A stretch of 6,217 nucleotides of DNA. It comes from a virus (Duplodnaviria; Heunggongvirae; Uroviricota; Caudoviricetes). This document shows positions 1 through 6,217 of the stretch, piece by piece. The notes below the pieces were generated by a model, which worked only from the letters and a program-made list of their open reading frames with translations, did not search any database and had not been told where the DNA came from. The stretch lies in IMG/VR virus record IMGVR_UViG_2695420746_000008, one strand, 5' to 3'. Made by a program: the position numbers and the translations under genes. Position 1 is the first letter of the stretch; every line of letters begins with the position of its first letter.

Positions 1-437
1 GCCCATACCGGCGGCTTACCATCCGGATACTGGATCTTGTTTGTAAAAACCTCGCTTTCAATAAATTTTTTTCCGTGACAGCAGGGGCACTGTTTTTTGC
101 TCGCCGCGCTACGGGCATAATCTTCAAACGCATACGAAGCCATAATACGCATCACTGCCGGTTTTATTTCTGCCGGGAGTTTTCTTAACGCCGCCACGCG
201 ATCACACCGACTGAGTGCATATTCTGTCAGCAATTCTGTTGCCCGCTCTCTGTCATTCATACTAATGCCCATTTTCCCAAGGAACGCAGAAACCCCCATC
301 TCAGCCCGATTCTGTGTCATGCCCTGCGCGGCCATCACATCAGTGATACTCAGCGCATCTTTCGACGTTGAGGCCGATGCATCAGTCAGGCCGGGGGATT
401 TTGGGGAGTAGTATTTCGGTAAATCTTCCAGTTTCAT
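1..437 (-). CDS. Antitermination protein Q (lambda Q family), N-terminal ~145 codons; 3' end of the gene lies beyond the window start
   Basis: Minus-strand ATG at 437..435 overlaps the rusA stop (ATGA). The frame stays open to position 1. My translation MKLEDLPKYYSPKSPGLTDASASTSKDALSITDVMAAQGM...ASYAFEDYARSAASKKQCPCCHGKKF parallels the lambda Q N-terminus (HSPKSP, GTDVMAA, CxxCHG) as I remember it. Absent from the ORF track because it is truncated by the window edge. Confidence 0.85.
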   Translation of the reverse strand, partial: MKLEDLPKYYSPKSPGLTDASASTSKDALSITDVMAAQGMTQNRAEMGVSAFLGKMGISMNDRERATELLTEYALSRCDRVAALRKLPAEIKPAVMRIMASYAFEDYARSAASKKQCPCCHGKKFIESEVFTNKIQYPDGKPPVW

Positions 438-814
438 TTTTTGACCTGCCCTTCAAGCATTATGGGATAAATCTTCACCCCCAGACGTCCACCAGATACT
501 GGCTGACCACGAACGATATTGATTTCATCAAACTGCTCATCGTCCATTAGCAACCCCGCATGCGTCAGCGCATCCAGCGGCGCTTTCAGAATATTGTCCA
601 GGTCACGGCGGCGCTTATCCGGTGGTTCTGCAATAATTTTTATTGCCAACCTTCCGGACAGGCTTAATTTCAGCCGCTGCTGGCGAACAATAAGCGCCAC
701 TGCCCGGCGATAACGCTCCCCGGCTTTTGATACAAAATATGTGCTGCCACGACGACGCCAGTAAGTGTTCACCGTCGGCGGGTAAGGTAAAACAAATTCT
801 ATGCGCTCGGTCAT
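434..814 (-). CDS. rusA: RusA-family Holliday junction resolvase (crossover junction endodeoxyribonuclease)
   Basis: 126-aa ORF from the track. It contains the RusA-type acidic motif (PDKRRRDLDNILKAPLDAL...DDEQ) and is similar in length to E. coli RusA (120 aa). ATG at 814 directly follows the stop of the upstream gene (TAA|ATG) and its own stop overlaps the Q start. Confidence 0.9.
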   Translation of the reverse strand: MTERIEFVLPYPPTVNTYWRRRGSTYFVSKAGERYRRAVALIVRQQRLKLSLSGRLAIKIIAEPPDKRRRDLDNILKAPLDALTHAGLLMDDEQFDEINIVRGQPVSGGRLGVKIYPIMLEGQVKK

Positions 815-1873
815 TTATGCTTTCCACTTCAGAACACCCGAATTTCTCGCGTGCATTAAAAAACGAATCAGCAACAACAGCTGACTGCCGTGTTTCTCTT
901 CAAAATCTTTTACTCCGGCATGTAGTTCGTTACGGCATTTACGGCATAACGGAATAACAAACAAATCATCAGCCTTTGTTCCCATCCCTCCCAGTCCATG
1001 ACCAATGATGTGATGCGGATCATCTGCCTGATTGCCACACGTCATGCATTTCTGCGTTTTTACCCAGCGCGTGTATACAGGCATCTCTTCCCGTTGTGAT
1101 TTCTGGCGCTGGAGATACTGAGCCGGTGACTCCGGATCAACGGCAATGCTGACCACCGTCTTTTCCTGTGGTGGGTTCTGTTGCTGGTGGACGTGAGGCA
1201 GTAACGCAATATTTTTTGTGCGCTGCTTCAGTATGCTGGTGGCTGTCTGCTCTCCCGGTATGATGTCGCTTTCACTGTACACAGAGCGAATTTTTTCCGC
1301 ACGCAACCCCAGCGAACGACGTAATACCGCTTCCGGTAGCGCGTCCGCCACCTGATTGCGGACCGCCCACCAGGATAATTCAGCCAGAGATAATTCACGC
1401 TCCTGCGTACCGCTTATTGCGTGACCGATGACGTCAATCATCCATGCTGACAGGTTTTGATGAGCAAGTTGCTCGAGTGATTCGGATGTCTGGTCACGCA
1501 GCTGGTTGTCGCAGTGCCAGCACAACACCATTGCGCCGGTACCATAACGGTGAATGACGGTTTCGCTGTGATGATAATCGCCGTGTGGCCACTGGCAGGA
1601 TTTAATATGGCGCAACAGCCAGTCAGACAATGCACCAGCACCACCAGCAGCACGAATCACCCGTGCGTTACTGAAAAACGGCAGCAATGTTTTGTCTTCC
1701 ACCAGCGGCTGGCGAGCGGCAGGAACGACCCCGGACGGCAGATTACGCATGCTTTTTGGTTCCGGCTCCACCAGTATTCTGCCGTTATGGAATGCTGACA
1801 TTGATTCACGGCCTGGCTTAACGATAACCAGACCGAGTTCCGGTACCAGAACAGGTCGAAGTAATACCCGCAC
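815..1873 (-). CDS. DUF968-family prophage protein (YdfU-like) with Cys/His-rich HNH-like motifs
   Basis: 352-aa ORF. The start is GTG at 1873, preceded by GGAGG at 1878-1882. Codon pattern is G-rich at first positions. It has CWHCDNQ and CMTCGNQADDPHHIIGH...CRKCRNELH motifs. Position between a rem-like ORF and Q matches ydfU in K-12 Qin (recollection). An internal ATG start (MSAFHNG, about 1801) cannot be excluded. Confidence 0.8.
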   Translation of the reverse strand: MRVLLRPVLVPELGLVIVKPGRESMSAFHNGRILVEPEPKSMRNLPSGVVPAARQPLVEDKTLLPFFSNARVIRAAGGAGALSDWLLRHIKSCQWPHGDYHHSETVIHRYGTGAMVLCWHCDNQLRDQTSESLEQLAHQNLSAWMIDVIGHAISGTQERELSLAELSWWAVRNQVADALPEAVLRRSLGLRAEKIRSVYSESDIIPGEQTATSILKQRTKNIALLPHVHQQQNPPQEKTVVSIAVDPESPAQYLQRQKSQREEMPVYTRWVKTQKCMTCGNQADDPHHIIGHGLGGMGTKADDLFVIPLCRKCRNELHAGVKDFEEKHGSQLLLLIRFLMHARNSGVLKWKA

Positions 1874-1948
1874 ATTACCTCCAGATCCGTTGCTGGAATG
1901 TGCGGGACGGACGCGTTGGCCGTTCGGAGTAAGGGAGCCTGACGGAGA

Positions 1949-2230
1949 TTATCCAGTGACGGTAGTCGAGGCTAAGGGCTTTTTTAACCTCGCATCCGCG
2001 CCTGCGGTAACACTGAATGAGCCATTCGGCCTGTTCTTCAGTGCATGGGGGATGCTGGTACCAATCAGATTTAAATGCGTGAGAGCGCCGCCCGTGCCTG
2101 CTGGCAAAGACGGCTGAATTATCAGAATTGTGTAGTCTGGAAGGCAGTGGCTGACAATAGCGCCATTCTCAACGCGCACAGTATAGAGGCCATCTTCACT
2201 AAAAATTTCACGTAATTCTTCGATTTTCAT
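1949..2230 (-). CDS. Hypothetical small protein (93 aa) at the position occupied by rem in Qin-type prophages
   Basis: ATG at 2230 with GGAAGGA 8 nt upstream (the track starts 3 nt earlier at a TTG). First ~30 residues (MKIEELREIFSEDGLYTVRVENGAIVSH) look protein-like and G is enriched at codon position 1; the C-terminal half is compositionally odd. Same frame as the DUF968 ORF, separated from it by a TAA and 75 nt. Confidence 0.5.
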   Translation of the reverse strand: MKIEELREIFSEDGLYTVRVENGAIVSHCLPDYTILIIQPSLPAGTGGALTHLNLIGTSIPHALKNRPNGSFSVTAGADARLKKPLASTTVTG

Positions 2231-2311
2231 CAACAGAATCCTTCCAGATAAATAGCACTCCCCTGTTCGGGGTCCATCCCTCTTCTCCCTGCGCGCTACT
2301 TAAGTGAGTCG

Positions 2312-2339
2312 ATTCTATCTGCGAAGGTGCGCGAATCAA
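2312..2339 (-). promoter_or_regulatory. Candidate sigma70 promoter (TTGATT-16 nt-TAGAAT) for the rem-like/DUF968/rusA/Q transcription unit
   Basis: On the minus strand the -35 TTGATT is at 2339..2334 and the -10 TAGAAT at 2317..2312 with a 16-nt spacer, about 80 nt upstream of the ATG at 2230. Hexamer match only; no experimental support. Confidence 0.25.
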
Positions 2340-2360
2340 ATTCACCGGAAATAAACAACA

Positions 2361-2399
2361 AAAAACCCGCCGAAACGCTGAGAGATCACAGCGATGGGC
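2361..2399 (-). terminator. Rho-independent terminator-like hairpin plus U-tract (3'-end module copy A)
   Basis: Minus strand reads CCCGCC...(CGCTG-tgatctct-CAGCG)...GGCGGG followed by TTTTT (plus-strand AAAAA at 2361-2365). GC stem with a U-run; the loop is unusually large because of a 22-nt insertion relative to copy B. Confidence 0.4.
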
Positions 2400-2438
2400 G
2401 GGTTAAGTGCGGGTGCGTTGAGGATGCCTGACACATCA
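2399..2438. repeat. 40-nt direct repeat, copy A (cgggttaagtgcgggtgcgttgaggatgcctgacacatca); abuts the N-run
   Basis: Exact 40-nt identity with 2592-2631. The upstream flank (aaaaacccgccgaaacg) is also shared apart from a 22-nt insertion in copy A. On the minus strand this is the sequence lying just 5' of the U-tract terminator. Confidence 0.9.
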
Positions 2439-2441
2439 AAG

Positions 2442-2528
2442 NNNNNNNNNNNNNNNNNNNNNNNNNNNNNNNNNNNNNNNNNNNNNNNNNNNNNNNNNNN
2501 NNNNNNNNNNNNNNNNNNNNNNNNNNNN
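2442..2528. other. Run of 87 N (assembly gap or masked sequence); content and true length unknown
   Basis: Positions 2442-2528 are all n. Confidence 1.
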
Positions 2529-2573
2529 GGGCATTATCTGAACATAAAACACTATCAATAAGTTGGAGTCATT

Positions 2574-2592
2574 ACCAAAAAAACCGCCGAAA
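2574..2592 (-). terminator. U-tract with short GC stem at the 3' end of the hok transcript (3'-end module copy B)
   Basis: Minus strand reads ...CCGC-loop-GGCGG followed by UUUUUU (plus-strand A6 at 2577-2582). The stem is short and weak, so termination efficiency is uncertain. A GC-rich hairpin (2637-2668) lies between the hok stop and this element. Confidence 0.35.
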
Positions 2593-2631
2593 CGGGTTAA
2601 GTGCGGGTGCGTTGAGGATGCCTGACACATC
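2592..2631. repeat. 40-nt direct repeat, copy B; candidate fbi-like 3' element of the hok mRNA
   Basis: Identical to 2399-2438. Its minus-strand sense (..ccucaacgcacccgcac..) is complementary to the predicted hok mRNA 5' end at 2988-3003 over about 15 nt with one bulge. Confidence 0.85.
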
Positions 2632-2673
2632 AGAGGTGGGCGGGGATGGGATCAGCTCCCCGCCCGGTCACTC

Positions 2674-2829
2674 TTACTTCCTGGATTCGTAGTCTACGAA
2701 GACAGCGACCTCCGTCTGGCCGGTTCGGATTCGTACCTCACAGAGGTCTTTCCTCGTTACCAGTGCCGTCACTATGACGGTTAAACAGATGACGATCAGG
2801 GCGATTAACATCGCCTTTTGCTGCTTCAT
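2674..2829 (-). CDS. hok: Hok-family type I toxin (51 aa, membrane-active small protein)
   Basis: Translation MKQQKAMLIALIVICLTVIVTALVTRKDLCEVRIRTGQTEVAVFVDYESRK is near-identical over the first ~44 residues to HokD/RelF of E. coli K-12 as I recall it. ATG at 2829 with AAGGAGAAG upstream; TAA stop at 2674-2676. Confidence 0.9.
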   Translation of the reverse strand: MKQQKAMLIALIVICLTVIVTALVTRKDLCEVRIRTGQTEVAVFVDYESRK

Positions 2830-2886
2830 AGCCTGCTTCTCCTTGCCTTTCGGCATGTAAGAGGCTAACCTACATGTGCAAAGCAT
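2674..2886 (-). CDS. mok: Mok-like in-frame upstream extension of hok (70 codons), expected to couple hok translation
   Basis: Track ORF of 70 aa in the hok frame. Its N-terminal extension MLCTCRLASYMPKGKEKQA resembles the MokC extension (MLNTCRVPLTDRKVKEKRA, from memory). Whether it is translated as such is inferred from hok/sok biology. Confidence 0.55.
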   Translation of the reverse strand: MLCTCRLASYMPKGKEKQAMKQQKAMLIALIVICLTVIVTALVTRKDLCEVRIRTGQTEVAVFVDYESRK

Positions 2887-2987
2887 GAAATTGGCCTCAG
2901 ATTAATGTTAAGCGTCTTGCCGGACGCGTAATGTTAACTGGGGCTTTTCTCTATCTGCCTTTTGGTGTTCATGCCTGAAGCAGATAG

Positions 2988-3003
2988 CCTCAAGCACCCG
3001 CAG
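2988..3003 (-). promoter_or_regulatory. tac-like 5' element of the hok mRNA, complementary to the 3' repeat element
   Basis: Plus-strand cctcaagcacccgcag (2988-3003) matches the minus-sense repeat ccucaacgcacccgcac at 15 of 16 positions with one indel. The mRNA 5' end can therefore pair with the 3' element, as in hok tac/fbi fold-back inhibition. Confidence 0.4.
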
Positions 3004-3005
3004 TC

Positions 3006-3035
3006 ATTCTACTTACCTCGCCAATATGAAATCAA
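3006..3035 (-). promoter_or_regulatory. Candidate hok promoter (TTGATT-18 nt-TAGAAT), predicted TSS near 2999
   Basis: Minus-strand -35 TTGATT at 3035..3030 and -10 TAGAAT at 3011..3006. The predicted start places the tac-like element at the extreme 5' end and gives a transcript of about 420 nt, consistent with known hok mRNAs. Confidence 0.4.
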
Positions 3036-3056
3036 TCAGAAAGGTGCCCCATAAAA

Positions 3057-3743
3057 TCACTCCTTCTCTTCTTTACCGTAGTGGAGTTGACCAATTTTGA
3101 TAAGAGGGCGTCCCTGAGATTTGCGGTGTAGATTGGTATCGCGCAGAGAATACACACAGCCACAATATTCCTGCTGATAGAATTTTTCGCGCTTGCTGAT
3201 TTCAATCATACGGGACGAGCCGCCCTGCTTGCGCCAGTTATAATCCCAGTACACCATGCCCGGATAATGCGCGACGGCTCGCCGCCCACAGTCGTTAACC
3301 TGCTGCATATTTTTCCAGCGTGAAATGCCCAGTGAACTGCTGATCACACTGAAACCATTTTCAGCGGCGTACAGCGCTGTCCGCTCAAAACGCATGTCAA
3401 AACACATGGTGCAACGGATCCCTCGTTCGGGCTCCCATTCCATTCCTTTGGCTCGTTCAAACCAGTTGTCTGTGTCGTAATCAGCATCAATAAACGGCAC
3501 GCCGTGTTGTTCAGCAAAGCGAATATTCTCATCCTTACGAATTAAATACTCTTTCTGAGGATGAATGTTCGGGTTGTAGAAAAAGATGGTGTAGTCGATT
3601 CCCGAGGCCTGAAGCGCCTCCATCACCTCACCGGAACATGGAGCACAGCAAGAGTGCAGTAGTAGTTTGTTTGCCCCGTTTGGGAGCTCCAATTTGGGCC
3701 GTTTGAAATCAGCAACTGTCATAAATATGTTTATTGGGGTCAT
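3057..3743 (-). CDS. queH: QueH-like protein (DUF208; epoxyqueuosine reductase family, Fe-S)
   Basis: 228-aa ORF with the N-terminal [11 protein letters not shown] motif that I recognise as the DUF208/QueH hallmark, plus additional Cys residues (CTMCFD, CGC). No obvious Shine-Dalgarno before the ATG at 3743; an alternative ATG is at 3722. The family call rests on motif recollection only. Confidence 0.7.
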
Positions 3744-3890
3744 AAAAATATCAAAGAGTGTAGCATTAGAACGGGGCTATCGGAAACAGATGTGTGACTG
3801 CTCCCCGCCCTTTCGGGTGGTCTCCTGATGATTTGAGGGTGCAGAAATCCCTCCGGTTAAGGATTAAATTTTTAACAGTGCTAAATTTAA

Positions 3891-4304
3891 TTATTCAGTT
3901 CTGGATTTTGTCGCCCTGCGTATCCGCGCTTTCGCGTTACGCTCAATCTGTATCAGCTTTTCTATATTTCTCCGCCTTTCCTGTTCCTCCTGGCGCAATA
4001 GCCTTACATCATCTGCCAGTCTGGTTTCTCTTTTTGCCACAGAGAGCATCCAGTCAAACGGCTCCACAACCGCACCGCAGATTTTACAGCGGACCTGACG
4101 CTCTTTTTCGTCAACCCGGACAGAGGCGTGATGGCAATATGGTCTTTCCGATGGCTCATAAAGAAAATTAACCTGATTACGAGGGTCATCCTCTTTTACC
4201 GGAAATAAAACGATATTGCTTAACTCATCTTCTGGTTTTATTTCCATGCTCCTCTCCTTTGATGCGAATGCCAGCGGTAATTGAAGCCTGATAGCTAATT
4301 TCAT
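3891..4304 (-). CDS. Hypothetical zinc-ribbon protein with basic coiled-coil C-terminus (137 aa; 118 aa if started at ATG 4247)
   Basis: Track ORF. It has a C-x-HH...C-x2-C cluster (YCHHASVRVDEKERQVRCKICG) and an Arg/Glu-rich C-terminal helix. Two possible starts: ATG 4304 directly after the upstream stop (TGA|ATG, GGAGG 10 nt upstream) or ATG 4247 (AAGGAGAGGAG upstream). Confidence 0.65.
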   Translation of the reverse strand: MKLAIRLQLPLAFASKERSMEIKPEDELSNIVLFPVKEDDPRNQVNFLYEPSERPYCHHASVRVDEKERQVRCKICGAVVEPFDWMLSVAKRETRLADDVRLLRQEEQERRRNIEKLIQIERNAKARIRRATKSRTE

Positions 4305-4727
4305 TCACAGTATCGCCTCCTGAAAATTACCCTGATAGAAAGCCAGTACACGCTGCATAGCTTCGCTCTTCCGGCACTCGCGACAGATTATATTCAGGCG
4401 CCTGTCGTAGCGGCGTATTTCTCCGTCAGGTAATGACCAGATAAGGTCCGGATCAACAACAACCGGTTTCCTCACCTTTACTCTCGAGAGTTTTTTGCGG
4501 GCGCTTTGCCAGTCCTTGCGAGCCTGTTCAGACGGGAATAAGCCGTAGCCAGAATTATATACATCACCACTTGCGACCAGTTCTATGCATAAGCGACCGA
4601 CAGACGCACGACTGATACCTGTTTCATCTGACAACTGCCGAATCGTGACCCGACCGTCCTGATGCACGAGTTCCACAATTCGCGTCTTCAGTTCTTCCCG
4701 CTGTTCGGGAGTAAAAGGTTTCGCCAT
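4305..4727 (-). CDS. Hypothetical winged-HTH DNA-binding protein (140 aa) with C-terminal CxxC
   Basis: Track ORF with ATG at 4727 and AGGAGGA 4 nt upstream. N-terminal HTH-like segment (RVTIRQLSDETGISRASVGRLCIEL) and C-terminal CRECRK. The stop abuts the next gene. Confidence 0.7.
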   Translation of the reverse strand: MAKPFTPEQREELKTRIVELVHQDGRVTIRQLSDETGISRASVGRLCIELVASGDVYNSGYGLFPSEQARKDWQSARKKLSRVKVRKPVVVDPDLIWSLPDGEIRRYDRRLNIICRECRKSEAMQRVLAFYQGNFQEAIL

Positions 4728-4741
4728 AAATCCTCCTGAAA

Positions 4742-5488
4742 CTACTTAACAACCCTCGAATGGCTAACATTCGGACGCCAGCTCTCCCAGTTAAAATTCA
4801 CCCAGCGCCCGCCGTTCATGACCATGCGATCCATCACCCGCTCGCCGAGCAATGTTTTCATCACCTCATAGTTCAGGTTTGTCAGCATCCCCACGCTGCG
4901 CATCGACGCTGTCCGGCGATCAACAATCTGGTGCAGCACCACCTGCTCGTTTTTCGTCTCGCGCTGAATGCCAATTTCATCAAGAACCAGCAGATCCACT
5001 TCGCACAGCTCCCGCAAAAATTTTTCGCCTGACTGCCCGTCGTCATAGCTGGCGTGCAGGGCGCTCATAACATCAGCCACGGTAACCACAATCACTGTCT
5101 GACCGTCTTTCAGCAGGCGATTCCCGATAGCTGCCGCTAAGTGATTCTTCCCGGTACCAGGTTTTCCGCTGAACGCAAAATTTGTACACCCGGTCATCAG
5201 TTCATCGGCGATGGATTTCGCCTGGCTTAACGCGTATCGCTGGCCGTCGTTCTGCACCTGGTAATTCGCAAACGAGCATTTACGGTGCAACGGCTGGATG
5301 CCTGAGCGATTCAGAATTTTTTCCACCCGCAACTGGCGATTCAGGCGGTTGATCTCCTCGCTACGTTTCTGGCCTTCAGCAAGTTGCCACTCGCGCCACT
5401 CCGCTACCGTTCTGAATGGGGCGGTTACATGTGGCGGGGTCAGTCGGCGGATGCGTTCCAGAACGCCGCCTGTCGCAATATTTTTCAT
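4742..5488 (-). CDS. DnaC-like replicative helicase loader (AAA+ ATPase; phage P-function analogue)
   Basis: 248 aa. Walker A FSGKPGTGKNHLAAAI and Walker B DLLVLDEIG are present. The protein is collinear with E. coli DnaC along its whole length (e.g. LTNLNYEVMKTLLGERVMDRM vs LTNSNMEEMTKLLGERVMDRM, from memory). Confidence 0.93.
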   Translation of the reverse strand: MKNIATGGVLERIRRLTPPHVTAPFRTVAEWREWQLAEGQKRSEEINRLNRQLRVEKILNRSGIQPLHRKCSFANYQVQNDGQRYALSQAKSIADELMTGCTNFAFSGKPGTGKNHLAAAIGNRLLKDGQTVIVVTVADVMSALHASYDDGQSGEKFLRELCEVDLLVLDEIGIQRETKNEQVVLHQIVDRRTASMRSVGMLTNLNYEVMKTLLGERVMDRMVMNGGRWVNFNWESWRPNVSHSRVVK

Positions 5489-5494
5489 GGTCCG

Positions 5495-6217
5495 TTACCC
5501 CCTGAAGCCTGGCGGGATCGCACTGTCCGGCAACGAGACGGTGTTAACCTGTCGGAGCAACGTCTCAGGCCGAACACCTTTCGGCGCGAACAGGCCCTGG
5601 TATTCATTGGCGATGCTGTGTCGAATCACCTGCTCAGGTGTAAAACCCTGCTGACGGAATTTTTCCAGTTCCCGTATCGCCCCGTTAGCGCCCTGCTCCG
5701 TTCGAATCGGTTTTCGCAATGCCTGTCTGAACCGGACCCACTCATGCCAGAGTGTTTCCGGCAACCAATCGGGCAGCTCAATAGCCTCCGGCTCGAATTT
5801 TTTAGACGCTCGTTTTTGGCGAGGGGGAGATCAGTATTTAGATCTTCCTCTTCCTCTTCCTCTGGTAACGCTTTTTGATCCGTTTGTGTAACGCTGGCAG
5901 CGTTACCTTTTCGTTTCAGTTCGCGTATTTTTGTTACTCGCTCGTTTGTAACCGCCCGTTTTTTTTAGAGCTTTTTCCGTTATGACGTTCAAAGTTAGGT
6001 AGAGAAAGCCCTCCGTCATTTTCGACCAGCCATCCAACCTGAATTAACGCATCAGCAAAACCAGACATAAAAGTGATGCGATCTATTGCACTTTTTGTAA
6101 CGCCGCGAGCGTTACAATCTGCATTACCGTCTATCATTTGTTGATCCGCCCATGCCCAGAAGCGAATAACCTGAGGTAGCCTGAGTTTAACGGACACTCC
6201 TTCCTGAAATAGAATGG
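5495..6217 (-). pseudogene. Replication initiation protein with DnaT-like C-terminal domain (YdaU-like); frame broken by two -1 shifts at A-tracts; 5' end beyond the window
   Basis: Three consecutive minus-strand frames are needed: frame A (open from the window edge to TAA at 5934), frame C (about 5964 to 5770, KKRAVTNERVTKIRELKRKGNAASVTQTDQKALPEEEEEEDLNTDLPLAKNER) and frame B (5830 to 5495). Frame B has no ATG and only a TTG at 5764. Its C-terminus VNTVSLPDSAIPPGFRG matches the E. coli DnaT C-terminus VNTVSEPDSQIPPGFRG. Frame switches coincide with A8 (plus 5959-5966) and A6 (plus 5798-5803). Confidence 0.6.
5844..5861. repeat. (CTTCCT)3 hexanucleotide tandem repeat, encoding a Glu6 acidic linker on the minus strand
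   Basis: Direct reading: cttcct cttcct cttcct. In minus frame C this is GAG GAA GAG GAA GAG GAA. Confidence 0.9.

Follow-up and report, generated by a model that had tools for sequence, protein, structure and literature searches.

Why the 3′ end of a hok toxin gene should occur twice within a short prophage sequence, on both sides of a run of N, is the question raised by this locus. The stretch analysed (6,217 nucleotides, hereafter the window) was preliminarily described as carrying a duplicated hok 3′-end module, the second copy possibly belonging to a second locus masked or collapsed in the gap. Comparison of the sequence with its relatives suggests that the apparent duplication is probably an assembly artefact, in which scaffolding or gap filling mixed paralogous hok loci. 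Below, R40 denotes the exact 40-nt block shared by the two copies (2399-2438 and 2593-2632). Prophage A, the type-1 locus (toxin gene hok1) and the type-2 locus (toxin gene hokX) are the three parental loci that were compared with the window in a four-way alignment and that cover every base around the gap. The features are:

1949 to 2230, minus strand: Rem-family gene, 93 aa (PF27490 on the exact protein), the last gene of the left block 1-2305
2258 to 2305, no strand assigned: 48-nt switch block, in which prophage A equals the type-1 hok locus and the source of the sequence changes
2359 to 2404, minus strand: copy A terminator, Rho-independent and native to the type-1 hok mRNA, with arms 2364-2371 and 2397-2404, a nested hairpin and a U tract
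2399 to 2441, minus strand: conserved 3′ block of the hok mRNA, copy A (R40 plus AAG), with fbi at 2411-2423
2442 to 2528: 87 consecutive N, either a gap in the scaffold or a mask
2529 to 2575, plus strand: right end of IS1 (terminal 47 nt, ...GGAGTCATTACC), lying after the N run and before copy B
2576 to 2592, minus strand: degenerate terminator arm AAAAAAACCGCCGAAA of the IS1-linked hokX locus, with the exact IS1 junction in contigs L007-L011
2593 to 2635, minus strand: second copy (copy B) of this 3′ block, made up of R40 and GAG; its fbi lies at 2605-2617
2674 to 2829, minus strand: hok toxin gene, 51 aa (PF01848 HOK_GEF, 81.1 bits, cutoff 22)
2674 to 2886, minus strand: mok-like open reading frame, 70 aa, overlapping hok and in frame through it
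2824 to 2999, minus strand: hok mRNA leader and Sok target region (Rfam RF01794), with tac at 2988-2999
3035 to 3006, minus strand: promoter-like site just upstream of the hok leader, from a promoter scan
6171 to 6217, no strand assigned: start of a multi-copy IS element (46-47 nt), inside which the window ends, with 100% matches at several sites per genome

RefSeq gives the name HokD to the corresponding gene (156-nt CDS) of L003, a locus that is otherwise identical, and the mok-like frame has been called as a 70-aa HOK_GEF product in several genomes. The RF01794 match (2999-2824, minus strand) covers the full model with 117 bits (gathering score 59) and E = 5.4e-27; it lies on the hok-sense strand and marks the leader, and Sok would be antisense to the matched strand. 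All defining features that can be tested in sequence are present, and by these the locus is a standard prophage hok/sok of the hokD type. Adjoining it, we detected a prophage gene for a homologue of QueH, epoxyqueuosine reductase (3057-3743, minus strand; PF02677, 220 bits). A promoter-like pair (TTGATT, spacer, TAGAAT) occurs twice on the minus strand, at 3035-3006 before the hok mRNA start and at 2339-2312 before the Rem gene, a short way downstream of the hok terminator.

In the minimum-energy fold of the full-length mRNA, GGGUGCUUGAGG (2999-2988) pairs with CCUCAACGCACCC inside R40, corresponding to a predicted tac/fbi interaction, and the fbi of copy B (2605-2617) pairs with the mRNA 5′ end. 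The fold energy was -191.5 kcal/mol (z = -8.8) for the native form of the transcript and -170.6 kcal/mol (z = -7.4) for the form found in the window. The repeated module is the 3′ tail of the hok mRNA, the fbi element being followed by the transcription terminator. By the tac/fbi fold-back, full-length hok mRNA stays untranslated until 3′ processing (PMC9841398). R40 is exactly identical between the compared type-1 and hokX-type loci and has matches in 4,138 of the 5,426 complete E. coli genomes, up to nine per genome. A hok1-specific 3′ stem, GGGATGGGATCAGCTCC, lies near 2660.

The direct repeat (2399-2441 and 2593-2635) extends over 43 nt with 42 of 43 positions matching, the mismatch being A at 2439 in copy A and G at 2633 in copy B. 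The A is the variant of the hokX-type locus and the G is the type-1 variant. The terminator arm forms a second repeat (2359-2377 and 2576-2594; 19 nt, 95%), and in copy A 21-22 extra bases (CTGAGAGATCACAGCGATGGG) separate this block from R40. About 1e-17 occurrences of a 40-nt exact repeat would be expected by chance within 6.2 kb, by our own estimate and not by a program's. The 40-nt exact duplication of the preliminary description is present, but its second copy, placed there at 2592-2631, was off by one and lies at 2593-2632. Tandem local duplication of the hok 3′ end was considered and rejected: the terminator arms match two distinct loci known elsewhere, and IS1 lies between the copies.

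The two copies differ strongly in their terminators. The copy A terminator folds at -24.7 kcal/mol (z = -5.7), with an 8-bp stem and a nested hairpin, and the copy B terminator at -4.4 kcal/mol, not better than shuffled sequence; the terminator of a canonical relative gave -12.8 kcal/mol. Folding thus confirms the stronger stem that had been proposed for the copy with the insertion. A simple terminator scan of the window detected none, because the loop of copy A is long and branched and the stem of copy B is weak. The assignment of the two copies has to be reversed: the one with the insertion, formerly taken as altered, is the native 3′ end of this hok, contiguous with it in relatives, and the one directly after hok carries a foreign terminator arm from the IS1-linked hokX locus. 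The native terminator is contiguous with hok in L003 and L004, in 25 of 27 IMG/VR contigs and in closed genomes. The arm beside the hokX-linked IS1 bears a C-to-A change weakening the stem.

Between the N run and copy B, the preliminary description had overlooked an IS1 end. Its 47 nt show no visible mismatch to the annotated IS1A and IS1B ends in L005 and L006 or to the full IS1 in L010. The junction of this end with the terminator arm occurs exactly in five other IMG/VR draft contigs (L007-L011), and in five of five it is followed by R40, AAAG and a different hok, hokX. A complete IS1 has 768 bp and is flanked by a target-site duplication of about 9 bp. Simple IS1 insertion with target duplication was rejected for the window, where the flanks are 60-nt near-copies with an indel and not a duplication of about 9 bp. 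Beside hokX, the IS1 (L010, 2700-3520) replaces about 130 nt that are present in L041 (11480-11640), and its flanks in L010, GAGACAAAA and AAAAAAACC, show no target duplication; the lack of duplication together with the missing stretch points to an insertion followed by an adjacent deletion. Independent IS1 insertions at hokD were found in L005 and L006, and a further one in L064.

These IS1 data bear on the possibility that the arrangement is a small real structure, in which the gap truly measures about 87 nt and an orphan hok 3′ module, a short stub and a truncated IS1 right end (at most 134 nt) separate the native terminator from hok1. Recombination between two hok loci, illegitimate or associated with IS1, could have produced such a structure; alternatively, real sequence could have been masked deliberately with N. 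The number 87 is not a conventional placeholder length, suggesting an estimate or a mask, and IS1 activity by hok terminators is recurrent (at hokD in L005 and L006, and in L064); the IS1 of L010 has no target duplication and replaced about 130 nt. IS1-mediated deletions begin at the IS1 end and leave IS1 whole, so a stub of 134 nt would need an extra event. A simple insertion, moreover, does not explain the A/G variant swap, and the structure is absent from every other assembly in the collections searched. We regard it as quite improbable.

The assignment of the window to its sources came from the parental loci. The type-1 locus has the order Rem (95 aa), native terminator with insert, R40, GAGG, hok1, QueH, a 118-aa gene, DUF977, a DnaC-like gene and an IS. 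It was seen in E. coli FDAARGOS_944 and 943, in 25 of 27 IMG/VR contigs, and in closed Shigella-type chromosomes including S. flexneri M90T (CM001474). The type-2 locus, with the order IS1, AAAAAAACCGCCGAAA, R40, AAAG, hokX, was found in five IMG/VR contigs; hokX is about 92% identical to hok1, L041 represents the type-2 locus without IS1, and GGAGTCATTACCAAAAAAACCGCCGAAACGGG is a sequence that tags the IS1-linked hokX locus. Prophage A has the order Q, RusA, DUF968, Rem (93 aa) and then a third hok type. Window positions 1-2305 are 99.96% identical to the closed genomes L045, L046, L049 and L050, where a different hok comes next.

Right of the gap, L056 and L020 differ from the window by one base over 2593-6217, and L065 and L070 are 99.97% identical over the same span. 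The native arrangement is found in seven closed-genome loci whose identity to 2593-6217 is 99.5-99.97%, and likewise in L056 (99.97%). The native terminator abuts hok1 in 15 of 17 closed or near-closed genome loci, and in the remaining two a different IS interrupts just beyond the core. In the finished genomes examined no sequence lies between the native terminator and hok, the exceptions being this different IS at a different site. The exact-protein look-ups, which returned the longest contigs only, gave parental arrangements throughout. The first E. coli genome matches (H1-H30) were tried as an unmasked copy of the window and rejected: alignment showed that their equal span is coincidental, due to an extra Rem-like paralogue. 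This paralogue, of about 250 nt between Rem and hok, is present in O103:H2 12009, SCU-115 and L011 (coordinates 2143-2392 in L011 and 2774-3034 in L001).

In the four-way alignment the window is a mosaic. It follows prophage A to 2305 and the type-1 locus over 2258-2438, takes the type-2 A at 2439 and enters the N run; on the other side it follows type-2 over 2529-2632 and type-1 from 2593 to 6217. All switches of source fall inside exact shared blocks, once in the 48-nt block 2258-2305 and twice in the 40-nt block. The junction at copy A (G, R40, A) has the context GATGGG, R40, AAAGGTGGCGGGAG, and the junction at copy B (A, R40, G) has the context CCGAAA, R40, GAGGTGGGCGGGG. Every piece of the window around the gap has been identified, and the arrangement of these pieces is absent from the finished genomes examined.

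From the reciprocal swap of locus-specific bases across a single gap, with a third switch 100 nt away, we infer that the joins were made by the assembler and not by the cell. The window would be a draft scaffold whose source genome, Shigella or E. coli, is rich in IS and carries several hok loci, and the real chromosome would most likely have a single 3′ module (with the 21-22-nt insert) joined straight to hok. The 194 extra bases would be a product of scaffolding or gap filling. Extension from the left may have passed through the 40-nt core into the branch of the other locus, leaving the A at 2439, while extension from the right may have crossed the core and continued into the hokX locus linked to IS1, taking up its terminator arm and IS1 end; the two extended ends would not have been mergeable, and N would have been left between them.

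Several observations argue for this assembler origin. When one 194-nt block is removed, window 2258-3000 is base for base identical to the E. coli FDAARGOS_944 and 943 loci. The adjacency of native terminator and hok1 in 15 of the 17 closed or near-closed loci and the passage from the IS1/terminator-arm junction to hokX in the five IMG/VR contigs support it as well. In the closed chromosome LR213449.1, the two halves of the window lie about 564 kb apart on opposite strands (prophage A at 2.492-2.500 Mb and the type-1 locus at 3.064-3.075 Mb). The same-lineage draft IMG/VR 2681813268_000003 keeps both parental loci unswapped, and in sister drafts the same repeats carry joins marked by a single N. 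The right end of the window and the IS1 piece both stop 46-47 nt inside multi-copy IS elements, as would be expected of contig ends.

Searches for the chimeric junctions gave the same indication. Both junctions are absent from the 5,426 complete E. coli genomes and from genome_contigs and metagenome_contigs; the right one is also absent from IMG/VR, where the left one occurs once, in the draft scaffold L018. The pattern across the 2258-2305 switch is absent from IMG/VR and from the complete E. coli genomes. In L018, AAAG and a hokX-like gene bearing a single private SNP come after the native terminator, and this scaffold is a mosaic itself, its sources switching at a 52-nt shared block.

Some points count against the assembler having made the joins. 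The 47-nt IS overhangs hint at a k of about 47, and this would suggest that a 40-nt repeat should have been resolved; with such a k, the path from terminator arm through R40 to GAGG would therefore need real reads. Nor would a positive gap (87 N) be expected between pieces whose true separation is zero or negative, and the L018 junction may be real in some strains. A side observation concerns 4119, the only difference over 3.6 kb, where the window has G and closed type-1 genomes have T. The G is the allele of the paralogous copy downstream of hokX (L007, L010), and the drafts L008, L018 and L038 have contig breaks exactly after 4118. This G may be a further trace of paralogue mixing, though the type-1 contig L031 has G in type-1 context.

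The suggestion that a second hok locus is involved was partly right: the copies derive from two different hok loci, as seen from the A variant and from the IS1 junction before hokX in five contigs. A tandem second locus in the gap, on the other hand, is indicated by nothing in the data, and the reciprocal base swap is what mixing of paralogues by an assembler is expected to give. The window contains one Hok ORF, with a tandem hok islet taken as at least two hok CDS within 2 kb. An RNA gene near the gap was considered and rejected, since an Rfam search (E up to 1) over all readable bases of the window returned the hok leader and one chance snoRNA-like match only. The gap as written (87 nt) is shorter than the 156-nt hok gene, though the true gap may be larger. 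A hok-derived small RNA, also proposed earlier, finds no promoter: there is no hok-strand promoter-like site between the gap and copy A, and the nearby site at 2339-2312 lies on the downstream side of copy A.

A real second hok locus with IS1 inside the gap, forming an IS1-separated hok islet, nevertheless deserves consideration, and we judge it unlikely without dismissing it. The order would be Rem, native terminator, R40, AAAG, a hokX-type hok/sok, more DNA, a full IS1, the degenerate arm, R40 and hok1, and the 87 N would underestimate a gap that holds at least 721 nt of IS1 plus the rest. Copy A does have the A of the hokX type and breaks off at the N run; L018 stays identical for 127 nt and goes on into a hokX-like gene, which has one private SNP when compared with the IS1-linked copy of the same assembly; and the 47-nt IS overhangs suggest that 2529-6217 is a genuine graph contig. 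Islets of this kind are known, with 13.5% of chromosomal Escherichia hok genes lying within 2 kb of another (bioRxiv 10.1101/2025.08.07.668861). Yet neither IS1 nor a second hok lies between the terminator and hok1 in 26 IMG/VR contigs or in closed genomes carrying hok1, and the IS1/terminator-arm junction leads to hokX in all five other assemblies. The islet would require crossovers inside the 40-nt and 48-nt identity blocks and a gap estimate wrong by more than 600 nt, and L018 is itself mosaic, switching at short shared blocks.

Real junctions could also stem from a reciprocal crossover in the 40-nt fbi block that swapped hok cassettes between prophage remnants or built an IS1-separated islet. 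The products of such a crossover would be expected at distant sites and not head to tail over a small gap, and we hold this origin to be very unlikely. If it were true, the conserved fbi block would be a recombination hotspot shuffling hok cassettes among lambdoid prophages in Shigella.

The right end of the window carries a lambda-O-like replication gene (5495-6217, minus strand), which is a pseudogene with two frameshifts relative to the intact 266-aa version in L059, the first following ...GKSSKK at a T/A run near 5951-5960, the second following ...DLNTDLPL; insertion of an IS at 6172 has cut off its N-terminus. The prophage is a remnant that has decayed. Within this gene, a perfect TCTTCC repeat of 3.5 units (5843-5863) encodes a poly-Glu linker (EEEEEE), and its copy number varies, with ten E in L059 and a 21-nt offset in L017 and L067.

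The elements involved are known ones, whether the joins come from assembly or from a second locus, and the chromosome itself most likely lacks the apparent duplication. R40 is identical between loci and IS1 lies beside several hok loci, so spurious duplications or hybrid hok loci are possible in Shigella and E. coli short-read scaffolds, and counts of hok copies, islets and orphan 3′ modules taken from draft assemblies need a check against closed genomes. Should the junctions be real, they would add one more case of two known processes, mosaicism of prophages and rearrangement by IS1, at a toxin-antitoxin locus that is itself known.

Compared with known systems, the window shares with short-read false joins of the SSPACE/GapFiller type an N run between repeat copies, contig ends with IS overhangs and source switches at shared blocks; for the window this serves as an analogy only, not as a proven cause. 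According to Page et al. 2016 (PMC5320598), SSPACE and GapFiller, which have been applied to many genomes of this kind, work greedily and are liable to produce false joins. Published hok islets, with at least two hok genes within 2 kb, are ascribed to local duplication (bioRxiv 10.1101/2025.08.07.668861), whereas the modules of the window come from different loci with one hok CDS visible; the islet comparison would apply if a second hok were in the gap. IS1 insertions a few hundred bases from hok 3′ ends are found in E. coli 2018-11-3CC, ECZP248 and L064, while the window shows no more of IS1 than its right end, with the left end and any target duplication lying under the N. IS elements adjoining hokA, hokC and hokE of K-12 were reportedly described by Pedersen and Gerdes in 1999. 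Relative to known hok/sok loci, which are enriched in prophages (bioRxiv 10.1101/2025.08.07.668861), nothing functional differs, and the sole oddity is the second 3′ module beyond the N gap, absent from finished relatives; the 51-aa Hok, the mok-like ORF, the RF01794 leader, the predicted tac/fbi pairing, the terminator and the lambdoid prophage setting are all shared.

What the first reader, a model, noticed from the sequence alone, without database searches (positions are those of the whole stretch)
2574..3035. Complete hok/mok-type type I toxin locus with predicted 5'/3' fold-back pairing
The Hok toxin ORF is nearly identical to HokD/RelF, but unlike K-12 hokD, which I recall sits downstream of relBE and lacks mok/sok, this copy has an in-frame mok-like extension, a candidate promoter and a 5' element complementary to a conserved 3' element about 400 nt downstream, the tac/fbi arrangement of functional hok mRNAs. 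It may therefore be an active toxin locus stabilising the prophage.
Basis: partly seen in the sequence, partly recalled or inferred. Interest (0 to 1): 0.6.

Follow-up and report, generated by a model that had tools for sequence, protein, structure and literature searches.

The report
Known prophage hok/sok toxin-antitoxin locus
This is a complete but ordinary copy of the well-known hok/mok/sok RNA-controlled toxin locus that most E. coli carry in lambda-like prophages, nearly identical to the already characterised hokW-sokW, so it is correctly read but not new.

Summary
Window 2577-3035 (minus strand) holds a complete hok/mok/sok type I toxin-antitoxin locus.

- **Toxin:** the 51-aa Hok (Pfam HOK_GEF, E 4e-23) matches HokW of prophage Sp5 at 50/51 residues and K-12 HokD at 46/51.
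- **mok:** an in-frame 70-codon ORF with its own Shine-Dalgarno sequence.
- **Leader:** a full-length Rfam RF01794 match (117 bits against a threshold of 59) starts 7 nt after a TTGATT-18-TAGAAT promoter.
- **Sok:** a predicted antisense RNA whose promoter hexamers match the corresponding Sp5 sequence, where sokW RNA was detected.
- **Fold-back:** 12 pairs between the 5' end (2988-2999) and a 3' element (2605-2617), with pair probability of at least 0.97.

None of this is new. A 100% identical IS-free copy is annotated in RefSeq, about 70% of complete E. coli genomes carry the locus, and hokW-sokW has been shown experimentally to be an active toxin-antitoxin system. That study found help with lysis and phage release after induction.

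The parts
3006..3035 (-). hok promoter: -35 TTGATT (3035-3030), 18-nt spacer, -10 TAGAAT (3011-3006); start predicted at G2999
   Evidence: Consensus scan. The -10 hexamer is conserved in relatives. The Rfam model starts at 2999.
2577..2999 (-). Predicted full-length hok mRNA (423 nt)
   Evidence: Fold at -170.6 kcal/mol, z -7.5. The ends are inferred from the promoter and the terminator.
2824..2999 (-). hok mRNA leader, a match to Rfam RF01794 ('sok')
   Evidence: 117 bits against a gathering score of 59, E 5.4e-27, model positions 1-157 of 157.
2988..2999 (-). tac element, GGGUGCUUGAGG
   Evidence: Pairs with fbi at probability 0.97-1.00. Identical in 52 of 55 unique related loci.
2940..2946 (-). 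ucb / anti-SD, AAGCCCC. It pairs with the mok SD in the full-length fold and with tac in the isolated 5' domain.
   Evidence: Folds. The Rfam consensus structure has the same tac-ucb stem.
2895..2898 (-). mok Shine-Dalgarno sequence, GAGG
   Evidence: Read directly from the sequence. P(unpaired) is 0.25 in the full-length fold.
2674..2886 (-). mok-like ORF of 70 codons, in frame with hok and sharing its stop codon
   Evidence: ORF list. The 19-codon in-frame extension is kept in 43 of 55 unique relatives. K-12 mokC/hokC have the same layout.
2839..2843 (-). hok Shine-Dalgarno sequence, AGGAG
   Evidence: Read directly from the sequence. Invariant across the family alignment.
2674..2829 (-). 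hok toxin ORF, 51 aa
   Evidence: Pfam HOK_GEF E 4.3e-23. 50/51 identical to HokW and 46/51 to HokD.
2843..2871 (+). Predicted sok promoter: -35 TTGCCT (2843-2848), 17-nt spacer, -10 TAACCT (2866-2871)
   Evidence: Same hexamers and spacing as the corresponding Sp5 sequence, with one spacer difference. sokW RNA is made from its own promoter in Sp5. The consensus scan did not call this site.
2877..2952 (+). Predicted Sok antisense RNA of about 75 nt: single-stranded 5' end, long hairpin, then a U-rich tail
   Evidence: Fold at -31.9 kcal/mol, z -4.7. The ends were inferred by mapping the annotated K-12 sokB onto the Rfam alignment.
2637..2665 (-). G+C-rich 3'-UTR hairpin, the expected protective 3' stem-loop of the processed mRNA
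   Evidence: 9-bp stem in the MFE structure. Its role in R1 is described in PMC9841398.
2605..2617 (-). fbi element, CCUCAA(C)GCACCC
   Evidence: Across 12 loci, 90% of cells are paired against 39-58% when the 3' partners are slid by 1-3 columns, and two pairs change on both sides.
2577..2598 (-). Degenerate intrinsic terminator, AACCCGUUUCGGCGG plus U7 (4-bp core stem)
   Evidence: Weak fold, z +0.5, and not called by the terminator scan. The same variant occurs without an IS in L023.
2529..2576 (+). Last 48 nt of IS1 (end of the transposase CDS plus the right inverted repeat), flush against the hok U-run
   Evidence: Annotated as IS1A/IS1B transposase under the match. The IS1 sequence continues in L006.
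2442..2528 (.). Run of 87 N, unreadable (a scaffold gap or masking)
2351..2441 (-). Second hok 3' end: fbi copy (2411-2423) and a long terminator (2364-2404). Its upstream part is lost in the N run.
   Evidence: Alignment to FDAARGOS_943. The terminator folds with z -3.1. A complete locus with this 3' end exists in L098.

Best explanation
The region is a complete hok/mok/sok type I toxin-antitoxin cassette of the prophage hokW/hokD clade. It sits in the early-right (nin) region of a lambda-like prophage, between queH and a rem-like gene.

Shown here by sequence and folding:
- A sigma-70-type promoter (3035-3006) starts a transcript of about 423 nt at G2999.
- Its first 12 nt (tac) pair with a 3' element (fbi, 2605-2617), closing the molecule.
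- In that closed form the mok SD and AUG are paired: GAGG with the upstream box AAGCCCC at 2940-2946.
- The isolated 5' domain can instead form the tac-ucb stem that is also the Rfam consensus structure. It can also form a local hairpin of tac with the sequence just downstream, the metastable form described for R1.

Inferred from the plasmid R1 paradigm (PMC9841398) and from hokW-sokW (PMC8621323):
- Slow 3' trimming removes fbi.
- The 5' end then refolds onto ucb, which frees the mok SD.
- Ribosomes reading mok allow Hok to be made.
- The antisense Sok RNA of about 75 nt (about 2877-2952, + strand) binds the refolded leader and blocks translation, with RNase III and Hfq contributing only partly in hokW-sokW.
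- Hok, a 51-aa inner-membrane peptide, damages the membrane once Sok is lost.

The whole gene row in the window, hok included, is on one strand. Early rightward prophage transcription after induction would therefore run through hok in sense and across the sok promoter in antisense. This is my inference, and it fits the reported loss of sokW RNA and the RecA-dependent HokW production after mitomycin C.
For: - Rfam RF01794 matches over the full model at 117 bits.
- Pfam HOK_GEF gives E 4e-23.
- The promoter lies 7 nt upstream of the model start.
- The MFE and centroid both contain tac-fbi, z -7.5, with pair probabilities of at least 0.97.
- The duplex beats all 300 shuffles.
- On 12 diverse hok loci, 90% of tac-fbi cells pair against 39-58% in slid controls. 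Changes occur on both sides at two pairs: U-A to C-G in three plasmid loci, and G-C to A-U in hokB.
- The tac-ucb stem appears in the isolated 5' domain. The tac local hairpin appears in the 3'-truncated fold.
- P(unpaired) of the mok AUG rises from 0.08 to 0.51 after removing 55 nt from the 3' end.
- The Sok candidate folds with z -4.7. Its promoter hexamers equal the corresponding Sp5 sequence.
- DNA identity to the Sp5 locus is about 92%, and Hok is 50/51 identical to HokW.
- No frameshift, stop codon or promoter lesion is seen relative to Sp5.
- A 100% identical IS-free copy exists in FDAARGOS_943 and 944, and the Hok protein and aligned DNA are also identical or near-identical (99.8-100%) in three IMG/VR contigs.
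- HokW toxicity and sokW antitoxin activity were shown experimentally.
Against: - Nothing about this particular copy has been measured.
- The hok-proximal terminator is a degenerate variant with a 4-bp core stem. It did not fold better than shuffles and was not called by the terminator scan. An IS1 end starts right after its U-run, so 3' end formation could differ from that of studied loci.
- The sok promoter fails the simple consensus scan: its -10, TAACCT, matches only 3 of 6 positions.
- MFE folding of a 41-nt truncation did not open the mok SD.
- The junction between the IS1-linked 3' end and the hok body is found in no other genome searched. It lies next to an N run, so the 3' end as assembled could be chimeric.
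- The chromosomal hokA, hokB and hokC loci tested in the literature gave no post-segregational killing.
Confidence: 0.9

Rival explanations
1. The locus is structurally intact but silent in practice. Like the chromosomal hokA, hokB and hokC loci, it produces the RNAs but neither kills nor stabilises anything. Alternatively this copy is crippled because the weak terminator and the adjacent IS1 disturb formation of the 3' end that sets the fold-back.
For: [quoted passage not shown] The terminator is degenerate. IS1 abuts it. IS elements recur beside hok 3' ends: IS186A lies 19 nt after the K-12 hokC stop, and further cases are L088, L002 and L095.
Against: Here the IS sits after the U-run, so fbi, the 3' hairpin and the whole transcript are untouched, unlike K-12 hokC. 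The same short terminator occurs naturally without an IS (L023). The nearest relative, hokW-sokW, is active.
Confidence: 0.2
2. One reading: the locus acts as an addiction module that kills cells which lose the prophage.
For: This is the classical role of plasmid hok/sok. hok genes are about four-fold enriched in prophages.
Against: No evidence for it was found in this clade. Sp5 hokW-sokW was reported to speed lysis and double phage release after induction. The tested chromosomal loci lacked post-segregational killing. The window's prophage also looks decayed (IS1, a 250-bp deletion in the rem-like gene), so excision may not occur at all.
Confidence: 0.12
3. The 3' end as given (IS1 end plus short terminator, 2529-2592) is an assembly chimera. 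The true hok mRNA would end in the long terminator now seen at 2364-2404, as in FDAARGOS_943, and the window would hold only one hok locus.
For: Window 2529-2632 is identical to the IS1-linked allele in L003-L007, while 2593-3060 is 100% identical to FDAARGOS_943, with a 40-nt shared overlap. The left copy carries the other allele's 'CATCAAAG' and then runs into 87 N. No complete E. coli genome has this combination. Related IMG/VR contigs carry single N characters at such joins.
Against: The long terminator joined to the 'CATCAAAG' allele exists as a complete natural locus (L098). L007 carries two complete hok loci 1.4 kb apart with an IS1 end between them. A real tandem arrangement with recombined 3' ends is therefore just as plausible.
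Confidence: 0.3

Closest known systems
hokW-sokW of Sakai prophage 5 / phage 933W type (E. coli O157:H7)
   Same: The prophage context is the same, and every element is collinear: -10 hexamer, tac, ucb, the Sok region, in-frame mok, hok, the 3' hairpin and fbi. DNA identity is about 92%. Hok is 50/51 identical and Mok-Hok is 70 aa in both. The sok promoter hexamers are identical.
   Different: Hok residue 50 is R rather than E. The sequence upstream of the -10 differs, so the -35 differs. The sequence after fbi differs: Sp5 has another 3' end, while the window has a short terminator followed by IS1.
hok/mok/sok of plasmid R1 (parB), the family paradigm
   Same: The architecture and the predicted RNA switch are the same: tac/fbi, ucb, the metastable 5' hairpin, mok-coupled translation and a cis-antisense Sok. 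Related plasmid loci match the same Rfam model and keep the tac-fbi pairing through compensatory changes.
   Different: Protein identity to the plasmid-type Hok toxins fetched here is about 42%; the hokW paper gives 44% between HokW and R1 Hok. In R1, as I recall it, mok is in a different frame from hok, whereas here it is in frame; among loci fetched here, K-12 mokB and hokB end at different positions. The locus is on a prophage, not a plasmid. Post-segregational killing is shown for R1 and not for this clade.
K-12 hokD (relF) in the Qin prophage
   Same: Same toxin clade (46/51 identical). The same fbi and terminator region is kept downstream, and the same neighbour (rem, ydfU/DUF968) lies on the 3' side. 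PGAP names the window's exact allele 'HokD'.
   Different: K-12 hokD has relB-relE directly upstream. It shares sequence only from about 12 nt before the ATG, so it lacks tac, ucb, mok and sok, and it gives no RF01794 match.
K-12 hokC/mokC/sokC (gef)
   Same: mok is in frame and shares the hok stop codon. A sok RNA is annotated in the same relative position. An IS element lies next to the 3' end. IS-free hokC-type loci have the same tac and a near-identical fbi.
   Different: In K-12, IS186 sits 19 nt after the stop, between hok and fbi, so it separates fbi from the mRNA. In the window, IS1 sits after the terminator U-run and leaves the transcript intact.

Membership tests
[quoted passage not shown] | Small hydrophobic Hok/Gef toxin ORF | tested here: met
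   Pfam HOK_GEF E 4.3e-23, 81 bits against a cut-off of 22, profile positions 1-42 of 42.
[quoted passage not shown] | Conserved structured hok mRNA leader | tested here: met
   RF01794 at 117 bits against a gathering score of 59, full model.
[quoted passage not shown] | mok reading frame with its own SD, starting upstream of hok and overlapping it | tested here: met
   70-codon ORF from ATG 2886, with GAGG 8 nt upstream. The extension is kept in 43 of 55 unique relatives.
[quoted passage not shown] | Long-range tac/fbi pairing of the mRNA 5' end with its 3' end | tested here: met
   Present in the MFE and centroid. Pair probabilities are at least 0.97. 0 of 300 shuffles match the duplex energy. 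90% of cells are paired against 39-58% in slid controls, with two pairs changed on both sides.
[quoted passage not shown] | Alternative tac/ucb pairing and a metastable 5' hairpin, which allow the closed-to-open switch | tested here: met
   Both are predicted: tac-ucb in the 60-nt 5' domain and the tac local hairpin in the truncated RNA. This is prediction only. The columns are nearly invariant, so there is no covariation evidence.
[quoted passage not shown] | Cis-encoded antisense Sok RNA with its own promoter and terminator | tested here: inconclusive
   The hairpin plus U-rich tail folds with z -4.7. The promoter hexamers are identical to the corresponding Sp5 sequence, and sokW RNA was detected in Sp5. 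The promoter fails the consensus scan, and no RNA data exist for this copy.
[quoted passage not shown] | 3' processing to a translatable truncated mRNA; Hok toxicity; neutralisation by Sok | not testable with these tools
   These need northern blots and toxicity assays. They are inferred from R1 and hokW-sokW.
K-12-type hokD/relF (truncated locus in the relBEF operon) | hok directly downstream of relB-relE, with no tac, mok or sok leader | tested here: not met
   The window has the full leader and has queH upstream. K-12 hokD lacks the leader. The PGAP name 'HokD' describes the toxin clade only.
NCBIfam Hok family models | Score above the curated cut-off | tested here: not met
   NF007279 scores 55 bits against a cut-off of 73. 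NF007290 (HokA) scores 39 against 89. These models are built on other Hok clades, and the Pfam and Rfam evidence is unaffected.
IS1 insertion sequence | Terminal inverted repeat and the end of the transposase gene | tested here: met
   Window 2529-2576 lies under 'IS1-like element IS1A/IS1B family transposase' matches. The same junction continues into the IS1 body in L006.
IS1 insertion sequence | Complete 768-bp element with both ends and a target duplication | not testable with these tools
   The remainder lies in the 87-N run.

The most novel reading that the evidence does not exclude
The window may hold two tandem hok loci that have exchanged 3' ends by recombination through the conserved 40-nt fbi segment. 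In the copy that can be read, IS1 lies flush against a degenerate terminator. hok transcripts would then run on into IS1, and transcription leaving IS1 would run antisense across fbi. The 3' end that sets the fold-back would no longer be fixed. That would be an IS-linked retuning or silencing of a hok locus by a route different from the K-12 hokA/C/E cases.
Probability: 0.1. Interest if true: 0.3.

Novelty: already known. Interest (0 to 1): 0.1.

Why it matters
It matters little beyond correct annotation. The case shows that genome annotation (PGAP) labels only the toxin ORF as 'HokD', while the mok frame, the Sok RNA and the tac/fbi elements go unannotated. It also shows that complete prophage hok/sok cassettes, not the truncated K-12 hokD, are the norm in E. 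coli. If this copy is active, it would add one more membrane-toxin module that fires on prophage induction. The IS1 next to the terminator and the hidden second copy are of local interest for how hok loci decay and recombine.

Tried and rejected
- **Source contig.** A genome-contig scan for the exact IS1-hok junction found nothing. The viral-contig scan found five contigs with the junction, all carrying the other hok allele, so the source contig was not recovered.
- **Contents of the N run.** Searching for the left junction found one contig (L098) in which a complete hok locus follows. This is suggestive only.
- **Consensus scans.** The terminator scan called neither terminator, and the promoter scan did not call the sok promoter. 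I relied instead on folding and on identity with the corresponding Sp5 sequence.
- **NCBIfam.** The Hok models scored below their cut-offs. I judged this a matter of model scope, not evidence against membership.
- **Truncated mRNA.** The equilibrium fold after removing 41 nt kept the mok SD paired. Only the 55-nt truncation partly opened the mok AUG. This is weak support for the switch, which is kinetic in R1.
- **Duplex-versus-shuffle test on plasmid loci.** It was not significant for three of the four plasmid loci (L092, L093, L097), because G+C-rich 3' regions give strong random duplexes. The positional alignment test was more informative.
- **sR55 snoRNA match.** The match at 1424-1485 (24 bits against a threshold of 35) was dismissed as chance.
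- **K-12-type hokD.** I considered and rejected the idea that this is a relBEF-type hokD.

Full report
**What the window is.** All substantial ORFs lie on the minus strand and form the early-right/nin part of a lambda-like prophage:
- an O-like replication ORF (5934-6197)
- a DnaC/IstB-like ATPase (4742-5488)
- DUF977 (4305-4727)
- a zinc-ribbon ORF (3891-4304)
- QueH (3057-3743)
- the hok region
- a rem-like ORF (1949-2233)
- DUF968/HNH (815-1873)
- RusA (434-814)

The same gene row (DUF977, QueH, hokD, a small rem-like ORF) is annotated in E. coli FDAARGOS_943.

**Checking the observation.** The 51-aa ORF at 2674-2829(-) is a Hok/Gef toxin (Pfam E 4.3e-23). ATG 2886 opens a 70-codon frame that runs in frame into hok and ends at the same stop, with GAGG 8 nt upstream.

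The consensus scan finds TTGATT-18-TAGAAT at 3035-3006(-). Rfam's hok/sok leader model RF01794 matches 2999-2824(-) from its first to its last position at 117 bits (threshold 59, E 5e-27). The modelled RNA therefore starts 7 nt after the -10 hexamer.

The first 12 nt, GGGUGCUUGAGG, pair with CCUCAA(C)GCACCC at 2617-2605 in both the MFE and the centroid. Each of the 12 pairs has probability 0.97-1.00 in the ensemble. The duplex, at -21.5 kcal/mol, beats all 300 shuffles of the 3' region. The only corrections are that 2574-2576 are the last bases of an IS1 end, and that the closest named toxin is HokW (50/51) rather than HokD (46/51).

**The K-12 comparison.** K-12 hokD lies directly downstream of relB-relE. 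It aligns with the window only from about 12 nt before the ATG onward and gives no RF01794 match. It does keep fbi and a terminator.

**Other elements of the RNA switch.** The literature on plasmid R1 defines the following (PMC9841398):
- a closed full-length mRNA held by tac/fbi, in which an upstream box (ucb) masks the mok SD
- 3' trimming
- an open form with a tac/ucb stem
- a metastable 5' hairpin in the nascent RNA
- a protective last stem-loop on the trimmed mRNA
- Sok binding to the open form

In the window's full-length fold, the mok SD (2895-2898) pairs with AAGCCCC (2940-2946). The isolated 5' 60 nt form the tac-ucb stem (-24.1 kcal/mol, z -3.5), which is also the Rfam consensus structure. 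The RNA lacking its last 41 nt folds tac onto the sequence just downstream. Removing 55 nt raises P(unpaired) of the mok AUG from 0.08 to 0.51. A 9-bp G+C-rich hairpin (2637-2665) sits where the protective stem-loop is expected.

On the plus strand, TTGCCT-17-TAACCT (2843-2871) is followed by an RNA of about 75 nt. This RNA has a free 5' end, a long hairpin and a U-rich tail (z -4.7). The hexamers and spacing equal the corresponding Sp5 sequence, with one spacer difference. All of these are predictions. The Sok promoter is too weak for the consensus scan.

**Support from relatives.** Twelve loci were aligned: the window, Sp5 hokW, four other prophage or chromosomal loci, K-12 hokB, two hokC-type loci and four plasmid loci. 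The named tac-fbi helix is paired in 90% of cells, against 39-58% when the 3' partner is slid by 1-3 columns. Two pairs change on both sides: U-A to C-G in three plasmid loci, and G-C to A-U in hokB. Covariation is modest because both elements are almost invariant within the prophage clade: tac is identical in 52 of 55 unique loci. It agrees with the published phylogenetic support cited in PMC9841398.

**How common and how well known.** 3805 of 5426 complete E. coli genomes hold at least 80% of the query. FDAARGOS_943 and 944 carry a 100% identical copy over 2593-3060, annotated 'type I toxin-antitoxin system toxin HokD'. Phage records call it MokW, gef or host-killer protein.

hokW-sokW of Sakai prophage 5 is about 92% identical and has been studied (PMC8621323):
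- HokW is toxic.
- sokW RNA made from its own promoter neutralises it, partly through RNase III and Hfq.
- After mitomycin C, sokW RNA disappears.
- HokW is then made in a RecA-dependent way and goes to the inner membrane.
- Deleting the locus halves phage release.

A 2025-26 survey reports Hok in almost 80% of Enterobacteriaceae genomes and a four-fold enrichment in prophages. It also recalls that chromosomal hokA, hokB and hokC did not give post-segregational killing. The finding is therefore a correct reading of a known, common system. The proposed role in stabilising the prophage is untested and is not what the nearest relative shows.

**Mechanism I commit to.** The locus works as in R1 and hokW-sokW. 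The stable, closed hok mRNA is slowly trimmed and refolds. It is then either captured by short-lived Sok or, once Sok is lost, translated through mok into Hok.

One inference is my own. hok lies in the same orientation as the whole early operon, and no terminator is predicted between queH and hok. Induced early transcription should therefore read through hok in sense and over the sok promoter in antisense. That would explain induction-coupled loss of Sok.

- *IS1 end.* The hok transcript's U-run (2577-2583) is followed immediately by the last 48 nt of IS1 (2529-2576) and then by 87 N (2442-2528).
- *Degenerate terminator.* The hok-proximal terminator is AACCCGUUUCGGCGG plus U7, with a 4-bp core stem. 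This variant also occurs naturally without an IS (L023).
- *Second 3' end.* Left of the N run, 2351-2441 is a second hok 3' end, with an fbi copy and a long, well-folding terminator (z -3.1). In FDAARGOS_943 this sequence is the direct continuation of the very same hok allele.
- *Mosaic join.* Window 2529-2632 is identical to an IS1-linked allele in five IMG/VR contigs. Window 2593-3060 is identical to the FDAARGOS allele, and the two share 40 nt. The left copy ends in that other allele's 'CATCAAAG'. No complete E. coli genome has the window's combination.

Two readings remain open. The first is an assembly chimera across a repeated 40-mer next to a scaffold gap. The second is a real tandem pair of hok loci with recombined 3' ends. 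L098 shows a complete locus with the left copy's 3' end, and L007 has two complete hok loci 1.4 kb apart with an IS1 end between them. Either way the hok body, leader and fbi are intact. This differs from K-12 hokC, where IS186 sits 19 nt after the stop and cuts fbi off.

**Verdict.** The structural interpretation is supported, and the functional suggestion is unsupported. The feature is already known and very common, so interest is low.

Noticed in passing
window 2529-2576 and 2442-2528: The last 48 nt of IS1 (end of the transposase gene plus the right inverted repeat) lie flush against the U-run of the hok terminator. They are followed by an unreadable run of 87 N, so it cannot be told whether the IS1 is complete.
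   Followed up: partly
window 2351-2441: A second hok 3' end is present, with an fbi copy at 2411-2423 and a long terminator at 2364-2404. Its upstream part vanishes into the N run. L098 has a complete hok locus with this 3' end, and L007 has two complete hok loci 1.4 kb apart, so a second hok locus may be hidden here.
   Followed up: partly
window 2529-2632 versus 2593-3060: The IS1-linked 3' end is identical to one hok allele (L003-L007) and the hok body is 100% identical to another (FDAARGOS_943), with a 40-nt overlap. This is either a recombinant or an assembly chimera. The combination is absent from 5426 complete E. coli genomes.
   Followed up: partly
window 1949-2233 (-), breakpoint at 2142/2143: The rem-like ORF shares its first 30 residues with the 87-aa ORF of L007 and then diverges. 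The window lacks 250 bp that L007 has at this point, so the gene looks disrupted.
   Followed up: partly
window 2312-2339 (-): A second promoter-like site, TTGATT-16-TAGAAT, has the same hexamers as the hok promoter. It lies just after the long terminator and upstream of the rem-like ORF.
   Followed up: no
window 2685-2691 (-), Hok codon Tyr47: The Tyr47 codon UAC is followed by G inside CUACGAA, which as I recall is the anticodon-loop sequence of tRNA-Arg(ACG). A recent survey states that hokC, hokD and hokE mRNAs are A-to-I edited by TadA at the equivalent Tyr-to-Cys position. No clear tRNA-like stem was predicted here.
   Followed up: partly
window 3057-3743 (-): A QueH epoxyqueuosine reductase homologue (Pfam E 2e-65) is encoded in the prophage early region directly upstream of hok, with no predicted terminator between them. 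Read-through from the early operon into hok is therefore likely.
   Followed up: no
L096 1-600 (Enterobacter hormaechei plasmid NZ_CP031569.1): This plasmid carries relB-relE-hok in the same order as the K-12 relBEF operon and also lacks the RF01794 leader. The truncated arrangement is therefore not peculiar to K-12 Qin.
   Followed up: no
L099 (K-12 hokC), L088, L002, L095: IS elements recur beside hok 3' ends. IS186A lies 19 nt after the K-12 hokC stop, and IS186 sits in the same G+C-rich hairpin in L088. IS1 lies after a different hokD terminator in L002. IS421 lies 79 nt after a plasmid hok in L095.
   Followed up: partly
L009 2618-3040: The neighbourhood of another prophage hok locus (RMDEC465) holds matches to the C4 antisense RNA, its a1/b1 targets, isrK and sRNA-Xcc1, all above their gathering scores.
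   Followed up: no

Follow-up and report, generated by a model that had tools for sequence, protein, structure and literature searches.

An intact queH gene in the early-right operon of a Rac/Qin-type lambdoid prophage of Escherichia coli

QueH is a small Fe-S enzyme that acts on tRNA-Asp, tRNA-Asn, tRNA-His and tRNA-Tyr, where it reduces the epoxyqueuosine (oQ) at position 34 to queuosine (Q). E. coli is not known to synthesize vitamin B12 (cobalamin) de novo. The last step of Q synthesis can be carried out by QueG (PMC5372724, PMC4646009), which needs cobalamin for the oQ-to-Q conversion (PMC4646009). QueH is an unrelated replacement for QueG that has been described as cobalamin-independent and iron-dependent (PMC5615194, PMC9508795, PMC6461909). 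A 6,217-nucleotide stretch of viral DNA (IMG/VR record IMGVR_UViG_2695420746_000008; hereafter the window) contains an open reading frame that a sequence-only reading had assigned to QueH (DUF208) and interpreted as a prophage accessory gene. The locus raises the question of whether this gene is a genuine QueH, where it came from, and what a second enzyme of this kind might do in a host that normally uses QueG.

All genes of the window lie on the minus strand. Its features are listed below in the direction of transcription, with residue numbers counted from the first ATG of the queH ORF.

Within the window, minus strand: replication-initiator-like fragment.
4742-5488, minus strand: ydaV, DnaC-like.
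4305..4727, minus strand: DUF977/Ren-like gene, the usual upstream neighbour of queH (Pfam DUF977, 116.5 bits; phrog_142).
3891..4304, minus strand: 137-aa zinc-ribbon-like ORF between DUF977 and queH (phrog_1621, unknown function).
3744..3793, minus strand: conserved 50-nt leader that moves together with queH; recombination breakpoints recur at position 3793.
3057..3743, minus strand: queH ORF, 228 aa from the first ATG (Pfam QueH, PDB, AF2 model and RefSeq name).
3057-3722, minus strand: probable real queH coding sequence, 221 aa, starting at Met8 (ATG at 3722..3720).
3633..3656, minus strand: codons of HSCCAPCS, residues 30-37, the N-terminal metal-ligand motif with His30, Cys32, Cys33 and Cys36 (read from the sequence).
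3402..3413, minus strand: codons of Cys111-x-x-Cys114 (IRCTMC), the second Cys pair (family alignment).
3156..3164, minus strand: codons of Cys194-Gly-Cys196 (YCGC), the C-terminal Cys pair (family alignment).
2674..2999, minus strand: hok/mok toxin ORF 2674-2886 (hok coding sequence about 2674-2829) and sok/leader 2824-2999, directly downstream of queH (Pfam HOK_GEF, 79.9 bits; Rfam sok RF01794, 117 bits).
Between hok/sok and DUF968/HNH, minus strand: 94-aa ORF.
815-1873, minus strand: DUF968/HNH gene.
434-814, minus strand: RusA gene.

At the location of the zinc-ribbon-like ORF, RefSeq calls a 118-aa hypothetical protein.

The gene order on this single strand is cro-like, ydaT, O-like, DnaC-like ydaV, DUF977, queH, hok/sok, DUF968, RusA and Q. 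A genome that is 99.5% identical over positions 2593-6172 shows that the window belongs to a lambdoid prophage, whose other genes include cro/cI-like regulators, lysis genes and a terminase, and the isolated temperate phage HannyBb carries queH at 96.5% identity in the same arrangement. The operon gene order and its recurrence in HannyBb bear out the nin-region position that had been proposed for the gene: queH belongs to the early-right (nin-like) operon of a lambdoid prophage of the Rac/Qin type. The slot is the one that K-12 Qin fills with relBE, as the initial reading had also recognized. K-12 Qin has the order relB-relE-hokD-rem-ydfU-Q, while E. coli B Qin has DUF977-(methyltransferase fragment)-queH-hokD-rem-DUF968-Q, and the sequence shared by the window and K-12 Qin reaches no further than 14 nt upstream of hokD. 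Like queH, relBE occupies the space between the replication genes and hokD as lambdoid nin-region cargo, but it is a toxin-antitoxin module with its own autoregulated promoter, whereas queH encodes a metabolic enzyme and has no promoter of its own that we could detect. In an O157:H7 strain an NgoMIV-type restriction-modification (R-M) system takes the place of hok just downstream of queH, which indicates that queH borders a cargo hotspot. Phage tRNAs were considered as QueH substrates and rejected: the window has no tRNA gene, and those of the matching prophage (tRNA-Ile, -Arg, -Thr and -Gly) include no Q substrate.

The ORF at 3057-3743 had been read correctly and has 228 codons counted from the first ATG; its strand, which had been left unstated, is minus. 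The true start is probably Met8, giving a protein of 221 aa. This start is favoured because the RefSeq coding sequences for queH are 666 nt long, because homologs align from there, and because the E. coli B allele varies ahead of it. The first residue of the Enterobacter hormaechei homolog aligns to Met8, matches to homologs of other genera begin at residues 8-15, and four of the nine amino-acid differences between the E. coli B and window alleles fall within codons 1-7. GC content across queH is 0.46-0.49, equal to that of the flanks, so we rejected the idea that the gene is a compositional anomaly.

The assignment to QueH is secure at the level of family, fold and ligand conservation. The protein matches Pfam PF02677 (QueH, DUF208) at 220.6 bits and E=1.9e-65, where the gathering cutoff is 23.5 bits; the match takes in positions 1-174 of the 175-position profile. 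It has no other Pfam match, so that it is a single domain of 221 aa. NCBIfam release 20, consulted for the QueH TIGRFAM models that had been proposed as a check, contains no model that matches the protein. A phmmer search matched the sequences of the Thermotoga maritima QueH structures at E=5e-22. An AF2 model built from a 33-sequence alignment has a pLDDT of 95.3 and a pTM of 0.91, and in a Foldseek comparison against the PDB it superposes on 7lc5 and 9d86 with a target-normalized TM score of 0.92 and an rmsd of 1.3 Å over 179 columns; the next fold families, TtuA and argininosuccinate synthase, reach at most 0.53. Together with the conserved Cys residues described below, these matches confirm the QueH identity that had been proposed from the N-terminal motif, and the window gene is a genuine and intact QueH. 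The identification itself is not new. The family, fold and reaction have been described, and RefSeq names the exact protein encoded here 'epoxyqueuosine reductase QueH' (WP_012421537.1).

The HSCCAPCS motif that the initial reading had seen lies at residues 30-37. We examined its conservation, and that of the other Cys residues, in two alignments. One comprises 93 sequences: the query, T. maritima QueH and 91 family representatives, 165-300 aa in length, that came out of a scan of 1.84 billion proteins. Relatives of the query are over-represented in this sample. The other comprises 33 sequences at 35-86% identity and has 17 invariant columns, all 17 of which are kept in the window protein. Cys32, Cys33 and Cys36 are conserved in 73-75 of 79 aligned representatives, Cys111 and Cys114 are Cys in 90/93 and 88/93, and Cys194 and Cys196 are conserved family-wide in the 93-sequence alignment; all of these positions are invariant in the smaller one. 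We take the CC...CxxC...CxC cysteines to be the ligands of a [4Fe-4S] cluster and an adjacent iron; Li et al. 2021 reportedly assigned the ligands of T. maritima QueH to the cluster and to the extra iron.

Comparison with T. maritima QueH (7lc5, 7lc7, 9deu, 9d86, 9dco) shows the same fold and the same single-domain size class. Window residues Cys32/Cys33, Cys111/Cys114 and Cys194/Cys196 correspond to T. maritima Cys9/Cys10, the RCERC pair and the YCGC pair. Sequence identity is nonetheless only 30%, and the window protein differs in having Cys36 for Asp13 and Arg118 for Leu, with about 15 extra residues at the N terminus and a basic tail of about 25 residues at the C terminus. The expectation that the ligating Cys and Asp residues of the solved enzyme would be conserved thus held for the six Cys and did not hold for the Asp. 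Cys32, Cys33 and Cys36 align to T. maritima Cys9, Cys10 and Asp13, and PDB variants C9S and D13N (the latter in 9dco) target two of these positions, which suggests that the position aligned to Cys36 is functionally relevant. Among the residues listed there for the 79 aligned representatives, a sample that leans towards relatives of the query, 73 are Cys, two Ala, and one each Asp, Ser and Lys. The T. maritima Asp is therefore an outlier and not a defining feature of QueH. The settings differ too, since T. maritima queH lies in a chromosomal housekeeping locus and the window gene on a prophage.

A clearer picture of where the prophage gene came from is given by its closest relatives. Beyond Escherichia and Shigella these are found in Enterobacter, Scandinavium and Kluyvera (86-92% identity), followed by Serratia, Erwinia, Pectobacterium, Proteus and Providencia (80-87%). 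No lambdoid neighbours were present at the non-Escherichia/Shigella queH loci that we examined. Serratia has queH between yciI and tonB (yciI-queH-tonB, nine loci), and Erwinia, Pantoea and Izhakiella have it adjacent to dcm (13 loci). One Enterobacter genome has the gene beside a fragment of an integrase, whereas in a second it lies shortly downstream of icd. The conserved chromosomal synteny in Serratia and Erwinia marks queH there as a vertically inherited housekeeping gene. The chromosomal proteins of Serratia, Erwinia/Pantoea, Proteus and Providencia, at 80-87% identity, equal length and with the same motifs, are almost certainly the same enzyme as the window protein, to judge from these alignments. 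What differs is the context, with the chromosomal copies in conserved synteny and the window copy in a lambdoid early operon whose mosaic junctions are sharply defined. The relatives at 80-92% identity and the chromosomal synteny in Serratia and Erwinia together indicate that the prophage queH is a captured chromosomal housekeeping gene. Plasmids carry the same clade as well: 302 have it, and Klebsiella accounts for 99 of these. On one Klebsiella IncF plasmid tonB fragments and an IS3 element border queH, and the tonB fragments look like a relic of the yciI-queH-tonB chromosomal locus. Capture by mobile elements has thus occurred more than once.

Within E. coli, queH is an accessory gene and queG a core one. 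We found queG in 5426/5426 complete genomes and queH in 995 (18%), of which 985 have at least 80% coverage, so the initial statement that E. coli normally uses QueG stands. The queH copies are nearly always chromosomal and always carry the RefSeq name QueH. Carriers include E. coli B/REL606, E. coli C and O157:H7, and one and the same allele, that of E. coli B, is found in REL606, ATCC 11303, E. coli C and ATCC 8739. In IMG/VR, 188 viral contigs carry relatives, the best 80 of the 188 being 99-100% identical to the window protein; a profile-based scan gave 214 relatives, and the 80 loci listed from it belong to this same E. coli prophage family at 99-100% identity. INPHARED holds 25 records with relatives, mostly short unannotated gut contigs.

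The alleles are under strong purifying selection. All 83 full-length alleles, 20 of them distinct, are intact, with all Cys motifs present and the six cluster-type residues (Cys32, Cys33, Cys111, Cys114, Cys194 and Cys196) retained in 83/83. Relative to the window allele, dN/dS is 0.02-0.10 at dS 0.07-0.18, where the ranking of IMG/VR loci by protein identity biases dN downward; the E. coli B, O157 and HannyBb alleles, which were selected by nucleotide sequence, give 0.04-0.10. E. coli B has an intact queH in a decayed Qin prophage, where neighbouring genes are pseudogenes.

The flanks of the gene show how it moves and how it may be expressed. In 62 of the 80 IMG/VR loci, homology to the window begins exactly at position 3793, 50 nt before the first ATG, and the upstream junctions fall into four distinct types across the 80 loci. 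DUF977 lies upstream of queH in 69 of the 73 loci that have enough flank, hok follows queH at a distance of no more than 900 nt in 63 of 76, and the zinc-ribbon-like ORF is present in 14 of 73, at one junction type only. A promoter scan and a reading of the leader at 3744..3793 gave no convincing promoter or Shine-Dalgarno sequence. Consensus scans of the window, O157:H7 and E. coli B found neither a sigma-70-like promoter upstream of queH nor an intrinsic terminator after it, although such scans are crude and a weak or non-sigma-70 promoter could escape them. No cobalamin or preQ1 riboswitch turned up near queH in Rfam scans, which were run at E<=0.1 on the window and at the gathering threshold on 14 loci of other genera. 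Riboswitch control was accordingly rejected, and there is no regulatory hint of B12 sparing near any copy examined.

These observations divide the earlier description of queH as a moron. The gene is indeed variable mosaic cargo between conserved phage genes, being absent from K-12 Qin, present in 18% of genomes and bounded by the breakpoint at 3793. The independent expression that the term also implies did not emerge, given that no promoter and terminator belonging to queH were found in any of the three contexts. Its place in an operon driven by pR, together with this lack of detectable signals, favours delayed-early expression upon induction. The retention of queH in a decayed prophage argues, on the other side, for some expression in the resident state.

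Taken together, we consider it likely that the genuine QueH of the window, captured by a Rac/Qin-type lambdoid phage, provides a second, cobalamin-independent route from oQ to Q and backs up QueG. A Rac/Qin-type phage lineage took queH from an Enterobacterales chromosome, and the gene now moves between the replication genes and the Q antiterminator as a cassette of about 0.74 kb, usually with hok/sok. The prophage enzyme would reduce oQ34 to Q34 on the four tRNAs with GUN anticodons without B12, as a backup for the cobalamin-dependent QueG present in every E. coli, and should count when B12 is scarce or its import impossible. We infer the cobalamin-free oQ-reductase activity from the 80-92% identity to Enterobacterales QueH and from the single QueH domain. 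Cobalamin independence within E. coli, the timing of expression and the fitness benefit are likewise deduced. QueG catalyzes the same reaction, yet is unrelated to QueH in sequence and fold and depends on B12. Pairs of this kind have precedents. Staphylococcus aureus has native QueG and QueH with differing expression profiles (PMC13443448), and this pair and MetH/MetE, like the pair proposed here, place in one cell two non-homologous enzymes for one step with different cofactors (PMC13443448, PMC6461909). Both S. aureus genes are presented as belonging to the organism's native complement of enzymes, whereas here the second enzyme comes with a prophage or, in Klebsiella, a plasmid. A point against a backup role is that a benefit to the host requires expression in the repressed lysogen, and the missing promoter and terminator count against this.

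The same negative scans would suit a benefit to the phage rather than to the host, which we regard as unlikely and which is compatible with a backup role. Here queH, expressed as a delayed-early gene from pR upon induction or infection, would rapidly turn the host's oQ-tRNA pool into Q-tRNA. The purpose could be to tune how NAU and NAC codons are decoded in lytic growth, or to forestall a host response acting via Q levels. The gene lies inside the early-right operon and points the same way, and its presence in the isolated phage HannyBb fits this picture. A Shewanella preprint describes infection that raises queG and Q, lowers oQ and shifts the translation of NAT-rich genes (10.64898/2026.03.05.709803), and queG frameshifts co-occur with phage resistance in Vibrio anguillarum; both sets of data nevertheless concern host queG and involve no phage gene. 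A codon-bias rationale was rejected, as the fraction of NAT codons is 0.57 in HannyBb late genes, 0.55 in its early genes and 0.55 in the host (the last from seven genes only) and carries no signal. Against a benefit to the phage stands that queH is intact and under purifying selection in a defective prophage that is unable to make phage, which points to selection at the level of the host. This same selection bears on the suggestion that queH is a neutral passenger, useless in E. coli and carried along by its linkage to the replication genes and to the addiction module hok/sok. Such a passenger would explain the tight linkage to hok/sok in 63/76 loci, the coverage of the reaction by QueG in every genome (5426/5426) and the silence of the consensus scans in three contexts. 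It would not explain a dN/dS of 0.02-0.10 across alleles that are free of stops and frameshifts and keep their ligands, the persistence of queH where an R-M system replaces hok, or the independent acquisition of the gene on Klebsiella plasmids, and we think it quite improbable.

Much the least probable reading, in our judgement, is that the enzyme acts on a 7-deazaguanine substrate other than tRNA oQ, such as a modified base of phage DNA or a nucleobase conjugate used in defence or counter-defence, an option that the sequence-only reading had left beside tRNA. No 7-deazaguanine derivative in DNA is known to contain an epoxide. Phages do use 7-deazaguanine chemistry in their DNA (PMC6884629), QueC-family proteins occur in defence systems (PMC13639016), and a hotspot for toxin-antitoxin and R-M modules lies just downstream of queH. 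The partner genes are nevertheless missing from the annotation: neither DpdA/TGT nor FolE, QueD, QueE or QueC is present in the 18.7 kb of prophage or the 41.7 kb of the 45.3-kb HannyBb genome that were inspected, and a role in DNA modification was rejected on these grounds. A defence role was set aside likewise, because PADLOC-DB returned no family at E<=0.01 for QueH or the adjacent 137-aa ORF. The 80-92% identity to Enterobacterales QueH, which is syntenic in Serratia and Erwinia, and the retention of all invariant residues also speak against a changed substrate.

The gene is easily missed in phage resources. PHROG 3217, which corresponds to QueH, bears the label 'unknown function', and the first residue that its profile covers is 41, past the CCAPC motif; the HannyBb annotation calls the product hypothetical; and Hutinet et al. 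recorded no QueA, QueG or QueH homologs in the deazaguanine viruses they analysed (PMC6884629). The literature that we searched contains no discussion of prophage- or plasmid-borne QueH in Enterobacteriaceae.

Placing the backup reading in this wider setting, we put forward tentatively that mobile elements, among them Qin/Rac-type prophages of E. coli and Shigella and IncF plasmids of Klebsiella, spread a cobalamin-independent oQ reductase into Enterobacteriaceae with a B12-requiring enzyme of their own, or else that a phage resets the balance of oQ and Q early in lytic growth. The advance is modest, with an ordinary enzyme in a mildly unexpected vehicle. The gene is a plain example from nature of an isozyme for tRNA modification that prophages and plasmids carry under purifying selection. 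If the proposal is true, tRNA queuosine status and the decoding of NAU and NAC codons would be traits of the accessory genome that separate E. coli B and C from K-12, and strain differences in Q would appear whenever B12 is limiting or BtuB is lost. Because E. coli B/REL606, E. coli C and ATCC 8739 have queH where K-12 Qin has relBE, the state of their tRNAs without B12, Q or oQ, may differ. Such differences would matter for studies of tRNA modification and possibly for heterologous expression. In the literature examined, no phenotypic difference between oQ and Q is documented in E. coli, and carriage of queH may offer a simple genetic handle on what, if anything, separates the two in vivo.

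The protein family of queH (window 3057-3743), phrog_3217, is labelled 'unknown function' in PHROGs. Its profile has 188 positions, the first of which corresponds to query residue 41, and the phage gene calls behind it therefore start at a Met inside the protein, so that the CCAPC motif is lost. In the isolated temperate phage HannyBb, queH is annotated as a hypothetical protein. A QueH sharing 78% identity with the window protein appears as a 'putative prophage protein' in INPHARED records CAKLQH020000001.1 and CAKLQF020000001.1 ('Acinetobacter phage MD-2021a'). These two records are very large (328-379 kb), which suggests that bacterial sequence may be part of them.

Features of the window and of queH loci retrieved from other replicons are listed below.

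Features at and around queH (coordinates are local to the window or to each locus)
Window 2674-2999, (-): complete hok/mok/sok-type module (Pfam HOK_GEF; Rfam sok, 117 bits)
Window 3891-4304, (-): 137-aa ORF (RefSeq: 118-aa hypothetical protein)
L005, E. coli O157:H7 Z1768, 3806-5816: NgoMIV-family restriction endonuclease and cytosine methyltransferase, downstream of queH
L001, E. coli FDAARGOS_944, 6102-6412: tRNA cluster (Ile, Arg, Thr, Gly), downstream of the Q-like region
L094, Enterobacter sp. ECC-175, 6481-6544, (-): RyhB sRNA match (74.3 bits, above the gathering score)
L228, Klebsiella pneumoniae plasmid p90CM2-172k (conjugative, IncFIB/IncFII), 5665-8340: queH locus

Relatives of queH are present on 302 plasmids in total. 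On p90CM2-172k, an IS3 element and two fragments of the TonB family surround queH (92% amino acid identity), and the region looks like a remnant of the chromosomal yciI-queH-tonB locus found in Serratia. In Enterobacter sp. ECC-175, queH comes just after a chorismate mutase gene and icd, the latter well known as a site of phage attachment. The RyhB match is some 0.8 kb further downstream in this genome; the proximity of an iron-responsive sRNA to the gene of an Fe-S enzyme may be coincidence. The tRNA cluster in E. coli FDAARGOS_944 is borne by the prophage that matches the window. We ruled out these tRNAs as QueH substrates since none of the four belongs to the queuosine family.

Upstream of queH, the 137-aa ORF matches PHROG 1621 (unknown function) and, weakly and under the Pfam threshold, a TFIIB-type zinc ribbon. 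It lies between DUF977 and queH in the window's junction type only (14 of 73 loci).

Nucleotides 2399-2441 and 2593-2635 form a direct repeat of 43 nt (98% identity) on either side of an N-run at 2442-2528, and the repeat is single-copy in reference genomes. The interval 2399-2635 has the appearance of a gap left by scaffolding where the ends of two contigs overlap, so that the window may be two joined contigs. Among complete E. coli genomes, none covers at least 80% of the window.

In the window, queH is followed immediately by the hok/mok/sok-type module. The Rfam 'sok' match in this module shares the strand of hok, and so appears to represent the leader of the hok mRNA and not a gene in antisense orientation. 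K-12 Qin, in contrast, keeps hokD alone, fused behind relBE and without the window's hok leader region; homology between the two stops 14 nt upstream of hokD. In E. coli O157:H7 Z1768, the position of the window's hok/sok is instead occupied by the genes for the NgoMIV-family restriction endonuclease and the cytosine methyltransferase. The slot downstream of queH is a site at which TA and R-M cargo is exchanged.

Follow-up and report, generated by a model that had tools for sequence, protein, structure and literature searches.

In Rac and Rac-like prophages of Escherichia coli, ydaU is found directly upstream of ydaV and its product is composed of an N-terminal domain followed by a basic/acidic linker and a DnaT-like C-terminus. 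The genes ydaUVW were counted among those "without determined functions" in a 2023 paper (PMC11014345), and a literature search combining ydaU, ydaV and replication found no papers. In Shigella, the elements IS1, IS2, IS4, IS600 and IS911 have expanded and each reference genome contains at least 199 pseudogenes (PMC7373316). The stretch of DNA analysed here (the window, 6,217 nt) carries a gene with the same location next to ydaV and the same domain order as ydaU of Rac-like prophages. In silico analyses indicate that it is almost certainly a genuine ydaU pseudogene, with three independent lesions, in a decayed Rac-like prophage of Shigella sonnei.

The ydaU remnant and its intact orthologues

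By similarity, the minus strand of positions 5495-6217 is assigned to the ydaU replication-initiator gene of a decayed Rac-like lambdoid prophage of S. sonnei, an identification that also draws on synteny with ydaV. The coding segments are the following:

4742-5488, minus strand: ydaV, an intact DnaC/IstB-like helicase-loader gene directly downstream of ydaU (Pfam IstB_IS21, 1e-19; RefSeq)
5495-5828, minus strand: ydaU piece 3, codons 153-262 and stop, DnaT-like C-terminal domain (tblastn)
5829-5958, minus strand: ydaU piece 2, codons 106 to ca. 150, basic stretch, Glu6 linker and DLNTDLP (tblastn and alignment)
5961-6170, minus strand: ydaU piece 1, codons 36-105, N-terminal domain (tblastn and alignment with intact genes)

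When the intact 262-aa E. coli YdaU was compared with the window by tblastn, three matching pieces were obtained on the minus strand between 6170 and 5498, each in a different frame (aa 33-105 at 6179-5961 in frame -3, aa 104-162 at 5964-5785 in frame -2 and aa 152-262 at 5830-5498 in frame -1; E-values of 1e-62 to 8e-75). Together they account for aa 36-262 of YdaU, each with 97-100% identity over the homologous part. This confirms the first-pass annotation in reading a single initiator gene over three frames. Three-frame translation of the minus strand over 5440-6217 gave the corresponding open stretches. The first reads ...VIRFWAWADQQ...HNGKSSKK and is followed by NGRLQTSE and a stop, the frame remaining open past the A8 run until a TAA at 5934-5936. 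The second reads KKRAVTNERV...PEEEEEEDLNTDLP, beyond which the residues are out of frame, and the third PPRQKRASKKFEPEAIELPDWLPE...IPPGFRG and a stop, after which the next gene begins. In piece 3, 110 of 111 aligned residues are identical to those of intact YdaU, the sole mismatch occurring at a deletion scar (see below). The spacing between the ydaU stop (5495-5497) and the ydaV ATG (5488) is 3-6 nt.

A megablast search of complete E. coli genomes and of phages showed that hundreds of Rac-like prophages carry a matching region upstream of ydaV. In all E. coli and phage orthologues examined, the gene is a single 789-nt ORF of 262 aa that adjoins ydaV and contains an A6 tract, which disposes of the idea that orthologues might consist of separate small genes. 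This intact ORF is variously annotated as "hypothetical protein", "ydaU", "DNA replication protein O" or "phage replication initiator YdaU family protein", the latter being the RefSeq name of one intact orthologue, and its product matches PHROG 2509 "replication initiation protein" at 1e-89. The window gene shares both the similarity and the synteny of the YdaU family, with ydaV on one side and, in four S. sonnei loci (L011-L014), ydaT found across an IS element on the ydaS/ydaT side. It lacks the single uninterrupted ORF and is thus a pseudogene of that family.

Residues 170-262 of YdaU show significant similarity to the C-terminal, ssDNA-binding domain of DnaT (PDB 2ru8, E = 9.5e-5 by phmmer against PDB; PDB 9zbt is also matched, E = 3.2e-4), and the end motif NTVS.PDS.IPPGFRG is nearly identical in both proteins. 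The likeness to this primosomal protein of E. coli concerns aa 92-179 of DnaT and is limited to the C-terminal domain of YdaU. The only NCBIfam match was to the DnaT model and remained below threshold (16 bits for a cut-off of 201), covering the last 19 residues only. YdaU is a phage initiator and not DnaT. No Pfam family was matched at E<=0.01 by intact YdaU or by window fragments 1 and 3, and a search with the two YdaU domains taken apart at E<=10 returned only a chance-level GATase_5 match for the C-terminal domain (E 0.28); the domain identity thus rests on PHROGs and PDB. The succession of N-terminal domain, acidic linker and DnaT-like C-terminus that had been read from the window alone agrees with PHROG 2509 and with the DnaT alignment, the common end motif included, and the Glu6 linker is indeed present.

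Two 19-bp palindromes of the form GTAACGC-N5-GCGTTAC were also detected within ydaU (5888-5906 and 6097-6115), with none expected by chance from shuffled sequences, and are kept in intact orthologues. A related GTTAC-N10-GTAAC occurs at 5934-5953; the GTTAC/GTAAC stem pointed out in the first-pass annotation is part of this motif set. By analogy with the lambda origin, which lies inside gene O, these palindromes may be candidate initiator-binding sites or origin iterons. Rac has been reported to carry an active origin, oriJ (PMC3945230).

Lesions separating the three pieces

To read the lesions, the window was first aligned with three intact genes, and ten more loci were subsequently added. 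The features involved are listed below:

5798-5803, minus strand: A6 run of wild-type length, no lesion (alignment with intact genes)
5822-5828, minus strand: last remaining copy of TCCCCCT, scar of the 10-bp deletion (lesion 3; alignment)
5845-5862, minus strand: (GAGGAA)3 hexanucleotide repeat encoding the Glu6 linker (alignment)
5959-5966, minus strand (T8 on the plus strand): A8 homopolymer (lesion 2; alignment)
6169-6171, no strand assigned: 3-bp target-site duplication, GGT on the gene strand (junction comparison)
6172-6217, plus strand: end of IS600 (IS3 family), terminal 46 bp, with left inverted-repeat end TGAGGTAGCC... (sequence matches, RefSeq)

The first frame change is located, as previously suggested, at the A8 run (T8 on the plus strand, 5959-5966). 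This tract had been regarded as one A short of a wild-type A9. All intact genes have A6 at this place, which rules out an ancestral A9 that lost one A; the tract of the window has gained two bases (+2), with a change of frame after codon 105.

The second frame change had been attributed to the A6 run at 5798-5803. This run is wild type: it is identical in FDAARGOS_944, in COL60J and in loci L006 and L008, phage Rac having AAACAA there. The frame is in fact changed by the loss of 10 bp (TCCCCCTAAA) between direct repeats of 7 bp (TCCCCCT), a deletion that in the sense of the gene sits ca. 20 nt upstream of the A6 run. Where intact genes read GATC-TCCCCCT-AAA-TCCCCCT-CGCC, the window reads GATC-TCCCCCT-CGCC, with a single copy left at 5822-5828. 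The earlier misplacement is explained by both frames being open from the scar to the A6 run.

Between these two lesions, the (GAGGAA)n repeat varies in copy number among S. sonnei genomes, always in frame and without any resulting frame shift. Three units are found in the window, in L009, L011, L012 and L014 and in intact E. coli genes, four in AR-0030, six in L005 and L013 and seven in 53G. When the lesions are set aside, a single synonymous substitution distinguishes the remnant from its closest intact allele (L006), which suggests recent decay; taken alone, this near-lack of substitutions could also be read as residual constraint.

The third and larger lesion, which had escaped the first-pass annotation, is an IS600 insertion that removes the start codon. 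Homology to ydaU ends at window position 6171, the first homologous codon being codon 36 (position 6170), and related complete genomes carry codons 1-35 beyond a 1.26-kb IS. In the window itself the element runs past the edge, and its transposase orfA would begin just beyond 6217. For the last 46 bases (positions 1-50 of the query), thousands of matching sites were found in E. coli chromosomes, in plasmids and in Stx phages. The element was identified from its ORFs and from the RefSeq annotation of E. coli: IS3-family orfA and orfB adjoin the same end in a phage copy (NCBIfam transpos_IS3, 7e-100), and RefSeq gives the name "IS3-like element IS600 family transposase". The whole IS, of 1263-1264 bp, occurs at this junction in L005, L009 and L011-L014. 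In L005 and L011-L014, the two junctions (marked by a slash) read ...GGGAAGGT/TGAGGTGTAC... and ...CTACCTCA/GGTTATTCGC, and the uninterrupted target site is GGGAAGGTTATTCGC. The element, read as a whole in these other loci, thus displays TG...CA termini, orfA/orfB, a size of ca. 1.26 kb and a 3-bp duplication, and its transposase reads away from the ydaU remnant. In L009 (CP146292.2, ca. 1040-1054), the sequence beyond IS600 is unrelated (AGCGAGGCAGCTCAC/TGAGG...) and does not correspond to the ydaU 5' fragment, which implies that IS600 has mediated a rearrangement or a deletion there.

One of the ORFs currently annotated on the remnant starts within this insertion. The GTG at 6197 ("MSVKLRLPQ"), which had been taken for the N-terminus of ydaU, is IS600 end sequence (6172-6217) read through into ydaU. 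An 87-aa ORF called "putative bacteriophage protein" in many S. sonnei records has its GTG start within the IS600 terminal repeat, and a GGAAGGAG motif directly abuts that GTG, too near for normal Shine-Dalgarno spacing; this start is an annotation artefact. The exact chimeric 87-aa sequence is carried by 492 public contigs and is a named S. sonnei protein (e.g. FORC11_0721), a 67-aa version starting at an internal ATG occurs on 73 more contigs, and a 74-aa product has been called by gene callers on 458 contigs. The short ORFs called here are by-products, and the 87-aa and 74-aa hypothetical ORFs annotated in hundreds of S. sonnei assemblies are to be regarded as pseudogene fragments.

Recurrence in S. 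sonnei and the probable course of decay

Ten loci were obtained by exact look-up of the YdaV protein of the window. Eight are from S. sonnei (seven complete chromosomes and one 4.86-Mb contig) and all of these carry the 10-bp deletion; the run is A8 in seven and A9 in the remaining one, strain 53G, and the IS600 junction is found in six. The other two loci, whose ydaU product is named E. coli, have A6, no deletion and no IS. The co-occurrence of A8 and the deletion in seven of eight S. sonnei loci, together with the 492 contigs carrying the chimeric ORF, bears out genuine pseudogenisation, one of the explanations first put forward. Three of the genomes have been genotyped (strain and genotype from PMC10924462, which gives 2.8.2 for 53G, 2.1 for AR-0030 and 3.7 for 2015C-3566):

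HE616528, S. sonnei 53G, genotype 2.8.2: A9, deletion, no IS
CP032523, S. sonnei AR-0030, genotype 2.1: A8, deletion, no IS
CP022457, S. sonnei 2015C-3566, genotype 3.7: A8, deletion, IS600

Among the genomes sampled, strains of S. sonnei thus differ in the IS600 junction, in the A8/A9 run and in (GAGGAA)n. In the three genotyped genomes, the IS600 junction followed lineage, being absent from the two lineage-2 genomes and present in that of genotype 3.7. In 53G (HE616528; L010, ca. 2500-2520), A9 brings back the frame across the first frame change and gives a 224-aa ORF, which is still cut off by the 10-bp deletion. This product has no exact-sequence entry in the protein cluster look-up, the A9 having been read from the 53G DNA. 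A partial S. sonnei protein (P0002, "SSKKKRAV") indicates that the A9 allele exists independently of 53G, which shows that the A run is mutable within S. sonnei.

The decay of the gene would have proceeded by three kinds of events. Replication slippage between the TCCCCCT repeats would have removed 10 bp, uncoupling the DnaT-like C-terminal domain, and replication slippage in the A tract would have extended A6 to A8, shifting the frame after codon 105. IS600 inserted after codon 35 with duplication of GGT and cuts the downstream part of the gene off from its promoter, its start codon and codons 1-35. The deletion and the A-tract expansion probably came first, before lineages 2 and 3 split, and one extra A would then have been gained in a subclade related to 53G. 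Given that A8 is present both in AR-0030 (2.1) and in the genotype 3.7 genome, the A9 of 53G is more simply derived from A8 by the gain of one A. IS600 would have been acquired later, in lineage 3, because it is absent from the two lineage-2 genomes and present in the genotype 3.7 genome. The resulting remnant is presumably not expressed, although its fragments may give products at a low level.

Over 3625 bp, the window is free of gaps and identical to four complete S. sonnei chromosomes except for a SNP at 4119, outside ydaU (C in the window and A in the four genomes). Elsewhere in the window, a gap of 87 N is found at 2442-2528 with the end of an IS1 directly after it, a sequence present at 70,331 places in E. 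coli genomes under the annotation IS1A. Near-duplicate segments flank the N run (2360-2441 and 2529-2635); in complete S. sonnei genomes a single copy is present, and it continues into sequence that shares only 96.7% identity with window 2143-2441. The N run resembles a scaffold gap within an IS1, at which paralogous prophage segments may have been joined. Apparently intact genes occur at 2674-2886, 3057-3743 and 4305-4727; they encode a Hok/Gef-type toxin, a QueH-family protein and a DUF977 protein, respectively, the names being taken from Pfam marks on identical genes of related loci.

Alternative readings and comparison with described systems

It is very unlikely, yet could occur, that part of the remnant retains a role, either as a DnaT-like ORF translated from an internal TTG and still working with YdaV or the host primosome, or as an N-terminal fragment whose frame is restored, in small amounts, by RNA-polymerase slippage on A8/A9. 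If either were true, the remnant would be a domesticated fragment and not junk. The proposition that the fragments are functional stand-alone genes, for instance a 74-89-aa DnaT-like peptide starting at an internal TTG and translationally coupled to ydaV, is very improbable. The C-terminal ORF is devoid of substitutions and ends 3-6 nt before the ydaV start, and a 74-aa product is annotated on 458 contigs. However, an absence of substitutions is expected in a pseudogene of recent origin, the starts available, TTG codons at 5764 and 5719, are putative only, such an architecture is native in no orthologue, and the rest of the prophage region is riddled with IS.

There is similarly very little chance that programmed -1 frameshifting at A_AAA_AAC, or transcriptional slippage on A8, restores a functional initiator. 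RNA-polymerase slippage is possible on long A/T runs in enterobacteria, the heptamer A_AAA_AAC matches the register of the incoming frame, and the A9 allele of 53G restores the frame across the A8 site. Yet the orthologues, with A6 and a single ORF, have no need for any shift, and no conserved split-frame arrangement was found in the E. coli and phage orthologues examined. The GTTAC/GTAAC stem that had been proposed as a stimulator is unchanged in these intact genes, and folding of the 76 nt spanning the run and the region downstream was no better than that of shuffled sequences (MFE -8.1 kcal/mol, z = 0.12), so that no downstream stimulatory RNA structure was detected by this comparison. An X_XXY_YYZ heptamer occurs in register at the first frame change only, the second being a deletion without slippery site, and IS600 deprives the gene of its start and of codons 1-35. 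A slip at A8, however perfect, would leave the product without its N-terminus and without an in-frame DnaT-like domain. Slips at both of the supposed sites would not rebuild the protein because of the IS in front of them, and full-length YdaU cannot be made in this strain by any combination of slips. Low-level transcriptional slippage on A8 would be inconsequential, the downstream deletion and the upstream IS preventing a full-length product anyway. Slippage-dependent expression, entertained in the first-pass annotation, was rejected on these grounds: an unconserved frame change, no stimulatory structure, a deletion at the second break and a missing start.

It is barely conceivable that ydaU is undamaged and that its frame breaks are sequencing or assembly artefacts. 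One lesion does lie in a homopolymer, and the window comes from a draft-like assembly (with an 87-N gap beside an IS1 end and its edge within IS600). However, seven further S. sonnei assemblies also show A8, the chimeric ORF recurs unchanged on 492 contigs, the second break, as a deletion of 10 bp, is no homopolymer miscount, complete genomes reproduce the IS600 junction with its target-site duplication, and the A9 and A7 tracts anticipated for an intact gene are contradicted by an intact tract of A6.

Pseudogenisation, the preferred reading, provides a clean worked example of prophage-gene decay in Shigella, combining a direct-repeat deletion, homopolymer drift and IS600; its biological weight is small. 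It also calls for caution, a gene in three frames with A runs near its breaks mimicking programmed slippage until intact orthologues are aligned.

When compared to described systems, the locus has one point in common with the shifts at A_AAA_AAG in dnaX, in orfAB of the IS3 family and by slippage on A/T runs, namely that its first frame change occurs at an A run containing a formally slippery heptamer. It differs from these systems in that the frame change is unconserved, no structure is present, the second change is a deletion and the gene has no start. Unlike YdaU of the Rac type, the window gene is interrupted by IS600, carries +2 and -10 frameshifts and has no intact ORF. The locus does not represent a new type of element, and its fragments are already in public annotation. 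The closest likeness is with the pseudogenisation by IS and indels described in Shigella (PMC7373316): an IS600 insertion, here lineage-specific, with a 3-bp duplication in a coding sequence, and small indels in addition, with no substantive difference, so that this ydaU is another example in a prophage gene.
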